Shown here in pieces: positions 1 to 64,000 of a DNA stretch of 64,000 bases (position 1 is its first letter; every line of letters begins with the position of its first letter). The notes beneath the pieces are model-generated. The model was not told the DNA's origin. It saw nothing but the letters and a program-made list of their open reading frames with translations, and ran no database searches. The translations under genes were made by a program, and so were the position numbers. Where the stretch lies: assembly GCA_000165345.1 (NCBI GenBank), contig CM000432.1, positions 704,001 to 768,000 on the forward strand, in the 5' to 3' direction.

Positions 1-19
1 CGTTGAGGTTACTTCTTGG

Positions 20-1711
20 ATGTCATTTAAAGCCTTAGCTAATTATATTGAACTTTCAGATCTACATTTAAATACAAACTTCCGAATAAAATTGCTAAAT
101 TTGAATTTTGTCGATGTTTTACGGCCACAAGAAGAGATTGAACAAGCCAGAAGTGAGATTTTTGTTCATGGAATTGAATACGCTGGTGAATCATCCAAGT
201 CAAAGGTTAGCAAAGTTTTATTGGAAATGAAAAAACTGAATGCAAAAATATTGTTTCTAAGCAGCCTAACTCAAATTTCATGGCTACTTAATTTAAGAGG
301 CTCAGATGTACATTGCACACCTGTATTCCTTTCATATCTAATTGTAGAAATTCTTGATGATAAAGTTGGAATAGATAAGAAGGAAACATCATTTAGTCTT
401 AAAGTTTTTGTTAATGTTGAATCTATTAAGTGTTGCGAAGAAGTATTGAAAAATGAATTTCAGGACAAAATTTCTATAATTCAAATTGAAAATATAATGG
501 ATGAACTCTTTCATTCATTTAGTAAATTGAATTCACATACAAAAAACGAATTGAATAAAATATGGCTGCCTGAGAATTTTTGCAACTTAGCAGCAATGGA
601 CACGTTATTTAAAGTATTGAACCCTCGTGAAAATTGCAATAATTCGAGTTATTATAAATATTTAATCGACTACTTAAACTCTTCAAAATTACTAATAACT
701 TCCGAGTCCCCTATCATCATGCTACGTGCAATAAAGAACAAAATCGAATTAAAGGGAATGCGCGAGTGCCATATTTATGATGGTTTAGCACTTACTAAAT
801 TCCTATATTATTTGTACAAGGCTGGAAGAGATAAGACTCTTTTTAATGGAAAAGTATCCGAGTGGGATCTTTCTCAGAAGCTGCTTGAATTTAGAAAACA
901 ACAACCAAAATTTGTCTATCCAAGTTTTGATACAATTTCTTCTATAGGAGAAAATGGGGCGATAATTCATTATCGTCCTGAAAAAGAAAATTCTTCAATT
1001 ATTAAGCCTGATCTTTACCTTTGTGATTCTGGTGGACAGTACCATACTGGCACAACAGATGTAACAAGAACTTTGTTCTTGTTCGGGATTGGAGAAGAAA
1101 GGCCAACAATTGAGCAAATTGAATCGTTTACTCGAGTATTGATAGGTTTTATTCGCTTACATAAGCTAGTATTCCCAATTGGGACAAATGCTACTGCAAT
1201 TGACGTTCTTGCAAGAGCCAGCCTATGGGAGGCTGGTTTAGATTATTTACATGGTACCGGACATGGGGTTGGCTCGTTTTTATCTGTTCATGAAGAGCCC
1301 TGGTCAATTTGTTATAAGGTTGGAAGGGATGGTGCTTCTAAACAAAATCTAGCTGCAGGCGCAGTAGTTTCAATTGAACCTGGATACTATGAAGAAGGAA
1401 AATACGGTATAAGAATTGAAAACTTGGCTGAGATTATTGAAGTAGATATTGATAATGGCTACAGAAAGATGAATAAATTTCTCAAGTTCTCGCCTCTTAC
1501 ATTCGCACCCATTCAAAAAGAGATGATTGACATTTCAATTCTTTCAGATGATGAACTAGATTGGTTAAATTGGTATCATTCAAAAACCCTGGAGAACTTA
1601 GAGCCGTTGGTAGATGATGATCCCGAGTTTTTGAAATGGCTAGTTCAAGCATGTTCACCAATAAATAGATATATTTCAAAAATTGATTTTCCAAAAACAT
1701 TATACCAGTAA
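20..1711 (+). CDS. Xaa-Pro aminopeptidase (aminopeptidase P, M24B pita-bread metalloprotease); probably 5'-partial
   Basis: 563-aa ORF with C-terminal M24 metal-ligand motifs (HGTGHGVGSFLSVHEEP, EPGYYEEGKYGIRIEN). The N-terminal creatinase-like domain 1 of APP appears absent and the frame is open back to nt 2 with no stop, so the gene likely continues upstream of the window. Confidence 0.8.
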   Translation: MSFKALANYIELSDLHLNTNFRIKLLNLNFVDVLRPQEEIEQARSEIFVHGIEYAGESSKSKVSKVLLEMKKLNAKILFLSSLTQISWLLNLRGSDVHCTPVFLSYLIVEILDDKVGIDKKETSFSLKVFVNVESIKCCEEVLKNEFQDKISIIQIENIMDELFHSFSKLNSHTKNELNKIWLPENFCNLAAMDTLFKVLNPRENCNNSSYYKYLIDYLNSSKLLITSESPIIMLRAIKNKIELKGMRECHIYDGLALTKFLYYLYKAGRDKTLFNGKVSEWDLSQKLLEFRKQQPKFVYPSFDTISSIGENGAIIHYRPEKENSSIIKPDLYLCDSGGQYHTGTTDVTRTLFLFGIGEERPTIEQIESFTRVLIGFIRLHKLVFPIGTNATAIDVLARASLWEAGLDYLHGTGHGVGSFLSVHEEPWSICYKVGRDGASKQNLAAGAVVSIEPGYYEEGKYGIRIENLAEIIEVDIDNGYRKMNKFLKFSPLTFAPIQKEMIDISILSDDELDWLNWYHSKTLENLEPLVDDDPEFLKWLVQACSPINRYISKIDFPKTLYQ

Positions 1712-1724
1712 AGAAATTTATTAT

Positions 1725-3548
1725 TCATTCTCCAACTAGGATTCCTTCGTTTATTAATTTCTCTCTTAATGTTATCAATTCCTTATCAATGCTTACTTCG
1801 TCTCTATTTTGCTGGTCGTTAATATCAATATTAATCTCTTCAAAAGATGCAACTGTAGAATTATATGCACTTGAGCGCCTAGATTCTGATTTTTTATTGC
1901 AAGTTTTAATGCTACTGCATCTTTGTTCAAGCTCATCTATTTCATTAACAACTGAGGTTAGCCACTTTATGCCACTAAGAACTAGTTCTTCTTGTTGGTT
2001 TTCGCTTATTAGGTCGGTTTGCCTTGAGTTCATACGGTTTGTACACTTTATCTTAGCATGATCCTTTGTCCGATTATTAATTCTTTTCATTAAGAAAAGA
2101 TCCTGTTTTAATTTCTGATTTTCCTTTTTTAATTTGTTATTTTCGCTTCTTAACGATATTAATTCGCTTCTGGATGAAATAATACCTATTTCTGAATGTT
2201 CTATTGTTGAACCATTCAAAAGGGGAAAACCCACCTGAATGGACGCATTTTTTTTAATAAAAGACCTTTTAAGTTTTTCATCTTGTTTAGAACCATTATC
2301 GAGGTTAACAACTATTTCTTCTGCAATCTCATACGCAAGTCTTGGAATAATTGATTGACATATTTCGAATGCAAGCAAAGACGCTTCATTATTGTTGAAA
2401 TTCTTATCTTCCATAAAATCTTTTATTGCATCGTTTAATTCTTCTTCTATATTAGGCAAAACAGTTTCATCATTGATCTTTTTATAGTGAGTTTCAATTC
2501 TGCTAATTACAGATTTTGTTAGCTTCAAACCTTCATTTTCCTTCATTACTAAATGCATTTCTTTAAAAAGGGCGTTCTTCGCTTCAGTAAGAGAAAGAAT
2601 TTCACCATCTGCAATTCTAAGTTGTTCAGTTTGAAATATTTCCAATTCGTTAAATTCTTTTGTAATCCTTTCTAATTCATTTTCAAGGAATAGTACCTTT
2701 TCTTTCAAACAATTGGCCCCTTCTAATTCCTTTTCATAATCTCTGACTTTTGACTCGATAGTTCTTACTTTATTCCTTAAAAAGTATAATTCTTCTTTAT
2801 CTTCCTCCATAAATGACCTACTTTTTAGAAAAGGAAGTTGCGCATTAAGGGCCAAAGAGTTAAGCTTATATTTAGATAAAAGTAATTCATTATTTTTTAA
2901 TAACGTATTTAAACGCGAAATTTCTTCTTTATAATTTTCATTTTCGATTAATAGACCATCTAATTCAGCATGAACTTCTTCTTGGTGTTTATTGGATGCT
3001 TCAAGTAAAGATTTGACTTCCAATTGTAATTCTTTATATGAAATTTCATTTTGATCTGTGGGTTTTAAGTTTTTTTGAATATTTTTTTTTTGCTCATTCA
3101 AATTAGTTTTAAATAGAGCAGGTTGATTATATTCAGTTTCAGTTTCCAAAACTGGTTCATTATTTTCATCATTATTTATTAGTTTTTTTTGAGATATAAT
3201 TGATTTATTATATTTGCTAATAAGATTATTAGATTTTTGAATATTGTGAGTAACATGATTTTCATTATTTTTGCCAATTTCTGTTATTAAATATTCTTTA
3301 TCTTTATTAAAATCTTCAATTAATTCTTCTGAATCTGAATAAAGTTGTAAATCACCTTCTTTGTAAATGTGTATATCTTCTTCTTTATCTGTTTCACCAC
3401 CAGAATTTTCTTCAGAGTAGTTGAACTCACCAAATCTTGGAGAACAAAATTCCATACTATTTTCGTCGTAACTCTCATCTAAATTCTCAGAAAATTTTCC
3501 TTCAATATAGGGATCATATTCTTCAATTAACTCGTCTAAATCGCTCAT
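1725..3548 (-). CDS. hypothetical acidic coiled-coil protein
   Basis: 607-aa ORF with acidic N-terminus (DLDELIEEYDPY...) and long heptad-like K/E/L-rich stretches; no recognisable catalytic motifs. Stop lies 13 bp from the stop of the convergent aminopeptidase gene. Confidence 0.45.
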   Translation of the reverse strand: MSDLDELIEEYDPYIEGKFSENLDESYDENSMEFCSPRFGEFNYSEENSGGETDKEEDIHIYKEGDLQLYSDSEELIEDFNKDKEYLITEIGKNNENHVTHNIQKSNNLISKYNKSIISQKKLINNDENNEPVLETETEYNQPALFKTNLNEQKKNIQKNLKPTDQNEISYKELQLEVKSLLEASNKHQEEVHAELDGLLIENENYKEEISRLNTLLKNNELLLSKYKLNSLALNAQLPFLKSRSFMEEDKEELYFLRNKVRTIESKVRDYEKELEGANCLKEKVLFLENELERITKEFNELEIFQTEQLRIADGEILSLTEAKNALFKEMHLVMKENEGLKLTKSVISRIETHYKKINDETVLPNIEEELNDAIKDFMEDKNFNNNEASLLAFEICQSIIPRLAYEIAEEIVVNLDNGSKQDEKLKRSFIKKNASIQVGFPLLNGSTIEHSEIGIISSRSELISLRSENNKLKKENQKLKQDLFLMKRINNRTKDHAKIKCTNRMNSRQTDLISENQQEELVLSGIKWLTSVVNEIDELEQRCSSIKTCNKKSESRRSSAYNSTVASFEEINIDINDQQNRDEVSIDKELITLREKLINEGILVGE

Positions 3549-3872
3549 ATTAATGTTATTAATTAATTTATAAGTATATATTTTTCATTTGGTAAAAATC
3601 TTTTCAACAAAGTCCTAATTGACCTCTTTAAAAGACATGACATCTTATACAAATATTAATTGTTGATCTAAAAACAAATTTTAAAGGAAAAAAATTATAA
3701 ATGGGTTTCTTTATCTATTATAAACTTTATTTACGTTAGGCAATGATAAATACTTCACAATTGTTATAATTCAATAAATTTTTTTTAATGCATTTAATAA
3801 GTTATACATAGTGTGGGGTAAAATAAAAACTTCGCGGAAATGGGCAAAATTTATTGCAATATTAATTAAACA

Positions 3873-5918
3873 ATGAATAAAGGAGCTGCATTATTAGAAT
3901 TATCTAGTGAATGGTTTTTGAATAGCTATAAAGGTTCAAATGGCGACTTAAAATATGCAAAATTGATTTGTAACCGAAATTCTATAACAGATTTAGCTAA
4001 AAATGTTGGGGAGGAACTTCATTATCAACATTTCATTAATACAGTTATTAAATTGGGAAGTAAAATAGTTGAATTTAATAATATTAATTCAATATTTTGC
4101 TATTCTGTTGACTTAGTTTATAGTTTGTTTTCATCATTACAGAATGAAGTATCGATGCATTCGATTAAGGTAGAGGCCATTAAAGATGAGTTTATTATGC
4201 TACAAAATAGCTTAAAGTCAATTAAACTTTTGCACGAAAAGATTCAAAATTTCATTGATAAAACAGTTGTTAGTTATGATTTAATAGATGAAATAAAGAA
4301 TGCCGAGCTCAATAAGGATTATTATATTCCCTTGAAAAGTTTGTTAGACAAATTAAATACTATAAAAAACACGTACATTAGAAAAACAAAAATAGGAAGG
4401 GAACTTTATTTATTATATAGCTCATTGTTTAATATTGTTGTAAATAGAATGAAGTGCAATTTAAATTCGTTATTTTCTAATAAAGAATCTATGTTCATAA
4501 TAATGGAAACAGGATATTCAAATTCGGCCACATTTTCTGAATTAATCAGATTGAGTAAAGTAATAAAGCAATTAACCTTGAATGCAAATGAAATTGATTT
4601 TTTTAGGGAAAGATATATTATGTTTGCATCAAGGCTGTTTTCACAAATTGTTAAAGAAATAGAAGGGCTTTGCCAGAATAAATACGAACAAGGTGTTATA
4701 ATTACTTCCAAGGATTATGACAAATATCACTCAGTACTATTCGAAAGAGAACAAATTTTAAACAACTTTTATTTGTTGATCGGTGAGCCTGTAGAGGAAT
4801 CATTTTTTTCAAAGCCAAAAAAGGTATTTAAAATAGAGGAAATTTTTTTTAAATCACAGAAGATGATATATAAGGCATTCATATCGATCTTCGAATTTAC
4901 TAGGCAACTTTTTGATAGTGCATTAAAGGATATTCTACATCGAATTTTTGGTGATCATTTGATAAGGACTTTAGAATTATTTCAACTTTCAATATTGAAA
5001 ACAAACGATACTATCGGGCTATCAATATTGTACAACATAATGCTCAAATTTAAGCGTCTTACTGAATCAAAGTTGAAAGTCTTTGTAAATGCTATAACAG
5101 ATTCAAGTTCTTTGTTTGAATATTACGGCATGCAAAGTAAAGCAATTTACATTTCATTGGAGTCTTCAATTATTTTACAGATTTATTCATTGTCTTCTCT
5201 CTCAAACCGTGAATTTATCAAATTATGCATTTCAGACAAACGACCGCATCTAAATCCTATTACTCGCAGAGTTTCAGAATTATTAACGGTTTTAACAAAA
5301 CTAATAGATGAACCAGATGGTCACAACGATCAAATAAAGAAACTAATTGACAGAGTTCAATCATCCCTAATCAATTGGTTGCTGTCATCAAATGAATTTT
5401 TGCAAAATGAAAATTACATTGGGCCTGAAGAAGGTTGTATATTTATAATTAACAATGCTGACGCAATAATTTCAGTGTTACGAGGAAAAAACGGAATTTC
5501 TTTAGATAATTTTCAGCATTTATTCCGTGAATACACACAAAAATATATTGAATATCGCTTGAATAATTCATATTCTGGAATAATGCAAGTTGTTGATTCA
5601 AAATTCTGCTTAAGGGAAGTTAATCTAGAATATATTAACAAAATACTCACAAGCTTTAATAACACTTGGAAAAAAAATATTGATATTGAATTGCAAGCTA
5701 CATTAACGTCATTTTCAAACTTTCATACAAGCGAGGAGATATTAAGACTGCTTGGAACTACCGTTGCAATGAGGTATTCCAAGTTCATAAATGTAATAAA
5801 AAATGAGTACGAAATAAGCGGATTATTGGAAAAGAATAAGGTAGATATTGAGGTAATACTGGATTACATTCAGAGTTGTTTATACCCTACTAATACAAGA
5901 ACTGACTTACTTACCTGA
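3873..5918 (+). CDS. hypothetical protein (681 aa, mostly helical-looking, no recognised domain)
   Basis: Long uninterrupted ORF with codon usage like neighbouring genes; no motif recognised by eye. Confidence 0.45.
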   Translation: MNKGAALLELSSEWFLNSYKGSNGDLKYAKLICNRNSITDLAKNVGEELHYQHFINTVIKLGSKIVEFNNINSIFCYSVDLVYSLFSSLQNEVSMHSIKVEAIKDEFIMLQNSLKSIKLLHEKIQNFIDKTVVSYDLIDEIKNAELNKDYYIPLKSLLDKLNTIKNTYIRKTKIGRELYLLYSSLFNIVVNRMKCNLNSLFSNKESMFIIMETGYSNSATFSELIRLSKVIKQLTLNANEIDFFRERYIMFASRLFSQIVKEIEGLCQNKYEQGVIITSKDYDKYHSVLFEREQILNNFYLLIGEPVEESFFSKPKKVFKIEEIFFKSQKMIYKAFISIFEFTRQLFDSALKDILHRIFGDHLIRTLELFQLSILKTNDTIGLSILYNIMLKFKRLTESKLKVFVNAITDSSSLFEYYGMQSKAIYISLESSIILQIYSLSSLSNREFIKLCISDKRPHLNPITRRVSELLTVLTKLIDEPDGHNDQIKKLIDRVQSSLINWLLSSNEFLQNENYIGPEEGCIFIINNADAIISVLRGKNGISLDNFQHLFREYTQKYIEYRLNNSYSGIMQVVDSKFCLREVNLEYINKILTSFNNTWKKNIDIELQATLTSFSNFHTSEEILRLLGTTVAMRYSKFINVIKNEYEISGLLEKNKVDIEVILDYIQSCLYPTNTRTDLLT

Positions 5919-5970
5919 ATTTCTTAGATTTTAACAATATTTTTATTTCTTTTGTTGGTTACACGTAGCA

Positions 5971-6044
5971 GCGGGCTTGGTCTAGGTGGTTATGACGCTT
6001 GCCTTACACGCAAGAGATCACGAGTTCGAGTCTCGTAGCCCGTA
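5971..6044 (+). tRNA. tRNA-Val (anticodon UAC)
   Basis: Cloverleaf: acceptor GCGGGCT/AGCCCGT (G1:U72), D-arm with AGGTGGTTAT loop, anticodon stem CTTGC/GCAAG with loop CTTACAC (anticodon TAC), T-arm ACGAG-TTCGAGT-CTCGT, discriminator A; no encoded CCA. Confidence 0.8.
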
Positions 6045-6398
6045 TTTTACGGTTTTTTCTTTTTGCACGACTTCTAGTCTTTTCGAGTTCGACCTAAAAA
6101 AGAATCATATTAGTTTATAATAATATAATTTTCACAGGGATGAATAGGTTTTCGATTTAATATTTAGCAATCATTTAATCAAGATATCCTATTTTACGAA
6201 AGCATTCACTACTCTTGTCGGACAAATTTTTGAAATAATATTGATAAAATTCCTTCCAACTTTGGAATTAAAAAATAAATCGAAGCACTCTACTAATACT
6301 TTTAGTAAATATTGCTTTGGTTTTACAAAAGATTCTTCATTGGTTTTTGAGTTTTTGAATAGCGCTTCGCTCTATTGAAAGTTATTTTTTTTTTCAAA

Positions 6399-6984
6399 TT
6401 AAATTGTGCAACTTACAATTTTTTTGCTTTTTGAAATGTATTGTTTTTGCTTTAACAGAGCATTATACCTAACTTTTTTGAACACAACATTGTTGGGCTC
6501 AACTTTCAAAGCTATATCCGCACATTCAACGCATTGTTTATATTCGCTCAATTCGAATAGCGCTATACATTTGTGGTGTAATGCTTTCAAATTATTCGAT
6601 TCATATTCCAGAGCCTTATTTGCATAGTGTATAGCGTTTGGATAGTCTTGGAGCTTCAAGTACGCAATAGATAGATTAGAGTCCAATTGCATTTTCAAGA
6701 CCTTAATTTCCTTGTCTTTGTCTGGCATTTCAGAATAAACATTTTTTGACAAAATATAACAACATGACCTGTATGCTCTAAGCCAATGCTCAATAGCTTT
6801 CTCATATTCTTTATTATTAAACTCCTTAAATTTTAATCATGAAAAAAAGTCGGGCATATTTCCAAAAACCTACCTCATTTCCTTTCTCTTTTGCCGTTGG
6901 AGTCAAATTATCATTGAGTTGAAAGTCAGATGTTTCGTCACAATTTACACTATGCCTAATTTTATCAATTTTTTCATCAATCAT
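6399..6984 (-). CDS. small TPR-repeat protein (about 178 aa, 3 TPR motifs), two exons: complement(join(6399..6824,6874..6984))
   Basis: Exon 1 (ATG 6984-6982, MIDEK...TPTAKEKGNE) ends at a GTAGGT donor (6873-6868). A 49-nt intron ends in AG (6826-6825). Splicing joins KEKGNE|EFNNKEYEKAIEHWLRAY, recreating a textbook TPR helix pair. Downstream lie the TPR-like segments AYLKLQDYPNAIHYANKALEYESNNLKAL and ...ALKVEPNN. The ORF-track starts at 6752 and 7071 are TTG/GTG, not ATG. Confidence 0.6.
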
Positions 6985-7519
6985 ATTTGTCCCTGGAATA
7001 TCAATTAACAAAATTTCATAAAATTCTTGGCATGAATTAAAAAAAAAGGCCAGTGCGCGATTAATACTCACAAGACGGCGCTAATGTCAAATTTCTGCAC
7101 AAAAAAAAAAGCATGCACTTTGTTATTAAGGTATTAAAAAAAAAAATCAGCTCATATAGATCTCAGCTTTAAAGCGACTAATAGTGAATAATATAATAAA
7201 TTAATACATTTTTAATTAGTAGAACTTAAGAAATTTTTATTACAAATTCACAAGATTTTTAGAAATTAGCATTTTTATATCCAGAAAAAAAATAAAAATT
7301 GCAGTATAGTCTTAAAGCGTAATGTCGTAATTCCTCATCTATTATTGCAGGTACCCAGATTGATACCTATTTATACATGCTTCAATGATATTGATTAACA
7401 TACTATTTTAAAATTGTATTTACAGTGAATTATTTCAATAAAAAAAAAAAAAAATTATTGGACTGAGGTGTTTGCTTAATTATATTATTGAATTTATGTA
7501 GAGGAAATCTAGATAATTA

Positions 7520-8686
7520 TTGGCAGTGGGATTTACTATATTTGTAAATCAATCAAATATATGCTTCCAATATTTCATATATAAACCACTGAGTGAAGAG
7601 GTTTTTCCAGCGAAATCGATGTGCAATTCTTACTCTGAATGGAATTCGTGCATAAATAACTTTGAAGATCCAGATGGTTTTGAAGATATATACAATCCTG
7701 GAGTAGGCTCAGTTTTTACCACAAATCAATTTCATGAGCTTACTTTACCTGCAAGAGCAACAATTGGAGATGAATATATTTGGGTTTCTCAAGAAGTAGA
7801 AGAAGATAGTGTTCATTCGAACCAAAGATTATTCGAAGGTTTAAATGCTACTCAAGTTTGTAATGAACTGGAATATTCAGAGGCTCCCAACTATTGGAAT
7901 AATAATTTTAGAGAGTATTTAACTAATTTTCAAGCACCTAATCAGAACATATATTCAAATACAAACCAAACTTCATTAAATGCAGATGACACATTTTCTT
8001 TAAGCAATAATTGCGGTAGAGTATCATCTGATAACTCATCAGTCTCTCACACGTCTACCTTGCATGGTGTTTGGGTCGTTCCAAATAGAGATAGCGATAC
8101 TAATTTAGTGACAAATAAAAGTAAATTCGATCATTCATCGGATGATGTTTCATCTTCTATTGAAACGAGCAATTCAGAAATACGCAGGAGGCTTCATTTT
8201 TCACGTCAAAAGTCAGATATAATGATCGATGGAACACGAATTAAAACCGATAACCATAAATATAAAAATAATGATGAGATTTCCATGTTAGTTGCTTCCG
8301 GAGGAGCTCCTTTAGGAAGGCTTGATGAAATTGGGGGAGTAGAGTGGTATCCAGAAAGACAATCTTGGAAAGTCGTTGGACACACTGGAATCTCTTGGTG
8401 CGTTAGAAGGAAAACATGGCGTGTTTGGTTTATTACATCGGGAGGAACAAGAGCGACCAGATCATTTAACCCCAAAGAACATGGAACAGTTGCCGCTGCG
8501 CTTAAAGTAGCAATTGAGTTTCTTGAGCACAAGCGCGCAGAGAAGTCGCCAGCTCAGAAAAATTTAAGAGGTAGAGCACGACGTTCGAATTTATATTCAA
8601 ACAGTTTTGTTGATGGTTTTTCAAAATCGAATAATCTGTCATTAAATGAAAGTACTTATGAACATGCTAGCGATTTAATAAATTAA
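7520..8686 (+). CDS. ApiAP2-type DNA-binding protein (single C-terminal AP2 domain); start codon uncertain
   Basis: C-terminal region GISWCVRRKTWRVWFITSGGTRATRSFNPKEHGTVAAALKVAIEFLEHKRA fits the AP2 pattern (G-V/I-S-W...R..W.V.F...G....RSF....G...AA...A.E). The N-terminal 270 aa are low-complexity S/N-rich. The first in-frame M may not be the true start. Confidence 0.5.
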   Translation: MAVGFTIFVNQSNICFQYFIYKPLSEEVFPAKSMCNSYSEWNSCINNFEDPDGFEDIYNPGVGSVFTTNQFHELTLPARATIGDEYIWVSQEVEEDSVHSNQRLFEGLNATQVCNELEYSEAPNYWNNNFREYLTNFQAPNQNIYSNTNQTSLNADDTFSLSNNCGRVSSDNSSVSHTSTLHGVWVVPNRDSDTNLVTNKSKFDHSSDDVSSSIETSNSEIRRRLHFSRQKSDIMIDGTRIKTDNHKYKNNDEISMLVASGGAPLGRLDEIGGVEWYPERQSWKVVGHTGISWCVRRKTWRVWFITSGGTRATRSFNPKEHGTVAAALKVAIEFLEHKRAEKSPAQKNLRGRARRSNLYSNSFVDGFSKSNNLSLNESTYEHASDLIN

Positions 8687-8689
8687 CAA

Positions 8690-11600
8690 TTATCTCAGAT
8701 TAATATTTTCCGAGTAGCCCTCATGCAATGCTCTGAAAAGAGATGTTCCAAATGAGATCCCTAAATGGTTTATTAAATTTTCCAATGGCGTATTAATTAT
8801 TTCTTTAATTGAGCGAAAGTTAGAGGTAAGAACTTTAATATTTTTGGCATTTATCCCAGGTAGATACCTTAGAAATGCAGTTGCATAATAATTGGATTTG
8901 GTTGAGTCTGAGGATACTTTTCTTTTTTTACCTTTAGATTTTTTTTCCTTTTCAATTGAAATATCATTTGCTTTAAGAATTCCAGTATTCAAAGTACTAG
9001 CATCTTTTAGATTAGGTTGCTCTCTATCTTTCTTGATGCGGAGAATAACTAATGAAGAAAATGACGAATTGCAACTCCAAATAAATTTAATATTAGGAAA
9101 ATGCCTTGTTAGAAGAATTAATTTCAAATAAATGTCGCAAGAATTAAACTTCATTGGCAAAAAATTTTGTTGCATCCCTTGATGATTTAATATTTCTATC
9201 AAGCTATTTAATTCAATTAGTATTACAGGGGTGGAATAATGTTTTGAAATCCATTGCAATTGCGTGAATAGCCTTCCATTACTAAGTGAGTTGACTAAGT
9301 CAGGTAGTGACTTCCGTTCAATACATACATCGCGAGATATTACGTAATCTCCTATTTCTAAACTCATAGGAATTATTTTAACTCCTTTGCAAAAAAGCTG
9401 ATATGGAAGAGATGACCTAAATTCTCGTATATCTACGATTATTTTTTGAATATCATTTTCTTCTTTATACCGATCTTGATAAATTGAGGAGTTGCTAAGC
9501 TTTGCTAATATTTCACCTTCAGTTATGTCACTTAACGGCACAACTAAAGTTTTTTTGTGCCTTTCAAGACCTATCCATGAGAGTTCTTCACTTTTTATTG
9601 CGTTAAGGAGCTTTTCCTATAGAAATATTATTAATTATAAAATATTTGAATATTGAAACTTACATGCCTAAGAGAATTCTGAATTGTAATCATAATTACC
9701 TGTATATACAATTTTATACTTTTCTCTGAAGTTGCAGTAAATAATTCGATTTCCCTGAGCAATGAAATGTCGGGATCCAACATTATAATTAGATGCGGTG
9801 AATGTAATGAGAGTATATTCCAGAATTTCCCTAATAATTAATTAGATTTTAGAAGAAAAACGATTGTTTTCTTACCTTGCACATTAACACTCGGATGACT
9901 AATGATTATTTTTGGATTAATTCTGTCGTTTTTGATTATTTGGTTCAAATCATTATTTTCAGATACACTCAAATTTGGGATAGAATTAATTATTAAATCA
10001 TTAGAAGAGTATGAGTAATTTAGATTACTATTATTTTTAATTAGTTTTGATAATACGTCTCTAAGCTGATTAAAAGAATGAAGTTTTTCATTAGAATTAG
10101 TACAGGTTGTAGCCCCAAAAGAAGATATTATTTTCGTAATTATATTCGACACTCCAGACGCTAAATCAAATTCGATATTTTGTAAAGTTTCAATTAATTT
10201 CATAGCAGAAAAATTTTGTGGGCCATTTAGTACCAAAAATTCGACTTCAGCAATTGTAAGGTAGAATTCATCAGGAATAATAAGTAGAACTCTATATTCT
10301 GGAACTTTATGCACAAAGTTATTATTCAATATATTCGAACATATTTCCACATATTTTTCATTTATTTGCGAGTATTCGTTTTGATCCAGGCCATATTCGA
10401 TACCATCCGTTTCTACAAAAATGGTTTCATCACAAGTTTTTGTTTCAGCATTTTTTCCCAAAGAATTTAAGTTAGAGTTCAATTCAATTTGATTTTTTTT
10501 GACTGAAAGCCTAACATATAAATCATTTTCTTGTAATAAAGTAGAAATATCATCATCAGTGAGTTCTTTACCAATATTTGAGATAATATCAATTAATTGA
10601 ATATATACGGGATTAACCTCAAGAGAAAGAGTAAAAGGAGTTTCAGATCCACTGCTATTATTATTAGCTTCATTGTTGATTCTAAATATTCTTGATCTTG
10701 ATACTTTATATAAAGTTTCAAATTCTGTAGTTAACATCCAAGAAGTATCAATAAGTTTTGATGATCGAATGCATTCTAAACAAAAAAAGAATTCAGATGC
10801 ATCTGATAAATATAGCAATTCAAGCAAATTTCTTAAAGATATAATATCCTTTGTAATTTGTTTGTGTTTAGACGTCATTTTATACCACAAATCTTGCGTT
10901 AATGACTCAATTTTATTTTTTAATTTTTTTGATGAGTTATATAGCAAGTCATACATGGTTAATTCAATGTTTGGATTAAATTTCAAAATTTCGTGTAGCC
11001 CTTTTTCCAATAATATTTTAATGCACTTTTGTATAACATAAAAGTATTCAGTTGCCTTTACTGACTTTTCTATTACTTTTATTTTCTGAGTAAGTTTAAA
11101 CGATTCTTCAACAATAGTATTATTTCTTGGGTATAAAAATAAATCAGTTGCCCCTAAATATCTCATGGTAATTCCGGGCCCAAAATATCCCTGATTTAGA
11201 ATTTCTGGGCGTTGTGAAATTCCTTTAATGAACCCATTTGGATTTTTGCTTTTAAATAATTGTAGAATAAACGCATCATTCCAATTTCTAACATTTAAGC
11301 TCTCTGCATTAAATAATATAATACCATCTATATGTGAAAAATCGAGCTTTTCTGATAATAGATCGGTTAATAGGATTCTTGAAGTGATAATATATATCCC
11401 ACCATTACTATAAAATGCCTTTCTTTTGTTTAAATTCATTTCTGAATTAATAGCCACAAGTTTACTAGAAAGAAGAGAACCATTTCTCGTAAATTTATCT
11501 TTATTTTTATCATGTTGCTTTTGATCCATATTTTGCACAAACAGCTTAAAAGAATCAACCTCAGGTACTGATAAGTTTAAAATAAAAATAGAATTCCCTG

Positions 11601-11733
11601 AATTGATTTCTGTGTTAGTCAAGTAGTTGTAGATGATATTAAAAATACCAAGGCCTTTACTTAGGATGATTAGGCAAGACTTGTGATTATTAATATCATT
11701 TAGTATTGATTTTTGAAAAGGTAATAGCTGCAT
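8690..11733 (-). CDS. ERCC4: XPF/ERCC4/Rad1 structure-specific endonuclease, three exons: complement(join(8690..9616,9700..9830,9876..11733)), about 971 aa
   Basis: N-terminal ORF MQLLPFQKSILNDINNHKSCLIILSKGLGIF matches the XPF helicase-like N-terminus (LLEYQRQ...GLVVCARGLG). The C-terminal ORF has the ERCC4 nuclease motif (IGDYVISRDVCIERKSLPDLVNSLSNGRLFTQ) and a C-terminal (HhH)2 (LPGINAKNIKVL...). Exon A ends CAAG|GTAAGA with a 45-nt intron. The 131-nt exon B (GKFWNILSLHSPHLIIMLDPDISLLREIELFTA...) matches human XPF [20 protein letters not shown] and ends CAG|GTAATT. An 83-nt intron is followed by exon C (EKLLNAIK...LVVPLSD...). All junction phases check (1,1 / 0,0). Confidence 0.8.
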
Positions 11734-11882
11734 TTTTCCCCATTAAAAATATATTCAAGAGATATGAATAAATATAATATCTGTGGTTTAACATAGTACA
11801 ATTTTTAATAGTATACTTATTAAACAATGGCAATAAGTTACAAAATAAAATTCTAATTCAAATACGAATTTTACCAAAAATC

Positions 11883-11954
11883 AGCCCACGCAGGGGATTG
11901 AACCCTGGATATTTCGCTTACGAAGCGAACGCATTACCACTATGCTACGGAGGC
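11883..11954 (-). tRNA. tRNA-Thr (anticodon CGU)
   Basis: Reverse complement GCCTCCG-TA-GCAT-AGTGGTA-ATGC-G-TTCGC-TTCGTAA-GCGAA-ATATC-CAGGG-TTCAATC-CCCTG-CGTGGGC-T. Good D, anticodon and T arms. The acceptor stem has one U:G pair and one C:U mismatch. A T-run follows the 3' end. Confidence 0.7.
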
Positions 11955-12207
11955 TAACTAGGTGTGCACTGGGAATTAAAAGCTAATTAATGAAAGCAAA
12001 AATTAATATTCAGTAGATTTTATGTACATAACTATCAGATTTTATCTAATAAAATATTTTTTTTTTTTAGGCAGCGGTACTAATGTTAAGTGCCGATCTA
12101 CAGAAATAACTTGTTGGCTACAAAAAAGTTTAATACAAATTAAATTATTCAAAATGGATACTTCAATATTCGAATAACTTTAATTTGCAGCCGTCACACA
12201 GTGAGTT

Positions 12208-12282
12208 TCTCCTGTAGCTCAGCTCGGTTAGAGCGTCGGTCTTATGAGCCGAAGGTCGCGAGTTCGATCCTCGCCGGGAGAA
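12208..12282 (+). tRNA. tRNA-Ile (anticodon UAU), intronless
   Basis: TCTCCTG-TA-GCTC-AGCTCGGTTA-GAGC-G-TCGGT-CTTATGA-GCCGA-AGGTC-GCGAG-TTCGATC-CTCGC-CGGGAGA-A, followed by TTTTTTT (Pol III terminator). The body is near-identical in architecture to eukaryotic tRNA-Ile. Position 37 is G rather than the usual A. Confidence 0.7.
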
Positions 12283-12405
12283 TTTTTTTCATAGTCTTTG
12301 CAAGAAAATAAAAAAAATTGACATTAATTCCTTAATGAATAAACGAGCGATGAGACTATAGCAATTGGCAAGAATAGATATTGGTTTCAATAAGAAAAAG
12401 CGTTC

Positions 12406-13890
<1,485 letters not shown>

Positions 13891-14215
13891 AATAATTGGT
13901 TACTAATATATGAGAATGTTTGCTTTATTTTTGCCGAATGATTTTTTATTCCAAATAATTGCATTACTTATTAGATATTAACATGTTTCTACATTCCCGT
14001 CATGTCTTGGCAATATTGTTTCGACTAAATGTATTCAAATGGCCCGTGATAATAATGCCAAGAAAACTATTTATATTTTGCACATAACAATTCGTTTTCA
14101 ATGTTATTGGTAGATTTAGTTCAATATCTTTTTATAAATGACTTATTTTCAGGCGGTATTACAAATCATTTCGACTGGGCTTAGTATGATATATAAATGA
14201 ATTAGTACGCTTATA

Positions 14216-15592
14216 TTGCATTTCGTATGTTACGATCTTTACCTGAATATGATTTTTAATTCTTTCAAAATTTGGAAGGAAGAGAGAAAAAGTACAATAG
14301 GATTTTTTCATCCTCAGTGTGGTAACTTTGGTGGGGGCGAAAAGGTATTATGGTGTATTATATATGAAGTTCTAAATGCCAATATAAAAAACAAGGTTGT
14401 GATATATTCTACTTGTAAACTTGATAAGACTGAACTTGTCAAGAAAGTTGAGAGTTTATTTAGAATCCCTTTAAACCGTCCCGAGTTTGTTTACAGGATT
14501 AAAATCGTCGAATTAAAGTTAGGGTTTCTTTTACAACTTGCATTTTTTAGACTCTGGAGTGTGAACTTAGCAGCTTTAATTGTTTCTCTGGAGGGTTTAT
14601 TATTTAGCTGGCCATTTCCGGAAGTTTTTGTAGAAACAGCAGGATTCCCGTTTGCACTAATACCAGCAAGAGTTCTCCCAACAACTAAACATATTTCAAC
14701 ATATATTCATTATCCTCAAGTTAGAAAAGAAAATATTGAAAGTGAAAAGGAAAGGAATATTCTAAGATATTTTTATTTAAAACTATTCTTGTTTGTTTAT
14801 AAACTTAGTATTGGTCTTGCAAACAAGGTTGTTGTAAATTCAAATTGGACGTTTAATAAGCTTAATGAGCTTTGGGAGAAAAATTCTATTGAAATGAGTG
14901 TTTGCTACCCACCTATAAATATAGATCATTCACTAAATAAATTAGTAGATCCAAAACTAAGAAAAAATGTGATTATTTCACTTTCACAATTTAGGGTTGA
15001 AAAAAATCACTTTGTACAAATACGAATTTTCTCTGGGGTGCTTAAAAGGATCAAGGAAATTATTAATAGAGCGAGCAAAGAAGAGAAAATTAGGCTTGAA
15101 AAAATATATGAAGAAATAAGGTTTAAAATGTGTGGAACTTCACAGAATTCAAATCCTAAATACAATGATTATCTAAATTCCCTTAAACAAATGATAGTAG
15201 ATGAGAAGCTTGAAGAGAAGTTAGAGCTAGTTATTGATTCAAGCTCAACAGAGTTGCAGAATATTATGAGAACATCAAGGTTTGCAATCCACACAATGGA
15301 AGATGAACATTTTGGTATCTGCGTTGCAGAATTCGTCTGCTCCGGCTTGTTAACGTTCGCACACAAGTCAGGAGGGCCTGAGAAAGACATCCTAACGAGA
15401 TTCGATGGACAAGATGTCGGGTTCTTGGCATCGAACATCCAGGAGTTTGTGGAAAAACTTGCACATGCAATCATTTACTATGAAGACCCAGCTATTCAAG
15501 GCATTTTAAACAATGCACTTAAGTCAGTATTTGAAAGGTATCAGGATAATATCTCGTTCGGAAAGACATGTTGGAGAGCTCTAAATATATAA
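14216..15592 (+). CDS. ALG11: ALG11-type GDP-Man:Man3GlcNAc2-PP-dolichol alpha-1,2-mannosyltransferase (GT4)
   Basis: N-terminal IGFFHPQCGNFGGGEKVLW matches the ALG11 signature (AFFHPYCNAGGGGERVLW). The C-terminal GT4 motif EDEHFGICVAEFVCSGLLTFAHKSGGP (EX7E-like) is present. Confidence 0.75.
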   Translation: MHFVCYDLYLNMIFNSFKIWKEERKSTIGFFHPQCGNFGGGEKVLWCIIYEVLNANIKNKVVIYSTCKLDKTELVKKVESLFRIPLNRPEFVYRIKIVELKLGFLLQLAFFRLWSVNLAALIVSLEGLLFSWPFPEVFVETAGFPFALIPARVLPTTKHISTYIHYPQVRKENIESEKERNILRYFYLKLFLFVYKLSIGLANKVVVNSNWTFNKLNELWEKNSIEMSVCYPPINIDHSLNKLVDPKLRKNVIISLSQFRVEKNHFVQIRIFSGVLKRIKEIINRASKEEKIRLEKIYEEIRFKMCGTSQNSNPKYNDYLNSLKQMIVDEKLEEKLELVIDSSSTELQNIMRTSRFAIHTMEDEHFGICVAEFVCSGLLTFAHKSGGPEKDILTRFDGQDVGFLASNIQEFVEKLAHAIIYYEDPAIQGILNNALKSVFERYQDNISFGKTCWRALNI

Positions 15593-15727
15593 CTTAAAAT
15601 ATAGAAAAGCAAGATGTCGTAGACATCGCTCTATTATTAGTCGTTTAGAATACTATAAAAAAATTAATTAAATGATAGCAATTCATATGATAACATCGGT
15701 ATCAAACACTGCGCAATTTGTTGCTGT

Positions 15728-17836
15728 TTACCATGCATCATCGTGATCAAAGTCTCTGTTGGAAACTTTAGAGTGCGAAGCATTATTCCCGTTCCCAGCT
15801 ACCCCATTGTAAGAGTGGTTCACTGGACCCTTTCTGTTTCTCCATTGCTCGTTATTAGAACCTTGGTTTCCAGAACTTGAGTTATTACCAGAATAGCCAT
15901 AGCTAGAATTAACAGAGCTACAATTACTTCCTCCCTGATTACTTCTAATATCTACACTTCCAAAACTGTGTAACCCTCTATTTCCTCTTTGAGAACTAGA
16001 TACCCCGCCCTTGTTGAATCTGTTACCATACCTTCCGAACGAGGCTGTGCATGACTTAACCATGTCTTGGAACCATTCAGGGGCATCCTGACCACTTTCT
16101 TCTAATGCTGCAAGTAAGTCTCTTAATATAGGCTTATTACTTTCATTGACAAAAGACGTGGCTAAGCCCGTGTTTCCGGCTCTGCCAGTTCTACCTATTC
16201 TGTGCACATAGTCATCTATGTTGCAGGGCATGTCCAAATTAATTACGTGCGTAATATTAGGGATGTCAAGCCCACGAGCAGCAACATCAGTAGCCACTAG
16301 GATCGGTCTTTGACCGCTCCTAAAAAGCCTTAGTGCATGCTCACGTTCCTGTTGCGATCTATCCCCGTGAATAGAGACAGCAGGGAAGTTTTGATCAATA
16401 AGGAAGTCTTCTATTTGATCTGCTCTGCGCTTCATTTCAACAAAAACGACGGTTAGACCCTCACCCTGCTCTAATAGAAGTTTAACTAGTAAACGGGGTT
16501 TGTGGTCTTCCTCAGCATATACAACACGTTGAACAATAGAACCGCTAGTTGCGCCAACCCTTCCAACAGTCAAAAAAATGTAGTTGTGTAAGAAGTCCTT
16601 TGCAAGTTGTTGTATTTCGCGTGGGAAAGTGGCACTGAACATAACAGTCTGTCTACCATCAAGACTATGAGGCATTTCAGAATCCTCTACAATTTCCCGT
16701 ATTTGAGGAGCAAAACCCATATCAAGCATTCTGTCAGCTTCGTCTAGAATCAAAAATTTGATTAATTTGAGATTAACTTTTCCCCTATCAATTAAATCTC
16801 TAAGTCTTCCCGGAGTCGCTACTATAATATCTGAACCCCTGTCTAAGTCCATTATTTGACTTCTAACTTCGCTTCCACCATATAATACATTAGTTCGAAT
16901 TCCAGTTCCAAAGCAGAACTTCCTAGATTCCTCATAAGTTTGAATAGCAAGTTCACGTGTCGGAGATAGAACAAGAGCAACTGGGTATGCCATTCTCTTT
17001 ATTCTAAGAGAAGATTGTTGAGGGGTTGGAGGGGGGCCGTCGTTTAGCATTTTCATTACTATTGGAAATAGAAATGCCGCTGTTTTGCCAGATCCAGTCT
17101 GAGCGCATGCCATTAAGTCTCTCCCGTTTAAAACAGTCGGTATGGAGAACTTCTGAACTGGAGTAGGTCTTTCATATTTAACTCTTCTAATGTTATCTAA
17201 TAATATTTCGTGTATTCCTTCAAGCTCCATGAAACTTTGCATTGGCTTGATTTTGTTTGTATCAGAGCCTGTCATTTCCACTGGAATATTATCGTATGCA
17301 TCAAAATTAATCCCTGCTCTGTGTTCTTTTGACTTTGAAAATATTTTGTCTTCATCATCTCGATAAAGTGATCTGCCATCTCTTACGTCCCATCCAGTAC
17401 CTGAAACGCCAATACGATTTCTGTAGTACTTATTGTAGCCCCTTTCCTGAGGTTTTTCATTTAGGTTGACAAATCTATCGTTATTACCACCCGTAACTGC
17501 ATTATATTGGTACTTCGAGTTAGAGGCGTTTGATTGCCTCTCTCCCAACGCACTAAATCGATCCATACTTACGTTTGATTCATTAAAAGAATTGTTGTGT
17601 TTTCTGAAGCCTAAATTACTAGCCTGATCATTACGCTTACCATCTATATTATTTCTACTAGAATTATTTCTTTGACTATTGTAGGAATTAGCTTGATTTC
17701 CTGTAAAGCTCGCCAAATTAGAATTAGGATCTTCTCTTAACCCTTGTTGCCTTCTATGTGGAGGGATATATGCCCCATCCTTCCGGCGTTCAACATTCTG
17801 TTGTAGATCACGAGTGCCTATCTCCTTTTCAGACAT
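15728..17836 (-). CDS. DEAD-box ATP-dependent RNA helicase, DDX3/Ded1 subfamily
   Basis: Q-motif, AQTGSGKT, PTRELA, DEADRMLDMGF, SAT, HRIGRTGRAGNTGLATSF. An N/G/S/R-rich N- and C-terminal low-complexity region is typical of Ded1/DDX3. Confidence 0.85.
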   Translation of the reverse strand: MSEKEIGTRDLQQNVERRKDGAYIPPHRRQQGLREDPNSNLASFTGNQANSYNSQRNNSSRNNIDGKRNDQASNLGFRKHNNSFNESNVSMDRFSALGERQSNASNSKYQYNAVTGGNNDRFVNLNEKPQERGYNKYYRNRIGVSGTGWDVRDGRSLYRDDEDKIFSKSKEHRAGINFDAYDNIPVEMTGSDTNKIKPMQSFMELEGIHEILLDNIRRVKYERPTPVQKFSIPTVLNGRDLMACAQTGSGKTAAFLFPIVMKMLNDGPPPTPQQSSLRIKRMAYPVALVLSPTRELAIQTYEESRKFCFGTGIRTNVLYGGSEVRSQIMDLDRGSDIIVATPGRLRDLIDRGKVNLKLIKFLILDEADRMLDMGFAPQIREIVEDSEMPHSLDGRQTVMFSATFPREIQQLAKDFLHNYIFLTVGRVGATSGSIVQRVVYAEEDHKPRLLVKLLLEQGEGLTVVFVEMKRRADQIEDFLIDQNFPAVSIHGDRSQQEREHALRLFRSGQRPILVATDVAARGLDIPNITHVINLDMPCNIDDYVHRIGRTGRAGNTGLATSFVNESNKPILRDLLAALEESGQDAPEWFQDMVKSCTASFGRYGNRFNKGGVSSSQRGNRGLHSFGSVDIRSNQGGSNCSSVNSSYGYSGNNSSSGNQGSNNEQWRNRKGPVNHSYNGVAGNGNNASHSKVSNRDFDHDDAW

Positions 17837-18650
17837 TTCTTTGAATTTACTTATTGTTTAATTTAATTAAAAAGACGATACCAAAAGGAGCGAGCGGATA
17901 AATGTTACTTTAGAGCGGTGTCTTATTTATTTTTTTTGTATATTTGAAAAAATGTGTAAAAATATTCATTTAACAAAGGGAATGATGTCGACTTACCAGA
18001 GCCGAATGTTTGATATCGGTAGCAAGATTTCAGATCTTTCAATCTCTTTGAAGATTAGTTTTTTGTCATATTGTTGATTAGTTAATATCCCGCCAATCAA
18101 AATGTTGTTTCCGCATGGAACAAGTATTATTTGCAAAATTATTCTTCCAAGTTAAAGTTGTTTGTGTTTATTCAGCTTTATTGTTTCATAGCGAGCATTC
18201 AGAAGAATCCACTCTTAGAGCTCTATTTAGATTTTTGGTAATTTTTTTTTGTTAAAAATAATTGGAGCAAAAAAAAAAAGATCACTTCGTTCTTAAGGTA
18301 TTAACTCCAAAATAATTTTTGTTCATATAAACTAATCTTAATTTTTACAAGTTAATCTTCGATGAATCAGGTTATCACCGAGAATTCTACCCCAGATCCG
18401 TATCCTGAGAAGTTAGGGATCATCTCATCGATTCCCAATAATTTAACGCCAGTAGACTGGGCGAGATTAAATAAGGAAGCGTTTTTACTTAATAATCAAG
18501 TTCAATTAAATAAGGAGGGAAAAATTTGCACACACATATTGTATACATGTATTCCAAAAGGAATGTTGGAAGAAAGGTACAGAGAGAGACAACAAAATAA
18601 ATTGAGTTACATTAATAAGTGAAATTTAGAAACGGAACGAAATGCAGTGG

Positions 18651-19466
18651 TTAGACACCCTGCATTACATCAATAAACTTCTTTAGTAGTAGTGCAAGTT
18701 CATCCGCAATACTATTTTCTTCAAAAGTATCTGCAGTCCTTTTTAAAAGATAATCAGCATCACTACTTAATTTTTTAAATATTTTGCGGGAGTTCTCCCA
18801 TGATTTTGTTTGGCTATTAAGCATATTCATAAGCGAATCCGTTGATTTTGCCACATTTTCCAATACTTGGAAATTAGTGACAAACCTATCATCTAGGCGA
18901 TTAATTTTGCTCTCTAAAAGGCCAACCTTTTCTTCCAACAGATTAATTTTGTCCTTTTGATTCTCTATTAAATGTGCCAAGGTTGTAATGTGCCCAGTGC
19001 TAACTTCCAGATTTTTTTCTAGAGAATGAATTTCGCTACTTTTTAGTGAGAAATTTTCTTTGCCATGAATAATGTGATCTTCTATTTCTTTAACTTTTGA
19101 CTGTATTTCCGTTTGATTTTTGAAATGCTCATAAATATATTTTTGCATTGTTTTCCATTCTCTATTTAGGAATTCTTCATTAGTAATATTGTTTTCTTCA
19201 CATATCGGACTATCATTGACTTCAGAAGTTTTTTTTGAATTTGATCCAGCACCAAATTTATTTAAAAATGATTGTTGCATATCGTTAATACAGTTTTTTA
19301 AAGCATTTAGTTCATTTGATAGCTTTTTAATCTCTAAATCATAACTTTCCTGAATCACATTTTCCTTCCCCTTAGAAGATGCAACTACAGCAGCAGCAAA
19401 CGCTTCTGCAATTTGAGTGTTGCAGAATGCAGTTTTAACTGTCGCTGTAACATCGTTTATGTCCAT
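18651..19466 (-). CDS. hypothetical coiled-coil protein (271 aa)
   Basis: ORF with heptad-like segments. A TGGCGCC motif lies about 50 bp upstream of the ATG. Confidence 0.4.
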   Translation of the reverse strand: MDINDVTATVKTAFCNTQIAEAFAAAVVASSKGKENVIQESYDLEIKKLSNELNALKNCINDMQQSFLNKFGAGSNSKKTSEVNDSPICEENNITNEEFLNREWKTMQKYIYEHFKNQTEIQSKVKEIEDHIIHGKENFSLKSSEIHSLEKNLEVSTGHITTLAHLIENQKDKINLLEEKVGLLESKINRLDDRFVTNFQVLENVAKSTDSLMNMLNSQTKSWENSRKIFKKLSSDADYLLKRTADTFEENSIADELALLLKKFIDVMQGV

Positions 19467-19513
19467 TTTATAAGGTTATTATGAAGAACAGTGCTTATTA
19501 ATAACTAATTTCG

Positions 19514-19520
19514 TGGCGCC
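19514..19520. promoter_or_regulatory. E2F-like TGGCGCC about 50 bp upstream of the 18651..19466 gene
   Basis: ttcgTGGCGCCtcagcc. Confidence 0.3.
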
Positions 19521-19571
19521 TCAGCCTCACGCCTGTAGTTTGCCACATGCAATAAATTACGCAATGTAAAT

Positions 19572-20726
19572 TTATTTTTCTAAATGCTCGCTTTCTTTAA
19601 GTTGATACATGACATATCTAAACCAGTGTGATTGAGAGAATGATTTGGGAATTTTATTATAATCCTTAGTTTTAATATATGTAATGGAACATTTTTTGTC
19701 AAGCAGAACAGTCGCAATCATTCGCATGCTTGTATAAATATATGTAATAATAAGCTCCGCATGATCTGCATCTAGTTTAAAATATCTAACATAGTCCGAA
19801 TAGTTAGACAAAAAATTTGAAAGTTTCCTGCCATGTCTCTTATAATGGAAGATCCTATCACTTTTTCCACTAAGAATAAAGTACTTTGTTGTTTTCTTTC
19901 CGATCAATGAATCATCCAATACATCCTCCAGATAATTTTTCCAAAAAAAGGACGGTGCATTAAGAACAACGACTTTCATATTTTCTTTGATTAATAGCGA
20001 AGCAAGGGCAATATTCAATGTTCCGATACATAATCCATATGCTCCTGTATCAGAAAGTGAAGGAATTACGCCTATACGGAACAATTTGTTGATGAAAGCA
20101 GCAGAGCTCACTGCAGGTATGATAATATCTTTTTTTTTAGGCTTGCTGATCCAGTATCTAACCATTTTCTTGGAAAAATAAAGGTCGTTGGATCCATGAT
20201 AAACAAGATAGAACCAGTTAAGAAAAATGAATTGTGTCGAATTTACAATTTCCAGGCCATAGATGCTTGAAATGTAGTTGATATATTTCCTAAAAAATTT
20301 AAGAGATTCTTCTGAACACGCATGAGTGCTCAATCCACCCAGCGAGACTATAATCGTATATTTCGGAGGTAAACTTTTGTGAACAAAATGACCGCAGGTA
20401 TTTATTATCCTTGGTCCATGTTTGGCTTTGACTTTAATATTTTCAAAATCAGAATTAATATAATCTCCATAGAATGCTAGCTTGACTTTAATATCAAGCG
20501 TGTAGTCGCTTGTAGAGTAAAAAGGTTCATTAGGAAAATGGTTCGGTAAGGGAATATCTGAGCTGTCAGCCCTTTCCCTAAGTAAAAATGTTCTCGAGTT
20601 TTTTTCTTCAACAGGGACTACTTCTCTATAACCAGGTTGAAAAGGATTTTGGGTAAGACAACTATTTGGAGTGAATTGACTTATGAAGACGATAACAATG
20701 ACTAATTTCGCGAGTCTTACGAGCAT
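19572..20726 (-). CDS. secreted alpha/beta-hydrolase-fold-like protein, paralogue 1 of a tandem family
   Basis: N-terminal hydrophobic signal-like segment MLVRLAKLVIVIVFISQF. Shares blocks with the ORFs at 21026..22018 and 23727..24851: PKYT(I/V) strand, RxG(I/V)IPS...G.C(I/L/V)G nucleophile-elbow-like motif (here GLCIGT), Y(T)xxR(M/F)IA(T/S)V(L/I)L near the C-terminus, and a conserved His (DADHAEL). Confidence 0.5.
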   Translation of the reverse strand: MLVRLAKLVIVIVFISQFTPNSCLTQNPFQPGYREVVPVEEKNSRTFLLRERADSSDIPLPNHFPNEPFYSTSDYTLDIKVKLAFYGDYINSDFENIKVKAKHGPRIINTCGHFVHKSLPPKYTIIVSLGGLSTHACSEESLKFFRKYINYISSIYGLEIVNSTQFIFLNWFYLVYHGSNDLYFSKKMVRYWISKPKKKDIIIPAVSSAAFINKLFRIGVIPSLSDTGAYGLCIGTLNIALASLLIKENMKVVVLNAPSFFWKNYLEDVLDDSLIGKKTTKYFILSGKSDRIFHYKRHGRKLSNFLSNYSDYVRYFKLDADHAELIITYIYTSMRMIATVLLDKKCSITYIKTKDYNKIPKSFSQSHWFRYVMYQLKESEHLEK

Positions 20727-21025
20727 TTTTTAAGAAAAGCTGACAAGTAACTGTATGGCGGTATCTTCCTGCTATCTTAGTAAAAAAAAAAAAACGAATA
20801 GTGAAAGAAATAAACGCAAAATAAAAAACTAATTGTTTTAGTTATGAGAAAGCAGTATAATGAATACTTGCATCTATTACTATGGTTAAGAAAGTACTTC
20901 TTAATAGAGAAGTTTCATATTTGTTTTCAATCATTAAAGCCGCCTGCGGAAAGCGTATAAGTACATAAAATCTTTCTTCAAATATTTGAATACCAAACTC
21001 AAAATATTTGCAATTAAAATAGCAA

Positions 21026-22018
21026 TCATTTAGTGCTATTAAAACTTTGAATATCATCATTAGGTGTTACTTTAGGAACAATGGGAACAATTTCTGAGAT
21101 ATTTTCAACTCTCCTTTTAGTTTTTGCAATCAATTTAGTGTTATAAGAATCTTCGAGGCGGAATATTTCCTGCCTTTTAAGGAGAACAGATGCAATGAAT
21201 CTGAAACCTGTATATAAATGCTTTGCCATGACAGAGAAGTGCCCACCTTTTGTTTTATGTAGTAACACATTTTTGGCACCCCAATCTCTAAGAATGGACT
21301 CGGTTACAGATGCAAATTTGTGGTAGATTATCTTATCTTCATCGCCTTGAACTAACAAAAAAGAAGTACTTATAGCAGACTTTCTAAGTATCTTCCTCCT
21401 AATTAAGTCAGGATGTAATAAAGCAGAGTTGCATGTTGCAACTGCTCCAATATTTGATTTCATTCCAAGGGCCGCAGCAATACCAATAATACCACCCAGA
21501 CAATTTCCCTGTATACCTGTATTTTCAAGTGAAGGAATAATACCTTGCCTTACCAAGCTATTTATGAAGGCAATTAAACTCAATACCTGTAAGATGTATT
21601 GTTCAGCAGAAGGTCTTCCTGCTTTGAATGTGGTAATAGTCTCATTTGGTATTTCTTCAGTAAAAGGGAGAAATTCTTTGTGCCAGTTTGGAGCAATTAG
21701 TTGAACATTATTACTATAATCCTGATCGTAGTGATCTAGGTGGCGTACCATTCTGACAAAAAATTTTGAGGTTAACCGATATAGAGTGCTACTGTCAACT
21801 ACAAATCCATGCATAAATATAACAGTATATTTAGGAGTTTCTGAGCGAGACAAGTGTCCAAATGTACCAAGTCTTAATGGCCGTAAATCACTTATCTTTC
21901 TCAAATATCTATAATCAGAGCCAACAACTTCGACAGTATCATCAGGCAAATTCAGTCTGCCACAAATACTCATAAACAGCTGCAAAAATATAATGAGGAA
22001 CGACACAGCTATACCCAT
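21026..22018 (-). CDS. secreted alpha/beta-hydrolase-fold-like protein, paralogue 2
   Basis: Signal-like N-terminus MGIAVSFLIIFLQLFMSICG. Has the KYTVIFMHGF (HG oxyanion-type) strand, GNCLGG elbow (Cys where esterases/lipases have Ser), QGDEDKII (acid candidate) and KGGHFSVM (His candidate). Confidence 0.55.
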   Translation of the reverse strand: MGIAVSFLIIFLQLFMSICGRLNLPDDTVEVVGSDYRYLRKISDLRPLRLGTFGHLSRSETPKYTVIFMHGFVVDSSTLYRLTSKFFVRMVRHLDHYDQDYSNNVQLIAPNWHKEFLPFTEEIPNETITTFKAGRPSAEQYILQVLSLIAFINSLVRQGIIPSLENTGIQGNCLGGIIGIAAALGMKSNIGAVATCNSALLHPDLIRRKILRKSAISTSFLLVQGDEDKIIYHKFASVTESILRDWGAKNVLLHKTKGGHFSVMAKHLYTGFRFIASVLLKRQEIFRLEDSYNTKLIAKTKRRVENISEIVPIVPKVTPNDDIQSFNSTK

Positions 22019-22068
22019 TACCTTAGATTTCGTTTTTCATAGGTAATCTTGTTAGTGTATCCAATAAT

Positions 22069-22077
22069 GGGCGCCAA
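22069..22077. promoter_or_regulatory. E2F-like GGGCGCCAA about 50 bp upstream of hydrolase-like paralogue 2
   Basis: GGCGCC core at 22070-22075. Confidence 0.3.
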
Positions 22078-22208
22078 CTCGCAGGATGCTTCGAACAAAT
22101 AAAATTTTTAGTCAAATTCGAAAAAATATTTAATCTTGTCAACCTACTATTGAAATAATAAATTTTATATTCTACTTAAATTTAAGTGTTCGTATATTCA
22201 AAGTAGTT

Positions 22209-23525
22209 TCACGTCCATTTGAGTGACTCCTCATCTTTAACCTTTGTGTCTGTAATAGAATCCCAAAGAGGGGACATCTTTCTCAATAGAGTTACAGACT
22301 CGACAATTTCTTTAACAGCCTTATCTACATCTTCGTGTTTAGTGAACCTCCCCAGTCCAAAGCGAATGGATGTATGGGCAACATCTTCTCCGACACCGAT
22401 TGCTCTTAAAACGTACGATGGTTCCAATGATGCAGATGTGCATGCACTTCCGGATGATAAAGCCAAAGAATATAGCTTCATCATTAGTGATTCCCCTTCA
22501 ACTCCAGTAAAACTTAAGTTTAGGTTCCCAAACATACGGTTTACGCCACACCCGTTGAGTTCTACATCTGGTAGTTGAGTGGTAATTCCTTTGTAAAGTT
22601 TATCATATAGAGACTTGACGTGTATAGAATCTGAATTCATTTCAGAAGAAGCAATCTTACATGCTTCACCAAATCCAACAGCTAATGGTACTGGCATCGT
22701 GCCAGATCTCATTCCTCGCTCCTGGCCGCCACCAAAAATTAGTGGTTTTATACGTCTTCTAGGCTTACTACGAATATAAAATGCTCCTATTCCTTTCGGA
22801 CCGTACACCTTATGTGCGGAAAGAGATAAAAAGTCTGCATTCCACTTATCAACATCAATATTGATTTTTCCTAGTCCCTGGGCTACATCACTATGGAAAA
22901 GAACATTATATTTTTTACAGATTTCTCCTATTAAATTCATAGGCTGAATTACTCCAATCTCATTGTTGACATGCATAATAGAAGCCAGAATAGTCTCTCC
23001 AGGGATTATGGACTTTTCCAGCTCCTCTAAAGAAATAAGGCCTTTATTGTTGACTTTAAGATAAGTCACCCTGAAACCTTTTAGTTCAAGTTCTCTTAAT
23101 GTTGACAGAACACATTTGTGTTCAATTTGAGTAGTAATAATGTGATTCTTTTTATTTTCTATATCGCCATAAATGTCGCATACACCCCTAATTATCGTAT
23201 TATTAGATTCAGTTGCTCCTGAAGTAAAGATTATTTCTTTGGGCAAGCATTTAATAAGGTTCGCAATATTAGTTCTTGCATTCTCCACAGCTTCTTCTGC
23301 TTCCCATCCATACCCATGAGTTCTAGAATGAGAGTTTCCAAACTTTTCCGTAAAAAAAGGCATCATTTTATCTAAAACTCTTGGGTCAACAGGCGTCGTA
23401 GCTTGGTAATCAAAGTATGCTGGTCTCTTTTTAGCAATGGAACTCATCGATGAAAAAAATGCAAGCTTCGAGATACCTCTTACAACGCTTGGTGCCCATT
23501 GCCTGCAATATCTGTGAACGATCAT
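22209..23525 (-). CDS. IscS: cysteine desulfurase IscS/NFS1 (mitochondrial/mitosomal type, class V aminotransferase)
   Basis: 438 aa. Arg-rich N-terminal presequence-like extension ([26 protein letters not shown]). Conserved motifs include [28 protein letters not shown], the PLP-Lys region [19 protein letters not shown] and the active-site loop SSGSACTS. Confidence 0.9.
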
Positions 23526-23726
23526 AACTCCTAATGTTATTCAATGAAACTCCACAAATTTATTGTCAGCATTAGAGTGAATTAATTTCAGGGGGAAACT
23601 AACCGCTTAAGAGTCTGCATATTTAGAAATGTTCAAGACCTAGTATTAGCATAATTGAGAAAGAAAGTTTAGCCAAATCGAAACATTAAAAACAAAATAG
23701 ATTGTATTAAATATGTTAATAAGTTA

Positions 23727-32600: not shown

Positions 32601-34550
32601 CTCTGTTGTTAATAAATTATCTGTAGAAAGCCCATCTTTAATATTAGAATTATCTTTATTGTTTGATAAATTTGAATCTTCAGGATTACCTGTTTCGGCC
32701 TTTCCACCGGTACTACCTTGTAAACGGCTTCTAGTTAATATGCCAGTTGGAGAAAATGTATCAATTGATACATCTTTTCCTTTAGGATAAAATGACTCTT
32801 TTTGTATGAACTGCATTGCGTGGTTACATGCTTCATATGTATTTAAATCACATAAAATTTCATTCTCTCCAGCTCTTGCCATTAATCTGGCTGACAAGTT
32901 AACAGTATCGCCTAGTGCTGTGTACTCTTTACGAATTTCGCATCCAACTGTTCCAATCCAAACTCTACCAGTACCTATTCCAATACTTGAACTTAATCCC
33001 ATAAATCGAATGCTATCTAAAATCCTTAACCCTGCAAAAACTGCTCTCAAGGGATCATCCAAATGATATACTGGGGGGAGGCCAAATATGATTAACAATA
33101 ATACGCCCTTATCGTCTACCAAGAATTTGTTTACACTACCTTCCATTGTATACGCTGCTTTCTGGACCAACTGCATTAATTGATGTGCGGTTTTAGAACC
33201 ATAGTGAGTCGAAATATCTAAACCTTTAACTGAAACAAATATACAAGTCAAACGCCTCACTTCATTCAAGAAAACGTTATAGCCGCTTGATAAACATCTA
33301 TAAACTGGAGGCGGAATATACCTTCTTAATAGATCAACATCCTCATCATGAATATGAATAGAAGCCAAGGGAGGAGGAGGTGGTGGTCTAGGCAAAAGTA
33401 GACTGTTAAGTTTTTTAAAATCAGGATTGCCTTCGCATGGTTCCACACTTACATGCTTACCGAGAATTGAGAAAACTGAAGGAGATATAACAGTTTCCCC
33501 ACTCTTTGCTAATGGCTCCGCAATTGCTATTTCTTCAAATGGTGGCCCACCTACGACATATTCCCATCTATCCATTACACCCCCAACTTGTAAAATTGTT
33601 GTCCTACCATAACCAACACCAATATGTAAAGTTAAATGCCTTCCTGGAATTGGAGTAGGGAAGTTGTGTAAAGTCCTATGTATATCCATGCAACATTCGC
33701 ATGCCAACCTACAAGCATGAAACATATCAACAGAATATGTATCAGCAGCATTTGAACTATATTGTGAAGGCGATTCCTCCGATTCCAATTGCTCTTCTTT
33801 ATTCCATCTTTTTTCGGAAGTAGCTGGGCTATTATCATCTATACTGACTTTTGACTTGTTTGAAAACTTACTTGAATCTCTTGCTAACTTGTTAAATTGT
33901 GGGTTGCATTCAGAAGCATTGGCTTGAGACGAACTGTTAGTACTTTCAGTTATCAGATTGACCCCTCCATTATTTAAATTAATAGATTCATCATCTACTG
34001 GCCAAACAACACAAATCGCATCGCCACTAAATTTAATAACATCACCTCCCCAATAATGGATAATCTGGATTAATGGAGTAAAAAAGTTATTAATACATTC
34101 ACCCAGCCTTTCTGCGCCATTTAACTGTTTGTCAAGTGCTGCCGTTAAAGCAGTAAAACCCGATGCATCACAAAACATGATCGCTCCTTTGAAACTCTCA
34201 ATAATAACATCGAAGTCATCTGCATATCCAATTCTTTTGTCAGCAATCGCCTCCAATACAGTTCTCGGAACAAAGCAAGAAAATTGGTTTATATCAAATG
34301 TACTACCTAGCTTTTTTTTCAATTGCTCCGACGAAGAATTCATCTTTTTCATATTATTAAGCCGTTTTTCAGACTTTAAAGCAAGCCATCTCCAGTCATC
34401 TGAAATTCTATCTCTTTCTCCAGACGCTATTATATCTAAATCAGGTGGCCTTTGTGGGACCACTTTTTCTTTATTGCCTACAACAATTGAACGAATACCA
34501 GAATACACAAATAATGTACTTTTGGCAGCGATCAAAGGCACCTGTCCCAT
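29655..34550 (-). CDS. soluble adenylyl cyclase (sAC/AC-beta)-like protein with two tandem class III nucleotidyl-cyclase domains and a long C-terminal region (1631 aa)
   Basis: Cyclase domain 1: GAIMFCDASGFTALTAALD...GDVIKFSGDAICVVWP (compare sAC MFVDISGFT). Cyclase domain 2: FVDDKGVLLLIIFGLPP...GIGTGRVWIGTVGCEIRKEYTALGDTVNLSARLMA. About 1000 aa follow without an obvious transmembrane region. TTTCCCGCC and TTTTCGCCA motifs lie in the 5' flank. Confidence 0.7.
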   Translation of the reverse strand: MGQVPLIAAKSTLFVYSGIRSIVVGNKEKVVPQRPPDLDIIASGERDRISDDWRWLALKSEKRLNNMKKMNSSSEQLKKKLGSTFDINQFSCFVPRTVLEAIADKRIGYADDFDVIIESFKGAIMFCDASGFTALTAALDKQLNGAERLGECINNFFTPLIQIIHYWGGDVIKFSGDAICVVWPVDDESINLNNGGVNLITESTNSSSQANASECNPQFNKLARDSSKFSNKSKVSIDDNSPATSEKRWNKEEQLESEESPSQYSSNAADTYSVDMFHACRLACECCMDIHRTLHNFPTPIPGRHLTLHIGVGYGRTTILQVGGVMDRWEYVVGGPPFEEIAIAEPLAKSGETVISPSVFSILGKHVSVEPCEGNPDFKKLNSLLLPRPPPPPPLASIHIHDEDVDLLRRYIPPPVYRCLSSGYNVFLNEVRRLTCIFVSVKGLDISTHYGSKTAHQLMQLVQKAAYTMEGSVNKFLVDDKGVLLLIIFGLPPVYHLDDPLRAVFAGLRILDSIRFMGLSSSIGIGTGRVWIGTVGCEIRKEYTALGDTVNLSARLMARAGENEILCDLNTYEACNHAMQFIQKESFYPKGKDVSIDTFSPTGILTRSRLQGSTGGKAETGNPEDSNLSNNKDNSNIKDGLSTDNLLTTENSNNQNTDINLNIENLQSIRTWRGWKPLKKLKKFFKPRYSYGLPDMNGPNFRVIPDYAMESMPESKFLGPLMPWEYYEPWDPILRPTLDLGGVMTIYGKENCGIDEIIQNIVHLGEKLERKVFLCSNMPDTPFINIGNVPLLPWKTLCTDIVESWRLTKSREKKGFSNIDRDNSIYGLAKELTHPSFHWTLHKLKPVLQGLVLPSELSENKAFLRMGKYKNKESKKMKDIFRNPLLFVKNLNGQPESLDKELDGGELENDENLNKEVFKDEADDDITSSDEDLSDEDEKGLGPIITSLVNGFSMYENSIICLHVKSGTCFYAGMEQESWKIAKMIARIAMIRRKRKVEHDFKELKKWRRKHSRICLFCKGFKRPIQHISKDTLYLYKTTKCTPPAFKSSPPLLFILICSSNTDSIEEQKEIIQWAKECNAFIEVPKLTLNETSKFIGHQLGVNTQVPFQLVEYVHRASGGIPEHIKRTLLQLLSHKAISISTQDDQQMEDPEKKGSLILDSDKSLNNPDSLSNNISRNASVCSNALSGIDSIGNNFDFGAITSIVPGYNLKNIQGDLGFISSVYSSSDESSSSGSSSSDDSKEWSDDSIKRKIRVPRFRTPGPRELLSSDGVPIIGNKQSNRFSSNDLSGSRHRSSFTKFGQSSYLSRNSEDNRRYIKVTGQLRKIPFAHEIVAECMSKLELLEPDEQMAAKIASAFTFAFTASELHEVYPQKKSPLEFLKMIKAMVNKDVFEVCDTINFGVDRSRRGSINSDHNSKHITLYENDQEKNINGYEDDIYKDISSSTPIMKDISDYLSNVNLSDFSKNNKDSIDVTDPCSSENSEIKNERNEINNDQSVNINIIITEDNQSASENEFPKPQNCDILPYYIEYYRFQNVAFQRVVSESLLSDERKRLARISRKTLSRRLSKLSPSVRSASPQLPSSPTDSSSSKFADNSEANKASTRYLSTIPNNVSVNNTISTNLDVLPEDEK

Positions 34551-34667
34551 CCTTAATTCAAATACTATTTATTTTCGCCAGCTTTGCTTTTGATTCACTC
34601 CTAAAATAGTACTCTCGTATATTTTGCTGAGAGGAACTACCCTTAGCCTTAAAATTCTGTGTGGTAT

Positions 34668-34676
34668 TTTCCCGCC
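34668..34676. promoter_or_regulatory. E2F-like motif TTTCCCGCC in the 5' flank of the cyclase gene
   Basis: Matches the TTTSSCGC E2F consensus. A second related site TTTTCGCCA is at 34572-34580. Confidence 0.35.
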
Positions 34677-35052
34677 AGACCATTAAAATAATAAAAAAAG
34701 CATTTCCTGATGAGAAGATGGCGGCAGCATCTTTAATTTGTCAATACTCAGTACATGTATACAGCAATGGGATAAATTTTATAAAGCCTTATAATAAAAA
34801 ACTAAAGTGTTTGCCTACATTTAATAGCGCATGTTTCCATTCGAATTCTAATATCTAGATAAAAGTCACTTCTTTTCATAAATAACACTCGTAGGAATGT
34901 TAAAGAGTTATTTAGGGTATTTTCTAATGTTATTTCTAAATATTTTTTCGAGGAAATAGATAAGCCACAAAAAAACCTCGTTGCAATTGAAGTTCTGAAT
35001 TTCATATATAACCTTCTGCTGAATTATGTTTCTGCTTATAAGTTTTTATTAT

Positions 35053-37269
35053 TTAAGTTATTGTTGATTCTTCCGTATCACTTCCCTCAAAATGTGGTCC
35101 AGAAAGCCCCTGGATATCATTACCTGCAGCTTCTCTTTCAGATTCAACAATTATGCTAACGTCCAGAGATATGTTATCATTCGATGCTTCAACTGTTCTG
35201 TTATTTGGGATTTCATCAGCTGAAATTTGTCTGCTCTCAACTACGGGTGAGGCATATACACTAGCAGGCATTGAAACCGAAATTTTAGACATACTGCTCT
35301 TTAAATCAGTGGAGCTTTCTCTCGAAATGTTGGAGAATTTTTCAAACAAATTTTCTAAATCTTTTTGCTCTGAAGATTTTGTCGTTAATGTATTACCAGT
35401 ATATTGGCTTTCTTGCCTTCCATTTGAAATACAACTGTTTAAGGAAACAGATCCAGTAATCTTCTCATCTGAACCATTATTTCTATTTTTATTGGAACAA
35501 ATTTCTCTTTGATCGTTTTTACATTCACATTTAATCTCTATCTCTGAGCCCTCTTTTTCTGACTGGCATACACATTCTTTGATTTCTTGAGAAATCATTG
35601 TCAATTCTGCTCCAGAGAAAGTATTAGTATGATCTATTAGATCTCCAAAAATTTCATAATTATATTTTTTATTATGAATAACATCTGAACTATAGCAAAG
35701 TTCCTCGACCTCTGATAACTCTTTTGTAAGAATTGATACCTTTTGTTCAAATTCTGGCTTGGAAATAACTATGCCATTTTCAGAGCTTACTTCAGATTGA
35801 GAGCTTGATTTACCTCCGGAATTGCAATTCAGAGACTTTGCAAAACCATACCATACCGATCCTGCAAGAGTTAAACAAATACCAGTAATAGTGTGAACAC
35901 TTGCATGGTCATGGAATATTATGAATCCACCTGCTGTTTGGGCGCAACTCTTGAACATGCCTAACACATTAAATGTAACTGGGGAGGTATACCCTACGAC
36001 CAAAAATGTAAAGTAATTCAGAAGCATTGAAAGTAATCCGCACAATATCAACAAAGTCCAAAGTCTAAAGAACTCAGGTGAATTTGTATTAAAAGCAGCC
36101 GAACCCATTATCAATTCTAATTCACGGGCAAGGAATATGCATGGTATTAACAGAATGGTAGAAATACATTGGTTATATTTCATTAGTTGTATTGCATCTC
36201 CATTGAAATAATTCATACATTTTTTCATAAATACATTATAAAATACTTGGCAGAATGATGATGCTAATCCTGTAACAATTCCCATAGCTGAAAGAGTAGA
36301 CCTGTCTAGAGAGCCTATCAGAAAACCTGCACAAACGACTATGCATGCAAGAATAGATTGCCAAGTTTGTTTTTGCCCGAGCATAAAATATGATACAATA
36401 ACAGTGAAGATCAAAGACCCCGATCTTGCGAGTTGATAAGTTGAAACCTGTACATATTTTAAACAAATATTTCCAAATGCAACGAGCCCGACAAAGCAAA
36501 TTGACATAGGTAATATTTTTAGTAACTTCTTCATTTCAGCACTGAACTTAATGTTAGTTCTTTTCTGTTTCGCCTTTTCATTAACTGTATTTTCTTCAAT
36601 TCTAATGTTCTGTGAAGAGTTTGCTACAGAGCTATCTTTCAGTTGAGTTTCTTCTATTAAAGAATTTTCTTGGAACGAAATTTCAATGGGAATACTTCTA
36701 TTAGAACCTGCTTCCAGTTCTTTAGCTGAAATATTTTCGTTGGACGTACAATTTGTACTTGTTGCATTTACCTTTCTTGTTTCATTTTCTTTCCTTGGGT
36801 TTGTACTATCTCCGGAATTTTCAGAAGAATCCTTATTCATTTTTGACATGTTTGGAGTTCTTCTAGAAAGTGATAAAATTCCAAAGCAAAATACTCCTAC
36901 AATCTGTTGAACCCATGTTGCAAATACAGGAAAGGGCGCAACTTTATCAAAGAGCCAATGATTATAGTAAATAATTGCAATTGATGTAAAAAAATACCCA
37001 ACTATCGTATATAATGTTAAAAATATGTTATTGTTGTTAGAGAGCCTAATTCTGCTAAATATTTTGTTCTTCTTTGGATTAACACTTTCCTTGCCATCTT
37101 TTCCAATATTAACTAAGTTATCGCATTTATTGCCAAGTATTCCTTGTTCCAAATCTCTATTTAAGTCGCTTTCTATCTCGAATGAAGGATTTTTAAGTTT
37201 TGCTTCCGCTTTAAGACTCTTTTCTTCAGATGAATTATTAATCTTTGAGTCGCTTGAAATCATTTTCAA
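35053..37269 (-). CDS. nucleotide-sugar transporter, SLC35C (GDP-fucose transporter)-like TPT/DMT family member with large non-conserved extensions
   Basis: Core LKYVQVSTYQLARSGSLIFTVIVSYFMLGQKQTWQSILACIVVCAGFLIGS closely parallels SLC35C1 ([33 protein letters not shown]...). Multiple TM helices, an N/S-rich insertion of about 130 aa and a C-terminal tail of about 250 aa. Confidence 0.6.
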   Translation of the reverse strand: MKMISSDSKINNSSEEKSLKAEAKLKNPSFEIESDLNRDLEQGILGNKCDNLVNIGKDGKESVNPKKNKIFSRIRLSNNNNIFLTLYTIVGYFFTSIAIIYYNHWLFDKVAPFPVFATWVQQIVGVFCFGILSLSRRTPNMSKMNKDSSENSGDSTNPRKENETRKVNATSTNCTSNENISAKELEAGSNRSIPIEISFQENSLIEETQLKDSSVANSSQNIRIEENTVNEKAKQKRTNIKFSAEMKKLLKILPMSICFVGLVAFGNICLKYVQVSTYQLARSGSLIFTVIVSYFMLGQKQTWQSILACIVVCAGFLIGSLDRSTLSAMGIVTGLASSFCQVFYNVFMKKCMNYFNGDAIQLMKYNQCISTILLIPCIFLARELELIMGSAAFNTNSPEFFRLWTLLILCGLLSMLLNYFTFLVVGYTSPVTFNVLGMFKSCAQTAGGFIIFHDHASVHTITGICLTLAGSVWYGFAKSLNCNSGGKSSSQSEVSSENGIVISKPEFEQKVSILTKELSEVEELCYSSDVIHNKKYNYEIFGDLIDHTNTFSGAELTMISQEIKECVCQSEKEGSEIEIKCECKNDQREICSNKNRNNGSDEKITGSVSLNSCISNGRQESQYTGNTLTTKSSEQKDLENLFEKFSNISRESSTDLKSSMSKISVSMPASVYASPVVESRQISADEIPNNRTVEASNDNISLDVSIIVESEREAAGNDIQGLSGPHFEGSDTEESTIT

Positions 37270-37667
37270 AATTTATTTTTCATTCAATTTCTAACAGTTG
37301 TCTTTAATTTATGAGTTATTTTGCATAAATTTCTTCATTTAGGTGCACATACATTGAGAAACAGTATTCTCAATAACTTAATAAATCAATTGTTGTCCTT
37401 TGCCTCAAACACATAAATTAGTGCATTATTTGGGGGTTTTTAGACAGAAACGCGGAACTATTAATTAGTTCATGCTTATGGCTTATCCGCCAAATAAAAT
37501 TTATTTTAAATTTGTTTTGAAATCACAAGTTCTTGATAATTAGGGGATCAAACTCAGCAATAAAGTGTAATCTATTTCAAAGGTTATCCTGTTAGATTTG
37601 CCTTGGTTTGCTAATTTTATTTTTTTTCACCACACTTTTTTTCTCGATTTTCGCATGCAAAAAAAAT

Positions 37668-37676
37668 ATTTGGCGG
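37668..37676. promoter_or_regulatory. E2F-like motif ATTTGGCGG in the divergent NST/ALG6 spacer (with nearby CGCATGCAA)
   Basis: TTTGGCGG at 37669-37676. GCATGC core at 37653-37658. Confidence 0.3.
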
Positions 37677-37864
37677 TATAACATTGGGTCAAGGCATGAG
37701 GGGTGAGAATAGTTATTTACTCCTGAAATTCATCTGTTTTCAATTGATAATAAATACACAGATAGAAATAAATTCCAACTCCCTTGCATTATATAACTTT
37801 CACTATATTTGTTTAATGAAGTGAACATAGACGCGATAGAAATAATAGATTTTGTGTTTAAGTT

Positions 37865-39460
37865 TTGACAATGTTAAAGGTAATTTTGGCAGTATTAATA
37901 GGAATCCTTCTAAGGATGCTTATTGGATATTCTGAATATTCTGGCCAATCAGACCCACCAATGTTTGGAGACTTTGAGGCACAACGACACTGGATTGAAA
38001 TTACTACAAATTTGCCAGTTAATATGTGGTACATTGATAATAAACACAATAATTTGAGTTATTGGCCATTGGATTATCCACCATTAACTGCATATCACAG
38101 TATGCTGTGTGGCAAGGTTGCGCATTTTTTAGGATTTAGCAAATTTTTTGAATTGGACAAATCAAAGGGAATAGAGAGTGAGACTCTAAAATGGTTTATG
38201 AGAGGTACCGTTTTGGTTAGCGATATTCTGATTTTCTTTTCTGCTTTTGTATTTTATTGGAGTGTTTCCAATCCTATTAGAGATAAGAGTGAATCAAACA
38301 AATATTTGTTGGTGACTCTTGTATCAGCACCTTATATTTTCGTGGACCATTCTCATTTCCAATATAATTGTGTTGCAATCGGTTTGGTAGTTTGGTCGGT
38401 AAATTTCCTTTATTGCGGCTACCACGCTTTATCAATATTTTCCATAGTTTGTGCAGTATTCTTTAAACAAACCATGCTTTACTTTATACCTGCGTTTGCA
38501 TTCATTTATATTTCAATAATAATTAATACTAAAGGATTCGTAGTGAAAGTCAAACGAGTAATTTATTTCGGGTTAACAGGAATACTTTCAACGCTGTCAA
38601 TTTTGTATCCGTTTATTTTTGATAATATAAAGAATCCATTAAACTATAAAGATATCTTTTATACTACAAGATTTGGTAGTTTACTAGCCAAATATAAAAT
38701 GAATTTTCTTATTCCAATAATAAAAAGAGTTATACCTATATGGAGAGGTGCTTGGGAAAATCATGTCGCATCTTTTTGGTTTGCAAATATATTTATTGTT
38801 AACTTAAAGAAATGGGCAATGAAAAGTGAAGATAACTTAAATACTGCGCTTCAAATCTGTACAACTTGTACTTTATTGGGGTTCTTGCCAGCATGCTTAA
38901 ATTTATTAAATAATCCTTCAAGAAAAAAATTCGAGATTGCTTTGCTTGCATCCTCTCTTTCATTTTTTTTATTTTCTTGGCAGGTACATGAAAAAAGTAT
39001 TATTTTACCACTTACGCCAGCATTACTATTAATGGATACTTTCCCATTGATATCGCTAAGCTTCATTATAGTTTCATCATTTTCGCTTGTAACACTATCA
39101 ATCTTGGATAAAACAACTTCATATCTAATGATTTTTGGATTATTCTCAATTATCATTTCATTTTATGTTTTGCATGGTAAAATTGAAAGATCCAATGGAA
39201 TTGTTGGGTTAATGTATGATAATATGCCGATAATTCTGTCAATATTGTTTTCACTTATGCTTGCTTGCCAGTATTTAGTTCCCCCACCTATAAGATACCC
39301 ATGGTTACACGAATTTTTAAATGCACTGGTCTGCGCATGGACTCTATTTTCTCTACTTATTATATGCACATTGAAGGGAATTTCTTCTGGAGGAAAAAAC
39401 GAACAAAAAAAAGGGTCTCAAATTAATGATATTAACCTAATTTATAATGATAAGAATTAA
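37865..39460 (+). CDS. ALG6: ALG6/ALG8-family dolichyl-P-Glc alpha-1,3-glucosyltransferase (GT57), probably ALG6
   Basis: FGDFEAQRHWIEITTNLPVNMWY...LDYPPLTAYHS matches the ALG6/ALG8 N-terminal signature (EAQRHWMEIT, LDYPPL). Multi-pass membrane protein. The ALG6 call rests on the reduced ALG set reported for Cryptosporidium (from memory). Confidence 0.75.
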   Translation: MTMLKVILAVLIGILLRMLIGYSEYSGQSDPPMFGDFEAQRHWIEITTNLPVNMWYIDNKHNNLSYWPLDYPPLTAYHSMLCGKVAHFLGFSKFFELDKSKGIESETLKWFMRGTVLVSDILIFFSAFVFYWSVSNPIRDKSESNKYLLVTLVSAPYIFVDHSHFQYNCVAIGLVVWSVNFLYCGYHALSIFSIVCAVFFKQTMLYFIPAFAFIYISIIINTKGFVVKVKRVIYFGLTGILSTLSILYPFIFDNIKNPLNYKDIFYTTRFGSLLAKYKMNFLIPIIKRVIPIWRGAWENHVASFWFANIFIVNLKKWAMKSEDNLNTALQICTTCTLLGFLPACLNLLNNPSRKKFEIALLASSLSFFLFSWQVHEKSIILPLTPALLLMDTFPLISLSFIIVSSFSLVTLSILDKTTSYLMIFGLFSIIISFYVLHGKIERSNGIVGLMYDNMPIILSILFSLMLACQYLVPPPIRYPWLHEFLNALVCAWTLFSLLIICTLKGISSGGKNEQKKGSQINDINLIYNDKN

Positions 39461-39476
39461 CTAGATCATCTTGCAT

Positions 39477-40235
39477 TTATGCAAGCGTATCTATTATTGA
39501 AGATTTAAGTTTAATATCTTTCTCACGCATTTCTTCTTGGTTATTCACATTACTATAGGTTCCGAGTTTGAAAATTCTTTCAATTACTGCCATTTCCGCA
39601 GCAGTAGTTTCCATGCCAACGAAACCCGCCCAGTCATTTACTACACAACCTGCACTAACAACATCGCTTCCTCTATTAACTGTACCTGAGGTAATTGGGA
39701 TTTGGAGTAATGCCGACAATTCATTCATTTCATCTTCAGATGCTAATGTATGCACAATTCCACCTTGATTTGTGAACTTTGCGTAACTCCCTACCAACAC
39801 ATGCCCAGCTATTGTAGTCCTAAATACTTCAACTCCAAGCACATCCTGAATTATCTCCTCGGACTCTTTATCCATATCTGTATGAATAAGAGCAACGTAG
39901 TCGTTGCATGCAATACAGTTGCCCAAAGCACTTAGACGCTCCTCTATTCTTTGAACTTTTACATTATCTGGTAAACTATTCCTCAGGTGTTGAAGCTCTT
40001 GATCAGTTGCCATATTTGAAACCAAAAGGCCATTGCGATTCCCAACTGTGCATCTTCCTACTAGCCTTGTACCTCCTATTAAGGTATTAATAATAGGGAT
40101 ATGGTCCATCAATTCTGCTTCAAAGACAGATGTAAATGCTGCAGAGGAGCCATGAGCTAGTAAACAATATCTATTAGTAAGGTTCGCAAAAACTCCGATT
40201 TCGGAAGAACTTTCATATGCAACTCTTAACGCCAT
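39477..40235 (-). CDS. EIF6: eukaryotic translation initiation factor 6 (eIF6)
   Basis: 252 aa with near end-to-end identity blocks to eIF6: [83 protein letters not shown]. Confidence 0.9.
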
Positions 40236-40317
40236 ATTGCAAATTTTATGTCGAATAAATTTGATACCTATATTAATTGGTACTTATATTAAAAACCCGC
40301 CACAACCGTTCTGGTCA

Positions 40318-40328
40318 CGGCGCCATTT
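40318..40328. promoter_or_regulatory. E2F-like motif CGGCGCCATTT (rc AAATGGCGCCG) in the eIF6/U5-40K divergent spacer
   Basis: GGCGCC core at 40319-40324, about 85 bp upstream of the eIF6 ATG and about 110 bp upstream of the WD40 gene ATG. Confidence 0.35.
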
Positions 40329-40433
40329 AGCCTGTAATTTTAAAAGACAAGTGGAGTTGTAAAGCTAAGGCGTTATACAGGCCGTAAAGCTCTTTTAATA
40401 AGTTGTAACTGGAAGTGGAACGGCATTTTATAT

Positions 40434-41375
40434 ATGGAACACAAATATGGCGATTTAAATAGTTCTTCGAGAGTGTACGAGCTTACAGGAATTAATGGAG
40501 AATGTTTAGGTACATGCTTTACAAGTGATGGAAGGTCTATTTTGGTTTGCGGAAATGACCCACAGATTCTCCTCTTTCAAAACTATGAAAGTAGTAAACA
40601 TGGAATATCTATGCAAGGGCATACTAAGGCTGTTCTAGAAGTTTCCATGAATAAACAGCATGGCCTTCAGTTTTCCTCTTGTTCTGCAGACAAAACAGTA
40701 CGCTACTGGGATATTGAGACATTAAAATGTATCTCAAAGTTCAAAGGGCACACAAAGATAGTAAATTCGTGTAAATGTAGCAATACCTTGATTATTTCAG
40801 GGTCTGATGATGGGCAAGTGCGTGCATGGGATACTAGAATAAAACAAAATAAAGCGTGCGTTTATAAATATGATAATAAATATCCGATAACAGCAGTGTC
40901 ATGTGAGGGAGAATTGTTTCGAGTTTTTGCAGGAGGAATTGACAATAGCATCTATATGATCGATATGAGAATATCTACCGCTTTCACCCTTTCTACGCTT
41001 AACGATACAATTACGGGGTTGGATGTTAGCCCCGACAATTCTTTTCTAGTGTCAAACTCTATGGACAACCAAGTAGTCATATGGGATATTCGACCTCATT
41101 CAGATTTACAAGACAGGAAAATGGGAACTCTGGTTGGTGCAAAGCATAATTTTGAGGCAAATTTGCATAGGGTAAGATGGAATTTTGATGGGGATCTATT
41201 GGCTGCAGCTTCTTCAGATACAATCATATATATTTGGTCGTTTAAACACAAGAAATTAATTAATAAGTTGGTTGGTCACAAAGGAGCTACTTTAGATATT
41301 AGCTTCCATCCTAGCCTTCCCATTATTGCCTCGGCTGGTTCCGATGGCCGTGTGATTGTTGGAGAATTTATTTAG
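40434..41375 (+). CDS. SNRNP40: U5 snRNP 40 kDa WD40-repeat protein (SNRNP40/PRP8BP homologue)
   Basis: Blocks match human SNRNP40 in order: GHTKAVLEV, SCSADKTVRYWDIETLKCISKFKGHTKIVNSC, SGSDDGQVRAWDTR, GGIDNSIYMIDMR, TGLDVSPDNSFLVSNSMDNQVVIWDIRP, HNFEANLHRVRWNFDG, ISFHPSLPIIASAGSDGRVIVGEF. Confidence 0.8.
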   Translation: MEHKYGDLNSSSRVYELTGINGECLGTCFTSDGRSILVCGNDPQILLFQNYESSKHGISMQGHTKAVLEVSMNKQHGLQFSSCSADKTVRYWDIETLKCISKFKGHTKIVNSCKCSNTLIISGSDDGQVRAWDTRIKQNKACVYKYDNKYPITAVSCEGELFRVFAGGIDNSIYMIDMRISTAFTLSTLNDTITGLDVSPDNSFLVSNSMDNQVVIWDIRPHSDLQDRKMGTLVGAKHNFEANLHRVRWNFDGDLLAAASSDTIIYIWSFKHKKLINKLVGHKGATLDISFHPSLPIIASAGSDGRVIVGEFI

Positions 41376-41603
41376 CTGCTACTAATCAACTAAATCTACT
41401 CAAGTAAAAGATATAAATAGGTAGAATTTGTATAGCTATATGCAGAAATATATTTTTTTTTAATTAGCCAACTGTTTCTTTTATTCGTTGCAAACAATTA
41501 GGGCATCCGTACTACATGGAAAGTTTGAAAATAATAGAATAAAAACCATAATAAATTTAGAACAGATTCGTTTTAAATATATTTTAGTTCGATTAGTGTA
41601 TCA

Positions 41604-44117
41604 CTATGCTAAGTATAAGAGCTTTTCCGGGTCGTCTTGATCATTTTCAAGATACTCTCTTTCTATTAAATATTTAATTTTGTCGATTATCATTATTTCA
41701 GAGGGTTTATATTCGCATAGTTGGGATGAGACATGGGCAATGATATCGCTTCTTGTCATTTGTCCTTTAATTTTCATAATTTTAACAATTGCTGCTTCTA
41801 TGGCATGGCTTTTGTCGTATTCAGTACGATTCTTTCGAGTTGTTTCTGTTTGATGTGGTAATTTAATAATTATTGGAGATATGACATCGGTTGAAACAAA
41901 CTCAAAATTCACTTCAAATACTGGATTGTCTGGGGAAATTTGGGTGTTATTGACAAATTTCAAAATTCCTACGTCAGAATATAAAGGTTTTATATGTTTT
42001 AATATGATGGACTTTTCTGTATTTAGTAAGCTTTGAAGCTCAAGTAAAGATAAGCTGATAAAATCATTGAATTGTAGCAGAATACATGCTTGGTACGTAT
42101 TACAATGTATTTCAAAGAATTTAAATGTTCCATTTGGCGTTGGCAGCTTGTAGTCTAAAACACATTCCCCATACCAATATATCCAAGTGAGCTTTCTGTG
42201 GCTAGTTTCTAAGGAATAAAATGTTTCAAAATCGCTTATACAGTTTTTTAGGTTAGTTGGCAGGTTTATGTTTGAGGAGTCTAATGTAGGCCAATTCGAA
42301 CTTGTCAAAATATTAACGGCAAAGTCAACTTTCGTAGGAATTAGAGCCTTAACAATTTGTAAACCCAAATCAGATATTTTGTTGTCTTTTATTTCAAACT
42401 CTTTATTTTCTATTTCACCTTTTTTAATGTCTCTTAAGTACTCTTTGAATTTATTATTCAAATTTCGAGTCATTCGAATATCCGTAATCATCCCTTCTAA
42501 CTTGGATGTGAACCCAGCTCCACATTTGCTTTTAAGTAAAGATATAATATACAGCTCATTTTTTTCTAAGGATAAGTGATATTGAAGAAGCCTTTTTGCA
42601 AGTAGAAACTTGTAAATTTGAAGAAAGTAATCTTGAAAGTGGATGTAGGAAAAAATTTCCACAAGTTTTCCAGCTAATACAGCAAATTGATTGTTAGACA
42701 GGAAAGCGTTGAAATCGTTCCCAATCTCAGAGTAGCTGTTTTTTAATAATAAGTCGCAATAAAAACAAACAAGTTTTGCCTGGTTTTGGCAACCAACTTC
42801 TAAATTAACAATTACTTCAAAAGACTCACGAATTGTCTTTTGAACTGCAGTATCATTATCAAAACAGTTTTCCAATAAGTATATTGAATGATCAAAAAGA
42901 GAAATAATCGTTTGCACGAATAAGGTTTCGTATTTCATATTCATAAAAGGAACAATAATTGATTTTCCAAGCATCCAAGGCCAATTTTCGGCTAAATTAT
43001 GCGTAGATTGGATTTGGTCAAAAGTTTCTTCATTATCAATCTCAATATCTTCAGCAAAATGAATTGACTCCGAGAATTTATTAATTACCAATTGGCCACA
43101 CTCAGTTAGGTAGTGCTTAAATTGAGTATTTAATGCATGCATTCCATGATGAATTGTAGAAAAGTGTCTAAACAATAATTTTAGTTGCTCGAATTCATTG
43201 TCTAAAAACATCTTCTTAATAGAGCTAGAATTTGAAAGAATCGCTTTCATTTCATCTGCAAGTAATATTTGAGTTAATGATTTTTGTATTTTTTTCCTCG
43301 TAGAATTAAATAAACACAATTCGCATAGCTTATTCTCAAAATTAACAATGCCATCCACGCGAGATAAGTATTCTAATAATTTGTCATTCCTAACCCATTT
43401 GGGTGCAAGACTCCCATAGTAAGAGTTTAAGCGATTAATAACGATATTTTCTATCTCATTTTCGTATATTTCTGGGATTTTGCTCTTCTCGCTCATTTCC
43501 AAACACACATTCACAACTCCTTTCATAAGTTCACTGTCAATATCTTTGGTTCCAAGCCTGTACTCCTGAATAGAATTACTGAATGAAAGTGAAATACTCT
43601 CTTTGAATTCCAAATATATAGTTTCATAAAATATAGTGATTCCTTTTAGCATTAGACTTCCTTCTCCTGCAATCTTAATGTGATATTTGTTCAAGTAACC
43701 AAAAAAGCGTTCCATCCAGTGCGTATAAATTAAGTGGTTACTCCATGAAAGCCGGAATTCAAACAGTAGCCCAGATCCTGTAGAATTTTTCAATTTACTA
43801 ATAACGTTTTCTTTCAAAAAATTCTCAATAGTTTCAGAATATTTGGTAAATAACTGCCTACTCCAATTTCTAGGATTTTGGGTGCACATATTATAAATTA
43901 AAGTATAGATTTTTGAATAATCTTTGGCAGTAAATAAGTTCTTTACTGTATCATTAATCTGGGTCCTATTTAGCAAATATGTTTCCAAAGGCTCGATAGC
44001 TTCTCTTTTAATTTGGGCCCATCCCTCCTCAAACCCAATGTTTTTATCCGAATCTGTGCATTCTCTATTGAGTGATTCCGACATAATTATTTGAACAATA
44101 TAATGAGTACAGAACAA
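41604..44117 (-). CDS. cullin family protein (SCF-type E3 scaffold)
   Basis: 837 aa with a C-terminal cullin-homology/neddylation region (RKNRTEYDKSHAIEAAIVKIMKIKGQMTRSDIIAHV...IDKIKYLIEREYLENDQDDPEKLLYLA). Compare the cullin consensus IDAAIVRIMK...IE.LI.REYLERD...Y.YLA. Confidence 0.8.
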   Translation of the reverse strand: MFCTHYIVQIIMSESLNRECTDSDKNIGFEEGWAQIKREAIEPLETYLLNRTQINDTVKNLFTAKDYSKIYTLIYNMCTQNPRNWSRQLFTKYSETIENFLKENVISKLKNSTGSGLLFEFRLSWSNHLIYTHWMERFFGYLNKYHIKIAGEGSLMLKGITIFYETIYLEFKESISLSFSNSIQEYRLGTKDIDSELMKGVVNVCLEMSEKSKIPEIYENEIENIVINRLNSYYGSLAPKWVRNDKLLEYLSRVDGIVNFENKLCELCLFNSTRKKIQKSLTQILLADEMKAILSNSSSIKKMFLDNEFEQLKLLFRHFSTIHHGMHALNTQFKHYLTECGQLVINKFSESIHFAEDIEIDNEETFDQIQSTHNLAENWPWMLGKSIIVPFMNMKYETLFVQTIISLFDHSIYLLENCFDNDTAVQKTIRESFEVIVNLEVGCQNQAKLVCFYCDLLLKNSYSEIGNDFNAFLSNNQFAVLAGKLVEIFSYIHFQDYFLQIYKFLLAKRLLQYHLSLEKNELYIISLLKSKCGAGFTSKLEGMITDIRMTRNLNNKFKEYLRDIKKGEIENKEFEIKDNKISDLGLQIVKALIPTKVDFAVNILTSSNWPTLDSSNINLPTNLKNCISDFETFYSLETSHRKLTWIYWYGECVLDYKLPTPNGTFKFFEIHCNTYQACILLQFNDFISLSLLELQSLLNTEKSIILKHIKPLYSDVGILKFVNNTQISPDNPVFEVNFEFVSTDVISPIIIKLPHQTETTRKNRTEYDKSHAIEAAIVKIMKIKGQMTRSDIIAHVSSQLCEYKPSEIMIIDKIKYLIEREYLENDQDDPEKLLYLA

Positions 44118-44705
44118 TTCTCATCTCCGCTCATTCGGCCATAACAGCCATTCTCGTTATTTTTAACAATTCGGAAAAACTATCGATTTTTTACTTGTAT
44201 TTTGTGAGAGGCGGGAATTTTAAAAAATAATATTTTTTTTTGACAGTTAAGAACACGTAACTTTTTCCTGATTATGAATATAAAGAAATAACATTTTTTT
44301 TTTAAGTTTAAAATAAAAGTACTTTAGAAAATGAATAAGCTGATAGATTATATTTCTACGCAAAAATACTATTTATACCAATACCTAAAATAGTTGCAAT
44401 TGCCCTGTAAATTTTCCGCATTCAAAAGTAAAATAAAGGAAATTAATAATAGATTTGTAATATTTCTTAAATATACTTGAGAGAAAAAAATTAGGAAATG
44501 GTAAAAATTTCACATTCGGCAGATATTTCCAAGCGGTATATTATTTACAAAGAAATTGCATGGCCAAAATTTATCTAACATTTTTTAGATAATTTAATCT
44601 CTAATTAATTAAGAATAAAATGCAAATTATTAAACTATTATATAATTATTGATAAATTAACTTTATTGCTCCCCACAAATGAAAATATATTTAGAGAGAC
44701 AGCGA

Positions 44706-44714
44706 TTTGGCGCC
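44706..44714. promoter_or_regulatory. E2F-like motif TTTGGCGCC about 150 bp upstream of RPS3A
   Basis: Exact match to TTTSGCGC plus a palindromic GGCGCC core. Confidence 0.4.
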
Positions 44715-44860
44715 GCATCTGCGTCTCTCATCAACACCTGGGACGAGTATAGTTAAAATGGTCAAGGTACGGCGTCTCAAAGCGCAAAAGCAACATTAAC
44801 AATAAAAGAAAAAAAGAGCTTGCTGCTTTCTTTTTTTATTAATTTCAATTAACATCGAAT

Positions 44861-45649
44861 ATGGCAATTGGTAAGAATAAGCGAATTTCTAAGGGTAGAA
44901 AGGGAGGACGTAAGAAAATTATTGATCCTTTGTCACGTAAGGAGTTTTACGACTTACGTGCCCCAAGTACCTTTAAAGTACGTAACTTCGGTACCACTAT
45001 TGCTTCCAAAAATCAAGGTACAAAGTTAGCAGTTGATGCTCTTAGACACAGAGTATATGAAGTGAGCTTGGCTGACTTAAACAACGATGAGGATCAGGCA
45101 TTCAGAAAGATTAAGTTGCAATGCGAGGATATTCAAGGAAGAACTTGCCTTACTGAATTCCATGGAATGGATATGACTAGGGACAAGCTCTGCTCCTTAA
45201 TTAGAAAGTACCAGACACTTATTGAAGCTCACTGCAACGTTAAAACTTCTGATGGTTATGTATTGAGATTGTTCTGTATCGCATTCACAAGAAGAATGGC
45301 GGACCAAGTAAAATCGACTTGCTATGCCCAGACTTCTCAAATTAGACAAATTAGAAAGAAGATGGTGGAGATTATCACAGCAGAGGCAGAAGGTACAACT
45401 CTACGTGATTTGGTAAAGAAATTCATCCCAGAGTCAATAGGTAAGGAGATTGAAAAGGCATGTAGGCACATTTTCCCATTACAACATGTATTTATTCGTA
45501 AGGTTAAGGTATTATCAAAGCCATCGTTTGATGTGTCTCGTCTTATGGAAAGCCATGTTGGTGCTGATGGTGTTGAAGAAAAAGGTACTAAGGTTGTTTC
45601 CGAATCAAACCAAGCAACCAATTTATTGACTGCTGAGATGAAGGCATAA
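44861..45649 (+). CDS. RPS3A: 40S ribosomal protein S3a (eS1)
   Basis: 262 aa: [46 protein letters not shown]..., collinear with eS1 throughout. Confidence 0.9.
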
Positions 45650-46114
45650 CTTTAAACTTTTCGATTTCATAGATATTATTAGGGATTATCTTCACATTTA
45701 AGTGATCAATTTCAAATTTGTATGTTCTCCTGATTTTTGCTTCTATTGCGTACGCGATTTCTGTTAGTGCATTGCAGAATTTGAAGTTCCTTTCAGAGTT
45801 CTTTGGAAGAGAAACGGACTTAATGAATAGTTATTTGATGCCAGAAAGGTCAATTGGAATAGCTTTTTTCTTTCTCCAAACACTTAGCACTTTGCCATAC
45901 AAGAGAGTTATTTTGTAGTAGATGCTAGCTAAAGTATTGCTCAAGGGTGAATTACTAATCTTTATAAGCTATTATTTCACAAAATAGTCTAAAGATTTGT
46001 TTGATTTCTTCGCTTATCCCGCTGTTAATTTTTTATCCAATTAATTTTTTTTAATAGGCAAATTAGTCTACAACTTAGCAGGCGGAAGAAATTAGTCGCA
46101 AATCAAATATTAAA

Positions 46115-46718
46115 ATGGGAGAGCCTTCTGAGAATAAACCCCAAAGCTTGCCAAATAATTTATTTCTAAATGATAACTTAAAGTTTGACAAATTGGATTT
46201 GGATGTAACAAAATTTAGAAGAAAGCAAGATTTATACTTTAACTCTTATGACAGGCTTTGGGGGGAAAAGGTAACTTATAGTGTGGGTCTATCTTATGGG
46301 ACAGGTATGCTTTCTCCCTGTTTTTTTATTAAGCAAATAATTATGATTTAATTAGGTTTTTGTTTGGGCTCTACATATGGGCTAATTAATGCAATGAAAA
46401 GGCCTGCACTTACACCTAAGCTTAAAATAAATTCAATCCTCAATGAGTGTGCATCTAGTAGTGCAAAAATTGCAAATCCACTTTCTATTATTAGTAAGTC
46501 CTCACGATATTGATGCGCCAGCGAGCATTGTAATTCACATAGCTTTATTCTATTGTGGGTTTTATAGAGCAACAAAAGCTATTAGGAAAAAAGATGATTC
46601 CCTAAATTCTATAATTTCTGGAGCTTTGTCCGGAGCACTATACAAGTCAGCGTCCTCAAAACGAGTTTTGGGAAGATATACACTAATCTCAGCAGGTAAG
46701 TTTGCGATAAAGAAGTAA
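46115..46718 (+). CDS. Tim17/Tim22/Tim23-family preprotein translocase subunit (closest to Tim23), three exons: join(46115..46304,46356..46493,46543..46718), about 167 aa
   Basis: Exon 1 ends ACAG|GTATGC with a 51-nt intron to TTAG. Exon 2 encodes GFCLGSTYGLINAMKRPALTPKLKINSILNECASSSAKIANPLSII. Donor A|GTAAGT starts a 49-nt intron to CATAG. Exon 3 encodes LFYCGFYRATKAIRKKDDSLNSIISGALSGALYKSASSKRVLGRYTLISAGKFAIKK. Phases are 1/1 at both junctions. SYGTG and GALSGALYKSAS parallel Tim23 CYGTG and GALTGALFKSSKG. A 50-aa N-terminal extension is Tim23-like. Confidence 0.7.
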
Positions 46719-46841
46719 TTTAGAGAGTTTTATTAATTTATGAAAAAAAAATTAAAAATGAAAAAAATATAGTTGCTTTTACTCTTATTGACCAAGTAAT
46801 ACGTTATAGTGAAAAATTATAGTCTATATCAATCTTTACGA

Positions 46842-48167
46842 TTATTTCTTTTTGTTACGATTTTTTAGTTTTCTATGACCAACTAGTGCTGTTTTTTCAT
46901 TAGAATCATTAAGTTCTGCATCAACAGTTCTTAGAGAGTCAACAACCTTTGCATGAATTGCCATTACTTCTTCTCTTTGTAAAGAAGTATACTCATCAAG
47001 TTTTCTATTTAGCGCAAATTCAATCCTCTGGAAAGTCTCAACGTCATATTGGGTAACCATAGAAATAGCTCTACCGCTCCTACCTGCTCTTGCAGTACGC
47101 CCAACACGATGTACATAATCCTTACTTGATGTCGGGATATCGAAGTTAATAACGAAGTCAACGTGTGGAATATCCAAACCTCTGCTTCCTACTTCTGTAG
47201 TAAACAATAACCTCTTTTGTTTTCCTTTGAAGAGATTCAATGCTGATAGACGTTGAGACTGCGACATTCTACCATGCAAACTAATGCTGTTAAATCCAAG
47301 TTCCTTTGCAAGCAAATCTCCTCTTCTACAATTGATACAAGTATTACAGAATATAATTCCAGTATATTGGCCCAAATTTTGGAGCATTCCAATAAAATAA
47401 CTCCATTTATACTTAAATGGTATAAACATATAATATTGCATTAAATTAGCAGCGGTATCATATTTTGTGTTTACACAAATTTTAATTGGATTTGATAATG
47501 AAATCTTCTGAAGTTTAGCGACCTTTGTTGTCATTGTTGCTGAAAATAAATAAGTAGTTCTATTTCTTGGGGACGATTCTACGATTTTATTCAATGCAAT
47601 TTCAAAATCCATAGATAACAATCTATCAGCCTCATCCATAACTAAGAACTTGATCCCCCCAATATTAAAACCCTTAGTGTTTTCTAAATGGTCAACTAAT
47701 CTTCCAGGGGATGCAACAATAATATGAGGTTTTTTTGCTAATGAAAGGGATTGCATAACCATATCAAGCCCTCCAACCAATGTTGCAATTTTCAAAGAGA
47801 TTAAAGAACCGAATGCAGAAAATTGTTCAGAAATCTGAACGCAAAGTTCTCTTGTTGGAGCTAATATAACAGCATACATTGGAACCTGATCATCAAGCAA
47901 TCTTTGCAATATTGGGATAATAAACGATCCAGTTTTGCCAGAACCTGTCTCTGCAAGTCCAATAATATCCCTTCCTTCAAGAGCTACTGGGATAGTCTTT
48001 TTTTGTATTTCTGTTGGAGTTTTCCAGCCTAAGGATTCACATGCAATACAAAGTTCTTTACAGACTCCTAGGGAAGCAAATGTTACGCTTTCCGAACTTT
48101 CTTCTTCAACATGTTCCGCTATTTTTGAAACATGACTTTCTAAAAACTCTGTACTTTTATTCTTCAT
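46842..48167 (-). CDS. DEAD-box ATP-dependent RNA helicase DDX47/Rrp3-like
   Basis: FASLGVCKELCIACESLGWKTPTEIQKKTIPVALEGRDIIGLAETGSGKTGSFIIPILQRLL parallels Rrp3/DDX47. Also DEADRLLSMDF, SAT, HRVGRTARAGRSGRAIS. Basic C-terminal tail. Confidence 0.85.
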   Translation of the reverse strand: MKNKSTEFLESHVSKIAEHVEEESSESVTFASLGVCKELCIACESLGWKTPTEIQKKTIPVALEGRDIIGLAETGSGKTGSFIIPILQRLLDDQVPMYAVILAPTRELCVQISEQFSAFGSLISLKIATLVGGLDMVMQSLSLAKKPHIIVASPGRLVDHLENTKGFNIGGIKFLVMDEADRLLSMDFEIALNKIVESSPRNRTTYLFSATMTTKVAKLQKISLSNPIKICVNTKYDTAANLMQYYMFIPFKYKWSYFIGMLQNLGQYTGIIFCNTCINCRRGDLLAKELGFNSISLHGRMSQSQRLSALNLFKGKQKRLLFTTEVGSRGLDIPHVDFVINFDIPTSSKDYVHRVGRTARAGRSGRAISMVTQYDVETFQRIEFALNRKLDEYTSLQREEVMAIHAKVVDSLRTVDAELNDSNEKTALVGHRKLKNRNKKK

Positions 48168-48724
48168 TTCTACTCTTGTAGCTTATTTAATAAAATACAG
48201 TCGCATCAAAATCCAATTATTTGTCAAAAATATAATGTGAAGATAGCGTTTCTCAGTTTAATAAATTTTGGAAGTAGGGTTATTTGCCTTAAGTTATACC
48301 TTTTGAATCTTTTATTTCTTGAAAACGCAAATCCATAAAGTAGAAATTATACTCTTTTCCCTTAATAATAGTCAAATTTGATTCTTCGGTACACCGCCAA
48401 CACGCATCGGTCTCGAAGCTTATTATTATTGGTTAAGATCAGATTTAAGAGAAGCTAGGCAATAATATATTTAGAATATTAAAAATTTTAAAGGAAATAA
48501 TGTTAATGAGGGGAAGACTGGTATAATAAAAGCTAAAATTTTGAAATTAAAACTGAAAGATTTCAAATTCATATTTGCATTTTAAATGTAGTTGAAAGAG
48601 TAGCAAAATTTCAAATTTACCATATTTGAGAGTAATATATTTATAGACAATTATCGCTTATTAAGGTATTATTAAATTTTTTACCTATATAGTAATACTG
48701 AGATATTTATTAATATAAAAATTA

Positions 48725-49045
48725 ATGACTGAAGATTCCAATATTGAATCGCAAACTACAAAAAAAGATAACCCCAGCGAAGGGCCTCTAAGCTTATTAA
48801 CAGAATGTGTAAAAACAAATACACAAATTCTTGTTAATTGTAGAAATAATAGAAAGATTTTAGGGAGAGTTAAAGCATTTGACCGACATTGTAATTTACT
48901 TCTTACAGATGCAAGAGAAATATGGACGGAGTCCATGAAGTCCGGTAAAAAAGGATCTGCTAAATATATCAACAAAGATAGGTTTATTTCTAAATTATTC
49001 GTGAGGGGAGACTCTGTTATTTTAATTTTAAAGAGTCCGAACTGA
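48725..49045 (+). CDS. SNRPD2: small nuclear ribonucleoprotein Sm D2
   Basis: 106 aa: [50 protein letters not shown]...[19 protein letters not shown] is collinear with human SmD2 ([50 protein letters not shown]...KDRYISKMFLRGDSVIVVL). Confidence 0.85.
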
Positions 49046-49167
49046 CTAATTAATTAACTAGTATCATTATATAGCTTTTCGCATTGTTGAATAGTACTTT
49101 AATTTTATGTTTAATAGTGAATCATTTTCTAGATTGAAATTGATTTTACAATATATTGAGTTGTTAA

Positions 49168-49584
49168 TTAAGCAGTTTGATATTGATCTAGGACTAAGTT
49201 AATGCAGCCTTGTTCTTCTTCGTTATGTGAGTCAAATTCTTCCTCTGATTTAAATGATTTTTGGTTTTCAACCATTAATCTTTCAATAGTAGAATTAACT
49301 TGAAATTCAACATTGTCGTGCATAGTATTAATCTTTGTATTTAGAACATTTGAAAGTTCGTTTACATTTTTGTAGTAGCTTTAGAGATGATTAATTAAGT
49401 TCATTGCAAATTTCACTCAAACTTACCTAATTATATGACCTTCAAGCTCACTTTGTTTTTTTGGGTCAACTTTTGAAATAATGTTAACTGTTTCCTTAAG
49501 TTCATTCAAGATATTTATAAGTAAATTTTGGGTTTTTTCTAGGAATTCTGCTGGCCCTTCCAAAATATCCTTCTCTATTTCCAT
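49168..49584 (-). CDS. small coiled-coil protein (about 122 aa), two exons: complement(join(49168..49378,49427..49584)); function unknown
   Basis: ATG at 49584. Exon 1 (MEIEKDILEGPAEFLEKTQNLLINILNELKETVNIISKVDPKKQSELEGHII) ends TTAG|GTAAGT with a 48-nt intron to AAAG (49380-49379). Exon 2 continues in phase 2 (SYYKNVNELSNVLNTKINTMHDNVEFQVNSTIERLMVENQKSFKSEEEFDSHNEEEQGCINLVLDQYQTA) to TAA at 49170-49168. Missed by the ORF track because each exon is under 60 codons. Confidence 0.5.
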
Positions 49585-49618
49585 ATTTCATTACTGATCC
49601 AAAGATAAAATGCGATTC

Positions 49619-49656
49619 TTTTTTTTTTTTTTTTGAAGTTGAAGGCGCCTATAAAT
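49619..49656. promoter_or_regulatory. bidirectional promoter elements: T16 tract, GGCGCC (E2F-like) immediately followed by TATAAAT
   Basis: tttttttttttttttt (49619-49634), gaaGGCGCCTATAAATgc (49644-49656). About 60 bp upstream of the minus-strand coiled-coil gene ATG and about 310 bp upstream of the AC19 ATG. Confidence 0.4.
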
Positions 49657-49965
49657 GCATCTAATTAAGATTACCAATGCAGAGGTATGTTTTGAAGAAT
49701 AAAGTTTAAAGAAAGAGAAGACCAAAGAAGCAGAATAACAGTGGTTTTAGAAGTGCAACATGTCTAGCGGCGTATGGCCAGTTTGACGACTAAATTTATT
49801 TATTTTTTATTTTATAAAATTTAAGTGGCGCTAATTGTACTATCTTTTTTACATAAAGGATAAATTTTTAGGGTGGAAAAACGATAAGAATATTAAGATT
49901 TTATTTTCACTATAATAAGATTATCGAATTATACTATTATTTAAATAGGCTCTTATTTATTACGA

Positions 49966-50497
49966 TTGCCCAAGAAAATGGAAGATGTTAGTATGAAAGA
50001 AGAAACTGAACATGGAAACAACTCTGTTAATTTGGCTTCCAAAAATGAAATGTTAAGCAACCTTGAAGGACCTAATTTGACATTTCAAATACATGAAGAG
50101 GATCATACATTAGGTAAGCTAATATTAATTTGTTTACATATAACTTTTTATCCTTAACCAACATATAATATTTTTAGGTAATGCATTACGTCACTTGGCG
50201 ATGCTGAACCCAAACACAACATTTGCAGGTTATGCAATTCCACATCCATCTATTTCCACAATGAATTTGAGAATAGAGACTATATCTAATGTTGAAGTTG
50301 ATAATAAGAACTATAATCTGGATTTGAAGGCTGCGCCCAGCCCAAGTCTAGACAAAAAAAGCAGCTCAAAAAAGCAAAGTAGCAAGGTAGGAGCTACTCA
50401 AATCCTTTTAAAGGCATGCGATGATCTGAACTTAATATGTAACAAAATTGAAGATAAATTCGATAAGGCAGTGCAAGTTCATCTCTCGAGTAACTAA
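49966..50497 (+). CDS. RPC19: RNA polymerase I/III subunit AC19 (RPAC2/POLR1D, Rpb11-like dimerisation fold), two exons: join(49966..50113,50178..50497), about 155 aa
   Basis: Exon 1 ends ...FQIHEEDHTLG with donor G|GTAAGC and a 64-nt intron to TTTTTAG. Exon 2 continues NALRHLAMLNPNTTFAGYAIPHPS...MNLRIETI...ATQILLKACDDLNLICNKIEDKFDKAV. This is collinear with yeast Rpc19 [35 protein letters not shown]...LDLCDVVESKFTEKI. A K/S-rich insertion precedes the C-terminal helix. Confidence 0.75.
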
Positions 50498-50740
50498 TAA
50501 CACAAGCTTTTCTAAAACTTATTATATCGAAGTTAAACTAATATATGGGAAGTAAAAAAAAACAAATATTCTTAGACGAATTTAAATATATTTAATATTA
50601 TAACTCAGTGTATTAACATTTTACTAATATTAATTATGTTTTATTTTTTTTACTAAAATATTACATGAAAGATGTTTTTTTTTAACTCCCGCCTTCATTT
50701 ATGATAAATTACTTTCAATGAAATTTAATTAAGTCGATAA

Positions 50741-51418
50741 ATGAATAGATTAGTGAATCAAATAACAGCAACTAGCATTCCAGAAACAATTGAATGTGAC
50801 TTATCAAAGAAGAAAGACGGCAAATTTTTTATATTAGAGTCAAAAAATGATATTTCAAGTGCCAAGGAGCTATATAAAGGGTTTAGAAATGGCTTGAGAT
50901 CAAACTGCAATATTCAAAATCATTTACATTTTGAAAATAGACTAAAAGACCTTGTTCTTCGGATATCTTCTGATCAAGATTTCACTTTGAATGATGATCA
51001 AGATCTTGACGATGATGTAACCTGTTTAAGCGTTCAATCAAAAGAAGATATTATGCAGATACTAGAAAAATCCAGAAAGTTAAACAAAGAAAACATTCAA
51101 GTTATAGATGGCGTGGAAATTCTTCTTTCAGGGCAAGGCGGAAGACCGTTTGCCAAGCTTGATAAGGATTTTAATACTCAGAAAGTCGAAACTAGAGAAT
51201 TTGAACCTGAACAAAGAGCTCAAATACTTCGAGAACTTGACAGCTTACTGATTTCAACTCTTAAATGTACAGCGGAAGTTGACCGTCTTAGCCAAATTAA
51301 CGCTAACTCCAATATCAACCACTGTCCAAATTCCTCCGTAAGCAGGAACATCAATGAGATGAGGAGCTTAATCACGGAACTCTACTTAAACTCATTCAAG
51401 GGAACACACAACCTATGA
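50741..51418 (+). CDS. hypothetical protein (225 aa)
   Basis: Uninterrupted ORF with local codon usage; no recognisable motif. Confidence 0.4.
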   Translation: MNRLVNQITATSIPETIECDLSKKKDGKFFILESKNDISSAKELYKGFRNGLRSNCNIQNHLHFENRLKDLVLRISSDQDFTLNDDQDLDDDVTCLSVQSKEDIMQILEKSRKLNKENIQVIDGVEILLSGQGGRPFAKLDKDFNTQKVETREFEPEQRAQILRELDSLLISTLKCTAEVDRLSQINANSNINHCPNSSVSRNINEMRSLITELYLNSFKGTHNL

Positions 51419-51497
51419 GTAGGAATTCAAACTAGAACAATTACCAATATTAATGTATAGATTACTTAATTTTCTTAATTCTATTTTACACTATTAT

Positions 51498-51513
51498 GGC
51501 GGCTAGTGCCGCC
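51498..51513. repeat. perfect GC-rich palindrome GGCGGC-TAGT-GCCGCC between two convergent 3' ends
   Basis: 16-nt 6-4-6 hairpin-capable palindrome in AT-rich context, located between the stop of the 50741..51418 gene and the stop of histone H3. Confidence 0.5.
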
Positions 51514-51698
51514 TGGAGAGCAGGCAAAATGCATGTGTTATAGTTAGGGAATGCCATTAGCAATTTGTAACATACTAAATGGCGACTGGAAAGCTTCGAT
51601 ATCAAAATTGCATGAATAGCAAATGCTCGCAATACTGGAAATCAAAATACTGAATTTCGAATACATTAAACACCACTAAGTAGCATCAGGGCTCAGAT

Positions 51699-52145
<447 letters not shown>

Positions 52146-52287
52146 TCAGGGACCTTGTCGACACAAAATGCAGGCAAGTGATTTTTTTAATTTCCTTTTA
52201 TCCTCAGTTTATTGCCAAAACTCCACACTTGTACTTTCAAGCATTATTTTACTATATCTCCACACTATTTAATTACTATCCACGCTT

Positions 52288-52373
52288 CCACATTAGCCCC
52301 GCCTAAATTTGATTTTATTTATTTTTATTTTTGTTGAATACTAATAAAGAGAAAATGTGGGGGCTAAATGTGG
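52288..52373. repeat. imperfect inverted repeat (CCACATTAGCCCC ... GGGGGCTAAATGTGG) around an AT-rich 58-bp spacer, 180-270 bp upstream of histone H3
   Basis: Left arm ccacattagcccc (52288-52300). Right arm gggggctaaatgtgg (52359-52373), whose reverse complement is ccacatttagccccc. Additional CTCCACAC copies lie to the left (52221-52228, 52258-52265) and GTGGG/GTGGGTGAGGG copies to the right (52385-52410). Confidence 0.5.
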
Positions 52374-52514
52374 CTAAGTGATAGTGGGTAAGTACTTATG
52401 TGGGTGAGGGTAGTAATAATTAATTTTTGTGAGGGGAGTATTTAATTTTATTCGAGTGAATCTTTGTGTCAACCCTTTTCTACGGACTTTTTATTCGGAT
52501 ACTTGTCGAGAACT

Positions 52515-52526
52515 TTAGGGTTTAGA
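52515..52526. other. telomere-like motif TTTAGGGTTTAG (interstitial)
   Basis: aactTTAGGGTTTAGaat. One of three copies of TTTAGGGTTTA(R) in intergenic DNA in this window. Confidence 0.4.

Positions 52527-64000: not shown

What the first reader, a model, noticed from the sequence alone, without database searches (positions are those of the whole stretch)
46115..46718. Tim23-like (Tim17/22/23 family) translocase gene split into three exons that the ORF track reports as two unrelated fragments
Exons 46115..46304, 46356..46493 and 46543..46718 join with GT..AG introns of 51 and 49 nt and phase 1 at both junctions. The middle exon is invisible as an ORF but encodes the TM2-TM3 core (GFCLGSTYGLINAMKRPALTPKLKINSILNECASSSAKIANPLSII). 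Signature matches to Tim23: SYGTG (CYGTG in Tim23) and GALSGALYKSAS (GALTGALFKSSKG). The N-terminal extension is about 50 aa. A single Tim17-family member is what a reduced mitosome import machinery would be expected to retain; its exact structure matters for annotation.
Basis: partly seen in the sequence, partly recalled or inferred. Interest (0 to 1): 0.5.

Follow-up and report, generated by a model that had tools for sequence, protein, structure and literature searches.

The report
Cryptosporidium Tim23 gene, four exons
This is the Cryptosporidium parvum gene for Tim23, a subunit of the protein-import channel of its relict mitochondrion; it is ordinary in kind, but it has four exons rather than three, and every C. 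parvum database model found here cuts it short.

Summary
The window is C. parvum chromosome 4: 3399 of 3399 bases match IOWA-ATCC CP044419.1.

**What held up.** The spliced product is a clear Tim17/22/23-family protein (Pfam PF02466, 74.7 bits, cutoff 32.7) of the Tim23 type. TIGR00983 (tim23) scores 77.5 bits against 31.3 for the tim17 model. Yeast Tim23 is the only strong solved-structure match.

**What did not.**
A GTAAGT donor at 46695|46696 is conserved in seven species. It opens a third phase-1 intron (46696-46772), followed by a fourth exon (46773-46822).
- The product is 176 aa, not 167. It completes transmembrane helix 4 and runs collinear with yeast Tim23 to the last residue.
- The four-exon model is already deposited for C. 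tyzzeri, C. muris, C. andersoni and C. serpentis. C. parvum records hold only 78-aa and 115-aa fragments.
- The "single Tim17-family member" idea is not supported. A published tree places a separate C. parvum Tim17 (Q5CT76) in another clade. The published "single Tim" picture of C. parvum therefore probably reflects this broken gene model.

No transcript data were available. This is a known gene with an annotation fix.

The parts
46115..46304 (+). Exon 1 (190 nt): ATG start, short N-terminal intermembrane-space region, and the start of TM1 up to the first base of the Gly64 codon
   Evidence: The ATG aligns in all species, and identity drops upstream of it. Exon length is 190 nt in all six intestinal-clade sequences.
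46305..46355 (+). Intron 1 (51 nt, phase 1, GTATGC...TTAG)
   Evidence: Its length varies from 48 to 58 nt between species while the flanking exons stay constant. The position is the same in C. serpentis.
46356..46493 (+). Exon 2 (138 nt): rest of TM1, loop, TM2
   Evidence: Gap-free and 83% / 65% identical to C. ubiquitum / C. xiaoi, against 69% / 42% for intron 1.
46494..46542 (+). Intron 2 (49 nt, phase 1, GTAAGT...ATAG). The 115-aa C. parvum IOWA-ATCC and BGF models read through it.
   Evidence: Its length is 49-63 nt across species.
46543..46695 (+). Exon 3 (153 nt): end of TM2, matrix loop carrying the R-x3-D part of the PRAT motif, TM3, and the first half of TM4. It ends at the first base of the Val161 codon.
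   Evidence: Purifying selection: 7 synonymous / 0 non-synonymous codon changes against C. meleagridis, and 22 / 3 against C. ubiquitum.
46696..46772 (+). Intron 3 (77 nt, phase 1, GTAAGT...ATAG). It holds the in-frame stop at 46716-46718 that ends the 167-aa model.
   Evidence: The GTAAGT donor is invariant in seven species. Intron length is 71-87 nt, with indels and 61% / 54% identity to C. ubiquitum / C. xiaoi. The read-through tails differ in every species: KFAIKK, KLGLKKKTFRQFVNLKKI, KLRNEKYFKHCI.
46773..46822 (+). Exon 4 (50 nt including the stop TAG at 46820-46822): ...(V)AFTLIDQVIRYSEKL*, the second half of TM4 and the C-terminus
   Evidence: - Codon-level conservation with synonymous changes: GCT/GCA, ACT/ACA, CGT/CGC, ATT/ATC, AAA/AAG.
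- C. serpentis encodes VAYTLIDQLVRNME at the same place, after an intron at the same position.
- The C. tyzzeri annotated gene ends at the equivalent base.
- The product is collinear with yeast Tim23 to the last residue.
44861..45649 (+). Upstream neighbour: ribosomal protein S3Ae gene (context; synteny marker)
   Evidence: The Pfam label comes from the orthologous loci.
46842..48167 (-). Downstream convergent neighbour: DEAD-box helicase gene. Its stop codon lies 19 nt from the Tim23 stop.
   Evidence: Synteny is conserved in all seven species.

Best explanation
This is the nuclear gene for the Tim23 subunit of the presequence translocase (TIM23 complex) of the inner membrane of the Cryptosporidium parvum mitosome.

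Shown here:
- The gene has four exons: 46115-46304, 46356-46493, 46543-46695 and 46773-46822. They are separated by three short phase-1 GT..AG introns.
- It encodes a 176-aa protein with an N-terminal region of about 45-50 aa and four hydrophobic helices of the Tim17/22/23 (PRAT) fold.
- Its closest relatives are Tim23 proteins.
- It is under purifying selection across the genus.

Inferred from what is established for yeast TIM23 (structures 8e1m and 8scx):
- The protein sits in the mitosomal inner membrane, back to back with the separate Tim17 paralogue.
- Its short N-terminal region faces the intermembrane space.
- Together with Tim17, Tim44, the PAM motor and mtHsp70, it forms the route by which presequence-bearing matrix proteins, such as the Fe-S cluster machinery, enter the organelle.

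The gene looks fragmentary in C. parvum records only because three introns in a 531-nt coding sequence defeated the gene callers.
For: Gene structure:
- The splice arithmetic works.
- All three donor and acceptor pairs and their positions are conserved in C. parvum, C. tyzzeri, C. hominis, C. meleagridis, C. ubiquitum and C. xiaoi, and in the gastric species C. serpentis.
- In the six intestinal-clade sequences, exon lengths are invariant at 190/138/153 nt, while intron lengths vary (48-58, 49-63 and 71-87 nt).
- Exons are gap-free and more conserved than introns.
- Substitutions in exons 3 and 4 are mostly synonymous.

The 176-aa form:
- It is already deposited for C. tyzzeri (TRY52065.1, one residue different). 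The equivalent 171-aa form is deposited for C. muris (B6AD68), C. andersoni and C. serpentis.
- The tail after the (Y/F)K(S) motif is 31 residues in both the 176-aa model and yeast Tim23, against 22 in the 167-aa model.
- Peak hydropathy of TM4 is 1.78 in the 176-aa model against 1.01 in the 167-aa model (alignment).

Family:
- PF02466 scores 75.2 bits against a cutoff of 32.7.
- TIGR00983 (tim23) scores 77.5 bits against 31.3 for TIGR00980 (tim17).
- A genus profile searched against solved structures gives Tim23 47.1 bits (E=1.9e-11), Tim22 15.7 bits and Tim17 13.0 bits.
- The C. muris orthologue lies in the alveolate Tim23 clade of the published tree, next to Plasmodium Q8IDE0.

Identity of the window: 3399/3399 bases match C. 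parvum IOWA-ATCC chromosome 4.
Against: - No transcript evidence was available here, so none of the junctions is confirmed by RNA.
- The two recent C. parvum annotations (QOY42122.1 and WRK31904.1) keep intron 2 unspliced and give 115 aa. This could in principle reflect intron retention seen by their annotators.
- HMM scores hardly reward exon 4: +0.5 bit for Pfam and +1.1 bit for TIGR00983. The case for exon 4 therefore rests on comparative genomics.
- Part of the nucleotide conservation of exon 4 could come from the overlapping 3' end of the convergent helicase gene. The flank beyond the stop is 80% identical to C. ubiquitum, against 81% for exon 4.
- The TIGR00983 score is below its curated cutoff of 181.7.
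- The strict PRAT motif fails at its first position, with T110 in place of G/A.
- The AlphaFold model of the orthologue was unusable, with mean pLDDT 42.7.
- Localisation and the Tim17 partnership are inferred, not shown.
Confidence: 0.85

Rival explanations
1. Exon 3 runs to the stop at 46716-46718 and the protein is 167 aa, ending in GKFAIKK.
For: Identical models are deposited for C. hominis and C. meleagridis. The HMM scores of the 167-aa and 176-aa products are nearly equal.
Against: - The GTAAGT at 46696 is invariant in seven species.
- The tail after it differs in sequence and length in every species. The 16-17 codons after the AG at 46771-46772 are conserved with synonymous changes.
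- The 167-aa product has a TM4 nine residues shorter than in yeast Tim23, and it ends in a charged tail.
Confidence: 0.06
2. In C. parvum the gene is decaying or truncated. Only the 78-aa or 115-aa product annotated in C. parvum records is made, and the mitosome works with a single Tim17-type channel, as the literature states.
For: C. parvum records hold only 78-aa (XP_001388071.1) and 115-aa (QOY42122.1, WRK31904.1) products. Published schemes show a single Tim17-family protein in C. parvum.
Against: - Exons 3 and 4 of C. parvum are intact, with intact splice sites.
- They encode the same amino acids as C. tyzzeri, C. hominis and C. meleagridis, with only synonymous differences: 7 / 0 in exon 3 and 2 / 0 in exon 4 against C. 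meleagridis.
- A two-helix fragment scores only 35 bits on the tim23 model, and the 78-aa fragment scores nothing.
Confidence: 0.03
3. The protein is not a Tim23 orthologue. It is a generic or Tim17/Tim22-derived family member that acts alone as the only inner-membrane channel.
For: - The score is below the TIGR00983 curated cutoff.
- The N-terminal domain is only about half the length of the yeast one.
Against: - The tim23 model beats the tim17 model by 46 bits.
- In solved structures, Tim23 gives E=1.9e-11, against 0.082 for Tim22 and 0.55 for Tim17.
- The published tree places the C. muris orthologue among alveolate Tim23 proteins. It lists a distinct C. parvum protein, Q5CT76, in the Tim17 clade.
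Confidence: 0.05

Closest known systems
Saccharomyces cerevisiae Tim23 (PDB 7clv, 8e1m, 8scx, 9j9b)
   Same: - The four-helix Tim17/22/23 core aligns from R47/W49 to the C-terminus. Query residues 46-162 pair with chain residues 90-208, and 14 residues are left on each side.
- The GxxxG run of TM1 is conserved.
- The R-x3-D-x6-[GAS]G-x3-G part of the PRAT motif and the GAL(S/T)GAL(Y/F)KS motif are conserved.
   Different: - The N-terminal region is about 45-50 aa, against about 90-95 aa in yeast.
- The first PRAT position is T, not G/A.
- Similarity is modest: 44-47 bits against the yeast Tim23 chain.
- The gene is split by three introns.
Cryptosporidium orthologues with the full model: C. tyzzeri TRY52065.1 (176 aa); C. 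muris B6AD68 / XP_002140421.1, C. andersoni OII77590.1 and C. serpentis KAL7067241.1 (171 aa)
   Same: - The locus is the same, between the S3Ae and DEAD-box helicase genes.
- Three phase-1 introns sit at the same positions, checked on DNA for C. tyzzeri and C. serpentis.
- The C-terminus has the same V-A-(F/Y)-T-L-I-D-Q pattern.
- C. tyzzeri differs from the C. parvum product by one residue (R35K).
   Different: The gastric-clade proteins are about 46-51% identical and have a two-residue insertion in the TM2-TM3 loop.
Tim17 paralogue (C. parvum Q5CT76 in the Zarsky and Dolezal 2016 tree; yeast Tim17, PDB 8e1m_A)
   Same: Same protein family and fold. It is the expected partner in the TIM23 core.
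   Different: - The present protein scores 31 bits on the tim17 model, against 77.5 on the tim23 model.
- Q5CT76 has its domain at 26-161 and clusters with C. muris B6AJQ7 and the Plasmodium proteins whose domain starts at residue 5. It does not cluster with B6AD68.
'Single Tim' translocases of Giardia, microsporidia and trypanosomatids
   Same: They belong to reduced or divergent mitochondrial import systems built on Tim17-family proteins.
   Different: Those organisms are reported to have one family member. Cryptosporidium parvum appears to have at least two, Tim17 and this Tim23. Its placement in that group is therefore doubtful.

Membership tests
Tim17/Tim22/Tim23/Pmp24 family (Pfam PF02466) | Profile HMM match above the gathering score | tested here: met
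   74.7 bits for the 167-aa product and 75.2 bits for the 176-aa product, against a cutoff of 32.7. One contiguous match covers profile positions 2-100/103 of 111.
Tim17/Tim22/Tim23/Pmp24 family (Pfam PF02466) | Four transmembrane helices | tested here: met
   The 176-aa product has four groups of hydrophobic windows: about 53-77, 95-123, 128-147 and 149-173. The fourth is complete only with exon 4. The AlphaFold model of the orthologue shows helices at matching places, but its pLDDT of 42.7 is too low to count.
Tim17/Tim22/Tim23/Pmp24 family (Pfam PF02466) | PRAT motif [GA]x2[FY]x10Rx3Dx6[GAS]Gx3G (as given in the caption of Table S4 of PMC5072337) | tested here: not met
   The strict pattern fails only at its first position, where T110 stands in place of G/A. 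Y113, R124, D128, S135-G136 and G140 all fit. C. serpentis also has a 2-aa loop insertion that breaks the spacing. Yeast Tim23 fits the strict pattern.
Tim23 subfamily | Scores best on a Tim23-specific model and above its curated cutoff | tested here: inconclusive
   TIGR00983 (tim23) is the best model, at 77.5 bits and E=7.4e-22, against 31.3 bits for tim17. This is below the curated cutoff of 181.7.
Tim23 subfamily | Closest solved relative is Tim23 rather than Tim17 or Tim22 | tested here: met
   With the single sequence, Tim23 gives E=1.4e-10 and Tim17 gives 0.65. With the genus profile, Tim23 gives 1.9e-11, Tim22 gives 0.082 and Tim17 gives 0.55.
Tim23 subfamily | Falls in the Tim23 clade of a family phylogeny | not tested
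   No tree was built here. In the published Newick tree, the C. muris orthologue B6AD68 sits with Vitrella, Perkinsus and Plasmodium (Q8IDE0) sequences. B6AD68 is in the same 90% cluster as C. serpentis P0007. The clade's Tim23 label for Q8IDE0 rests on my own recollection.
Tim23 subfamily | N-terminal intermembrane-space domain ahead of the membrane core | tested here: inconclusive
   An extension of about 45-53 aa is present, which Tim17 proteins lack. It is about half the yeast length and poorly conserved even within the genus.
TIM23 complex | A Tim17 partner encoded in the same genome | not tested
   This rests on literature only. Q5CT76_CRYPI lies in the Tim17 clade, and the C. parvum count in the Tim17 column is 1. 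The sequence could not be fetched with the tools available.
TIM23 complex | Localisation in the inner membrane of the mitosome and a role in presequence import | not testable with these tools
   This needs tagging and microscopy, or spatial-proteomics data.

The most novel reading that the evidence does not exclude
Cryptosporidium parvum, and the whole genus, keeps a canonical two-subunit Tim17-Tim23 core in its mitosome. The published placement of C. parvum among the 'single Tim17-family translocase' organisms, with the channel said to derive from Tim17, is an artefact of this gene's fragmentary models (78 aa and 115 aa) in C. parvum records.
Probability: 0.75. Interest if true: 0.4.

Novelty: already known. 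Interest (0 to 1): 0.3.

Why it matters
**Annotation.**
- Every C. parvum record found in the protein collection holds only a 78-aa or a 115-aa fragment of this gene.
- The C. hominis, C. meleagridis, C. ubiquitum, C. xiaoi and C. ryanae models are also wrong at the 3' end or at an intron.
- Anyone tagging or knocking out the gene with those models would target an intron or a false stop.

**Biology.**
- Comparative papers call C. parvum Tim23 'fragmental', or show C. parvum as having a single Tim17-derived channel.
- A complete, conserved Tim23 means the mitosome probably retains the ordinary Tim17-Tim23 pair.
- This removes one example from the proposed convergence on single-Tim translocases.
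- It bears on how import works in an organelle whose membrane potential is under debate.

This is a correction, not a new kind of system.

Tried and rejected
1. Full HMMER search of the representative library with the spliced 176-aa protein.
2. AlphaFold2 on the C. serpentis orthologue with a 5-sequence alignment. Mean pLDDT was 42.7 and pTM 0.25, which is unusable, so no fold search was run.
3. Direct retrieval of the C. parvum Tim17 paralogue. No route was available. The word-indexed search would be swamped by other eukaryotes' Tim17 proteins, and the sequence table of PMC5072337 is cut before the Tim17 group. The paralogue claim therefore rests on that paper's tree.
4. Literature on Cryptosporidium import components. 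Alcock et al. 2012 is not held. Several reviews mention Cryptosporidium only in passing.
5. Other acceptor sites for intron 3. All other AGs within 200 nt give products that lack the conserved tail or read into unconserved sequence.
6. The antisense ORF 46348..46575 (75 aa) was set aside as a chance ORF opposite coding sequence.

Full report
**Where the window comes from.** The stretch 44615-48013 is identical at 3399 of 3399 bases to Cryptosporidium parvum IOWA-ATCC chromosome 4 (CP044419.1:597950-601348, reversed). The gene lies between a ribosomal protein S3Ae gene (44861-45649, +) and a convergent DEAD-box helicase gene (46842-48167, -). This arrangement is conserved in C. tyzzeri, C. hominis, C. 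meleagridis, C. ubiquitum, C. xiaoi and C. serpentis.

**Checking the observation.**
- The three proposed exons join in frame through GT..AG introns of 51 and 49 nt, both phase 1. They give the quoted 167-aa product.
- That product matches Pfam PF02466 in one contiguous stretch at 74.7 bits, against a cutoff of 32.7. The 78-aa fragment matches nothing, and the 91-aa fragment gives 34.1 bits.
- One detail is off. In the HMMER alignment, yeast CYGTG pairs with TYSVG six residues earlier.

**A third intron and a fourth exon.**
- Splicing from there to the AG at 46771-46772 keeps the frame (phase 1, like the other two introns). It adds ...(V)AFTLIDQVIRYSEKL, with the stop at 46820-46822, for a product of 176 aa.

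Four lines of evidence support this model.

1. *Conservation pattern.*
   - In a seven-sequence alignment the GTAAGT donor is invariant.
   - The 77 nt after it diverge with indels. Length is 71-87 nt, and identity is 81%, 61% and 54% to C. meleagridis, C. ubiquitum and C. xiaoi.
   - The following 48 nt have no gaps against five of the six other sequences and one gap against C. xiaoi. They are 96%, 81% and 63% identical to the same three species, which is like the other exons.
   - Exon lengths of 190/138/153 nt are identical in the six intestinal-clade sequences, while all three intron lengths vary.
2. *Codon pattern.*
   - Differences in exon 4 are largely synonymous: GCT/GCA, ACT/ACA, CGT/CGC, ATT/ATC, AAA/AAG.
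   - Exon 3 lies beyond the stop of the current C. parvum model. It shows 7 synonymous and 0 non-synonymous codon changes against C. meleagridis, and 22 against 3 versus C. ubiquitum.
   - The annotated read-through tails are unrelated between species: KFAIKK, KLGLKKKTFRQFVNLKKI, KLRNEKYFKHCI.
3. *Distant orthologues.* The gastric species C. serpentis has introns at the same three positions, all with GTAAGT donors. It encodes VAYTLIDQLVRNME after the third one. C. muris and C. andersoni fall in the same 90% cluster.
4. *Collinearity.*
   - Yeast Tim23 aligns at residues 90-208 of 222 with residues 46-162 of 176, leaving 14 residues on each side.
   - In a multiple alignment the 176-aa product ends at the same column as yeast Tim23, while the 167-aa product stops nine residues short.
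   - Peak hydropathy of the last helix is 1.78 with exon 4 and 1.01 without it.

Two caveats apply. HMM scores barely change with exon 4 (+0.5 and +1.1 bits). No RNA data could be consulted.

**State of the annotations.**

| Species | Record | Product | Model |
|---|---|---|---|
| C. parvum Iowa II (and some newer assemblies) | XP_001388071.1 | 78 aa, 'mitochondrial inner membrane translocase' | unspliced exon 1 |
| C. parvum IOWA-ATCC and BGF | QOY42122.1, WRK31904.1 | 115 aa, 'Uncharacterized protein' | exons 1 and 2, then read-through of intron 2 |
| C. ubiquitum | P0002 | 179 aa | reads through intron 3 |
| C. xiaoi | P0003 | 194 aa | reads through introns 2 and 3 |
| C. ryanae | P0008 | 127 aa | truncated after exon 2 |
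| C. tyzzeri | TRY52065.1 | 176 aa | four exons |
| C. muris, C. andersoni, C. serpentis | B6AD68, OII77590.1, KAL7067241.1 | 171 aa | full-length four-exon form |

One C. hominis record is named 'TIM23-1'. Neither the 167-aa nor the 176-aa C. parvum sequence exists in the 15-billion-protein collection.

**What kind of family member it is.**
- TIGR00983 (tim23) scores 77.5 bits. TIGR00980 (tim17) scores 31.3 bits.
- A profile of the genus searched against solved structures gives Tim23 E=1.9e-11, Tim22 0.082 and Tim17 0.55.
- Outside the genus, the nearest database proteins are a transcript-derived protein of an unidentified eukaryote (42% identity) and fungal proteins similar to yeast Tim23.
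- In the published Tim17-family tree, the C. muris orthologue B6AD68 sits with Vitrella, Perkinsus and Plasmodium sequences in the clade I take to be Tim23.
- The TIGR00983 curated cutoff of 181.7 is not reached.
- The strict PRAT motif fails at its first position only, with T110.

I file the protein as a divergent Tim23 orthologue.

**Is it the only family member?**
- The tree behind that scheme contains one C. parvum sequence, Q5CT76 (domain 26-161). It is sister to C. muris B6AJQ7 with support 0.975, next to the Plasmodium proteins whose domain starts at residue 5.
- C. muris contributes three sequences to that tree: B6AJQ7, B6AHV7 and B6AD68.
- B6AD68 is the orthologue of the present gene, and Q5CT76 pairs with a different C. 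muris protein. Q5CT76 is therefore a different gene.

The simplest reading is that C. parvum has at least Tim17 and Tim23. The 'single Tim' label would then come from this gene's broken models. I could not fetch Q5CT76 itself, so this step rests on the published tree.

**How it most likely works.**
- Shown: an intact, spliced, selectively constrained gene for a four-helix Tim23-type protein.
- Inferred from the yeast TIM23 structures (8e1m, 8scx) and established knowledge:
  - The protein sits in the mitosomal inner membrane, paired back to back with Tim17.
  - Its short N-terminal region lies in the intermembrane space.
  - Together with Tim44, the PAM motor and mtHsp70, it supports import of presequence proteins.
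- The N-terminal region is half the yeast length. The receptor and tethering roles of that domain may therefore be reduced.

**Verdict.** This is a known protein family and a known gene with correct models in sister species. The value lies in an annotation correction for the C. parvum reference and a modest correction to comparative accounts of mitosomal import.

Noticed in passing
window 46820-46844: The Tim23 stop codon (46820-46822) and the stop codon of the convergent DEAD-box helicase gene (46842-46844) are only 19 nt apart. The two mRNAs must overlap at their 3' ends. This may add to the nucleotide conservation of exon 4.
   Followed up: partly
window 46081-46088: A GGCGGAAG motif lies about 30 nt upstream of the Tim23 ATG. 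It resembles the E2F-like upstream motif I recall being described for Cryptosporidium genes. It is retained as GGCGGAGG in C. meleagridis but is not aligned in C. ubiquitum or C. xiaoi.
   Followed up: no
L002 3001-3637 (C. ubiquitum), L003 3001-3643 (C. xiaoi), P0008 (C. ryanae): The deposited orthologue models in these species read through intron 3 (C. ubiquitum), read through introns 2 and 3 (C. xiaoi), or are truncated after exon 2 (C. ryanae). Respliced with the four-exon model, C. ubiquitum and C. xiaoi both give 174-aa products.
   Followed up: partly
L007 992-1333 (C. serpentis): A 113-aa gene with no Pfam hit is annotated on the minus strand between the S3Ae and Tim23 genes in C. serpentis. 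No counterpart is annotated in the other six species' loci.
   Followed up: no
window 5971-6044, 11882-11955, 12207-12283: Three tRNA genes were found in the window: Val-TAC (+), Thr-CGT (-) and Ile-TAT (+).
   Followed up: no
PMC5072337 Table S2 and tree: In that 2016 survey, Tim22 was found in 11 of 12 coccidian-group species. C. muris has a Tim22-clade protein (B6AHV7) and C. parvum has none. Given what happened with Tim23, the apparent absence of Tim22 from C. parvum may also deserve an intron-aware check.
   Followed up: no
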